Of a stretch of DNA of 64,000 nt, positions 1 through 64,000 are shown in pieces; the first letter of the stretch is position 1, and the number at the start of each line of letters is the position of its first letter. The DNA is from Octopus vulgaris (Eukaryota), in contig OX597830.1 of NCBI GenBank assembly GCA_951406725.2, positions 76,632,001 through 76,696,000 on the forward strand, written 5' to 3'. A model generated the notes under the pieces. The model was not told where the DNA came from. It saw nothing but the letters and a program-made list of their open reading frames with translations, and ran no database searches. The translations under genes and the position numbers were made by a program.

Positions 1-718
1 AAGCAAATCTACCATATCTACGATGGAGGTATAAAGTCAGGGAGGGAAGTCATAACAGCAGTATGCATTAAGAAATGTGCAAATGGACTTCATAGATTAT
101 CGGCCGATGCCTTCCAGAAATCGCATTATTGTTGGTGATACAGGGTTGTGTTGCACCTATATGACATGTGTTTGAGACTAAGTGACGTGATGATGATTCA
201 TTCCCGAACTAAATAAGCTCCCAGCCTCTGTATTCTGAAGGGATACGTGGACTACTCCCAACGAAAGCCAGAGCTTCATTTGACCACTACATAAAAAGTA
301 CTAAGAAAAAGTGTTATTTAGATATATTTTTATTTTAGTTGTTTACACTATTTTACGCTTGTTTATACTCTTATACATTCAAAGTTCTCACAATTCCTTA
401 TTTAAATTATGAATCATATTCCTTTCGATAATATCGTAGACAATATTTTCTGTTTGGTCGACACTAATTTTCAAATTATTGTAGTGTGTTCTACTCATAG
501 CGACGTATATATAATTGAACTGTGAAGAGTGTGGATGTTCGTATGTTGTATATAAAAACTATGGTGCTTTAACTATATCGCACGAGGAGTTACAAGGCGG
601 GCAATTTAAACTGGTCGTGTTGCATAGGTGCATATACATGTATGTATACGTTCGTATATGTAAGTATTCGTATGTTGTATATACAAATATATATGTATTT
701 GTGTTACTTTCTGCATAT

Positions 719-777
719 ATTCCACTGAAGAGGCAAAGCATTTCTTAATGCAAAGTCAGAAATCCGGGATCTGGAAT
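719..777 (+). ncRNA. Type I hammerhead ribozyme-like motif (PLE-type)
   Basis: ATTCCA-CTGAAGA-GGC..GTC(A)-GAAA-TCCGGGA-TC-TGGAAT. Stem I is ATTCCA/TGGAAT, the core is canonical and stem III is near-palindromic (ATCCGGGAT). There is one extra A at the base of stem II. A (TA)n tract follows at ~907. Confidence 0.7.
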
Positions 778-951
778 TATTCAGTAATTTTTTGATAGTT
801 TATGTTGTCTTTTTGTCTTCTCTCTTGTGTTGTGTGAACATTTAATGTGGTTTTGGCTGCTGTTTTCAGCATGGTGATATCTCGTAGATAACCTAAGTTA
901 TGAATTATATATATATATGTGTGTGTATGTGTGTGTGTTTGTGTGTGTGTG

Positions 952-988
<37 letters not shown>

Positions 989-1021
989 GCCACGCAGACA
1001 TTTCCAAGTAAGTTTATACAT

Positions 1022-1053
<32 letters not shown>

Positions 1054-1158
1054 CTACACACACCTAAGCACACGCACGCCTGTACATGCACAAACACGCA
1101 TATATGCACACATGCACCCCCTAAACATATATATATGTGTGTGTGTGTATGTGTGTAA

Positions 1159-1206
<48 letters not shown>

Positions 1207-2186
1207 ATAGAGATACATAGATTTATATAAATATCATCTATGTATGTGCGTGTATGTCTACATATATACAAACACACACACACAAACACACACGCACACA
1301 CATACACATACACACACACATATATATATATGCATACATTAGTATGGCAATGCAAACAAGAATAAAAGAACTCAAAATATGAGTACATATATATTCTTTA
1401 ATAATATTTAGCAGAAGCTACAGAGTAACTCAGAATTGAGTTTGATAAGTGGTAACACACGAAACTCTCCGCCCTTGAGGTATCGATTATTTTTAATTAA
1501 ATCCTTATTCATTTTCATTTTTCACAACATATTTACGTTAGGAAAAGTAACGACTGAACATCACAACTTCTCATTTCACGTATCTTTAAATATATATCAG
1601 GAAAGACTCGTGATTAAACAAAAAATGAGAAGAAAACGCAACTAAAAACCAACATATACAAATACATACACAGACATTCACACACATAATCACATACACA
1701 CACACACACATACACACTTACACCCACACACATATATACACAAAAACAAGTTAACAATAACATTAAACAAAAAACGTATACACAAAACTTAATCAGTAAA
1801 AAAGCCAATTTAGCGCTTTTATAAGTTTCCAATTAACACCACGTAAAAGAGGTAATTAAAATCACTAGATTAATTAAGATTTTGCGTGTAAGGTCTTATT
1901 ATGTCAGCTTTAAATATTGGGTGTTGTATTAGTCTTTCTCTTTTGTTCATAATTAATTGTTAACATTGTGTTTATTATTTTAAATTGGTCCTTATTGATC
2001 TCATACTTCGCCGCCTTCTATTTTCGGAAATTTAGGAGGCTACAACTTTATATGTAAAAGAATAATTAGGATGTAATGAAATGTGTGTTATGATACATAA
2101 TTCACGAATGAATATTAAGAAATAAGGTATCCATCCATCTATCTATCTATCTGTCTGAATGCCTGTCTATCTATTTGTCTATCTAC

Positions 2187-2236
<50 letters not shown>

Positions 2237-2264
2237 GTCTGTCTGTCTCTCTATTTATATATAC

Positions 2265-2346
<82 letters not shown>

Positions 2347-2465
2347 TTCAGAGTCATTTCTCATCATGAGTCTGGAGTAGCATGGTCTCTGCCGATGCTT
2401 ATTCGCCTTTGAAAACATATAGTTTTCAAGTGAAATACATTCACTGATTTCGATAATAGAAATAT

Positions 2466-2775
2466 TACATTTCTAGATCTCTCAGAGAGATTTATACAGC
2501 AGCAGCACGATAAAGTGATGATATATTGCCAACTTAATGTGGCAGTCCAATGAAAGGGAATAATGCTACTGCTATTTAGCCCTAGGAAACACTGTTTCCA
2601 CTTGGCTATGGCACATTTCCTGTGTCCTTATGTTTTCAATCCCCCCTTTGTTTCCTAGGGCTAAATAGCAGTAGCATTTTCCCCTTTCATGGGACTGTCA
2701 CATTAAGTTGGCAACATACCATCACTTTATTGTGCTGGTACTGTATAAATCTCTCTGAGACATTTAGAAATGTAT
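2466..2775. repeat. Foldback element with ~125-bp imperfect inverted arms
   Basis: TACATTTCTAGATCTCTCAGAGAG...GCCCTAGGAAACA (2466-2591) is the imperfect reverse complement of 2649-2775, with a ~55-bp spacer. Confidence 0.85.
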
Positions 2776-3057
2776 AGGAGCACTCCGTCGGTTACGACGA
2801 CGTGGATCCCAGCTGATACGATCACCGGAACAGCTTGCTCACGAAATTAACGTGCAAATGGCTGAGTATCCTTAACGTAGTTCTTAGAGTGTGACAAGAC
2901 TGACACTTTGAAATACAGATACTACTCAATATTTGCCAGCTGAGTGGCCTGGAGCAGCGTGAAATAAAGTATCTTGTGCAAGGACACAACGCAACGACGG
3001 GAACTGAACTCACGATAGTGAGCCGTATGGCCTAACCTCTAAACCACGTGCCTTCAC
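2776..3057 (-). mobile_element. tRNA-derived SINE (family C)
   Basis: The minus strand begins GAAGGCACGTGGTTTAGAGGTTAGG (A-box-like)...GAGTTCAGTTCC (B-box-like), then TGTGTCCTTGCACAAGATACTTTATTTCAC. Related sequence occurs at 18965-19290 and 34995-35070. Confidence 0.7.
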
Positions 3058-3069
3058 ACACACGCACAA

Positions 3070-3103
<34 letters not shown>

Positions 3104-3104
3104 A

Positions 3105-3147
<43 letters not shown>

Positions 3148-3352
3148 CAATAAGAAAATGGAGGGGATCAATAGGTGGTTCATCAACTTTTTGACATTAC
3201 ATTATGTTAGCTTATTTATTTACTAAATTGATAATTACAATAATATACATACATATAACATCTTATGCTTTACATATAACATATTAAATATAGTAATATA
3301 TAAGGATACCAGTAGTTATCACAAAATAACAAACATGAATATAAATTGGGAA

Positions 3353-3482
3353 AATAGCTTACAGCTGTTTCAACGAAGAGTTAAAAATACCTCATTCTAC
3401 TTTTACTACTCAAGTGAAGTGAAGTAATAGGTTGATGAAAATGAGGTACTTGGGTATATCTCTAGGCTTCGTCAAAGATTAT
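3353..3482 (-). ncRNA. Degenerate hammerhead motif with long stem II, in a (TA)n-flanked cassette
   Basis: Minus strand: ATAATCT-TTGACGA-AGC..(TACCTCATT/AATGAGGTA inner stem)..GTT-GAAAC-AGCT-GTA-AGCTATT. Confidence 0.6.
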
Positions 3483-3790
3483 AAAGTACATAATGTTAAG
3501 TTATAAATAAATATGAATATATAAATAAAATAAATAAAATATACACACATTTGAATACTCATATATATATAGATATACATATACATGCATATATAGATAA
3601 ACGTAAATGCCTATATATATACCGAAATATACATACATATCTACATTTATAAGCTTTTACAATAATCAGTTATTACTAATATTATTAATATTAGATGCAT
3701 TCTGTTATTCACAATTGGTATGATATAGAATATATAATATAATATAATATAATATAATATAATATATCATATCATATATATATATAATAT

Positions 3791-3836
<46 letters not shown>

Positions 3837-3981
3837 TAAAAAATGGAGTTACGCAGGTGTAATCAAATATTTTTACTTTCGACACATGTTTCGAAGATTC
3901 CACTGATACTATTTTGCTGCCCTGGTAACTATTTTTTTTTCCGTGTTAATTGTTAACACGATAAAAATACACTCATCTATA

Positions 3982-4013
<32 letters not shown>

Positions 4014-4205
4014 CATATATATACATATATACACATACACACGTACATACATGTACGTACATGTAGATATTGCTTACCACGCGTACTGAAGGCAAAAACA
4101 GCCAACCAGCTGATACTATCATGCACAGAAAAATAAGACTTTCATCTACGGACTACTGATTATTATATGATATGCATATTGTGTGTGTGTGCGTGTGTGT
4201 GTGTA

Positions 4206-4262
<57 letters not shown>

Positions 4263-4629
4263 ATTTGTGTGTGTGTGTGTGTGTGTGTGTATTTGCATGT
4301 ACGTATACATACATACAAATATCAGTAATCAAAAACAGGGCTGGAGAACGAAATTCATACAGAAATTGAGAGGATTAGTTGTTATGATGTTTCGGATGCT
4401 GCCCTTCACAAGAAGTTGTGCAATAAAAAAAGATGAGTAAGATGTAGGAGTAAATCTTGCATGTGTGCTTACCCCCCCCCCCGAAAACACCCACCCACCA
4501 TACACACGCATATATATTTACTTGTATGTACGCATGTCTATATTTTCTTATGCACAAGTATAAATATATATGTCTATATATATGAACATATACATACATA
4601 TATATACATAACTATTTCTATATCAACTG

Positions 4630-4671
<42 letters not shown>

Positions 4672-4774
4672 TGGTAAAAACGGTAAGATAACAAAAGAAA
4701 GAAAGAAACCTCAATATTATGTAAATAGAGGAAATTTATCTATAAATTAATATGTTACCATTATTCAAAAGCCA

Positions 4775-4837
4775 AGATAAAACTCTGTGTTTCGGATGCC
4801 GAAGTGGAAATCCACAATACCATCTCTTTGGTTATCT
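4775..4837 (-). ncRNA. Hammerhead-like motif (core CCAAAGA) within a foldback cassette
   Basis: Minus strand: AGATAA-CCAAAGA-GATG..CATC(C)-GAAAC-ACAGA-GTT-TTATCT. It lies within ~40-bp inverted arms (4743-4782/4851-4890) between two (TA)n tracts. Confidence 0.6.
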
Positions 4838-4891
4838 GGCCATCTGAGACTTTTATCTTGGCTATTGAATAATGGCAACATATTAATTTAC

Positions 4892-4936
<45 letters not shown>

Positions 4937-5111
4937 TAAGAAAGTTTGTTTGGTAAAGCACGTGGGTGAATATATAAGAAAATAGTAAAGTGTGAAAAAA
5001 CGACAGAAGGCTTAAATGTTAAAAAATATATATATTTGTGTCAAAATGTCTGGAGAATATTGGAAAAATTTTTTTTCCTTTCCTTAAAATGACATAATTT
5101 TAAAATTTTTA

Positions 5112-5151
5112 AAGAAATTACCGGTTTCGCGTGTAGCTTTTCAAATTTCTT
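5112..5151 (-). ncRNA. Minimal hammerhead ribozyme in the PLE pLTR (U3-A8 core variant)
   Basis: Minus strand: AAGAAAT-TTGAAAA-GC TACAC GC-GAAA-CCGG-TA-ATTTCTT. Confidence 0.75.
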
Positions 5152-5288
5152 GTAACGTTATGTTTATATTGCATGGAATTATCGTTGTTTTTATTTCCAG
5201 GAGATTTCTAAATAAGGGGAGGTAGTGAGTGATTTTTTCCGGTGTAGGGGAGATAATCGCTTAAAAATTTTTTTTTCCCTTTTCCTTG

Positions 5289-6226
5289 TTAATTTCTCTG
5301 TGTCAGTATGTTCGGATGGTTGAGTCTGGGTTTGTACTTTTCAATGAAGAATGTTTCCTTGTTCAGTCTCATTTGTGTTGATGATCCGAAAGCACATTGG
5401 TAAAATGGGAAGATTAAAAATTGTGGCAGTAGTTGCTTTGCGCATTTCTCAATGTGCTCACTAAAAGGTATCATTCTATATTCTGGGAATGCAATCTGTT
5501 GTCGATGCAGTGTGCATCTGCGCCTGAGTGATAGTCCCGTGGAACCCACGTAGTCTTGGTGGCAGCCCGAGCATTTAATAACATAAATTATGTTTTCAGA
5601 GGCACAAGTAAAGTTAGATTTGATCTTAAATTTCTGTCCCTCTTTAAAGAAGAATTCTGATCCTTCCAATAGGTTAGGACATGTTGCACAGTTCGATCTA
5701 CCACATTTTTTTACTTTTGCATCCCTAATTTTAGAAGACAATTTTGCCTTTGTGAGAATCTTTTAAGTGATTTAGGCTGTTTGTAGCTTTTAATGATTTG
5801 GTGTATGTTTAGAATTTCCTTTAATTTTGGGTTTTTATGAAGTATTGGTAAATTCTGGGTGATGATGGTGAAGGCTTCTTTGTTTCTGGGGTTGTATGTA
5901 GATATGTAAGGTAGTATTTTCGGGGAAGGTGTGTTGTTGTGTTGAACTTTTCTTAAAGTTTCTATGTTGATTTCTGTTGCACGTCTGATCCCATCCTCTA
6001 TGAGTTGAGCTGGGTAATGTCTGTCAATTAGGGTGTTTTTGAGTTCTTGCAGTCTAAAGTTCCTGGTATTTTGTTCTGACACTATCGTGCATATCCTTCT
6101 TGCAAGGTTGAAGGGGATGTTTGTTTTAGTGTGTCTTGGGTGGCATGAATTAAAAAGAAGGTATTGTTTGGCGTCTGTGGCTTTGTAAAAAATGTCTGTT
6201 TCTATTTTAAGGTTAATTTTTTTATA
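5289..6226 (-). pseudogene. Penelope RT thumb + Cys-rich linker + GIY-YIG endonuclease (one frameshift near 5755)
   Basis: TDIFYKATDAKQYLLFNSCHPRHTKTNIPFNLARRI (PLE thumb), KKCGRSNCATCPNL (Cys linker), NIIYVIKCSGCHQDYVGST..LRRRCTLH..SEH..ETFFIEKYKPRLN (GIY-YIG with CCHH). It is split over ORFs 5711..6274 and 5289..5741. Confidence 0.92.
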
Positions 6227-6553
6227 TATAGAATGATACCTTTTAGTGAGCACATTGAGAAATGCGCAAAGCAACTACTGCCACAATTTTTAATCTTCCC
6301 ATTTTACCAATGTGCTTTCGGATCATCAACACAAATGAGACTGAACAAGGAAACATTCTTCATTGAAAAGTACAAACCCAGACTCAACCATCCGAACATA
6401 CTGACACAGAGAAATTAACAAGGAAAAGGGAAAAAAAAATTTTAAGCGATTATCTCCCCTACACCGGAAAAATCACTCACTACCTCCCCTTATTTAGAAA
6501 TCTCCTGGAAATAAAAACAACGATAATTCCATGCAATATAAACATAACGTCAC

Positions 6554-6593
6554 AAGAAATTTGAAAAGCTACACGCGAAACCGGTAATTTCTT
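6554..6593 (+). ncRNA. Minimal hammerhead ribozyme in the inverted PLE pLTR (U3-A8 core variant)
   Basis: AAGAAAT-TTGAAAA-GC TACAC GC-GAAA-CCGG-TA-ATTTCTT, with a 7-bp stem I, palindromic stem III (ACCGGT) and a GUA cleavage triplet. Confidence 0.75.
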
Positions 6594-6753
6594 TAAAAAT
6601 TTTAAAATTATGTCATTTTAAGGAAAGGAAAAAAAATTTTCCAATATTCTCCAGACATTTTGACACAAATATATATATTTTTTTAACATTTAAGCCTTCT
6701 GTCGTTTTTTCCCACTTTACTATTTTCTTATATATATATATATATATATACAG

Positions 6754-6816
<63 letters not shown>

Positions 6817-6870
6817 CATATATATCGTGTGAGATAGATAGATAGATACATACATACATACACACACACA

Positions 6871-6922
<52 letters not shown>

Positions 6923-7446
6923 TAAATTTCGCACATCGCACAGTCATGTACTCCTTCTATTTCACAGGTGCCGTGGACTCAAAAGTGAGACCACGCAAAC
7001 CATGCATTTGACCATCAGACCTCTTAATCACTCAATGAATTCTATAAACTTCTGACGCAACATAAATCAGTATTTTGCTAAACAAAAATACATAAAAAAT
7101 AAAACTGTAGTCATTTATTAGTTTCTCAATTAACGATATTTTCGTGTACAATGCAAATGAAATTGCTATCATATTGCAGCTGTTTCGTAAGACTTTAGAG
7201 TAAACACGAAAATACATAAATAAATATGGAGACAAGGACTTATTTCTTTAATGGAGAACCATTTTCAAAGTTTGTTTGATGCTGTATTTCCTTTTGTGTA
7301 GCGATAATAAAGTTACTTTAATTAATTTATATATTTATTTCCTGATGACTTAGCATCGGCGAATTATTCAATGTATTTCAGCCATTTTGATTCTCATTTT
7401 TCATTGATATTTCTGTTGTTGTTTTTATTCCATTATTCTTGTTGCT

Positions 7447-7678
7447 CGAGCTGGCAGAAACGTTAGCACGTCGGGCGAAATGCGTAGCCGTATTTCGTCT
7501 GCGGCTAAGTTCTGAGTTCAAATTCCTCCGAGGTCAACTTTGCCTTTCATCCTTTTGGGGTCGATTAAATAAGTACCCTGTTACGCACTGGGGTCGATAT
7601 ACTCAACTTAATCCATTTGTCTCTCCTTATTTGTCCTCTCTGTGTTTAGCCCCTTGTGGGTAGTAAAGAAATAGGTAT
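7447..7678 (+). mobile_element. SINE family B
   Basis: GAGCTGGCAGAAACGTTAGCAC..GAGTTCAAATTCC (B-box)..GAGGTCAACTTTGCCTTTCATCCTTTTGGGGTCG..; there are more than 15 copies or fragments in the window. Confidence 0.85.
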
Positions 7679-7679
7679 T

Positions 7680-7793
7680 GTTTCCAACTTCATGTCCCAT
7701 ATCTTGAATACTTCTATTTGACAATTTCTCCATTTCTTTTGGGGTAATATTTTGATCAGAAGGAATTGCAATGTCTGTCAGTAAGCATGTCTT

Positions 7794-7841
<48 letters not shown>

Positions 7842-8720
7842 CAATCCTTGATTATTATGTCTGGGCATTTAGCTTTGATTTCTTTGTCAGTTGGAACAGA
7901 CATGTCCCAGTTGACTATAGCTTTATTGTTGTCATGTACCAGACTGTGGTCTGTCTAGCATTCCGATCCTTGAAAGGACTTGACATTCCAAATGTTATAG
8001 ATGTCATGCTTACGGATGATGACATAATCCAGCAAGTGCCAAACTTTAGACCTTGGAAGCATCCACATTGTTGCATGATCACATTTTTGCATAAAATGAG
8101 TGCTTACGATGTGAAGTCCATATTCACCACAAAGCTCCAACAGCATGAGACCATTGTTATTCATTTTCCTATACCAAAACGTCCTAGAGAGTTCCATGCT
8201 TGCCAGTCTGTTCCAGCCCTGGCACTGAAACACCCCAGTAGAATGACTTTATCAGAATTGGGGATTTTCCTAAGTATGGCTCTCAGCCGGGTATAATAGT
8301 TTTATCTTCATCACAAGTCAAAGTAGCTGCATACGCACTTTTAGAACTTCTTAGGGATATCAGATCGAACTGCAAAGCCAACACAAACTTCTCTGTGCTC
8401 CTCCTTATGCCTCCCCTTCCAAAAACAGGTGTATCCACCCCCTACTTCCTCAAGCTGACCATCACCTTCTATATGAGTGTTCTCATTCCAACAGGAAATG
8501 TTCAAGTTCCATCCAGATTTTGTAAATAAAAGTCTCTGTTTTTCGAGCACAAGGTGAACATCCGTCAGTCGCGCTAAACTGACCCGATATAGAAAGAAAG
8601 ACAATTTTTGGTTCACCTTTACTCGAACATCTCCAGCCACCGGGTTAGCAGTGCCCTCTCCAAATGCAGCAACCGAATTCTGCCGCTGTCATGAGCGACA
8701 AAGAGACGGCTTCATATCTA
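7680..8720 (-). pseudogene. RTE-clade LINE, decayed AP-endonuclease region
   Basis: Translations GQLEEVGGGYTCFWKGR..HREVCVGFAVRSDI and NNNGLMLLELCGEYGLHIVSTHF..TMWMLPRSKVWHLLDYVIIRKHD match RTE endonuclease motifs. The region contains stops and frameshifts. Confidence 0.85.
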
Positions 8721-8969
8721 GCATGGGCCGCCCACGTGCAGGTCGCTGACTACATGCATCCAACCCGTCAGGTCTGCATGCTTCACCACGTGCCCATCGC
8801 CGCAGGACTTCCGAATAAAAGTAAAATAAATACATACTAAATAGAAATAAATACATAAGTATATATTATAAATAAATAAATATATAAATATATAATAAAA
8901 ATAAAGATACATACATACTGAAAATAAAATAAAAAATATTTTTTTGGGGAAAAGCAACATATATTGAGC

Positions 8970-9470
8970 AGAGGCCAGCAAAGCCTGTGCAGAGTTTTAT
9001 GTTTCAATAAGGCATGTACGACAGCTCATAGGCCCTCTCCACTTTATTGACATTATCCAGAGACAAGCGAGAGCAAGATGTTTGGTGCCAATATGAGTCG
9101 CAGGCTCAGGGATGTGGGAGCGCCATGATCTCTAACACAAATCAAAGATCCCCAAAATGTCCAATGTCATTCCCTGCTTATCAGAGTGTCCTTCCCCTAG
9201 AGACATGCTTCAACAGAAGCTGAGGGGTGCCTCACTCTCAGTGGTCTTTCAGCACGCCGGACACCATCCCGGAAATTCTACATACTCGTGCTATTGCTAG
9301 ATAGCCGTTGAGACTGCTATAGGTTCATCCGCTCTTTCAACAGGTCTTGTTTTTAATCCTGCTGGGTTTCTAGCAACCATCGTCACCAGGATAGCCCGGT
9401 GATGGTGCCGGTTTAGTCACCGACAACCCGACAATGTGACTGGTTGTACTGGATTCCATATTACCAGTAG
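8970..9470 (-). mobile_element. Probable 5' portion/UTR of the adjacent RTE element
   Basis: GC-richer non-microsatellite stretch directly upstream (minus sense) of the RTE endonuclease, separated by an AT-rich insert. The assignment rests on position only. Confidence 0.35.
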
Positions 9471-9568
9471 CAATTATGGGAGCCTCATAAGTGAATATGT
9501 ATATATATGCATACATATATATGTATATATATATATATACTTAAACACATATATATGTATATATGTAA

Positions 9569-9618
<50 letters not shown>

Positions 9619-9659
9619 TATAAACATATAAATACATATAAGTAACCTGACATATATAT

Positions 9660-9701
<42 letters not shown>

Positions 9702-9825
9702 GACATATATATATATATCTATGTACATACATATATAGATATATAGATATATATATACATATATATATATAATTGAACACGCACACATATATACAAATAT
9801 ATATGTCTATGTATACATACATACA

Positions 9826-10200
9826 TTGCTATAACACCTGTTAGCAACTTCCACATCAGTGGTAGGCAGGTTATTGGTCGGTGGTTACTGGCTATATTTC
9901 CTTTCTTTTGATCTTTCACTATTAACATCGTCCTGCCTTTCGCCATCCATTGAGGAACATCTCCTGTGTCAATACAACTATTTAGTTAGGTGCTCATTCT
10001 ATCATGAAGTGCGGTGAAACGTTTCAGCCAAAACCCTTTGTCCAAATCCGGTCCTGGGAAGTTCCACTTTGGTATTCCTTTCAAGATATTTTTTTAAAAT
10101 TTCTCCTGCGATCATTGTTTTTCTCTTTTGGTAATTCTGTGTTATTTTCCTTTATCTTCTTTAACCATTCTGCATCACCATTGTGCATGTCTTAGTATCA
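9826..10200 (-). pseudogene. Dong/R4-type (RLE) non-LTR retrotransposon RT fragment
   Basis: [40 protein letters not shown] matches the GRT.LI.K..NYRPITCLP..WKLLTG motif. Upstream codons give a degenerate PGPD..GFWLK. Confidence 0.8.
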
Positions 10201-10244
10201 CTACTAAGCATTATTAGGGGAATTCTGCTTCAAATTGAACCAAT

Positions 10245-10615
10245 CCTGACTGTGTGGTAAGAAATTTTCTTCCCAGCGTCACGGGCCTGAGTTCATTCCC
10301 AATGCGTGGTACATAGCCTCAGACCAACCACAATTTTATGAGTCCGTCGTATATATTTATATGTGTGTGTGTGTGGGGGGGAGTCTGTGTGTTTGAGTGT
10401 TTGTGTCAATGTTTATAGTATACCACCGCTTGACAACCGGTGTTGTTGCGTTTACGTCTCGCAACATGGTGGTTTGGGAAATGTGACACATAAATTTTAG
10501 TATCAGGTTTAAAAAGAAAATAAGTACCATAATCAATTAGTTCAACTAAAATTTCTCAAGGTGACACCTCAGTATGGCCCACTTCTAATGACTAAAACAA
10601 GTATAAAATAGAAGA
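10245..10615 (+). mobile_element. Diverged SINE family A copy
   Basis: CTGTGTGGTAAG head, CGCTTGACAACCGGTG body, and GTATGGCC..AATGACTAAAACAAGT tail. Confidence 0.65.
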
Positions 10616-10886
10616 CAAAAATATACAAATGTACCAAACATCCCAGAGAAAGCGGCACCGTGAAACTTCAAATGCGACTGACGCTTCCCTAAACGTTAAA
10701 TGGTATATATATACATACACATGTATACACACACATACGATTATCTAAGTATACATACTTTCGTTTATACACATATATATCATATATCAACATTTCCTTA
10801 CAGATCTAACAACTTCAATTAGGTTATAGGGAGAATATATAACGAAATCAAAGTAATTACGGATATTACACGGGCTATATATATAT

Positions 10887-10947
<61 letters not shown>

Positions 10948-11877
10948 CATGCATGTATGGATAATTGCATATCCATATATATATATATATGTATATATAT
11001 TTTATATATATATATATATATGTATGTATATATATTGTGTGTATATATATATACATACATGTGTATATATATATATCAGTATATATGTATATATATACAT
11101 TTATATATATATATACACGTGTGTATATGTATATATGTATAAATACATACACACACACACGCAGACAAACACATATGTATGCTAGTGTGTTTATGTGGTT
11201 GTCGGTACGTGTGTGCGCGAGCGCGCTTAATAGTAGAGGAAGGTTGAGAAAGGGACGAAATGATTGAGTATTACTTACATGTACTACGCACGCACGTGCA
11301 CACACACACACACATCTTTATCTATATGCGTATGCATATATTTATATATATATATGAATATATGTACGGATTCAAATATATCTGCATGTACATATACATA
11401 CATTCATACATTTATATTCATATAATTGCATATCACAAATATTAATTTTTCATATCATTCAAAAACGTCCATTCTACGATGACTCATTTTCGTTTCTATA
11501 ACTCTATTCGAATGAAACCCGAGGATTTCCCATTATAACTCTGCATGTTAATATAACAAGCTAATTAAGTAAGGAGAGAGATAATAAATAACTTTATATA
11601 TACACCCATTCGAACATACACAAAATACATTACAATACATTACAAGCACATACATACATATATACATGTATGTATGTATATATACGTATATACATACATA
11701 TATATGTGTGTGTATGTGAATGTAGTTGTATATATATGTATATATAGATATATATATATACATACATATGCATACATATATATATATATGCATACACACA
11801 CAAACACACACACACACATACACACACATACACACATATATACACATATATACACATACACACACACAAACACATAT

Positions 11878-11912
<35 letters not shown>

Positions 11913-11928
11913 CATATGTATACACATA

Positions 11929-11969
<41 letters not shown>

Positions 11970-11972
11970 TAC

Positions 11973-12099
<127 letters not shown>

Positions 12100-12537
12100 T
12101 GTATGTATGTATGTCTTTAAGAATGATTGGGATGATTTATGCGAGCTGACAGCCTAATGTGTTTATAACCTTCCTGAAATTCTAGAATTTTCCTTCAGGT
12201 TTTTGAAAAATGTTTAGAGATAAACGAAAAAATAAAAATCTCTAAACTTCTTATTTTGTATTTAAGTTGCAGCATATTTAGAATTACAAACGAACAAGAA
12301 ATAGGCGCCTATCTCCAGTTTTGTTTTATCGCATGAAGCAACTTAATGCAGATCAAATATTTTCCCCCTATAACCTTCTCCCGATATTTTGGTAAGGGAC
12401 CTGGTCTAGAATACATGGTGTTGCATTCCCGATAGTACGATCGTCGTTTCGATTCACGGAGTAGTCAGTGAACTTCCGTTCTTATGCAAAACACCTCATT
12501 TGCAAGTGTTTTATAGTGGTAAGAAGATCGCTTCTTA

Positions 12538-12757
12538 GGCGAGCTGGCAGAAACGCTAGCACACTGGGCGAAATGCGTAACCGTATTTCGTCTGCCGTTA
12601 CTTTCTGAGTTCAAATTCCGCCGAGGTCGACTTTGCCTTTTCGTCCTTTCGGGGTCGATAAATTAAGTACCAGTTACGCACTGGGGTCGATGTAATCGAC
12701 TTAATACCTTTGTTTGTCCCCTCTATGTTTAGCCCCTTGTGGATAATAAAGAAATAA
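12538..12757 (+). mobile_element. SINE family B
   Basis: GGCGAGCTGGCAGAAACGCTAGCAC..CCGAGGTCGACTTTGCC..TAATAAAGAAATA. Confidence 0.85.
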
Positions 12758-12916
12758 GAAGATCACTTCTCATCCATGCCGTCTTTCCACCATGTGGTTC
12801 TGCAGTTCAATCCCATTGCATGGGACCCTGGGTAAAGCTATCTTCCACTATTGCCCCGGAATGACCAAAGTCTTGTGGGTGAATCTAGTTGGCAGAAACT
12901 GAAAGAAGACCCTCTC

Positions 12917-12949
<33 letters not shown>

Positions 12950-12950
12950 G

Positions 12951-13195
12951 CATCGTCCGTTTTTCTGTCCCTGTTTCGTATACATTCGATCCTTCTTCCA
13001 AGAAATCTAGTGCTCGTGGCTTAGTTATTCCTTGGGGCTGGCCGGATCGGAGCGATCTCAAGATTAATCAGCCGAAATTGCGAAGATGATCCGGTTCTTG
13101 ACTGAAGATTGAGGGCTTCGAATGTCCCGTCCCTGTTTTTTGTATCGTCTTCTAAGTGTTTTGCGTTCTTGTCCCAGTTTGTATTTTTCTACATA
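12951..13195 (+). repeat. Unclassified dispersed repeat (3 copies in window)
   Basis: CATCGTCCGTTTT..GTATACATTCG..TTCCAAG(A/G)AATCTA..GCTTAGTT..TCCTTGGGGCTGGCC..ATCTCAAGATTAATCAGCCGA, also seen at ~38725-38980 and 43357-43482. Confidence 0.75.
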
Positions 13196-13206
13196 TAATA
13201 ATAATA

Positions 13207-13250
<44 letters not shown>

Positions 13251-13304
13251 ATTTATGTATGTATATATAACCTGGTCTGATATATGTATGTGTATGCATG
13301 TTTG

Positions 13305-13472
13305 TGTGTCTCTGTGCTCTCATCATCGCTTGACAACCGATTTTGGTGTGTTTACGTCCCCGTAACTTAGTGGTTCGGCCAAAGAGACCGATAGCATAAG
13401 CACTAGGCTTTGTTCGACGAAAAGCGGTGCTCGAGCATGGATACAGTCGAAGGACTGAAAAAATAAAAGAAT
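13305..13472 (+). mobile_element. SINE family A 3' half
   Basis: CATCGCTTGACAACCGA..CCCCGTAACTTAG..GCGGTGCTCGAGCATGG..CAGTCGAAGGACTGAAA; a diverged head lies at ~12790-12915. Confidence 0.75.
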
Positions 13473-13478
13473 ATATAT

Positions 13479-13880
13479 ATTACAAGGAAAAATGAGCACA
13501 CACGGAGGTTAATATTCTTTCGCTATTAAACCTAGGAAAGTACAAAACGTGTTTACACTTGGAAAAGTACAGGACACGCATATTTATACTTAAAATATTG
13601 CAGCTATAGTTGAAATTTAGAAATATATTTAGATTTCAAAATAGCAGTTAACCTTAAATTTATTATTAGAGTTAAGTTTTTTAATTATTGAGTAACTGAT
13701 AAAAGCTATTACTTTTAGTTTTTAGATCTAATATATTTTAAAATTTCAACTATAGCTGCAATATTTTAGATATAAGCATGCTTGTCCTATTCTTTTCCAG
13801 GTGTATAAACTCGTCCTGTACTTTCCCAGGTTAATAACTTAAGAATATTAACCTCCATGTGTCCGCATTTTTCATTGTAA
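13479..13880. repeat. Foldback element with ~170-bp imperfect inverted arms
   Basis: ATTACAAGGAAAAATG..GGAGGTTAATATTCTT..AATATTGCAGCTATAGTTGAAATTT pairs with AAATTTCAACTATAGCTGCAATATT..AAGAATATTAACCTCC..CATTTTTCATTGTAAT. Confidence 0.88.
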
Positions 13881-15346
13881 TCCACTTTATTTCCAAGCAA
13901 AGCAATTAAACTAATAAATAGTGACAATTAATAATTCATAATTTTACCTGATAAATTTTTTTCATTTTATTTAATACTTTTGTAAAATAATTTTTCAATT
14001 ATTTTTCATGTCTGATGATTGAATTAAAATAAAAATATGTATTGATCTAAATAAATTTAAAAAAAGGATTGTAAGAGCGCTTTAGTTACCCTGATTCGTG
14101 AGAAAATCGAAAATCGTTGCTAAGATTAAAAAATGAACGAACACATCCACCCTGTGGCTTGTGGAGCTATGCTCTCAAGGCAGAGCATCCACCACCTTTG
14201 TAGAGAAAATTATGAGAATAAATTAATAGAAAATGCTTTACGCTAGAAAGGTAGTGCGTATCTACAACTTGATGTCGGACTTGAAGCAGTGTTAGATTGC
14301 CAACATATTAAATAAGCTGTAAATATATGTTAGTTCGTTAGATCACACACACACACACACAAAAAAGTAATTAATAAATCAGTGAATGGTGAATCTGCAT
14401 TTTCCTTATTGTAGTAGTCAAAAAACGCAAGTTGCTGTACTGCAAATGCTAAATATTGATTCAAACAACTTAAATGCAAGATATAAGCATTTAATATATC
14501 AGTCAATATATCAGTCATTCATGATAAATAGTAAATTAATTATGAGAATTATAATTCTAAGTTTAATTAAGTATTCAATTTTATTGCATATTTTTAGATT
14601 CCTCTCGTTTTGATTTATCCTTTGAGATTAAATAAAATAGAGATTGCTTTTAAATAAAGTTTATTGAAGAACAAATCAATTGGAGACTTTACTTATTTTT
14701 TCGGCCCTTTTTGCTTCACAACTTCTTTATATTAAAGATTCTTTTAATAAAATTGCCTTTTTCTATACCCCTCTTGTTCCGTTTTATCATTTAAGCTTAA
14801 ATAAAATATAGTTTGCATTAAAATAATAAAGTTACTTTGATTCAAAGTCGATGTTTCGTCTTATGGACCTCACATATTGTAACGTAACTTTTTTCCATTG
14901 AACCAAATTTCTATATTTTATACCAAAATGTTGCTTGGGAGGTGACGGTTATGGAACTTGTGATAGATATGTATTTGCTTGAGAAATGAGTTAGAGACAA
15001 AGCTCTGAAGAGGCTTTGAGTGAGTAAATATCGGCCTTGAGAATATTATTTAACCACTGCCGTGGTTGAATGATATGTATGAGTTGTGACGTGCTCCTGT
15101 AATCCAACTGCTCGCAGACTTATTTGCTTGGCCCGTTTAAAGATGGGAGTCCTGGTAGTCGGTCTTCTATGGCAATCGGGTGTCCGTGCTAAGCTTGACA
15201 TCAATATGGTGCTGAAGAGGGAGCTCATCAGGACCAGGTTGTCTAAGGAGGGTCGCTTCGGGCCAGAGCGGAAACGGAGAAGGCAAAAGACCCCGTGTCG
15301 AGCAGTAATAGGATCTCGCCTGTGACTAGTCAACCTTTTAAATATA

Positions 15347-15765
15347 GGCGCAGGAGTGGCTGTGTCGTAAGTAGCTTGCTTACCAACTACATGGTTCCAG
15401 GTTCAGTCCCGCGGCGAGACACCTTGCGCAAGTGTCTTCTACTATAGCCTCGGGCCGACCAAAACTTTGTAAGTGGATTTTGTAGACGGAGACTGAAAGA
15501 AGCCCATCGAATATATATATATATTATATATATATATATATGTTTGTATGTATATATTTGTGCGTCCGTGTTTGTCCTCCCAACATCACTTGACAACCGA
15601 TGCTGGTGTGCTTACGTCCCCGTAACTTAGCGGTTCGGCAAAAGGAACCGATAGAATAAGTACTAAGCTTACAAAGAATAATTCCTGGGGTCGATTTGCT
15701 CAACTAAAAGTGGTGCTCCATCATGGCTGCAGTCAAATGACTGAAACGAATGAAATCATAAAAGA

Positions 15766-15766
<1 letters not shown>
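15347..15766 (+). mobile_element. SINE family A, full length (tRNA-like head, internal microsatellite, LINE-like tail)
   Basis: GGCGCAGGAGTGGCTGTGT..GGTTCAGTCCC..(TA)n..CTTGACAACCGATGCTGG..GGTGCTCC..CAGTCAAATGACTGAAAC. Confidence 0.9.
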
Positions 15767-15805
<39 letters not shown>

Positions 15806-15942
15806 AACACGCACACACATACACATGCACCTACACACACATACGTGTGTGTGTGTGTGTGTAGTTGTATGAAAAGGAACACCCGAGTTGATATGCATAA
15901 GGAAAATAAGAAAAAGGTAGAAAATGGTAAAATAATTCTATC

Positions 15943-15988
15943 ACTTTAGCACCGGTTTCAGTCTTTGCGACTTCTTCAAATTACAGTA
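15943..15988 (-). ncRNA. Decayed minimal hammerhead motif
   Basis: Minus strand: TTGAAGA-AGTC GCAAA GACT-GAAA-CCGG-TG. Stem II is perfect, but the triplet is GUG and stem I is eroded. Confidence 0.5.
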
Positions 15989-16278
15989 AAACATTAAAAA
16001 AAAATTAAATTGTGGAAAAATGAAATGAAATGTTTTTTTTTAATATGTCCATAATTTTCAAATGCAAGGAGCATTTTTTTGTCTGTGTCTCTCTCATTTT
16101 TAATTCTTGTAAAAGCTTTGTAGCAGGCAGTAGGTAGTAGCAGTCCTAAAAGACTATTTGATATGAGTTCTTGTGTGCAGTGCCCAGTAGTGCAATTTTC
16201 TGTATGCTATATATATATATATATTTGTAAGTCCTGGTGGTTTTTTATGTATTTATCTGAATATTATTATTATTATTA

Positions 16279-16388
<110 letters not shown>

Positions 16389-16392
16389 TTTA

Positions 16393-16449
<57 letters not shown>

Positions 16450-16450
16450 C

Positions 16451-16622
16451 CACCGAGGTCGACTTTGCCTTTCATCCTTTCGCGGTCGATAAATTAAGTA
16501 CCAGTTGCATATTGGGGTCAATCTAATTGACTGGCCCCCCTCCCCGAAAATTTCAGGCCTTGTGCCTAGAGTAGAAAGGATGATTATTATTATTATTATT
16601 ACTATTATTATTATTATTATTA

Positions 16623-16685
<63 letters not shown>

Positions 16686-17085
16686 CCGAGGTCGACTTTG
16701 CCTTTCATCCTTTTGCGGTCGATAAATTAAGTACCAGTTGCATATTGGGGTCAATCTAATTGACTGGCCCCCTCCCCGAAAATTTCAGGCCTTGTGCCTA
16801 GAGTAGAAAGGATGATTATTATTATTATTATTACTATTATTATTATTATTATTATTATTATCATTATTATCATTATTATTATTATTATTATTATCATTAT
16901 TATTATTATTACCACCGAGGTCGACTTTGCCTTACATCCTTTCGCGGTCGATAAATTAAGTACCAGTTGCATATTGGGGTCAATCTAATTGACTGGCCTC
17001 CCCACCCCGAAAATTTCAGGCCTTGTGCCTAGAGTAGAAAATATTATTATTATTATTATCATTATTATCATTATCACTATTATTA

Positions 17086-17136
<51 letters not shown>

Positions 17137-17265
17137 CCGAGGTCGACTTTGCCTTACATCCTTTCGCGGTCGATAAATTAAGTACCAGTTGCATATTGGG
17201 GTCAATCTAATTGACTGGCCCCCCTCCCCGAAAATTTCAGGCCTTGTGCCTAGAGTAGAAAAGAT
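16451..17265 (+). repeat. Four tandem ~130-bp SINE-B 3' fragments, each followed by (ATT)n
   Basis: The unit CACCGAGGTCGACTTTGCC...GTGCCTAGAGTAGAAA starts at 16451, 16684, 16913 and 17135. Confidence 0.93.
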
Positions 17266-17296
17266 TATTATTATTATCATTATTATTACTATTATT

Positions 17297-17347
<51 letters not shown>

Positions 17348-17949
17348 ATTATTATTATTATTATTATTAGTTATTTTTATTTATGGAGTTGACCTAAGAG
17401 GAGGAAGATCAGTTTACCGTCGCGAGACCTGGGTTGTAATTTATGTTTCCTTCGAGTTTCTTCGTTCGCTCTGAATGTCGCTCTTGGGTCATTACATTGA
17501 TTCTCGCCCTTGTGTTAACTGCTATTAATTTGTCATTTATTTAATGAACTAGCAAATACGGCAGTAGTTTATCACTTTTTACGGCTCTTGCTGAAATTGT
17601 TGTCCGGTTTTGTTTTCTTTTTTTCGATTTATTACTTTTGTTAAGGACAAAGCACTCCTTTGTAGTTGTCGTTGTTGTCGTTGTTGTAGTTGTTGTAGTT
17701 GTTGTAGCTATTGTTGTTGTTGTTGCTCTTGTTTTTGGTGTTGTTGTTTTATAGTCGTAATATTCCGACACTGAATTGTTTCGTTTTGTGGCTCAATTTA
17801 TTGATACTTGTTTTTGATGTTGTTGTAGTTTTCATTGTTGGTGCTATTGTTGGTAGTGCTGCTGCTGCCGCTGCTACTGCTGCTGGAGGTGCAGCTCTTC
17901 GTCTTCTTCTTTCCTTTGTCGTCGCCATCCCCTCGTTCTCATCACCAAG

Positions 17950-18587
17950 ACCAGCACCACTGTCATCGTCGTAGTCATCGTCGTAGTCATCGTCGTAGTC
18001 ATCGTCGTGGTCGTCGTCGTCGTCGTCATCATCGTTATCATCATTGATATTGTCGCCAACACACAAACCACCACTACCAGTATCAACATCAACATCGTCA
18101 CCATCATCATCCCTATCAACATCGCCGCCGCGACCACCGCCGCGACCACCGCCGCGACCACCGCCGCGACCACCGCCATATCACTATAGTCATTATCTTT
18201 ACCATTATGAAGGGACAACGACGGCGACCACAACCACCGCTATCATCATCATCATTATCATCATCGTCATCGTTATTTTCTTCTTCTTCTTCTTCTTCTT
18301 CTTCTTCTTCTTCTTCTTCTTCTGCTTCTTCTTCTTCTTCTTCTTCTTCTTCTTCTTCTTCTTCTTCTTCTTCTTCTTCTTCTTCTTCTTCTTCTTCTTC
18401 TTCTTCTTCTTCTTCTTCTTCTTCTTCTTCTTCTTCTTCTTCTTCTTCTTCTTCTTCTTCTTCTTCTTCTTCTTCTATATCATCATCACGACGACGATGA
18501 CCACCGCCACCACCACTATCGTCATCATCATCATCATTATCATCATCGTCGTCGTCGTTAGTTTCTTCTTCTTCTTCTTCTTCTTTG

Positions 18588-18618
<31 letters not shown>

Positions 18619-18620
18619 TT
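17950..18620. repeat. Compound trinucleotide microsatellite (TCG/TCA/TTC/CTA) with a 12-bp CGCCGCGACCAC repeat
   Basis: Direct reading; includes a ~195-bp (TTC)n tract at 18278-18475. Confidence 0.95.
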
Positions 18621-18964
18621 CTCTCCTCCTTCCTTCCCGTAACCCCTTCTTCCTCTCCTACCCCTCCCTTTCTCTTCCTTCTCTTCACTGTTCTTTTCAA
18701 TACTATTTATATTGTTTTTCTATTGTCGGTCGTCGTCCTTGTTTTATGTCTGTTATTTTACCTGAGTTGACCTTCATTTTACCAAATAGTTGTATTATTA
18801 TTATCATTATTGTTGTTGTTGTATTTTAATTACTGATGTCGTCATTGCTATTGTCGCACTTGTGGCATTTTTGTTTTGCACATATCCTCCTTTACCTTAG
18901 GGGCGATTGGGGGGTGGGGGTATTTGTCGGTGACTTCATTAATCAATTACGAACGTTAAGACAC

Positions 18965-19290
18965 TTGGCTCAGTAGTTAGAGCATCGGACTCAAAATCAT
19001 GAGGTTGTGACTTCGATTCCCAGACCTGGATGTGTGTTGTGTTCTTGAGCAAGACACTTTATTCCACATTGCTCAAGTTCTCTCAGCAACAGAAATGAGT
19101 TGCGACGTCACTGGTGCCAAGCTGTATCCGCATTTCTCTTGGATAACATCGGTGGTGTATAGAGAGGAGGCAGGCACGCAAGGGCGACAGTTGGTCTTCC
19201 ATAAACAACCTTGCCCGGATTTGTACCTCGGAGGGTTACTTTCTAGGTGCAATGCCATGATAATTCATAACCGAAGGAGGTCTTTGCGTA
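18965..19290 (+). mobile_element. tRNA-derived SINE (family C-like head)
   Basis: TGGCTCAGTAGTTAGAGC (A-box)..TTCGATTCCC (B-box)..TTCTTGAGCAAGACACTTTATTCCAC. Confidence 0.75.
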
Positions 19291-19297
19291 GTTAAGT

Positions 19298-19507
19298 CAG
19301 CGAGAAGGCAGAACTGTTACTGCACCGGCAAAGAATACTTAGCGACATTTCGTCTCTTTACGCTCCGAGTTCAAATTCGGCCGAGGTCGACTTTGTCTTT
19401 CATTCTTTCGGGGTCGATAAAATATGTAGCAGCTGAGCAGTCGGATCGATGTAATCGACTTTGCCCTCCACCTAAATTGCTAGCCTTCTTTCAAAGTTTG
19501 AAACCAT
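19298..19507 (+). mobile_element. SINE family B, diverged
   Basis: GAGTTCAAATTCGGCCGAGGTCGACTTTG..TTCGGGGTCGATAAAA. Confidence 0.8.
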
Positions 19508-19549
19508 TAAGAATTATTTAGTTAAGGCGACAAGCTGGTAGAATCGTTA

Positions 19550-20081
19550 CTTAATTCTTTACTGCCCATAAGTGGTTACACACAGAGGGGACAAATAAGG
19601 ACAGTCAAACGGATTAAGTCGATTATATCGATCCCAGTGCGTAACTGGTACTTATTTAATCGACCCAGAAAGGATGAAAGGCAAAGTCGACCTCGGCGGA
19701 ATTTGAACTCAGAACTAGCTGCAGGCGAAATACCTATTTCTTTACTACCCACAAGGGGCTAAACACAGAGAGGACAAACAAGGACAGACAAACGGATTAA
19801 GTCGATTACATCGACCCCAGTGCGTAACTGGTACTTAATTTAATCGACCCCGAAAGGATGAAAGGCAAAGTCGACCTCGGCGGAATTTGAACTCAGAACG
19901 TAGGGGCAGGCGAAATACCTATTTCTTTACTACCCACAAGGGGCTAAACACAGAGAGGACAAACAAGGACAGACAAACGGATTAAGTCGATTATATCGAC
20001 CCCAGTGCGTAACTGGTACTTATTTAATCGACCCAGAAAGGATGAAAGGCAAAATCGACCTCGGCGGAATTTGAACTCAGA
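19550..20081 (-). mobile_element. Head-to-tail SINE-B trimer (~184-bp units)
   Basis: Units are joined at GAAATACCTATTTCTTTACTACCCACAAGG (junctions at ~19735 and ~19919). Confidence 0.9.
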
Positions 20082-20495
20082 GTAATACTTCGAAAGATCG
20101 GCCTCCCATTCAAGGTTATGATTTCATTCATTTATGCGTCATAGAAAGCGGGCAACCAACCCAATGAGTCCTAGGGCTGAACACGCACTCGCGCACACAC
20201 ACACACATGCGTGCAAACACAGGGACGCACCCACACATATACATACATATAACAGGTTGATATGAACACGCACTCAAAAACCTGTACACAGAATGATTGC
20301 TACATATACATTCCTAGAGGGAGTCCTTTTCTCATGCAACTCACATACCCGCAGATAAACATTCACACATACCTACACACATACGCTTAAATATACATAC
20401 TCACACATACATATATGCGCGCGTGTGTTTGTCCATGTGCGTGTATGTGTGTGTCCATGTATGTGTGTATACGTGTGTGTGTCCGGGTACGAACG

Positions 20496-20572
<77 letters not shown>

Positions 20573-20589
20573 GTATATATGTATGTATG

Positions 20590-20623
<34 letters not shown>

Positions 20624-20645
20624 CATATGTATGTATGTATGTATG

Positions 20646-20726
<81 letters not shown>

Positions 20727-21184
20727 CGACTGTGAGAGAGAAAGACGCAGAGACAAGATGGCGGTAATTCAGTGATAACCGAAGTAATTTAAACTTGTCT
20801 GTGTTATTGTACTATTTATACATATGAAACAAAACCATGATAGAATAGCGAAAGGTCACTTCATGGCTGACTAACAATGGTCAGGAAATAAGGAACCTAA
20901 TACTGCCTGATCTTATCTTGAAGACTTGATCAGAAGTATTACGATTCAAATGAATTTTTACGTGGTACCGAGCTCAAGCTGTCACCCTCGACAACACGCT
21001 TACAAATGTTGAAACATACGTATACAGGCGCAGGTGTGACTGTGTGGCTAGAAGCTTGCTTCACAACGATGTCGTTTTGGATCCAAAACCCTGAGTGGCA
21101 CCATGGGCCAATGCTATCTATGTATGGTCACTTATGAATCATCCTGTATATATATATCTGTGTGTGTGTATGCATGTATCCATT

Positions 21185-21222
<38 letters not shown>

Positions 21223-21241
21223 TACACACACACACACACAC

Positions 21242-21306
<65 letters not shown>

Positions 21307-21310
<4 letters not shown>

Positions 21311-21465
21311 CTTAATTCTTTACTGCCCATAAGTGGCTACACACGGAGGGGACAAATAAGGACAGTCAAACGGATTAAGTCGATTATATCGATCCCAGTG
21401 CGTAACTGGTACTTATTTAATCGACCCAGAAAGGATGAAAGGCAAATTCGACCTCGGCGGAATTT
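21307..21465 (-). repeat. Local copy of 19546-19704 inserted in (TA)n
   Basis: Shares private variants (CCCATAAGTGG, GACAGTCAAA, GATCCCAG) and the GTTACTTAATTC junction. Confidence 0.85.
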
Positions 21466-21587
21466 ATATATATATGTGGGGAGAATTTACCAAAAAAACT
21501 AATGACGAAGCCTGATGGTGTAGACAACAAACAGAAGTATTAGTTTAGCGCTCGAGAAGTGAAAATGTCTGTAACGTTTCGAGCCTT

Positions 21588-21647
<60 letters not shown>

Positions 21648-21649
<2 letters not shown>

Positions 21650-21891
21650 TTTATTAATAAAGCTATAAAGATATCACAAAATCTGTTAATCAGAGTTTCA
21701 TGCTTCCGTTCATTGGTAATTTTTGGTTTAGTATGGAATAAAATATGATTATATGCAGCAATATAAATATGCACATATTTATGCATATAACCATATTATG
21801 TTCCATTCTAAACCAAAAGAGTCCAACGATCGGGAACCTGAAACTCTGAGTAATACCTTTGCGATGTCTTTGTAGCTTTATTAATAAAGTA
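21648..21891. repeat. (TA)n-flanked foldback cassette with a decayed hammerhead motif (+ strand, 21813-21861)
   Basis: Arms TACTTTATTAATAAAGCTA..CAGAGTTTCA / TGAAACTCTG..TAGCTTTATTAATAAAGTA. Motif CCAACGA..GAAAC-TCTGA-GTA. Confidence 0.7.
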
Positions 21892-21958
21892 TATTACTCT
21901 ACCTCCAGAATTCGAGTACTATTTTCTCTAGCTGGTTTCGCATTTATGTGCTTACGCT

Positions 21959-22025
<67 letters not shown>

Positions 22026-22523
22026 GTATGTATACTCATTCATACACATATCTGCATACATACACATAACTAAAATGTTCGTAAAAACGGTTAACATACA
22101 CACACACCACGTAACTGGGTGGCATGGACTTCCAAAGCCCTATGTTCACAGATTCAATTACATTTCGTGGTACCTTGAGCAAGTGTTTCTACTATAGCTT
22201 CGGGCCTATTAAAGTACTGTGAATAGATTTGGCAGACGGGAACTGAGAGAAGCCCGAAATATATATATTTACATATATATATATATTTATATATATAATT
22301 AATCAATATAGGGTGGCAAAAAAAATTTTGTAGAATTCTTTTGCCTCCAGCGGCCTAGTGGGAAAAAATTAAATAGTCATAAACCATTTTTACGTTCAAC
22401 ATCACAATCAAGGAACGGCCATAATAGGCCATTCACCCACTAGAAATAACAGCCAAAAGCTTTAACCGCAAAATAACATTAATACCGTAAACCAGGAGAA
22501 AATTGAAAAACTTTTACCCTGTA

Positions 22524-22630
22524 ATTTCTTAGACGATGCACCGTTTCATCTACCGTTTAATGGTAAACTAACCTGATTAAATTAAATCAAGCCAATCCAC
22601 CATAGGCCCTTAGACTCATCAGTAAGAAAT
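22524..22630 (-). ncRNA. Hammerhead ribozyme, canonical core
   Basis: Minus strand: ATTTCTTA-CTGATGA-GTCTA..TAGAT-GAAAC-GGTGCATC-GTC-TAAGAAAT, with an 8-bp stem I and a GUC triplet. Confidence 0.9.
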
Positions 22631-23013
22631 AGCCAAGTCGGAACAGATATTTTTCACGAGGCATTCCTCTTGCTACCTCGGCAATATCTGACCTAAAATT
22701 TTCAAATCGTCGCACTCGCGCCAAATTTATCGGCAGCAAATAAATATAAGCTACCGATTCCCTTACGGAACTAACCAGAAAATTCATAATTAATCAATAT
22801 AGGGTGGCAAAAAAAATTTTGTAGAATTCTTTTGCCTCCAGCGGCCTAGTGGGAAAAAATTAAATAGTCATAAACCATTTTTACGTTCAACATCACAATC
22901 AAGGAACGGCCATAATAGGCCATTCACCCACTAGAAATAACAGCCAAAAGCTTTAACCGCAAAATAACATTAATACCGTAAACCAGGAGAAAATTGAAAA
23001 CTTTTACCCTGTA

Positions 23014-23120
23014 ATTTCTTAGACGATGCACCGTTTCATCTACCGTTTAATGGTAAACTAACCTGATTAAATTAAATCAAGCCAATCCACCATAGGCCCT
23101 TAGACTCATCAGTAAGAAAT
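23014..23120 (-). ncRNA. Hammerhead ribozyme, canonical core (second unit)
   Basis: Identical to 22524-22630, 490 bp away. Confidence 0.9.
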
Positions 23121-23400
23121 AGCCAAGTCGGAACAGATATTTTTCACGAGGCATTCCTCTTGCTACCTCGGCAATATCTGACCTAAAATGAGTCTAAGGG
23201 CCTATGGTGGATTGGCTTGATTTAATTTAATCAGGTTAGTTTACCATTAGATGAAACGGTGCATCGTCTAAGAAATTACAGGGTAAAAGTTTTTCAATTT
23301 TCTCCTGGTTTACGGTATTAATGTTATTTTGCGGTTAAAGCTTTTGGCTGTTATTTCTAGTGGGTGAATGGCCTATTATGGCCGTTCCTTGATTGTGATG

Positions 23401-23444
<44 letters not shown>

Positions 23445-24516
23445 GCGTGGTGTGTGTATGTATGTGTGTGTGTGCGTGTGTGTGTCTGTGTGTGCGCGTG
23501 CGCATGCACAAACGCACACGCCCAAACGAGTAACAAAACAAAAAAGAATTTCTCAGAAACCTTAGAAACAACAACAAAAAATGTATCCAAAATTTTACTT
23601 GAAAGAGGAGACACGTTTGTATAAATATAACAAAGAGAAACAACAACGAACACGAAAAGCACGCACATACCCTTACACGTACACATACACACACATACAC
23701 ACAAGCACATGCGCACACATGCTCACTCACTCATTGAAGACAACCACCTTTCCTTGCCAAACCTAGAGCAAGAATCTAGCTCTTCAGCAGAAATAAAATA
23801 TAACATAAAATATATAACGTAAAGAACTACATACATTGACCAAAACGAAACTGAAACCTAGTCACTCCCCTCTTATCAAAATCCAGCAGAACTGACGGAT
23901 ATTAAACAAGACAATAACAACAACTACATCATACCATCCTTGTTTAGTGATAACTGCTCATTATCTGTAGAAAATTGGCAACGAAGCACCACGGCACTGT
24001 TCATTCATTCTTCGCTTGATTAATTCCTTTTTTGCTCTGCTGTCTTTATAGACCTCTTCCACCTACATAATGACAACTTGTAACACCATAATCGTTTCAA
24101 GAATACAATTTCATTCAATGCAATTTACATTTATCTTATTCATCTCAATAATACTTCACCTTCTTCATGTGGCTTCGGCGAAATATTTAGTGTTTTTTTT
24201 TTCTTGTTTTCTGTGAAGTGCTGCATTTTTTGTAATTATTTTTTAGGGATTGGGTAGGGGGTAGATGGCTGTTTCGTTCCTTCTGTTTATTGTTGTTTAC
24301 GTCTGTGTGGTGGTGCTCTTATTGTGATTGTTCTTTGTAGTTGTTGTTGCATTTTTTTTTTGTGTTTTTGTTGTTCAAGCGGCTCTTCTTTTGCTGTTTT
24401 TACTGTAGCTGTTGTTGATGATGATGATGATGATGATGATGTTACCATATTCTATCTATTATTTATTTGTATGATTTTTTTTTGAAGTTTTTACATTTTT
24501 CTTTTTGCGTGTGTTT

Positions 24517-25000
24517 AAGGCGACGAGCTGGCAAAATCGTTGGCACATCGGGCAAAATGCTTAGCGGCATTTCGTCCGTCTTTACGTTCTGAGTTCAAAT
24601 TCCGCCGACGTCGACATTGCCTTTCACCCTTTTGGAGTCAATAACAAAAGTACCAGTTTAACATTCGGGTCGATTTAATCGACTTAACACCGCACCTCAA
24701 AACTGCTAACCTTGCGCCAAAATTTGAAAACAATATTTTTGTGTTTATTTTGCTCGGAGGTCTTTAGTTTTGGTGGGTAGGACACAAACCATATCTGTTG
24801 CAGTTGAAGTGGAGGTGAATAAGAAACGGGTGGACTTTGATGTGCCGAAGCGTTAGCACGCTAGCCAAATGCTTAGCGGCATTTCGTCCGTTTCACCCTT
24901 TTGGGGTCGATGAGTCAACTACGAGTGAAACACTGGAGTCGGCGTAATCGACTCGTCCTCTCCCGCTAAATTTCAGGCCTTGTGCCTATAGTAGAAAAGT
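24517..25000 (+). mobile_element. Two diverged SINE-B copies (24517-24733, ~24850-25000)
   Basis: AAGGCGACGAGCTGGCAAAATCG..GAGTTCAAATTCCGCCGA; the second ends TTTCAGGCCTTGTGCCTATAGTAGAAAAG. Confidence 0.75.
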
Positions 25001-25136
25001 TTATTATTACTATTATTTCTGCTTCTCCCCTTCTTCACACTCAAACTCTAATCTGTTCTTACAATGCCGATGTGGTAAATAAAAGTAACGTTTATTATTA
25101 TCACTATCACAGTCATCATCATCATCATCATCGTCG

Positions 25137-25174
<38 letters not shown>

Positions 25175-25379
25175 GTCACGAAGATCCTCATTACGATAAT
25201 AAGAATAAATTCTCTACTACAGACTCAATGTCTGGAGTGGGGAGTCGATTACATTGACCACGTACTTATTTTGTCGATACCATTTGTGTCTGTTCTCTTT
25301 TCTTTTTCTATTTTTACAGGTTCATACTCAGAATTGTTCCTTTCACACTGGCCATTTTTAATAATTGAAGTCGCTAGGA

Positions 25380-25600
25380 TGGAGCAGCTACGAGAGTCAA
25401 ACATAAAGGTTTATCGTTTTGTCATTGGAACATTGGGTTCGATACCACCCTACAATCTGGATGTATTGCAAAAGTCGGCATTACTTGGAACTGCACGCAT
25501 ATTGCGTTAAGTACTGTCTGTCTGATGTCCTTGTGACTTGACAAAGAGTACAACAATCTCACGGTATTGTATACTGTGCGTCGTCTACTATAATAATAAT
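25380..25600 (+). pseudogene. Dong/R4-type retrotransposon 3' end
   Basis: FVIGTLGSIP..LQKSALLGTARILR(*)VL is a typical C-terminus after the RLE domain. It is followed by a short UTR and (TAA)n. Confidence 0.7.
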
Positions 25601-25607
25601 GATAATG

Positions 25608-26218
25608 GCTCAAATTTTGCCACAAGGGCAGTCATCTTGGGGAAGGGAATGTGTCGATTACATTGACCCCCAGTGTTTCACTGATACTTAATTTATCGAC
25701 CCCGAAAGGATGAAAGGCAAACTCAAACACAGCGCAATTTGAACTCAGAACGCAGCGACGGATGGAATACTACTAAGCATTTCGCCCGGCATGCTGACAT
25801 TTCTTATTTCTTTATTGCCCACAAGGGGCTAAACATAGAGGGGACAAACAAGGACAGACAAGGGGATTAAGTCGATTACATCGACCCCAGTGCGTAACTG
25901 GTGCTTAATTAATCGACCCCGAAAGGATGAACGGCAAATCGACCTCGGCAGAATTTGAACAAAGAACGTAACGGCAGACGAAATACCTATTTCTTTACTA
26001 CCCACAAGAGGCTAAACACACAGAGGACAAACAAGGACATACAAACGGATTAAGTCGATTACATCGACCCCGGTGCCTAACTGGTACCTAATTTATCGAC
26101 CCCGAAAGGATGAAAGGCAAAGTCGACCTCGGCGGAATTTGAACTCAGAACGTAACGGCAGACGAAATACGGCTACGCATTTCGCCCGGCGTGCTAACAT
26201 TTCTGCCTGCTCGCCACC
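25608..26218 (-). mobile_element. SINE-B cluster including a head-to-tail dimer (~184-bp unit)
   Basis: Same GAAATACCTATTTCTTTACTACCCACAAG junction at ~25980; head-end CTGCTCGCC at ~26210. Confidence 0.88.
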
Positions 26219-26862
26219 TCCGATTCTGCCAAACAGGAACAGCAACAGCAATTATAATAAATTATTTTATTTTCAAGGCTTTATTTCTCATCTTGGTTGA
26301 GGTAGACGGAAAGGAATAAGTTAACTCAAAACAGCAAAACAAGCTCCCACTACTATTGCTGTCTTCTGACTTTCTGATAATGGATACAATCTTCCATTGC
26401 AGGACTGTTTTCTTACAAGATGTTTTCACATGCATTTGTAAATACTTACATGCACTCACACACACACAGCAAACATACAACAAACATACAAACAGCGCAC
26501 ACACAGACACACACACAAACACACACGCACACACACACACACACACATATATATGTACGTATATATTTATAGAAGTCAAACACTTATAGAAATAAACAAA
26601 CGGGCGGAAAGATATACTAAATGCACTGAATGCACAGACGCACAGACACACAGACGAACGGAGAGCAAACACAGGTCACAAATTTCTCATCAGTTATCGA
26701 CTATATATATATATGTGTGTATGTGTGTGTGTATGTGTGTGTATGTACACAGGCATTCATATGAATAAATTTATTAAATATATATCTACATGCATACATA
26801 CAAGCATTCATACATATATATATACATACACATATATGTATATATATATATATGAATATAAG

Positions 26863-26908
<46 letters not shown>

Positions 26909-27111
26909 GGTAATCTAATCTGCATGCAATGAACGTAAAACAAAAAGTAAGTAAAAAATATACAACTATTGATAACAACATAAATATCAACAATGGTTCT
27001 TCCTAATGCGTTCAGCCTCTCCATCTTGAAAACGTATTACATTACATTATATAAGCTATACTTCAGTGTATTGGGCATTATGTTTGTTGAATTCCAGTAA
27101 TATACACCGAA

Positions 27112-27180
<69 letters not shown>

Positions 27181-27719
27181 TATATGGATAGATAGACCAG
27201 TGTATACTATGTTTAGGTAAGCACATATCAACGTGTTCGTGTTTGTATTTGCATCTATCTCTGTGTTGGTGTATTAGTGCGTGTTATTTTCTTGTTCCAA
27301 CAAAATCCAATCGCCATTACAATACAAGCCCTTCTCGTCTGTATGCAATCCCGAGGTCTCCCTCAGCTCTCACATTTTACTGCATCGATTTCTTCCCAAA
27401 CACAGCTGACAGTTAATATTGTTTTATTTCATTTTTCTTCCTTGCTGTATTTCATTTCTTCTCTCATTCTTTCCGTATTTCGTTTTTTTTTTTTGTTTTT
27501 TTTTTCATTCGTCCAGCCTATCTTCCTTTCACTGATAATCGTGATTTTGTTTCGCCTCATTTTTGAAAATAAATAAAATTAAATTAATCGTAATAATAGT
27601 GATATTTAGTCAGACACATTGTATATATTTTCCCTTCTACATTTTCGTTATTAACCATCATTTATCAAATTTTATACAATAGACACACATGTGTGAATAT
27701 AATGAACGTATGTGTGTGC

Positions 27720-28012
<293 letters not shown>

Positions 28013-28532
28013 CGATGTACATATGTATATACATAAATATGTATGTGTGTGTGTGTGAGTGAGTGTGTGTGCGCGTGTGTATATATGTATATATGTATGT
28101 ATGTATGCATGTATGTATGCATGTATTCTTAACTGAAGTCGTCCTTATAACATCTCCGCTGTTGGTGTGTTTGAATATTATTTTGACCCTTAGGTTTTCT
28201 TTATGCAAGACCGGTCCAGTCTAGCATTAACATTAAATATTTGTACAACATCGATTTATGGCTCTCTAATGTTTTGGTATTCCTGATGAAATCCACCTGA
28301 TTCAGTCTAAGCCTCTGGTTGGTTTACATGTAGCACATGTAGCACATCCACTGCCGTGTGAGCGCAAACTCTTCCCGATGCCCACACCTCCTATAAGGAC
28401 GGTTAAGTCACGTCACCGACTACTCGGCCAATACCATGTAGTAGCTAATTGCAATGTTACGAACTTGGAATTGGTCTTTGGTCTCACACATGCACGTAAA
28501 CACATGTACAAACACACACGAACATCTCCATG

Positions 28533-29809
28533 TTTTGGGTTCTCACATAAATTCTTTCGATTCTTTTTATTGTTATTTCAATTTACACGAAAATATTTTC
28601 ATCGCTGTGTTTTATCGATTTTTGTATATTTTTGCAGCTCTGTTCTTACCACACAAGTTTTCTTTGTTGTTTTTCAAATTTGAATAAAGTTTTTCTCTTT
28701 TCAGACATTTGATGAACGAAGCAGCAAGAACGAAAAATGTGTGTTTTCGACCCTTACTTCTCTTCGCTTTTAAACACGGTTAGAATGCTGCCAAATCTGC
28801 TTGGGACATTTGTGCTGCACATAGAGAACTGTACAGTAATGGCTCCCACATTTCAAAGGGAGGAAATTCGACCTCACAACCTCTCCGCATTCCTACCCGC
28901 CTGTTAAATACAACGAGGATCAATTGAACCTACTGAAGTACCAGAATCTGAGCAAGTTCGCTAGGGAATTGATCCAGGAGATGGAAAGGATCCTCTCATG
29001 ATGCCGTCGCTCGTCACCTTCACTTAATGGTAAGGTCCCAAACCCTGATGCTTGGGTGTCAAACGCTCTGAACAAAGAAACAAACTCCAGTGCTCTTCTG
29101 GCGTCGCCAGCTTGTTCGCTCTACGCTTGACTACGCATGGTCTCTTTACTTCATCATCACTGGCGAATAAAACTGGTGTCTTTACAGTAATATGAATCGG
29201 AAGAAAGAATGTATGAGTCTAGAGAAGCCAAGAGCACCTTGAGCTAAGCTAGAACTACGTCTACACAAGACAATGACCAGCATTTGGTGGAACTCTAAAG
29301 AGCTAATCTACTACAAAATGTTTGAAAAAAAAAAAACCTCACGAGATCAGTGCAGAGCTTTTACGCTCAGCAAATGTATTGGCGTAACGAGGTTTTTCGA
29401 ATGAAATGACCCGACCAGTATTCAACTTGAAAATGCTCTCCCCATTTCACTTAGTTGACCAAAGAGAACTATTCGAGAACTCGGTTGGGACGTTCTACCG
29501 CCCCCATTGTATTCTCCTAGTATAACGCCTTCAGATTATCACTTACTGCATTCGCTCTTCTACAGTCTGTGTAGCATTTCTTTCAACAGCGACGTGGAAC
29601 TGAAAGAAGTGATCGATGTATTCTTCGAGTAATGACCCGGAGATTTCTACTTTCATGATTTTGACAAGCTAGAGGAACATTAGCAAGAAATTGTGACCAA
29701 TGAAGGAAAATATATTATTAACTGATTTATTGAAAGATTGTTGATGAAAAATACGGATTGAAATATGCAGAGCAAAAACAACAAAGGAATTTAAGCCAAT
29801 TATCTAATA
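28533..29809 (+). mobile_element. Decayed mariner-family DNA transposon (~1.28 kb)
   Basis: Degenerate translations FRPLLLFAF..NAAKSAWDICA (HTH), AWVSNAL (WVPHxL), IITGE*NWCLY (TGDEKW) and PPLYSPSITPSDYHLL (YSPDLAPSDY). The TIRs are eroded. Confidence 0.85.
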
Positions 29810-29826
29810 ATCATATATATATATAT

Positions 29827-30035
29827 AGTATTAATATAATAGATGGGAGGAGAAAAGATTTTATTGGGTACGACACATGTTTCGACCCGTTCTGGGGCTC
29901 TTCGTGTACATCAATAAAATGTTTTACGAGAGATTTCCTGATTTTTATTGATGCACCCGAAGAGACCCAGAACGGGTCGAAACATGTGTTGTACCCAATA
30001 AAATCTTTTCTCCTTCCATCTATTTTATTAATACT
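29827..30035. repeat. Foldback cassette with a hammerhead-like motif in each arm
   Basis: ~88-bp arms. + arm: GCAC-CCGAAGA-GACCC AGAAC GGGTC-GAAAC-ATGT-GTT-GTAC (29953-29994). - arm: GTAC-ACGAAGA-GCCCC..GGGTC-GAAAC-ATGT-GTC-GTAC (29868-29909). Confidence 0.85.
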
Positions 30036-30698
30036 GTTACCCCCTACCGCCACCACGAAGTTCCTGCAATAAATCTACGGATAACAACAGGTAATCGAAA
30101 ATGTGCTGGTGCTTTATTCATCATCTATTTGTACATTTAGTATAATTTTTTCCATTATTGTATATATATATTCTCTTATTTTCTAATTGACTGCGGCCAT
30201 GCTGGAGGTCAATATAATCGACTGGCCTCTTACCCTCCAAAATTTCGGGCCTGGTGCTTAGAGTAGAAAAGATTATTTCTGAGGGTCAAATCCAGAAAGA
30301 AATGAAAATTTAGTGAGTTATCAGCAATTAAAATGTGTATACATTTTTGGGAGACACAATACAAACATGTGTGTGTATGTGTGCGTGCGCGCGTGTGTGT
30401 CGATATGTATTATTTTGGGCGTGCATGTGTGTGTGTGAGTGTGAATAGGTATTTTATTGAAGTGAATCTGAAACTTGAGTTGTGACTCAAATTTCAGGCC
30501 AATGCGATCAGCAGGAATTCTTACTCGCTTGAAGATCGCAGTGGTGTGAAACTTGATTCGCGAGAAAAACTCTCAATTTCTATGTGAGTAGGAAAAACAA
30601 CTGTCTCCTTTACAATATGTATTGAGCATATCTCGTTTGTCCGAGATATATGCTAGAGTGTACATATATTCATGTATACATACATACATGCATACACG

Positions 30699-30730
<32 letters not shown>

Positions 30731-30873
30731 CATATAGAAACAAGGGCAAAAGTTGTATATAAATTTAACCTTTAAAGGTATTTTTTAATATGCTGGCCAT
30801 TGATAAACTTTTTTCGAAAAATGTTATCCTATATTAGATATATATACATACATATATATATATATAGATATAT

Positions 30874-30956
<83 letters not shown>

Positions 30957-31929
30957 GTATGTATGTAAAGCAGAGTTTTGTGTGGAGGCGTGTGTGTGTG
31001 TCTGTGTGTGGTGTGTATGTTCCTTGTAGAATCCAAAACCGAATTGCTGATTTTGACGTATGAGGTATCACAAGATTCAGTAATCGTTCGGCATTCAAAT
31101 GAAGTATGTTTTCTGACAATTGTTTTTTTTTTTACCGCAACAATAATCCCGAGTACGAGGTCGGGTTGCACAATTTGAGGTCATTTTCCGCAATATTTGT
31201 ATTTGCTTCTAATCTACGTTGCCAATTTTAATGTTTTCGGACTCAAAAAATGCAACAATGTTCAAGAAATATTATGAGTACATTTGTGATGCACAAAACC
31301 GTATTTGTCAACGGAAAATGACCAAAAATCATGCTTTCTTGGAACAATTATTGGCATATTTTCCGTCAATAATGGTCAGTGTGAACGTCTTCAGTATTCC
31401 ATGATTAAATACTGTCTTTGAAATATTGTGATACCATTTCTTTGCACAAAGCTCTAGTTTTCAACAGAAAATTGACCGATGATCCGTGTTTGTGGCATAA
31501 TTGTGATCGCTTTTGGCATCGCTACCAAAGACAATTTTGCCCATGTAGATTTTCTTTGTAGCAAACGACTATGGGATTCTAAAGAAGCGTTCTCAGGTTT
31601 AAATTCAATAAAGTTTTTCTTAGGATTGCGCATAGTAAGAGCCTATATTTGTTCAAGTGTGGTAAAGACGTGAGGCAATGATTAAAACCTTTCGAGCTTT
31701 TTTGCCTTTATTCAACCCAATTTATGTAAAGTTGTTTATTATTCATTCCATATGTCGCAAAGTTCGTAAAGATTTTCTTACATCTCCGTAACCCGCGACT
31801 CGGCAAAAAGAGACCGATAAAATAATCACTAGGCTGATGCCCTGCGGTCGACTTGTTCGACTAAAGCCCTTCGAGGCACTACTACAGCTTGTAAAAAAAT
31901 ATATTAGCCGTAATAGAAGGACAGATAGT

Positions 31930-33327
31930 GAGAGAGTGTGAGAGTGTGTGAGAGAGAGAAAGAGAAAGAGAGAGAGAGAGAAAGAGAAACTGAGAGAGTG
32001 TGAGAGAGAGAAAGAGAGAGGGAAAGAGAAAGAGAAAGGGGAGAGTGACAAAGGGAGAGAGAGAGAAGAGGAGAGAAAGAAAGGGAGAGAGAGAAAAATG
32101 GTAATGGTTGTGTTGTTGTTGTTGGTGGTGGGGATGGGTGTGATGATTGTGGTGATGGTGTTGGTGGTGATGGTTGTGATGGCGGTGATGTTGGTTGTAA
32201 TGGTGGAGGTGGTGATAGTAGTGATGGTGGTGATGGTGGTGTTGGCGTTGTTGGTGGTGTTGGTGTTGTTGTTGGTGGTGTTGGTGGTGTTGTTGGTAGT
32301 AATGATGGTGGTGATGGGGGTGTTGGTGTTGGTGGTGATGGTAGTGTTGTTGTTGGTACTGGTGGTGATGGTGATGATGGTGGTGATGGTAGTGTTGTTG
32401 GTGGTGGTGGTAGTAATGATGGTGGTTTGCGTTGTGGTTGTATCTCTGTGCTAGAGTTTCACCCTTGATGACAGTGGTAGTTTCAAGGTGGTGATCATCG
32501 GAGTACAGGTACGTAGGGGCCATTAGTGGTGATAGTTGTAGTATTACTGTTGTTGCTGTTGTTGCTGTTGTAGCTAGGGGAAGTATGAAAATGATGGTTA
32601 GTCACAGTATAGGTGTTTGTATTAGTAGTGGTGGTAATTGTGATGATGATAATAATAGTACTGGTACTAGTGCTGTTGCTGTTGTTGTTACTGATGTTGG
32701 CAGGACTAGTATGAAGAAGATGGCTAGTGGTAGTGTATGTATGGATGGTGATAGTAGTGGCTTTGAAGGTGTTGGTGGTGGTTGTAATAGTGTTGACTCT
32801 GGTGGTGGCGCTAGTAGGATTGCGCTAAGAATGTTGTTTGTTGCTATAATGATTGTTAAGAAGTTACTGTTGTGCGGATGATGATGATAATGATGATGAC
32901 GATGAGGATGACGACGATCATGATAGTGTTGATGATGATGATGGCTAGGGTGACGGTAACGGTGACGACGATGACGGCGGTGCGACGACGATGACGACGA
33001 AGAGGATGATGATGACGATGACGAAGACGATTGTGATAGTGCTGAAGATTGTGATGATGATGATGATGATGATGATGATGACGAGGACGACGACGACAAT
33101 GATGATGTCACCGAATCTGATCATGATAGTATTGATAAGGACGAAGATGATGATGATGAGGAGGAGGAGGAGGATTATGATGATGACGACAATAACGGCG
33201 ACGATGACGATAATGATGATGATGACTACGACGTAGATGATGATAGTGTCGATGATGATGATGATGATGATGACGAGGACGTCGCCGACGATGACAACGA
33301 CGACGATGATTAGTAAGGGTGATGATG

Positions 33328-33360
<33 letters not shown>

Positions 33361-33410
33361 GTGAGGAAGGCAATGATGCTGCTATAGCTGAGGATGCTGA
33401 TGATGACATT
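31930..33410. repeat. Compound low-complexity tract: (GA)n, (GGT/GTT)n, (GAT/GAC)n
   Basis: Direct reading; source of the poly-H/V/M/I pseudo-ORFs. Confidence 0.9.
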
Positions 33411-33739
33411 ATCCGTAGTCCTTAAAGAGCGAAGATAGTTTAATTTTCCCTTAGATTTCCAATGTGTCATTTGATGGGGGGACAGGGTTGGTGAGGCTAA
33501 GCCAGGGAAGGTGGGTACGGCGGGATAAGCGGCTAATCTGTTTCTAATTATCCCCACATCGAAATAACAAACAAATAAACAAAAGGTAAATAAATAAATA
33601 AATAAACACAGTAGTCACACTCCTGTGTGATTTATTGTAAATGTAGCGAGGATTCAGTTATCTAGCTGATACTCCTTCCCAGCCTTTATCACAACACCCC
33701 ACACTCAAACACACTCACGTTCGTGTAGTATAAATACAC

Positions 33740-33867
<128 letters not shown>

Positions 33868-33878
33868 CACACACACAC

Positions 33879-33911
<33 letters not shown>

Positions 33912-34715
33912 TACATACACATATAATACACTATATATGTGTATGGATATGCGTATGTATATATACATACACACAGATATTTGTAGACATACACATCAGC
34001 ACATACTTATCATGCCTATGTGAATATATATTCACACGCAGACACACACACGCACCCACGCGCACACGCACATACATATGTATGTATGTATGTTTATTGT
34101 GTGTATATACCAACAATAGAAATTCACGAATGCACATATATACACTCACATCGACCACTAAATAATACATACTCTGATGATGCACAAAATCACAAGCATT
34201 CATTCATATATATATATACACAGATACTATTACACATAGACGAATAACAATTACACACACACACACACACACATACACACCTATAGACATACAAACACAA
34301 AAACTAATACACACACACATATACACATACACCACTCTTACATACATACGTCAATGACAATCGTTGCTCCCAAAGTGTGAAAACAAATGAGTGTTGGAAA
34401 TAAATCAAATGAAGAGACAATGAAAATAAATGGCGAAGCGACACAAGACAAAGAGTTTTAAGAGACAAATACAAAATTTAATAATATTGTCCTCTGCCAC
34501 TCTGTTTTAGCCACTGAAGTGCGGCCATGCTGGGGTTCCGTCTAGAAATGTTTAGTCGGTCATATGGAATCCAGTATTTATTTTCTAGTCTACATTTATT
34601 GGTATATAATTATGTAATCGAAAAGCTATGGAAGATTAGCATTACGGATGGTTAAGCGGTGTAAACGGTTGAACAGATCCATTTATACATGCATATACAG
34701 ATAGACACTCAGACA

Positions 34716-34746
<31 letters not shown>

Positions 34747-34761
34747 GCACACATCAACTAA

Positions 34762-34995
34762 GCGGTGAGCTAGCAGAATCGTTAGCACGTCGGGCGAAAT
34801 GCTTAGCGGTATTTCGGCTGCCGTTACGTACTGAGTTAAGATTCCGCCGAGGTCGACTTTGCCTTTCATCCTTTCGGGGTCGATAAATTAAGTACCAGTT
34901 AAGCACTGGGGTCGATATAATCGACTTAATACCTATGTATGTCCATGTTTGTCTCCTCTATGTTTAGCCCCTTGTGGGTAATAAAGAAATAGGTA
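34762..34995 (+). mobile_element. SINE family B
   Basis: GCGGTGAGCTAGCAGAATCGTTAGCAC..AAAGAAATAGGTA. Confidence 0.85.
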
Positions 34996-35636
34996 CTACG
35001 TCGGTTGCGGTGACGAGGGTTCCTGTTGATCCGAACAACGGAACAGCTGGCTCGTGAAATTAACGTACAATGCGTATCATAGACATACATATTTCTATCT
35101 TTTTTACCTTAAAAATAAAATAAATATTTAACATAATAAATGGGTTGTATGACATAATCCTAATGTTTTAAGTTTCTAATTTAGATAATGGAGTTTTTTT
35201 ATAAGAAAAATTATTATTCTATTTATTTCTTAAAAAATAATGTTTAACTATATTTGCTTATTTATTTAACTATTGTCATTAACCTGAAGATTTTTGAAGG
35301 ATGACAATCATTTCTAGATTAAGTTTAAGCAGTGGTGAGTATGAAAGTTTGAGATTTTCCTCATAGATTATACAGGGTGGCCCAAAAGTAGGTTTACAAT
35401 TATTCAACTATCTCTTTCATATCCATATATTAACAGCTGAGATATAATTATAAACAGAAAAATGAAACCATTATTCTATGCTAATTTAGTTAATTTTGTC
35501 AAGCTCCCTTTTCAGTTGATAATAAGAGAGTACCTTAACGAAGTCTTTCCACAGCGTTGGTTTGGAAGACGAGTCAGTATCGAATGGCCACCACGTTCAC
35601 CTAACCTGACACCAATGGATTTCGATTTGGTGGGAG

Positions 35637-35668
35637 GGGTTAGGGTTAGGGTTAGGGTTAGGGTTAGG
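35637..35668 (+). repeat. Interstitial telomere-type repeat (TTAGGG)4-5
   Basis: GGGTTAGGGTTAGGGTTAGGGTTAGGGTTAGG inside the transposase remnant. Confidence 0.9.
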
Positions 35669-35809
35669 AACAGGGTTTATGAGAAGAATCCCAAAACAGT
35701 AAATGAATTAAAAGATTACATTTCTGATACATTCACTGAAATTGATGGAGATCGGAATTTGTGCCGCACTGTGTGTCAGGGTGTCCTGAAATGGTTTGAA
35801 AAATTTTGT

Positions 35810-36320
35810 AAGCTACTGGGAAAGACTCAAGAGATTAAAACTATATTCCCTGGAGCGTAGGCGGGAAAGATATGCCATAATATACATCTGGAAGATCCTG
35901 GAGGGACGTGTCCTGAACTTTGGCATCGAGAGTTACGCAAATGCCAGAACTGGGCGCCACTGCGTGGTGCATAGGACTCCAAACTTGCCATCAAGATGTA
36001 GGACAAGATTCTGTGATAGCCTGGGCTTCCGAGGCCCACAGCTCTTCAATATCCTCCCGAAGAACCTGAGAGACCTGCATGGGGTGGATGCAGATGTCTT
36101 TAAAATGAAGCTGGATCTCTTCCTGTCAGGTGTCCCAGATGAACCAACTTCACGGCAGGAGGGGCAGATGAGGGCAGCTGCGTCGAACTCTCTCATGCAC
36201 CAAATGGCAGTTGCTAGAAAGCTTTCGTGAAGTGAAACCAAGTAGCAACACCAAATGGCGGTGCCCCAGCATGGCCACAGCTCATAAGCTGAAACTAGAA
36301 TCAATCAATCAATCAATCAA
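35810..36320 (+). mobile_element. 5'-truncated CR1-like LINE (C-terminal ORF2, 3' UTR, (TCAA)n tail)
   Basis: SYWERLKRLKLYSLERRRERYAIIYIWKILEG..GPQLFNILP..FKMKLDLFLSGVPDEP is homologous to the end of ORF 49956..51272. The tail is (TCAA)5. Confidence 0.9.
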
Positions 36321-36529
36321 TGCTGAAAGAGGACATTTTGAGCATCTGAGAGATTAAACGTTGTCTTTTTAAGATGTGCATAAACAATATGATTGTAAGA
36401 TAGAAATTTAAATGTAATAAAATGTTTAAAAAGGAATTTGAAGTGCCTTCGTGATAATTGTAAGCCTACTTTGGGGCCACACTGTACAAGGTGTACCGAG
36501 TAGAGTGTATAATTTATCTTTTCTTTTAT

Positions 36530-36750
36530 CTTTTAGTTGCTTCAGTCATTAGACTACTGCCATGCTGGGGCACCGTTTCCAAGAACTTTACACGAACGAA
36601 TAAACCCAGTACTTGAATGTTTTAAAGCTTGGTACTTATTTGTACGGTCCCTTTTGTCGAACCGCTGGATTACGGATAGGTAAACAGACCAACTCTGGCT
36701 GACAAGCGGTGGTGCGGTAGGACAAACACAGACAAAAAGACACACACACA
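36530..36750 (-). mobile_element. SINE family A 3' half, diverged
   Basis: TTCAGTCATTAGACT..CATGCTGGGGCACCG..GAACCGCT..GGACAAACACAGACA. Confidence 0.7.
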
Positions 36751-36753
36751 CTC

Positions 36754-36784
<31 letters not shown>

Positions 36785-36890
36785 TTATTATTATTTGAGG
36801 GAATAAATCCAAACTTACGAGGTAAAAGAATTCAATTTAGAAATACTAAATCAAATTCCACGCAATATAATGTATATATAAAATATTAGA

Positions 36891-37123
36891 ATAAAACCAC
36901 ATATTATCAATTCAAAATGAATAATAAAATTACTCCATCTAGAAAATTACATATAATAGAAAAGTTAAAATTAAAATAACAAAAATAGTATAATGTATAT
37001 ACATTATTTTATTTTTGTAATTTACTTAATCTTTACTTTTTATTGTTATTTTAATTTTAACTTTATTATATGTAATTTTCTAGATGGTGTGATTTAATTA
37101 TTCATTTTGAATTGATAGAAGGT

Positions 37124-37128
<5 letters not shown>
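36891..37128. repeat. AT-rich foldback cassette between (TA)n tracts
   Basis: AAACCAC..TATCAATTCAAAATGAATAAT..CCATCTAGAAAATTACATATAATA pairs with TATTATATGTAATTTTCTAGATGG..ATTATTCATTTTGAATTGATA..GTGGTTT. Confidence 0.85.
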
Positions 37129-37185
<57 letters not shown>

Positions 37186-37186
<1 letters not shown>

Positions 37187-37388
37187 TGTTGTGACTGAGG
37201 AAAGTCATTCTCTTTTAGTGCCTTATAATTTAACACACTCACCGGTAACATTTCCGCTCATTTACTTATTTATTTTTCTAAAATTTTCTCTGTGTCTTGC
37301 AGCCTTTTCAACAACTATTGTAAAGGTTGCTAGACGAAACGAAAATCATAAGGCACTAAAAGAGAATGTCTCTCTCCAGACACAACAG
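37186..37388. repeat. Short cassette with ~40-bp terminal inverted repeats, next to (TA)n
   Basis: CTGTTGTG..CATTCTCTTTTAGTGCCTTAT / ATAAGGCACTAAAAGAGAATG..CACAACAG. Confidence 0.8.
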
Positions 37389-40159
37389 AGTATGCTTCAA
37401 CACACGAACTCACATAAAGAATCTTGCGAAACAAATCTAAAAGCAAAATAAATATATGACGAACTTCTCTCAGATTCCGTCTAACGAATCAGATCTCAAG
37501 TCTTTAGTCGGTCCGAGAATTTAGTAGAAAATCGCTTGTCCAAGGTACCACACAGTGGAACTGAACGCGGAACCCTGAGGTTGGGAAGCAACCGTCTTAT
37601 CACGCAGTTACACCTGTGCTTATGAATACATTTGATTTTTTTTTTGTTCTTCCTTTTCTGTTATTTTGTATACATTAAATTAAAACTTAACTAAATAAAT
37701 GATGAATATAAAATGTGAAAATGATAGATAGAAGGGGAGATAGTGGAGAGTCGGCGGCATTTGACTTCTATAATGAGACAAAGGGAGAGGGAGAGAGCGA
37801 CGTAGAGAGAGAGGGACAGAGAGAGACGGGGAGAGAGATGGTGTGAGTGAATGAGTGAGAGAGAGGGAGAACAGAATTGCAATAGGGTAATTTATGACTT
37901 GGTCCAGGCAGTGATGTTGCCACAATACTTAAACCACTTCAAAGGTCTCGTCTACAGGAGCCGCTCACTAGCAAAACGATCAGATGACCAGCGACATAAT
38001 CGCCACCACCTCCACCTCCACCACTTCTCCCAACCAACACGTCCAACACCACTACCGATGCGACCCGACACTTATTCTCAATTTTAAAAATAAAAATAAA
38101 AATAAAGTAAATAAAGAAAGATAAAAAAAAATAGATTAAAAGCATTTGCCGACACCTTTCGACCTTATTCTATTTCTTATCCTGTTTTTCATTTTAACCC
38201 ACCCACCCCCTCCAGCCCGCGCCATGTACACAGATACATCAGCCATTTGCTTAATTCTGTTGATGCTGCTATTGGGTTTGTTGTTAATGCTGTTGATGGT
38301 AGTGGTGGTGGTGGTGTTGGTGGTGGTGGTGATGGTGCTGGCGTTGGCGAGGATGGAAGTTTGTTTTTATTGTTAATATTTTGAAAGTTAAAAAAAAAAT
38401 TTCCTGGCCTTCTCTTCATGCTCACTTTCCCTCTTTTTCACTCCACTGTGTCCCTTTCATTTTTTCTCGCTCCTCCTTAATTCTTCTATCCCTCTGCCTC
38501 TACCCCTCTCTCTTCTCCCCCACGTGACCGATGTTCGGCCAAGACTGACCTTTCTTTCTTGGTTCGACTACCATCCGTGCAACATCTATATTCCTCCCTG
38601 TGCCTGTCAAATCGTATGTTCCTCTCGTAAGGCTTTACTTCCACACACGCCATCTTAATTTAATTCGTCCTTAGTCGAAAGACACCTGTTGTTATGTCTT
38701 GTTATTTGCATTTGTGTTTGTGTAACATTTCTCCGTTTTTTTTTTACCGTCCTTGTTTTCGTATACATTCGCTGCTTTATTCCAAGGAATCTAATGTCCT
38801 TAGCTTAGTTTTTCCTTGAGGCTAGCCAAATTAGATCAATATCGAGTATAACCGGCCGAAATTGCAACGATAATCTGGGAATTCGACTAAGGAAAGTAAA
38901 CACCGAATGACCCATCTTTGTTTTCTCTTTATCGTCTGTCTGGATGCTTTACGTTCTTGTTCAATTTTTGTATTATATATATATATATTGTTGTGTCTGC
39001 GGATAGTTATATATCGTGTTAAAACATTGTCTAGCACACTCACTCATTTCATTCGATTTCCATTCATTTATTATTTATATTTTGTTTTCTTCCAAAATAT
39101 AAAAATAAATGAATGGAACACTCGAATTCTCATAAAGAATCTTGCAAACCAGATACAAAAACGAAGTATATATGTATGTGTGTGTGTTTGTGTGTGTGAG
39201 TTTCTGTTTGTGTGCGTGTGTTTGTGTTTGTGTGTGTGTAAGTATGTACGTACGTACGTATACATGTGTGAGTGTATGCGTGTTTGTGTGTGTGTGTTTG
39301 TGTTTGTGTGTGTGTAAGTATGTACGTACGTATATATATGTGTGAGTGTGTGTGTGTGTATGTATGTTGATGGTAAGATGCTTTCAGTTTCCGTCAAACA
39401 CTTCATTCACAGGGTATTTGTCATACCGGAGATATAGTAGAGAACCGTTGCCCGGTGTGATGGTACTGACCACGAAAACAAGTGGATGCGAAGAAAAATT
39501 TATTGATCACACAACCATGCCTACGTGTATATATTTGTATTTTCTATATATAAGTGTGTGTATGTATGTGTATATGTATGTCATTATTCAGTTTGTTTTA
39601 AGAATTCTTTCCAAAATAGGAAGAACAGGTTTCTAACCTAGATCCACGGCTCGTTCATTGGAATTTCAACATCAATAAAAGTGCATTTTTGCATGTATGT
39701 ATTTATGTATGTATGTATGTATGTATGTATGTATGTATGTATGTATGTATGTACGTATATATGTGTCTATGTCAGCATGCATGCATGCATGTGTGTGTGC
39801 GCGTATGCATTGTATGCATATATATATAAACGTTATATAAAAGTTATAAGGATTTATACACAGAGAGGCGACCCTTGACAGGACGCCTTACATGCTAGAT
39901 AGTGCAGTCAAACCCAAATCATATATATTTCTTCTCTGCTAATTATATTGACAGACAAATAGTACTTAGTGCAGCTTGTGTTTCTGAGTCTGACAGCGAT
40001 TATAAACAGCATATTTGGGCTAAATGTGACGATTTTGGGGTCCTTAATTTCATTTTCAGGAGTAGCTTGATGTGTTGGTGAAAATTCAATGGCGCTGGAG
40101 AGCCTGAAGGTTAAAGTTGTAGTTGAGAAACAGGCCTGTAAGCCATCCGTGTATTGTCT

Positions 40160-40540
40160 TCTTCTTGTCTTGAGACAGCATTCACCCGGGGTGGGTTGAG
40201 CTGGTTTCATTCATCCTCAATGCTGCATCTCTCACAAACGCCGACCAGACCTGGCGATTTGATGCTAACGACCGCGTGATCTTCTACCACTCCTTATTCC
40301 AGCGGCGAACGCCGTAGCCATGGGGGCCTAGGTTAGGTTCCAGATCAGCCTTGACTGTCACCTGCCAGGTTTTTCGTTGTCCACCACATCGCTTTCGCCA
40401 ATCCTGAAGGGGAGCTCGGGCAATTGCTTCGTAGATGAATTCTCCTGGTTGACGACGGAGGGCATAACCCAGCCAATGCAGACGTCTCGTTAGGATGACT
40501 TGTCGGAGGGATGTGATTTTGCACTGGTGTCGCTGGTACA
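40160..40540 (-). pseudogene. RTE-clade LINE 3' fragment
   Basis: RRLHWLGYALRR..WRKRCGGQRKTWQVTVKADLE matches the RTE C-terminal RRL.W.GH..R / G....TW motif. Confidence 0.75.
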
Positions 40541-41627
40541 AAACCAGTGTATCCGCGTGTTAGGAAAGAGTTACCTTTATCATAATGATTCGTGCCGAGG
40601 ATCAACACGCTGACATCACGACTACAGCTCAATGCCTTGGGAATTCTGTAAATGCTGTATGACGTAACTTGGACGTTATGAAAATCGGTATAACTAACAG
40701 ACTTAAAATGAATAAATTCCGGGGTTGGTTTTTTTGGAGTTATTCTCTTCAAGACGGTGCCCCAGCATGGGCGCAAACCAATAAATGAAACGAGTAAAAA
40801 ATGAAAAGATAATACATTAAATACGCGCCTGTGGTTGTGTTTTGCAAAGTGTCTTTGATGTTTGCGCTTGTACGTATGAACTTGTGTGTATATGTGTGTG
40901 TATATGTGTTTCTTGATTTCTTCTTATTAATAGATGAATGCATACGAGTGTCAGTTTAAGCTTTTTATATTTCTGCCCGTATGTTTTAGGAAGCATGTAT
41001 ATTTTCCTCAGTGCTGGATTGACTATTAAGCAAAATAGGCTCGTACTTATGGCATGAAAGTAAAGGTGGAAACCACAGAAATGGTAAATGGTTGACGGTA
41101 AAAAAAGAAATCACTTCAAATTTGCTAGAATTGTATTATAAATGGTTTATAAGATTGGAATATAATTTCGAAGTGTTCATGATGTCAGAGTGAAGATCTC
41201 ATCAAGGACTTTTCGTATACAAATAGTGGGAGTATACAAAAATGAACATTATTTTCCATCTTACTGTTAGTTTTGTTTAATTTTGAGATATAAAAATTTA
41301 TTTTATGACTCATTATTATTTTGCATTAAATATACATAGGGGTACCAAAACCTTTTCAGTACTTAGGACCTCTATGGGTCTTTATCCGTCTCTGATTTTC
41401 CTGCCTCTGTTTAGCTTGTCAACAAAATTGTTCTCCGTTCGAATGGCAGGAAGACGCATGATGATGATATCTGCACAGAGAAAACTTCAGAGACTGTCCA
41501 AGAGTTTGATAATGCATGCAAAAAAAAAATAGAACATGCTACACATCATTATCCACCCAAAACAACTTAAGTCTCTGCATTTAATAGACAAAGATTTTTG
41601 TAGTGAGAGATGCATATTTGAACAAGC

Positions 41628-41677
<50 letters not shown>

Positions 41678-41951
41678 TGGCTACCGGCATAGATTTCCAT
41701 GGATTCTTTAATGATGTTGGACATTTCCTTCATTTTGTTATTATGTTTATTATTTTCCATTTTCTTCCCTGCTTTTTATTTTAATTCATTTGTAATTATT
41801 ATCTTTTGTACATAAATAAAATACTTTACTTATAAATGTATATTTTGGGTTGCTTAATCTTTTTCACTATTTAGGCTGACAGACTTATATATATATATAT
41901 CTGTGTGTGTACATATATACATATATACATTCAGGCATACATATGTATATA

Positions 41952-41982
<31 letters not shown>

Positions 41983-43480
41983 TATATATACGCATATACA
42001 TGCAAGCATACATACAATACATACATACATACATACGTGTTGTACACTTTCAAATCAGACCTGTTCAAGCAAACCTATGATAAAGACGCTTCAACCGTGG
42101 CCGTCCTGTTTCTTCAGAAGTATCGAGAAGTATATACTCTACCGTTCTATAATAAAAAAAAAATGATATTTCTAGCAGACTTCTTTTTATCATTGAAGCA
42201 CCATTATCCGGCGCCCTCGTTGACCACAAATAAGGCAGTGATCTAACGACAGCTGTTTGGACTGTTGTGATTGATACCCGAGAGAAGAGAGGAAGAGGCT
42301 GTGAATGGTACTACAAATGAGATGATGACCTGAAGTGTCAACAGAAAACCCAGGGGTGTGGACCGGGTATATCAATGTACCCAGAAACGTCTCTTAATCT
42401 AAACATATATCTATTGTGTATAACCGCTGCAGGATCGGTTCTAGATATTGTTTTTGTCGTTGTAGTTATTGTTGTTATTGTTGCTGCTGTTGCTGCTTAG
42501 ACCTCAGTCAATCCAGAAGGAACCCATTTATGATCAAAGGCATTCCAAACGCGATCAACCCGACTTTTGTATATATTCACCACTACATTTACCAATGTGT
42601 CCTTCTGTAAGAGAGTATAAGGGCGATCTGAGAGCGATTAGGTTATCTGTTGCTTATCAGGTCGAGCGACCTCGTAAAGACTCCCTCTTTGACTTGTACA
42701 AATGAGGTGATGATATGAGGCGTCAACAGCAGTTCCGGTAACTACAAAAGTGTACAGAGAGACAACGTCGGGTCCCGAACCATATCTATGGTTAACATCA
42801 TGTCTAGAATGGAGTGGAGATACATCCTTGTATATAAAACTACTAATGATCTCATCATAACTACAGAGTTTCACTAGAGAAAGTAGGTTGTAAATCTTTA
42901 TAAATCCTAGAACAAAAAAATTATAAATGTGTTTTGAGAGTTCAAATAATGGTATAGTTCTAATTTAATTTTCTAATAGTCTTGACAATAAGAAACTTCC
43001 TGTTCTCAGCAGTTCCTCTTGATTCTCGTGGGATCTTCCTTTCAGCTTGTGTTAATTACATTATTTATTAGAGAAGGTGACACGCTAAAATCCCTTCTCT
43101 CTGAAGTTCTGATGCTCGGCCTTATTCGTTTAAATTCTTGTGAATGCTATTTGAAAGTAAACGAGGTTCTTCGTTGTGGTTATCAGTATTGAGGTTGTTG
43201 CTGTTTATCCTTCAGGCAGCTTCACTCAAATAGATCTATCGTCGAACACATTAAAGGTGTGACCTACCTATCTTTTTATATGTATACATATATATATATA
43301 TATTAATATTATTATTATTGTTTTTACGTGTTATTTTTGTATTCATATACGTGTAACATCGTCCGTTTTCCTGTCCTTGTTTTGTATACATTCGAAGCTT
43401 TCTTCCAAGGAATCTAATGCGCTTAGCTTAGTTTTTCCTTGGGGCTGGCCAGATTGGAGCAATCTCAAGATTAATCAGCC

Positions 43481-43574
<94 letters not shown>

Positions 43575-43576
<2 letters not shown>

Positions 43577-43748
43577 GATCCCGGGTTGAGTCGGGGTTAA
43601 CCACAGTAAATAAGATACTCAATACATAGCAGAGTAAATTAATTTATTTTATAGAAGGATCTTCTACAGGACAGAAGCTTCCCGATGATTTCATTTGAAT
43701 GAAACAGTTCTAGTCCTGTAGAAGCTCCTTCTATAAAATAAATAAATA
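43575..43748 (+). repeat. (TA)n-flanked foldback cassette with a hammerhead-like motif (core CCGATGA)
   Basis: CCGATGA-TTTCATTTGAAT-GAAAC-AGTTCTA-GTC-CTGTAGAAG (43682-43724). Arms at 43642-43677/43708-43746. Confidence 0.75.
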
Positions 43749-43919
43749 TATATATATATATATACATATAAGACTGCATTGACTAATGAGCACTTCCTTG
43801 TTTTATAACAGGCCAGGGTGTGATTTGAAAGACATTTGTGCGCTGTTACTTGAGGGATGAGAAATCACGCAGTGACCTCATCACTGATGCTATAGCAGTT
43901 AAATGACAATTTTAATATT

Positions 43920-44460
43920 TGGAAACCTTAGTATCTCGGGGCCGTATTCACGTGTAATCGGAAATCAGAGGCCGAATTTTATGCTCGAATTGCATGTACT
44001 GGCATAGTTATGAGCCATATCCAGCTTTCCAGCCCCAGACGAGGAAAGCTTTGTAAAAACGCCACATTCGCTATCTGAATTCGGTTTTCGTGCGCGCATC
44101 CTCACCTATGTCTATGACTATTGGGTAATGATCGAAAGAGTGGGATCGCGTATACAAACGGCAGAAACGGGTTTCCAAGAAAAATCTCTAGAGTAACGTT
44201 ACATGACAGGGTGCATATCTCGATGATGTGGGAGTCTTTGAAAGTCGGGATGCTATTTCTCCGAATTGAGAGGTCACAACTCCAGTGCTACAGACGATTG
44301 ACATGGATGTTGCAGAAAAGAATGGCAAGATGAATCCTTCAAGCCAAGCCAACCGGCGGGAAACCTAGGAGTAGAACGAGATATTTAGATGATATCTGTA
44401 CTTTCAATTCATCATTCTTGAGAATCCAGGTGCAAAGTGTAACGATGGTTGCTTCTGTTA
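43920..44460 (+). pseudogene. Decayed RTE-like LINE 3' ORF fragment
   Basis: F*YLG-like start, then LFLRIERSQLQCY..WM..RMAR*ILQAKPTGGKPRSR. Confidence 0.65.
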
Positions 44461-44804
44461 GGGCTGTATAAAAAAAAAAATCACAAAAAATGGGAAAAGT
44501 AAAACATTAATTCTGTAAGAGAATTGTATATTTTGTAAAATTCCATATTACAATGTTTTGGATAAATTTATTTGTAAACCAACTGCGTGAAGAAACCTTG
44601 TTAATAAGAAACTTCTATATACATATACATACATATACTTATGTGTGTGTATGTGTGTATATGTGTGTCTATGTGTGTATCTATGTGTATTTTTATATGT
44701 GTGTGTGTATACAAATGTGGAAATGTGCCACTCAACATACACACACATATATATACATATATATGTATGCGAGTGCGTGTGTTTGTGCGTATATAAATTA
44801 TATG

Positions 44805-44884
<80 letters not shown>

Positions 44885-45966
44885 CATACATACATACATA
44901 CATACATACATACATACATACATACATACATACATACATACATACGCGCGCACAGTCACACATGATAACAGATAGACACGCATACCAGTACATATAAGCT
45001 CGGAAATACACATACACTTTCACACACATACACTTACACATACATACATTGGACATAGATCGACCTCTTCCAAAATTTTGCCCCATTTTGATTGATCTGG
45101 TCAGTGTTATAACGACATTTAAAACAACAACAACAGCAACAGCAACAACAACAACCCGAGCAGCACCACCACCACCAAAAACATCAACAGCAAAATCAAC
45201 ATCAAGCACTGCCACCTCCTTTCACGTGGCAAAATAAATCATTCATAGTGGCCATCCTTTGGTGAATACCATCGGCAAATGGCAAGCCGAGAAGCGAGAT
45301 CCGCGATATATTCTGTCTAGGAATTGCTCTCTGATGGAACTTCAAACCGTTCGACCTTTAAGGTATCATATTCTAATGTCAGAGACACAGAAGTTATTCC
45401 ATAAATCACAAACAGCATTCCTCTGACCAACATTTTCCATTAATAACAATAAGGAAAGAAGCGAAGAAAGAAGACAGGCAGGCAGCCAGCTAGTAAAGGA
45501 TGGGTGGAATGAGGTAAGGAATATCTATCTATTTATCTATATATCTATGGTTCCATGAAAAAGACAAAAAAACAAAACAAAAGAAAACAAAACAAAATGA
45601 ACCCCAAAATCGGTTCCGTTAATGCCAACACCATTATTTCACGTGAGGTTTCGCTGTTTTCATGACCGACGCGGATAATGGTATCTTCGTGTTTGTTGCG
45701 GTGGTTATTATTGATGCAAATGATGCCGATTACCATGACGACGACGGTGAGGATGATGATGAGGATGACGATGATGATGAAGATCATGACGACGATGATG
45801 AGGATATTGATTGGGGTAATATTTAGGTTGGTAATATTTGCCTGCCTAAAGTGTTATTTGGTTCGATTCCGTCCGAAGATCGGAAACGTAAAATTCGGTA
45901 CAACGTGTCTTTACGTTTACAATTCCCAATATCAATTTCTTATAATTTAATATAAATACATACATA

Positions 45967-46138
45967 GGCGCAGGAGTAGCTGTGTGGTAAGTAGCTTGGT
46001 TACCAACCACATGGTTCCGGGTTCAGTCCACTGCGTGGCACCTTGGGCAAGTGTCTTCTACTATAGCCTCGGGCCGACCAAAGCCTTGTGAGTGGATTTG
46101 GTTGATGGAAACTGAGAGATGCTCGTCGTATATATATG

Positions 46139-46208
<70 letters not shown>

Positions 46209-46460
46209 AGTGTGTGTGTGTGTGTATGTGTGTGTATGTGTGTGTGTATGTTTGTGTGTCTGTGTCTGTCCCCCAACATCGCTTGACGACCGATGCTGGT
46301 GTGTTTACGTCCCCGTAGCCTAGCGGTTCGGCAAAACAGACCGATAGAATAAGTACTAGGCTTACAAAGAATAAGTCATGGGCTCGATTTGCTCGACTAA
46401 AAGGCGGTGCTCCAGCATGGCCACAATCAAATGACTGAAACAAGTAAAAGAGTAAAGAGT
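45967..46460 (+). mobile_element. SINE family A, full length
   Basis: GGCGCAGGAGTAGCTGTGTGGTAAG...AAATGACTGAAACAAGTAAAAGAGT. Confidence 0.92.
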
Positions 46461-46745
46461 AACATGCGCGCGCGTGTGCATGAATTCTTCAGTCATCTGT
46501 GCATATTCATCATGTCAATGCTGTCATCCCTTAAAACAACTTGTTGCCATTTTATGGATGCAAGACATGTAGCACTTCAACATCATGAAGCACTCAATAC
46601 CGCATCTTACCCGCAACATAGGAGAAGAAGCAGAATTTCTAAAGACGAAGAATAACTATCCCAATAGGGAATGCTCGAACATACTATACCAGTTATTATA
46701 AAACTTATGCTCCAACGGCATTACATACGTTACGTTACTGGACTA

Positions 46746-46792
<47 letters not shown>

Positions 46793-46941
46793 AATATAAG
46801 AGAGTGGTCACTATATGGCTCACTCTAGCACCAGTTAATCCAAAAGGTTTCAACCACGAAAATACATGTTTCCCATGAAAGTCAGTACGATTGTTAGCTC
46901 ACACGGACAGGGCAAATAAAAAATAACAAAAATACAGATTA

Positions 46942-47025
46942 TTTTGGGACAATTGTTTCGCTATTAATGAATTAAATGTAATTTTACTTACAAAAAAAAA
47001 TCCATTTGTAGCTCGTCAGCCAAAA
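46942..47025 (-). ncRNA. Hammerhead ribozyme, canonical core
   Basis: Minus strand: TTTTGG-CTGACGA-GCTA..TAGC-GAAAC-AATT-GTC-CCAAAA, with palindromic stem III (ACAATTGT). Confidence 0.92.
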
Positions 47026-47481
47026 CTATCTGGATGAAATCCACTCAATCACACGCCAGATTTTACCATAACGATAAATACGCGTGTGGTTCAATTGATT
47101 ACATCCGACGTTATAATTCAAATGCCCCAACTAACAGCGCGCCAAACTTTCACGGAAAACAAATACAGCATTTAGAAATAAATGCAGCATATATATATAA
47201 TTAATTAATAAGGGTGAGAGAATTAGATACTAATTTAATAGTATATCTATTCAACACCAAGTGGCCTAGTGCTACGAGAAACCTGGATTATTATAATATT
47301 TTATAACATATTATAATATTTTTTACAAAATAAATATAAGAGAGTGGTCACTATATGGCTCACTCTAGCACCAGTTAATCCAAAAGGTTTCAACCACGAA
47401 AATACATGTTTCCCATGAAAGTCAGTACGATTGTTAGCTCACACGGACAGGGCAAATAAAAAATAACAAAAATACAGATTA

Positions 47482-47564
47482 TTTTGGGACAATTGTTTCG
47501 CTATTAATGAATTAAATGTAATTTTACTTACAAAAAAAATCCATTTGTAGCTCGTCAGCCAAAA
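47482..47564 (-). ncRNA. Hammerhead ribozyme, canonical core (second unit)
   Basis: Same as 46942-47025 apart from a 1-nt shorter A-run in loop II; 540 bp away. Confidence 0.92.
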
Positions 47565-48037
47565 CTATCTGGATGAAATCCACTCAATCACACGCCAGAT
47601 TTTACCATAACGATAAATACGCGTGTGGTTCAATTGATTACATCCGACGTTATAATTCAAATGCCCCAACTAACAGCGCGCCAAACTTTCACGGAAAACA
47701 AATACAGCATTTAGAAATAAATGCAGCATAATTATAATTAATTAATAAGGGTGAGAGAATTAGATACTAATTTAATAGTATATCTATTCAACACCAAGTG
47801 GCCTAGTGCTACGAGAAACCTGGATTATTATAATATTTTATAACATATTATAATATTTTTTACAAAATAAATATAAGAGAGTGGTCACTATATGGCTCAC
47901 TCTAGCACCAGTTAATCCAAAAGGTTTCAACCACGAAAATACATGTTTCCCATGAAAGTCAGTACGATTGTTAGCTCACACGGACAGGGCAAATATATAT
48001 ATATACATATATATACATGCATATATATATGTACAAA

Positions 48038-48081
<44 letters not shown>

Positions 48082-48299
48082 TAATCATCTTAGTATTGGG
48101 CATTACGTTCCTAGTAGTTAGCTGATGAAGCGCGGTTACTTCACATCATCCACGGTATTTTCACAATTGTCGCCGGATCTGTCTCAGGAATTCCTCAGTG
48201 TTCGTTGAGTATTTGACAAATGATAGAGACGGAAAATCGAATACACGTAAAACTTTATTGCTCGCAACGATCCTTTCGCCCCATTCTACATCGATCACT

Positions 48300-48443
48300 C
48301 GTTAATTAAATCCTCTTTTACTCGGTTTTAATACAAATTGTTGTTAGTGGGCGTAGATTTAATCCTTGGACAGGAACAGCTTAAATCTACGGTCACTAAC
48401 CACATGCTGTATTAAAACCAAGCGAAACAGGATTTATTTAACG
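48300..48443. repeat. ~145-nt imperfect hairpin inside a (TA)n-bounded unique island
   Basis: CGTTAATTAAATCCT..GGTTTTAATAC..TTAGTGGGCGTAGATTTAA / TTAAATCTACGGTCACTAA..GTATTAAAACC..AGGATTTATTTAACG. Confidence 0.8.
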
Positions 48444-48697
48444 AAACACCCCTTGTAAAATGCACCGAGGCATCCACTACAACCAGTTGCACTGTATCCC
48501 ACTTGCGAGAGATTGAGCAGCATGGGTCGTAATGATCGTGAACAATTAAGATTCCCGTCCTATAATTTGATTTATATATATAAAATATGAATTATAGATA
48601 AAACCAGAAACCGGAAACGGCCCATGAGCCTGGCTAGGCTTGAAAGGACATAAACGTCGTCGTATATATATATATATATAATATCAATAATGCTATT

Positions 48698-48745
<48 letters not shown>

Positions 48746-49200
48746 CATTATTTTACTTGTTTCAGTCATTTGACTGCGGCCATGTTGAGCACCGCTTGAA
48801 AAGGTTTTCTTTAATCAAAGAAATTGACCCCATGACTTATTCTTTGTGAGCCTAGTACTTATTCTATCGGTGTCTTTTGCCGAACCGCTGAGTTACGGGG
48901 ACGTAAATATACCAAAATCGGTTGTACAACAATGGAGGGCGACAAAATCATACACGCACACGCGCGCACGCACACAGACACACAGACACACACACACACA
49001 GAGACAAACACACACATACAACTTATATACACACATATATATATTTACGACGAGTTTTCGGCTTCCGTCTACAAACCTTCTCACAGGCCTTTGGTCGGCC
49101 GGAGGCTATAGTAGAAGACTCTTGCCCAAGGTACCACATAGTGGGACTGAACCCGGAACCATGTGGTTGGGAGGCAAGCTTCTTACCATGCAGCCATGCG
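48746..49200 (-). mobile_element. SINE family A, full length
   Basis: TACTTGTTTCAGTCATTTGACTGCGGCCATG..GTGGGACTGAACCCGGAACCATGTGGTTGG. Confidence 0.88.
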
Positions 49201-49698
49201 TACACCTCATGTATGTGTGTGTGCGTGCGTGCCTGTATTTTATTCTTTATAATATTAATTCTCTGTTTGAAGAAATAATAATGGGAAATGTCTTAGATGT
49301 TTTTCTACACATAATGGGGAATAAACGATACCAAATAATTTTTCAGGTTTTTTTTACTTTGGTACGTAATTACGCCACAAAAAATATTTTCCTATATTTG
49401 AAGGTTTCTCCAATATTTTCAACTATCATATAAATTATAATCTCAAAAATAAACTTGAGAGTGCAGAAAAATGCAGACTTAATATATACCCTATTATAAA
49501 TTTGAGTGATGTTTTTCTGTTGCATTTTTATGTTCGTTAACCGTTCGTTAACTCGTAGACCGTTCGTACAAGGAGTGTGGTGCCCTCTGCAGGAGCAATC
49601 CTGAATGCATCCCGAAGGGTGTCTTTGAGGCAAATGTATATACATATATATATGAATATATATATATGTATATATATGTATGCATATATATTTGTAGG

Positions 49699-49784
<86 letters not shown>

Positions 49785-49840
49785 TGTATGTATGTATATA
49801 TATATATATATATATGCATGTATGTATATATGTATATAAG

Positions 49841-51301
49841 TATATATATATATATATATATAAACTTAGATAAACTTAGATATGTTTCGACCAGAGATTG
49901 GTCCAGGTCATGTCTAACTTAATAGCACCACCTGATAGGATTATTCGAATCCTATTTAAGTCAAGTTTTGTTCAAGTAGTGAGTTCTTGTTGGGTGAGTT
50001 GTATCCAATTATGGGTGGCTTATCTGCTATTCTTTGAAGGAATCTATCCAGACTCTGTTTAAAGTTGATGGGATCCTTTTCCTCTTTGATCTCCCTCGGG
50101 ACAATGTTAAATAGGGCAGGGCCTGTTGAGGAAAAGAAATTATGTTGCAGTGTACATGTATGTTGTGATCTTGAATTTGGCAGGGGACGTATAGCCCGTG
50201 GTCCAAGTCTTGGATGAACCTTGAAGCTAATGTTTAGGTCATTTGGGCAAAGTTGGCGGTATATTTTCCACATCGTACAAATGATGTACCGCTCACGGCG
50301 ACGCTGAAGGGAGTAAAGTTTCAAGGCTTTAAGGCGATCCCAATAATCGAGAGCAGCCATGCCTTCAATTTGTTTAGTGAGAGCCCTCTGGGGTGACTCA
50401 ATTCTGGAGATGTTTTGTCTTGTGTGAGGAGACCACAGTGGGCAGCAGTATTCAAGGTGTGGCCGTACAAAGGAGGAAAAAAGTGGTATGATGACACCTT
50501 GTTCTCTGGACCGGAAAGTTCTTAAGATCCAGGAACTCATCCTACGAGCTATATCGACCTTCTTGTTGATGTACGCACTCCAACTGAGATCGTCATCAAC
50601 AATTACACCCAGATCTCTGATATTGTTAGAGGCTGTGAGCGGTTCCCCTGAAGGAAGAGAGTATGGTTGTTTTAGTGAGGAATTTCTTCCAAAATGCATC
50701 AGCTCAAATTTTCCCTCATTCAGTTGCATTTTGTTTCTGTCTGCCCATTGACTCACAGCATATAGATCAGACTGGAGTTGAGTTCGGTCTGCTTCTTCAT
50801 TGACGATTTGCTGGAGCTTAGTGTCATCAGCGAATATTTTCACTTTGCAGTGATGTACGATACTGGAAAGGTCGTTTACGTAAATTATGAAGAGTAGCGG
50901 GCCCAAAACAGTTCCCTGGGGAACACCGCTGGTGACTTTTGCTGGGTTTGAGTGGACTCCATCAACTACAACATGTTGTGTTCTATTCGCCAGGAAATAC
51001 TTAATCCAGTGTAGAACTTTTCCACGGATTCCAACATTTGCCAATTTTGAGAGTAGGATGTTATGGTCTACCCTGTCGAACGCTTTACTGAAGTCAAGAT
51101 ATATGACGTCAGAGTTCGAACCTGTTCCCAAGGCTTTGAGTACATCTTCAATGTGGTGTAAGAGCTGTGTTAGACAGTCCCTGCCACAGCGAAAGCCATG
51201 CTGATTTGAGTTTAGGAGTTTGTGGGTCTCCAGGAAGTCAGCTATCCTTGATCTTAACACTCTTTCAAACACTTGATCTTAACACTCTTTCAAACACTTT
51301 A
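49841..51301 (-). mobile_element. Young 5'-truncated CR1-like LINE with 27-bp target-site duplication
   Basis: TSD ATGCATGTATGTATATATGTATATAAG at 49814-49840 and 51302-51328. 3' tail (TCTAAGTTTA)2 plus (TA)n. 25-bp tandem duplication at the 5' junction. Confidence 0.92.
49956..51272 (-). CDS. Non-LTR retrotransposon reverse transcriptase (ORF2, N-terminally truncated, open for 438 codons)
   Basis: QHGFRCGRDC, YLDFSKAFDRVDH, SGVPQGTVLGPLLFIIYVNDL, IFADDTKL, RDLGVIVD, RPHLEYC, YSLQRRRER. Confidence 0.95.
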   Translation of the reverse strand: MFERVLRSRIADFLETHKLLNSNQHGFRCGRDCLTQLLHHIEDVLKALGTGSNSDVIYLDFSKAFDRVDHNILLSKLANVGIRGKVLHWIKYFLANRTQHVVVDGVHSNPAKVTSGVPQGTVLGPLLFIIYVNDLSSIVHHCKVKIFADDTKLQQIVNEEADRTQLQSDLYAVSQWADRNKMQLNEGKFELMHFGRNSSLKQPYSLPSGEPLTASNNIRDLGVIVDDDLSWSAYINKKVDIARRMSSWILRTFRSREQGVIIPLFSSFVRPHLEYCCPLWSPHTRQNISRIESPQRALTKQIEGMAALDYWDRLKALKLYSLQRRRERYIICTMWKIYRQLCPNDLNISFKVHPRLGPRAIRPLPNSRSQHTCTLQHNFFSSTGPALFNIVPREIKEEKDPINFKQSLDRFLQRIADKPPIIGYNSPNKNSLLEQNLT

Positions 51302-51951
51302 ATGCATGTATGTATATATGTATATAAGAAACAAGTTGAAAATAACGTTTATTACATATTTTTCCATTATTGGACCAAATCTAGGTTCCACCTGTTTTCA
51401 GTAGTCATTATAGGTACATTACAGATACATTTAGACAATCGGTCATGTGATCAATTCAGGAATATTGAGCAACCTAAGAAAATTAATGCTACATTCGTCA
51501 CAGCCTTTTCTGGTTATATCATTAGTTTTAACTTGTTTCTCCTATATCACTCTGTATAAAAACCAGTTTGACTGAGCTCAACCACAGATTTACAATACAG
51601 AATTGTGATGCACAATAAGCCTTGGATCCTATCAGTGTAAGAAATCTGTGCCAACAGAGAGCTTATGAAGTATTTTGCCCGGATTTATAACCCCTCACTA
51701 TTTGTACGATGCCCCAGCATGGTCAAAGATTTAGGGCTGAAACGTATAAAAGAATAAAAGAGTATATATATATATGTAGATCAATATACAAATGAGGATA
51801 TAAACCTCGGAGGGATAAAAATATCCAAGGTTAGACTGGTCGAATGCCTAGCAAAGCAGGCAATGCATTTATAGTGTTATCACTATTATACAAAACAAGA
51901 GAGAAGATGGAGATAAGATCAATAAAGGTTTATTAACATGGACAAGACCAG

Positions 51952-52062
51952 ACCTACAATTGTTTCAATTCATCACTTGCAGCATAAAAATTAATTTCAG
52001 ATTTAATTTAATTTAGCTAAATTAATTTGGTTAATTACTACAAGTGGGAATATCTTCAGGGA
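51952..52062 (-). ncRNA. Decayed hammerhead motif in a (TA)n-flanked cassette (51777-52255)
   Basis: Minus strand: CC-CTGAAGA-TATTC..GAATT-GAAAC-AATT-GTA-GG. Stems I and II are weak. Confidence 0.5.
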
Positions 52063-52253
52063 AGGATGTACAAAGAAAATGATCATATTTAAAACAAAAG
52101 GAAAACATAAAACAGGAGAAGTACAGTGTAACATTACAGTTAAAAATATATACACAGTTATATAAATGGATACAGTTATAAAAAAAATATAGTCATAAAT
52201 TAATATAAATAATGATAATGCAGACATCTATATAAGTTTTGGGATAAAATCCA

Positions 52254-52291
<38 letters not shown>

Positions 52292-52316
52292 CTATATATG
52301 TATACATATATTTTGT

Positions 52317-52364
<48 letters not shown>

Positions 52365-52430
52365 GCATATATATATATATGTGTGTGTGTGTATATATAT
52401 CTATCTATTCTATTTATAAATACACAGAAA

Positions 52431-52507
<77 letters not shown>

Positions 52508-52625
52508 CAGATAGATAGATAGACAGATGTGTTTATGTATGTATAGATATAAATACTTATATATGAATATATATATGTGTGTGTGTGAGTGTGTGTGTGT
52601 GTATTTGTATATATAGATACTTATG

Positions 52626-52677
<52 letters not shown>

Positions 52678-52678
<1 letters not shown>

Positions 52679-52847
52679 CAAATGAAAGACGGAAGATGGA
52701 TTAAACGAGAATTTATTATTCATCACGACAATTGCTTCGACACATCTAGCATCGATTCTTCTTGAGGAATCGATGCTAGATGTGTCGAAGCAATTGTCGT
52801 GATGAATAATAAATTCTCGTATATTCCATCTTCCGTCTTTCATTTGC
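52678..52847. repeat. Near-perfect 170-bp palindrome abutting (TA)n, with HHR 3'-half-like GAAGC-AATT-GTC in both arms
   Basis: GCAAATGAAAGACGGAAGATGGA..GCATCGATTC / GAATCGATGC..TCCATCTTCCGTCTTTCATTTGC. Confidence 0.9.
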
Positions 52848-52919
52848 CATATACATAACAAGAAAGTGGCCGTGCTTTACCAGTAAACTACCGAGTGTAA
52901 ACCATTCATTTTATAATCC

Positions 52920-52995
<76 letters not shown>

Positions 52996-53024
52996 TGTAT
53001 GTATATGTATGTATATACACATAT

Positions 53025-53089
<65 letters not shown>

Positions 53090-53968
53090 TGGACAAACGA
53101 AAGAAAATGAGACTCAACACATTTCGTAAGAGTTATTATTATTATTATTATTATTTATTACACTTTGATTCGGTTCCATGCGACGCATGCTTCTTACAGA
53201 ATCCTGACATCGATTCCAGTGGACCACTGGTACGTATTTTATCGGCCTCCGAAGCGATGAAAGCCAAAGTCAACCTCTGCGGTATATGCCTACATATGCA
53301 TATATCAGTGTGTCTGTGAATGCCTATGCGTAAGTATGCTCTTCTGTACGTGCTGTGGTAGGGTCTTCTAGCTTATAGGCAGATCTTACAGCTGGTTTAT
53401 CTATCAGTAGCATTTTCCATCCCGAAAATGGCTTCTCCTTTACCACAGAATCTACGGATAGAGGATATTTGTTGGCGTTAGGTTTGATGGTGTGTGAGGT
53501 GTTACTAGTTTAGACTATTGTTAGTAGTTATAATTGTGGTGGTGATAGCGGTAATATACTGGTTGCAGTGGTAGTATTGGTGGTAGCCGATGGTAGCGGT
53601 AGTGATGATGACGGTGTATTAGTAGTTTTGGTTCTGGCTGTATTAGTATTATGGTTAGTGAGGGATAGTGGCAGACCTATTTTTTTTTGCGGGGGGGCGG
53701 GGGTATGCTGTTGGTTGTATATTACTATTGTTTGCAGTGATGGTGGGGTTGTTGGCGGTGGTGGCGGAGTGGTGTTCTCTTATTGTTGTTGATGATGATC
53801 ATTGGGATGGTGGTGATGTTAATCGTAGTCGCTGTTACAGTTGTAATACTTGAAGTCATATCTACTTTCAAGCTTTGCCTGTATGGGCGTATGCAAGTAC
53901 GCATGGATGTGCTTATATATGCATGTTTTTATGTGTATACGAGTGGGTGTCTATACCTAAAAACGTAT

Positions 53969-54023
<55 letters not shown>

Positions 54024-54155
54024 TGCGTATAAGAAGGGATGACCACTAAGTGGACATCCAGTACGCTAGAAGAAGATCACCTACGATCTAACCACAGAGA
54101 AAAGAATGTTCTCTAGAGAAATTTAGCAAACACCAGAACATAAGCCTCATTTATT

Positions 54156-54203
<48 letters not shown>

Positions 54204-54240
54204 AAGAGAGAGAGAGAAGCAGAGATAGATAGACAGACAG

Positions 54241-54283
<43 letters not shown>

Positions 54284-54432
54284 GATATATATATAGAGAG
54301 AGAGATAGATAGATAGATAGATAGCATATATACTTACATATTTATATGTATGTGTATGCATGTGTGTCAATGTGCACTTATTTGTGAGTGTGCTTTTGCT
54401 CGTCCGCTACTAAGCGTGCGTATGTGTGTGTT

Positions 54433-54464
<32 letters not shown>

Positions 54465-55021
54465 TGTATGCATGTATGCATGCATGTGCGTGTACGCATG
54501 CGCGTATAATCTTCTCTCAATGCGATCTAGTGGTGGCAGAAAAGATGAGACGGTAGAAATAAAGTCGAAAACAAAACCCAAAAAAAACAACACAGCACAA
54601 AAACAAAACAAGAAACAAAAAGAAAAGGAAAGAGTATCGGTGTTAGACGAGGTGGTGGTGCGGTGCGGTGCGGTGCGGAGCGGAGCGGCATGGCGAAGTG
54701 AATGTGAGATGAGGTGAGGTTATAGGATATGAGTTGAGATGAGAGAAGAAATCGTGTGAAGATGGCGGAGGTTAAAGTTGTGTTGGGCGGAGGCGGAGAG
54801 GCGTAAAGAAAGGGGAGTAGGGAGATGTCAAAAGATGTGACATAGCTATCTGGATTTATGGGGGTTAAGGGTGAAAAGTCTTCCAGCGAGTATCTCATTA
54901 TAGCTTATCCTCCTTTGTTGATGCTCGGCTTTTAAAGATGGTGGAAGTTTCATCTTCGTCCTTGTCTTTGTTGCTCTCTCTCGCTCTCTCGCTCTCTCTC
55001 TCTCAAATACACACACACACA

Positions 55022-55228
55022 CATACAAACGCACACGAGCACACACATACTAGCACACACACACACACACAAGCACTCATACAAACGCACACGAGCACAC
55101 ACATACTAGCACACACACACACACACACAAGCACACATACAAACGCACACGAGCACACACATACTAGCACACACACACAAGCACACATACAAACACACAC
55201 GAGCACACACATACTAGCACACACGCAC
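55022..55228. repeat. Minisatellite, four ~50-58-bp units
   Basis: CATACAAACGCACACGAGCACACACATACTAGCACACA.. at ~55022, 55078, 55136 and 55186. Confidence 0.85.
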
Positions 55229-56471
55229 TAACACAGAAGCATATATGCACACACAGACTCGTACGTGTACGCACACTCTCGCACTCATACACACACTAAT
55301 ACATACGCATCATAATACAGAAGCACAGTAGAACGCACACTAACTCTTACACAAAAACACACACACATTTACATAGACCTGCACGCACATATGCACATAG
55401 ATACACACATATTAATACATGCACATTAACACACACAAGTACGCTAGCATACACACTAATACACCACGCATTCACATAGATTTGTACACACGCACACATT
55501 TATACACATATATACACATGCGCATAGAGCCAGAAATAGACATACATACATACTCCATTACAGATATATGCATACGTGCACACACATGCATACATGCATA
55601 CATGCATACATGAATATACGTCACACTTAAGCATATAGAAAGGCTCACACACGCATACACACACACACCAACACACGTGCTTATACAGATGCGTATAGAC
55701 AAAAATACACATATACATATACATTCATATCAACATATATATACTCATACACCTATACGCACACATATATACAAATACATACACACAGACATAAAGCCGC
55801 AAGCAAACACAAATAGACTTACACATATACATATACATTCATATCAACACATATATATACTCATACACGTATACGCACACATATATATATATACACACAC
55901 TCACACACACATATATATATATATATAAACATATATACACACATAGAGCCACCAACTGACACAAATAGACATATGCATATACTCCATTACAGATATATGT
56001 ATATGTGTACACACATGCATACATGCATACATACCTAAATTTACGCCTCACATAAGCACACAGAAAGGCTCACACACACACACATACACAGTTTCCCCCC
56101 CCACACACACATACGCGCTTATACAGCCACGTATAGATAGAAATACACATATACATATTCATTCATATCGACATATATATTTTCATACATGTATACCTGA
56201 ATAAGTAGATTAACACACTGAGGCCCACAAATACACACACCACACATATATAAACATACATACTTATATAATCCCATACAGACACATGTACGCATATGCA
56301 TATGGGCATACTCGTGCAACCACAGATATGTGCATATATTTGCACACAAATGCATGCGTACATACAACACTCAGTCACGTAGATGGGGCTCATATGTACG
56401 TTAACGTGTACGCTTGCATATACATGCATTTATATAGCTACATGCAGACGCAAAATACATATACACATATA

Positions 56472-56872
56472 GGCGCAGGAGTGGCTGTGTGGTAAGTAGC
56501 TTGCTAATCAACCATATGGTGCCAGGTTCAGTCCCACTGCGTGGCACCTTGGGCAAGTGTCTTCTGCTATAGCCCCGGGCCGACCAATGTCTTGTGAGTG
56601 GATTTAGTAGACGGAAACTGAAAGAAGCTTGTCGTATGTATATGTGTGTGTGTTTGTGTGTCTGTGTTTGTCCCCCCAACATCACTTGACAACCGATGCT
56701 GGTGTGTTTACGTCCCCGTCACCTAGCGGTTCGGCAAAAAGAGACGGATAGAATTAGTACTGGGCTTACAAAAGAATAAGTCCCGGGGTCGATTTGCTCG
56801 ACTAAAGGCGGTGCTCCAGCAAGGCCACAGTCAAATGACTGAAACAAGTAAAAGAGTAAAAGAGTAAAGAGT
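56472..56872 (+). mobile_element. SINE family A, full length
   Basis: GGCGCAGGAGTGGCTGTGTGGTAAG...CAGTCAAATGACTGAAACAAGT(AAAAGAGT)n. Confidence 0.92.
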
Positions 56873-57124
56873 ATATACTCAGAAATCACCGTGTTTATAC
56901 TTACACAAGTATGTAAGCAGACATATACATACATAGAAACATACATAGAAACATACATAGACATACATACATACATACATGCATGCATACATACACACAT
57001 ACATACATACATGCATACATGCATACATACATGTAACGTTTAAACGCACAGACAAGCTCCGTCATTCTTTCGCCCTTGTATACACATATACAGACGGAAT
57101 ACATACAAGCATGCATGCACGCAA

Positions 57125-57159
<35 letters not shown>

Positions 57160-57379
57160 TACACTCACACATACACACATTGAGTTTCATTCGTACACAG
57201 ATTCATATAGTTTTACGCACACACATACGTACATACATACATACAGAGAAACTTACATAGACATACCGTACCATATCATACGCAGAGACAACTCGATTCA
57301 CGTGCACGCATGCATGCACACACACACACATGCATACACGCACATATACGCATATAGCAACAAGTTATATATACATACA

Positions 57380-57609
57380 AGGCGGCAAGCTGGCAGAATC
57401 GTTAGCACGCCGGGCAAAATGCCTAGCAGTATTTCGTCTGTCGTTACGTTCTGAGTTCAAATTCCGCCGAGGTTGACTTTGCCTTTCATCCTTTCGGGGT
57501 CGATAAATAAAGTACCAGTTTCGCACTGGGGTCGATGTAATCGACTTAATCCCTTTGTCTGTCCTTGTTTGTCCCCTCTATGTTTAGCCCCTTGTGGGTA
57601 ATAAAGAAA
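57380..57609 (+). mobile_element. SINE family B
   Basis: GGCGGCAAGCTGGCAGAATCGTTAGCACGCCGGGC..TAATAAAGAAA. Confidence 0.88.
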
Positions 57610-58220
57610 CATATATATACATACATAACCACATACAAATATATGCATACACACAGCACTGTGCCGTAACAAAATGTGCAGATAAATACTACACCAACAC
57701 AGACCACATTGAAATACATAGAAACACACACACACATACACACATACACATAGAAACACACACACACACATGCACACACATAGGCACACGCATTATTTCG
57801 TATGAATCTGACGCCTATATACATTTCTTCATACACCCAAATCTATACACAAACAAAAATATATATCTTATGAAATATACGCACGAATGCACATACGTAT
57901 GCATTCAGCTGTACATATCATATATCTTATGTTTATACACACATCTATACCCGATACCTGGTTTTACCTTTTATCTATTTCTCTGTTTCGGTCGTTGGAC
58001 TGCGGCCAAACTGGGGCACCATATCGGAAGAGTCTGTCGAACAAATCTACCCTTCTTTATATTTTTCAAGTATAGTACTTTTTCTATCACCAGTTATCAA
58101 GCTGTGTTGGGGGTCAAACACAATGCAAACACTCCTACACATGCACACACATAGACACGCACGCACACACACACACAATTAACTAAATGAAAAAGGAAAA
58201 GGTATTACGTAATTAACTGC

Positions 58221-58297
58221 AATAGCTTACAGCTGTTTCCGCTATAAGATGTAGTGCACTCAGAGATGAGTTCTCGTGCATCTTCTCCGAAGCTATT
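58221..58297 (-). ncRNA. Degenerate hammerhead motif (core TCGGAGA)
   Basis: Minus strand: AATAGCT-TCGGAGA-AGATG..CATCT..-GAAAC-AGCT-GTA-AGCTATT. Stem I is a perfect 7 bp and the 3' half matches the motif at 3353. Confidence 0.55.
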
Positions 58298-58371
58298 AGT
58301 ATCGCTTTCCCTAAACGAAAGTTTGATATATATGTACATACATACATATGTATGATATGATATGATATAAT

Positions 58372-58584
58372 CTATTCTGCTCTCGACACGAGGCCCGAAA
58401 TTTTGGGGGTAGGAGGCCAGTTGATTAGATCGATCCCAGTACGAACTGGTACTTAATTTATCGACCCCGAAAGGATGAAAGGCAAAGTCGACCTCGGTGG
58501 AATTTGAACTCAGAACGTAAAGACAGACGAAATACCGCTAAGCATTTCGCCCGGCGTGCTAGCGTTTCTGCCAGCTCACCGCCT
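58372..58584 (-). mobile_element. SINE family B
   Basis: CGACCCCGAAAGGATGAAAGGCAAAGTCGACCTCGG..TTTCTGCCAGCTCACCGCC. Confidence 0.88.
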
Positions 58585-58662
58585 TCATAGCATTAAAACA
58601 TACTGCTGTCGCTGCTGATGTTGTTGTTGTTGCTGCTGCTGCTGTTGATGCTGTTGCTGTTG

Positions 58663-59027
58663 AGCGAACGGTCTTCGTCCCAGAGCTCGCAAGATGGGAG
58701 AAGTCCGAAACGTGGTCCTTTGCTATTCGTAAGACCCGCAGAAGAGAAAGCAGGTCAACCCCCGACACCGAGAGCATCGACGGATGGATGAATGCGCATC
58801 CAGGCTCAGCAGTCGCGTAGGAAGTCGGGGACAAGAAACAGGAAGAAAGAGTGAGAGAAAGTTTGGGCGAAAGAGTACAACAGGGGTCGCCACCAGCCCT
58901 TGCAAGAGACCCGTGGAGCTTTAGGTGTTTTCGCTCAATAAACACACACAACGCCCGGTCTGGGTATCGAACCGCGATCCTCCGACCGCGAATCCGCTGC
59001 CCTAAACAATGGGCCATTGCGCCTCCA
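58663..59027 (-). mobile_element. tRNA-derived SINE family D
   Basis: Minus head GGAGGCGCAATGGCCCATTGTTTAGGGCAGCGG..GGTTCGATACCC; a second copy lies at 61944-62238. Confidence 0.8.
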
Positions 59028-59077
59028 CTGCTGCTGCTGCTGCTACTGCTGCTGCTGCTACTACTACTACTACTACA

Positions 59078-59111
<34 letters not shown>

Positions 59112-59436
59112 TACTGCTGCTGCTGCTGCTGCTGCTGCTATTACTGTTGCTTTGAAACTAGTTGTCATTCGTAGGAACTTAGGACTTCTAAACTGGTATC
59201 ATGATTTCATAAGTCTCTATAAGTCCCTGTTTAATACTATGACTACTTCTATTACCACTGGTGCTGCTCTGCTGCAGCTGCAGTTGCTACTAGTGCTGCT
59301 GCTGTTCCTACAAATAATAATAAAACCACTGATGCAACTTACTACAGATACTACTCACAAAGACTACTGTTGCTACCACCACCGCCACTGCTGCAGCTAC
59401 TACTACTACTACTACTACTGCTACTACTACTACTAT

Positions 59437-59473
<37 letters not shown>

Positions 59474-59502
59474 GCTGCTGCTGCTACTACTACTACTACT
59501 AT

Positions 59503-59548
<46 letters not shown>

Positions 59549-59552
59549 GCTG

Positions 59553-59604
<52 letters not shown>

Positions 59605-59605
59605 C
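59028..59605. repeat. (CTA)n/(CTG)n microsatellites
   Basis: Direct reading. Confidence 0.95.
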
Positions 59606-59827
59606 GTTAACATCACTGCTGCAATTTTGTCGGTTCTTGATGTGCATCCTACTTGATGTCACTCGATGTCTCGAATATCTTTGTCCATTTGTAGCTGTGT
59701 GACTTTATGTCTTGTGTCTGTCAGTCTTGCCTGTCACTCTGTCTCTCTGCTTGCCTACCTGTTTGCTTGTCTGCCTGATTGCCTGTCTGCCTGCCTCTCT
59801 GTCAGTCTGTATGCATGCATGTATGTA

Positions 59828-59961
59828 ATGCTTACCAACCACATGGTTCCTGGTTCAGTCCCACTGCGTGGCTCCTTGGTCAACTGTCTCCTACTATAGC
59901 CTCGGGCCGACCAAAGCCTTGTGGGTGGATTTCATAGACGAAAACTGAAAAAAGCCCGTTG

Positions 59962-60037
<76 letters not shown>

Positions 60038-60255
60038 TGTGTGTGTGTGTCTGTGTGTTTGTGTGTCTGTGTTTGTCCCTCCAACATCGCTTGACAACCG
60101 ATGCTGGCGTGTTTACGTAACATTAGCGGCTCGGCAAAAGAGACCGATAGAATAACTACTAGGCTTCCAAAGAATAATTCCTGGGGTCAATTTGCTCGAC
60201 TACAGGCGGTGCTCCAGCCTGGCCGCAGTCAAATGACTGAAACAAGTAAAAGAGT
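59828..60255 (+). mobile_element. SINE family A, slightly 5'-truncated
   Basis: TGCTTACCAACCACATGGTTCC..CAGTCAAATGACTGAAACAAGTAAAAGAGT. Confidence 0.9.
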
Positions 60256-60488
60256 ATGCATACATGCAAGACTGTATCATCTGTCTATATGTTGAGTCTT
60301 GTTTTATATCAGAATTGTCAATTAAAATCACACCGGCGAACGCTTAAATTCTCATTTTCCTTCAACGAATCAAGGGATGTAGTGAAGCATAAATGAATAA
60401 CACATCATCCTCATCATCCATCATCATCATCATCGTCATCATCATCACCATCACTGCCATCATCACTATTATTATTAGTATTAATACT

Positions 60489-60607
<119 letters not shown>

Positions 60608-60795
60608 CATCATTATTATTATTATTATTACACCCTAGTTTATTATGTGGTTGCTGAGCAGCGCGCAATGCGCTGAGTAACTTAATCAGAGATGTGGTGT
60701 GATATATATGAACTCTCGTCTCTTAGATCCACGCTACCTGTCAAAGAGCGTTCTGTGATAGATAGGGAAATACGACGACATTTTCAATACGTATG

Positions 60796-60829
<34 letters not shown>

Positions 60830-60907
60830 TGTATGTATGTATGTATGTATGTATGTATGTATGTATGTATGTATGTATGTATGCATGTATGTATGCATGC
60901 ATGTATG

Positions 60908-60941
<34 letters not shown>

Positions 60942-61284
60942 TGCATGTATGTATGTATGTATGTATGTATGTTTGTTTGTATGTATGTTTGTATGTATGC
61001 ATGTATGTATGTATGTATGTAGGGTTGTAGGTGAATATGTGGGCACGTATGCATGTATGTACATATATAAGTATATATATATATATATATACATAGATGA
61101 ACACACACACAAACATATATATATATACGTATATATACGTGTACGTAAGAATATACATACATGCATACGTGCATACATACATATATAAGTATATGTATAT
61201 GTAGGCATGTATATATGCGTATTTATGTATGTATATATATACACACACATACATAAACACACGCATACAAACACGTACACACAT

Positions 61285-61322
<38 letters not shown>

Positions 61323-61943
61323 GTACATCTCAGTCACGAATAGAATCAAATATCAAAGCGCATTTGCACGCACACACAGGCATACACACACACATACACA
61401 AACGCATGCAAAACACGCTTGTAAACACGCATGCACACACACATGCACACGTACGCACACACACACACGCACACACACACACACACATGCACACACACAG
61501 AGAAATACATAAATTCGAACGCGAACGTATAAAAACAAGCGCTCTGCAAAAGATGGCTATTTTAAAGATCTTGCCGTAATTATTGCAATACGTGTGTATG
61601 TATGTGTGTGTGTGTGGTGTGCATGCACGAGTGTATGTGTATGTGTTTTATATGTGTGTATATGTGGGGTGGTATGACGTTTTGTGTGACTGTCTGTGTT
61701 TGTTATTTTTTTAATTTTCTATACCCTCTTGTTTTTATTTGTTAAAATAATAATTCAAAAAGACAGCTGGGAGATAGAGTAAGAAGCAACGGTGTAAAAG
61801 ATTAAATTTGTGAAAGGTGATATCACAAAATACCCAATAAGTGCGCGCGCACACACACACACACACACACGCTCACACACACATACATCGATATATGGAT
61901 GAATGTATGTATAGGCCTGTTTATGTGCATATATTTGTATATA

Positions 61944-62238
61944 TCACGTGATCACGTGACCGTCCAGTCCATCAGATGTAGTTACACATCGCTGGTCACA
62001 ATGCGTTCGCATTGTTTTAGCCTTCGAATGATGCCACCCCGCTGGCTAAGCGAGCAGGCCAACAGAAGAAAGAGTGGTGAAAGAGTACAGCAGGGATCGC
62101 CACCCACCCCCTGCCGAAGACTCCTGGAGATCTTAGGTGTTTTCGCTCAATAAACACTCACAACGCCCGGTCTGGGAATCGAAACAGCGATCCTACGACC
62201 ACGAGTCCGCTGCCCTAAACACTGGGCCATTGCGCCTC
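61944..62238 (-). mobile_element. tRNA-derived SINE family D (different 3' body)
   Basis: Minus head GAGGCGCAATGGCCCAGTGTTTAGGGCAGCGG..GTTTCGATTCCCAGACCGGGCGTTG. Confidence 0.8.
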
Positions 62239-62264
62239 GATATTTGTATACATATATCACTATT

Positions 62265-62480
62265 CTTTTATTTGTTTCAGCCGCTTGACTGCGGCCATGT
62301 GGGAGCATCACCTTACAGGGCCTTTTAGACAAAGAAATCGACCTCAGGACTTATCCTTTGTAAGCCTTGTACATACTTTATCGTTTCATTTGTCGAACTG
62401 CTAAGTTACGGGGAGATAAGCACACCAGAGATCAGTTATGAGGCGATGGCAGAGGGACAAACACAGACACATATGATATG

Positions 62481-62517
<37 letters not shown>

Positions 62518-62622
62518 GCGTGGCTGTGTGGTAAGCAGCTTGCTTTCCAACCACATGGTTCCGAGTTCAGTCCCACTGCGTGGCAACTTGGGCAAGTGTC
62601 TTCTGTTATAGTCTCGGGCCGA
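62265..62622. mobile_element. Back-to-back SINE-A fragments (3' half on -, head on +)
   Basis: TTGTTTCAGCCGCTTGACTGCGGCCATG..GGGACAAACACAGACAC (-); GCGTGGCTGTGTGGTAAG..CTCGGGCCGA (+). Confidence 0.75.
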
Positions 62623-63583
62623 GCATCTTAATCTTGTTCTCAACTCCTGCAACATTCAGCCGCCACAACTTGAACGCCGAAAATCAACCTCTTTGTCTAT
62701 ATATCTATCCTCTTTATAATGTTGGCAAATGAAATAGAGATAAGAATGTGCATTGTCCGTTTGATTGGAAAATTCCTATAAGTGGCTGAAGATTGCTCGA
62801 TTTTCTAAAACTAATGTAATACTTAAAATGAAGTAGCATGAAACAATTGTACTACTCTACCTCGGATATACTTGTTGCTTATTTTGATTATATATATATA
62901 TATCAAAGTAACGTACATGTATGCATATAAATTTTATATGTAAAAATTTTTTTAAATATATATATATATCTAAAAAAAGCACTTCAATGTCGTTTATCAC
63001 CAAGTTCTTCTCAAATGAAAAGAAACGATAGATTTTTCTTATGATATCATATGAGTGTTTAAGTTGAAAAGTTTGCACTACGATATATACATATACATAT
63101 ACATATATATATATATATATGTGTGTGTGTTGTGTGTGTATGTATGTCTTTACATTTACAATTTCGTAGATGCTGAAAGATGCTCATCTCATTTCCTTTA
63201 CATCAAATCCGGCAGTGTCCAGTCTTACAGCAACGAACAACTTTGGTTTTGGACTCCTGGAATAGCTTACGATCCATCTATGAGGGGAGAGGTATTTCTT
63301 CACTTCCTGATGTAATTAACTATAAAAGAATGACACATCTGTATAGTAGTAGTAGTAGTAGTAGTAGTTAATGGGAATATCCGGTGGTGTCAAAACAAAA
63401 GGGATAGGTACTAGCGTGTTTGGTATTTAGTTTAGTGCATATGTTTGTACACTCTTAATTTTCGGGGTAGGTGGTCTGACTTGGATTGTGAGCCTAATGC
63501 TATACGCCTATTGGTCATAGTTTACATTAAATTTTTAACTTTGTTATATATTATTATTAAAGGATTTTGAATATTTTATCTAC

Positions 63584-63809
<226 letters not shown>

Positions 63810-64000
63810 GTCGGTCTGTCTGTCTGTCTGTTTCTCTGTCCGTCTGAGAGTCTGACTATCTGTCAGTCTTCCTGCCTACCTCCGTTCTTGTATGTGTTCA
63901 TGTACCTTTCCGTCTAATTCAATATGTGTGTGTGTGCGTGTTTGGGTGTTATGATGTGGGTATATACACCTTGTGTAAAATAGTATTACACAAATAAATA

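Follow-up and report, generated by a model that had tools for sequence, protein, structure and literature searches.

Penelope-like elements (PLEs) have been proposed to mobilise the non-LTR retrozymes of metazoans, an argument that draws on a shared hammerhead ribozyme (HHR), on co-occurrence and on similarity to the PLE pseudo-LTR (pLTR), at least in the accounts cited here (Cervera and de la Pena, 2020, PMC7229834; Li, Clavereau and Pollet, 2026, bioRxiv 10.64898/2026.07.22.740005). PLE insertions themselves are said to consist of incomplete tandem copies plus an inverted, truncated one, with an extension of 30–40 nt at one end (Arkhipova et al., 2013, PMC3846280, Craig et al., 2021, PMC8557442). 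The PAc protein is reported to extend both target strands in vitro, with reverse transcription starting at two internal RNA sites that bound the tail, and the HHR is reported to be dispensable for PAc in vitro (Frangieh et al., 2024, PMC11167929). For the copying of retrozymes, and for the origin of the inverted arms and one-sided tails of PLEs, rolling circles, self-priming and endonuclease resolution figure among the published suggestions. In L1 twin priming, a single RNA is primed by both 3′ ends of the target, which gives a 5′ inversion. Our literature search returned no paper on tails or paired ends of retrozymes, or on retrozymes in cephalopods; supplements and Repbase lay outside its scope, and the family described below may be catalogued there.

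Here, we describe a hammerhead repeat in a window of the Octopus vulgaris genome, the window being the whole stretch of 64,000 nucleotides that was analysed. The window locus represents a single copy of a retrozyme family that is young, dispersed and devoid of ORFs. Neither the retrozyme class nor a breakpoint in the ribozyme core is new or special; the testable part is the paired-end, PLE-like footprint of the family. We consider it likely that this protein-free 490-nt hammerhead repeat, a non-LTR retrozyme, is inserted by a PLE RT/GIY-YIG enzyme that primes twice on its RNA.

Units are numbered from the first base past the GUC cut (u1), and the features of the locus are collected in Table 1. 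The minus strand carries a sense arm of 1.83 tandem units of 490 nt, in which a 405-nt direct repeat (22295–22699 and 22786–23189) is 99.75% identical and the two predicted HHR cut sites are spaced 490 nt apart. The inverted arm begins at the fourth base of CUGAUGA (u403) and is without 7 nt near 23249, in the internal loop of domain II; its HHR, which has neither the 5′ strand of stem I nor the CUG, is predicted from the sequence to be inactive in cis. A target-site duplication (TSD) was looked for in the (TA)n flanks of this locus, and none was readable there. The longest ATG ORF in a trimer of the unit is 66 aa. A preliminary description of the locus had reported 1.8 direct units with one HHR each and sites 490 nt apart, an 8-bp stem I in both HHRs, a 213-bp inverted copy starting inside the CUGAUGA core with a small deletion in loop II, and no ORF. 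All of this is borne out by the measurements, and no arm is joined to an ORF in the 83 insertions considered below. Its loop II of about 60 nt is indeed long, but is actually a structured domain of 68 nt.

Table 1. Positions, within the window, of the hammerhead locus and of other features
Feature	Position	Strand	Description
Type I hammerhead 1	23014..23120	-	stem I 8 bp, CUGAUGA 23112-23106, 68-nt domain II, GAAA, 4-bp stem III with UGCA loop, predicted GUC cut 23022|23021
Type I hammerhead 2	22524..22630	-	identical to hammerhead 1; CUGAUGA starts at 22622; predicted cut 22532|22531
Sense arm	22295..23189	-	895 nt: u323-490, u1-490, u1-236; 3′ end (22295) of the long 'B' class (u236), adjoining (TA)n
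Inverted arm	23188..23400	+	213 nt: u403-490 and u1-131; 3′ end (23400) of the short 'A' class (u130/131), adjoining (TA)n
Complete cut-to-cut monomer	22532..23021	-	490 nt, 37% GC, no long ORF; predicted linear or circular retrozyme RNA
'Tail' of ~106 nt (u131-236)	22295..22400	-	between the two fixed 3′ ends; B end only
Head-to-head junction of two 5′ ends	23188..23189	.	2-nt microhomology (AT)
Left (TA)n target flank	22259..22294	.	
Right (TA)n target flank	23401..23444	.	
Metazoan SRP RNA gene	15077-15360	+	128.7 bits
Tandem array	19548-20081		dispersed 183-184-nt repeat
Tandem array	25805-26170		dispersed 183-184-nt repeat
Open frame	49956-51278	-	440 aa; presumably resembles a LINE reverse transcriptase fragment

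Both HHRs of the sense arm have a type I core, with CUGANGA (at u400–406), GAAA, an NUH site, stems I–III and an open stem I. Domain II folds into a 19-bp hairpin joined through an internal loop to a 5-bp stem, whose closing pair is G-U; both this closing pair of stem II and the length of domain II depart from the canonical form. The Rfam Hammerhead_1 model (RF00163) scores both HHRs at 22 bits (E 0.02) against a gathering score of 34, and at the gathering threshold Rfam reports no HHR in the window. Because this score is sub-threshold, the identification as HHRs relies on the core sequence, the fold (z −4.0) and covariation. In an alignment of 17 hand-picked rows from several subfamilies, with identity down to 72–80%, 92% of cells are paired and 6 of 32 pairs show two-sided changes, which are spread over stems I, II and III; the signal comes mostly from one subfamily split. 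The stem II pair 10.1–11.1 occurs as A-U, G-C and G-U; within the core, N7 and N17 are the sole variable positions across these 17 rows. Eight of nine predicted Xenopus retrozymes are listed as giving no in vitro cleavage (Li, Clavereau and Pollet, 2026).

A minus-strand read-through RNA is predicted to form a hairpin of ~213 bp, which would sequester the first HHR and leave the second outside; the earlier suggestion that a read-through transcript folds into dsRNA stands to this extent, as a fold prediction. Contigs from runs that are only guessed to be RNA contain the unit; the unique flanks are empty, ends, strand and circles are not readable there, and these contigs are given no weight as a sign of expression.

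The repeat is abundant. Across the genome (2.8 Gb), a 20-mer taken from the unit matches exactly at 1,900 places, which implies at least 1,900 units. Outer 3′ ends fall into two classes, A (u125–135) and B (u231–248), and exact junctions with (TA)n number 433 for A and 812 + 157 for B, where 812 is the main class and 157 are u233-type ends; there are therefore about 1,000 insertions, with B the commoner end. We mapped 83 insertions, namely the 40 best-matching arrays, window copy included, and 43 at the first 42 further loci along contig C1, a set picked by position and not by match quality. They comprise 53 head-to-head insertions, 26 single-armed ones and 4 too complex to score. The complex loci (L050, L100, L105 and L107) and a 20-nt extra match in L032 were left out of the counts, and three 5′ ends and L110 were set by hand from junction sequences. 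No unit-to-ORF junction occurs in the 83 insertions, the 5′ neighbour always being another unit, the opposite arm or flank. The largest arrays hold ~20 units. At L060 and L112 (G000:C10:17474900-17483900), an array of ~20 units, unit variants recur periodically, which suggests local amplification or a very long mixed template.

In sequence, the family matches a metazoan non-LTR retrozyme: its non-coding units stand in tandem and each has a single type I HHR, and it has dispersed copies (the 1,900 20-mer matches) without LTR-type flanks and with TSDs longer than 4 bp (9–15 nt at 8 of 75 loci). An ORF for RT and GIY-YIG, which would mark an autonomous EN+ PLE, was found neither in the unit nor attached to it in the 83 insertions. 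Sister subfamilies (L113–L144; 106 pattern matches) are 72–80% identical, with units of ~480–490 nt and compensatory HHR changes, and a sister subfamily has the same two 3′ ends as the 490-nt family. An apparent lead to a partner PLE was rejected, as it proved to be a sister retrozyme subfamily with similar unit spacing.

Two further elements of the window lie between (TA)n tracts. Another HHR array, on the minus strand at ~46790–47995, is a single arm with a ~540-nt period, a CUGACGA/GUC core and a 5′ end ~30 nt past the predicted cut; to the 490-nt unit it shows only a weak 24-nt match in the B-end region (E 0.045). An older palindromic element at ~21644–21894, 79% self-complementary over 252 nt, is possibly a decayed head-to-head insertion.

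What is informative is not the start of the inversion but the pair of outer 3′ ends, to which the preliminary description had not drawn attention. In 50 of the 53 head-to-head insertions, one arm ends at u~130 (A) and the other at u~236 (B), both in (TA)n; the pairs A+A and B+B do not occur among the 53, and the remaining three combine one A end with one off-class end. The position-sampled C1 set alone gives A+B in 24 of 26. TA runs adjoin 125 of 131 fixed 3′ ends. Judged by eye, TSDs of 14–15 nt are readable at 6 of 75 loci, and of 9–10 nt at two more, most others being pure TA and unreadable. The tail measures ~103–106 nt, outside the 30–40 nt of PLE tails, and is present at one end only; together with tandem and inverted 5′-truncated copies it makes up the PLE footprint in 50 of 53 insertions. 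The end pattern of the 490-nt family is the Penelope 'tail' signature, enlarged to ~106 nt.

The same genome holds two young, intact RT/GIY-YIG PLE families of 775 and 781 aa, with many identical copies (L145–L204; L101:4646-6970), which target (TA)n and have tails of 32 and 38 nt. Resident PLE head-to-head pairs with clean ends combine a short and a long end in 5 of 5 cases, with ends 32–40 nt apart; one pair with a broken end was excluded. One of the five serves as an in-window control: a 5′-truncated RT/GIY-YIG PLE at ~4939–6728, head-to-head in (TA)n, whose ends differ by a tail of ~40 nt. The pLTR of the 775-aa family mostly reads CCGAAGA where the HHR core would be CUGANGA. The unit has no similarity to the PLE of the window, nor to the PLE 3′ ends sampled (60 loci and two others, of 6,136–18,593 candidates; best blastn E 0.46). 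The preliminary description had attributed the spread of a non-autonomous unit to PLE machinery. The non-coding unit, head-to-head arms, one-end tail, (TA)n targets and 14–15-nt TSDs agree with that proposal; no pLTR similarity was seen among the sampled PLE ends. Among the points against priming at two sites by a PLE enzyme are a tail about three times the 30–40 nt described for PLEs, and the lack of an autonomous PLE with matching terminal sequence among the sampled ends.

The inner 5′ ends are variable in position and are joined by 0–5 nt of microhomology or by short fillers. Only 3 of 132 arm 5′ ends lie in the CUGAUGA core (u400–406), against 1.8 expected from positions at risk (p 0.27), and the 7-nt deletion is private to the inverted arm of the window among 237 segments of the first 40 arrays, which rules it out as a family variant. 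A special significance of the inversion start inside the core, or of the loop II deletion, is not supported. Breakpoint mapping relative to the HHR, proposed in the preliminary description and run here on the 132 arm 5′ ends, shows that 5′ ends are enriched just 3′ of the predicted cut, not in the core. At u1–30 lie 25 of 132 ends against 8.8 expected, the top 30-nt interval of the unit, although this interval was chosen from the cut position after the breakpoints had been inspected. The corresponding figures are 14 of 66 against 4.6 for the C1 set, and 11 ends against 4.6 for multi-unit arms. Three 5′ ends fall exactly at u1 (L036 twice, and L047), and u199–215 is mildly enriched (9 against 4.9, p 0.057). 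The pile-up at u1–30 fits run-off of the reverse transcriptase at a self-cleaved 5′ end, followed by trimming; stalling of the enzyme before the folded HHR, or AT-rich joining, could look alike. The enrichment at the predicted cut bears on the role of the HHR.

Two-site PLE priming is read from the A+B pairing, the (TA)n targets, the TSDs, the short-plus-long rule of the resident PLEs and the in vitro start sites of PAc. In the mechanism that we propose, tandem copies would be transcribed and partly self-cleaved, giving linear monomers or multimers with their 5′ end at the cut, and perhaps circles. A PLE endonuclease would cut both strands of a (TA)n tract ~14 nt apart, whereupon reverse transcription would start from one 3′-OH at u236 and from the other 3′-OH at u130, in many cases on a single RNA. 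Each cDNA would extend toward the RNA 5′ end or stop early, and end-joining of the two cDNA ends would create the inversion. A single successful priming would leave a single arm, in most cases with its 3′ end at u236. For the window locus, the breakpoint inside CUGAUGA would be one random outcome of an early cDNA stop and end-joining.

Several observations bear on the template. In 17 of 50 insertions both 5′ ends lie no more than 30 nt apart, against 7.7 by permutation (p 3e-4), and 11 of these share unit register; shared 5′ ends fit the expectation that both primers use one RNA. With pairs that both end near the cut removed, the signal weakens to 10 against 5.6 (p 0.04). The order of unit variants along both arms, used as a same-molecule test, gave a mixed outcome, partly homopolymer noise.

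The same element and enzyme could also operate on a template that is mainly a monomeric RNA circle, with rolling-circle reverse transcription from two sites, which we rate as rather improbable. Such a template would suit the 103 of 132 arms that cross at least one cut site, and the 68 that cross at least two. It would likewise suit units that are closer within an insertion (mean 2.3–2.4 differences) than to those at other loci (6.3), and the private markers found in every unit of several arrays. Retrozyme circles are on record for coral, mussel and axolotl (Cervera and de la Pena, 2020). Against it, a circle lacks a 5′ end, whereas the arm 5′ ends pile up at the cut, including the three exactly at u1. 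Moreover, variants present in only some units yet in both arms (275A>C in L056, 435A>C in L064 and a 6-nt deletion in L055) would need a mixed multimer template or later conversion. At those loci, the subset variants favour mixed multimeric RNA over a single monomer circle; homogeneous arrays fit either, and circle and linear multimer templates are not mutually exclusive.

One priming event might instead suffice if the first cDNA folded back and copied itself, and an endonuclease then resolved the hairpin at a fixed site to produce the tail asymmetry. Self-priming with EN-mediated resolution is among the suggestions made for PLE inversions and tails (Arkhipova et al., 2013, Craig et al., 2021). 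Fold-back is compatible with 36 of 50 insertions; the window locus itself fits geometrically, its inverted arm lying within the sense arm with an 80-nt spacer, and near-perfect palindromic junctions are found at L036, L067 and L092. However, in 14 of 50 insertions each arm includes sequence absent from the other, and there the second arm is therefore not a fold-back copy of the first cDNA. The A arm is longer than the B arm in 18 of 50 insertions and single-armed insertions end at either fixed site, both of which also count against fold-back, leaving it a slim chance.

We regard it as very unlikely that the unit is the pseudo-LTR of an autonomous PLE, with a heavily 5′-truncated copy in the window and no separate family. 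PLE pLTRs do carry type I HHRs and give an equal architecture, and retrozymes are said to resemble pLTRs (Li, Clavereau and Pollet, 2026). On the other hand, no ORF is attached 5′ of any unit in the 83 insertions, arrays reach ~20 units, and the PLE ORFs near L074 and L101 are from families with unrelated ends. An error of assembly, or a satellite that was inverted secondarily at the level of DNA, is hardly credible: inverted repeats in (TA)n assemble poorly, and in four other runs the window junction was not bridged and no empty site was seen, which by itself proves nothing, but 53 two-armed insertions (52 besides the window locus) have locus-specific breakpoints, fixed ends and TSDs, one arm has a private deletion, and short-read contigs of two other runs contain inversion joints of the 490-nt family.

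More tentatively, and leaning slightly against it, we put forward the broader idea that PLE inversions and tails arise by obligatory two-site priming, in which a PLE dimer would use both ends of one (TA)n break and two fixed internal sites on a ribozyme-trimmed RNA. A retrozyme without detectable similarity to its partner would then have a pair of start sites of its own, separated by 106 nt. Were this idea to hold, the insertions would testify directly, at the level of the genome, to the mobilisation of retrozymes by PLE enzymes; the ribozyme cut would set the template 5′ end in vivo, and the start sites would be recognised by structure. The 490-nt RNA is young, has about 1,000 insertions and two mapped start sites, and shares its genome with intact PLE ORFs, and so offers a small, direct substrate for the published PLE in vitro assay.

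The Octopus family shares several features with metazoan non-LTR retrozymes as described in the accounts cited here (Cervera and de la Pena, 2020, Li, Clavereau and Pollet, 2026): non-coding units arranged in tandem, each with a single type I HHR, a GC content under 50%, TSDs that exceed 4 bp, and PLEs alongside. The unit size of 490 nt compares with 150–450 nt (Cervera and de la Pena, 2020) and 51–972 nt (Li, Clavereau and Pollet, 2026) in these sources. The 68-nt structured domain II is unlike the metazoan non-LTR retrozymes described there, and head-to-head insertions, two fixed 3′ ends and (TA)n targeting, all seen here, do not figure in the parts of the two descriptions drawn on here. Similarity to pLTRs, reported there for known retrozymes, was not found here among the sampled PLE ends.

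With EN+ PLEs, the family has in common partial tandems with an inverted 5′-truncated copy, a one-end extension, AT-rich or (TA)n targets and TSDs (Arkhipova et al., 2013, Craig et al., 2021). Unlike the EN+ PLEs in these accounts, it has a unit without an ORF and a tail of ~103–106 nt, not 30–40 nt. The tail is optional or often present in the PLE papers as far as cited here, whereas the pairing is near-strict in the Octopus family (50 of 53). In L1 twin priming the second site is variable and near the first cDNA stop; in the 490-nt unit it is sequence-fixed, and both arms can copy the same region. Chlamys elements like MRC1, which are non-autonomous, and, by our reading, the 490-nt unit are all non-coding PLE passengers with multicopy head-to-tail insertions; the unit differs from MRC1-type elements, which are described as resembling their autonomous partner at the 3′ end and as belonging to a clade without canonical HHRs (Craig et al., 2021). 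Finally, two internal start sites downstream of the HHR, deduced here from the ends, are common to the 490-nt unit and to PAc as reported in vitro (Frangieh et al., 2024).
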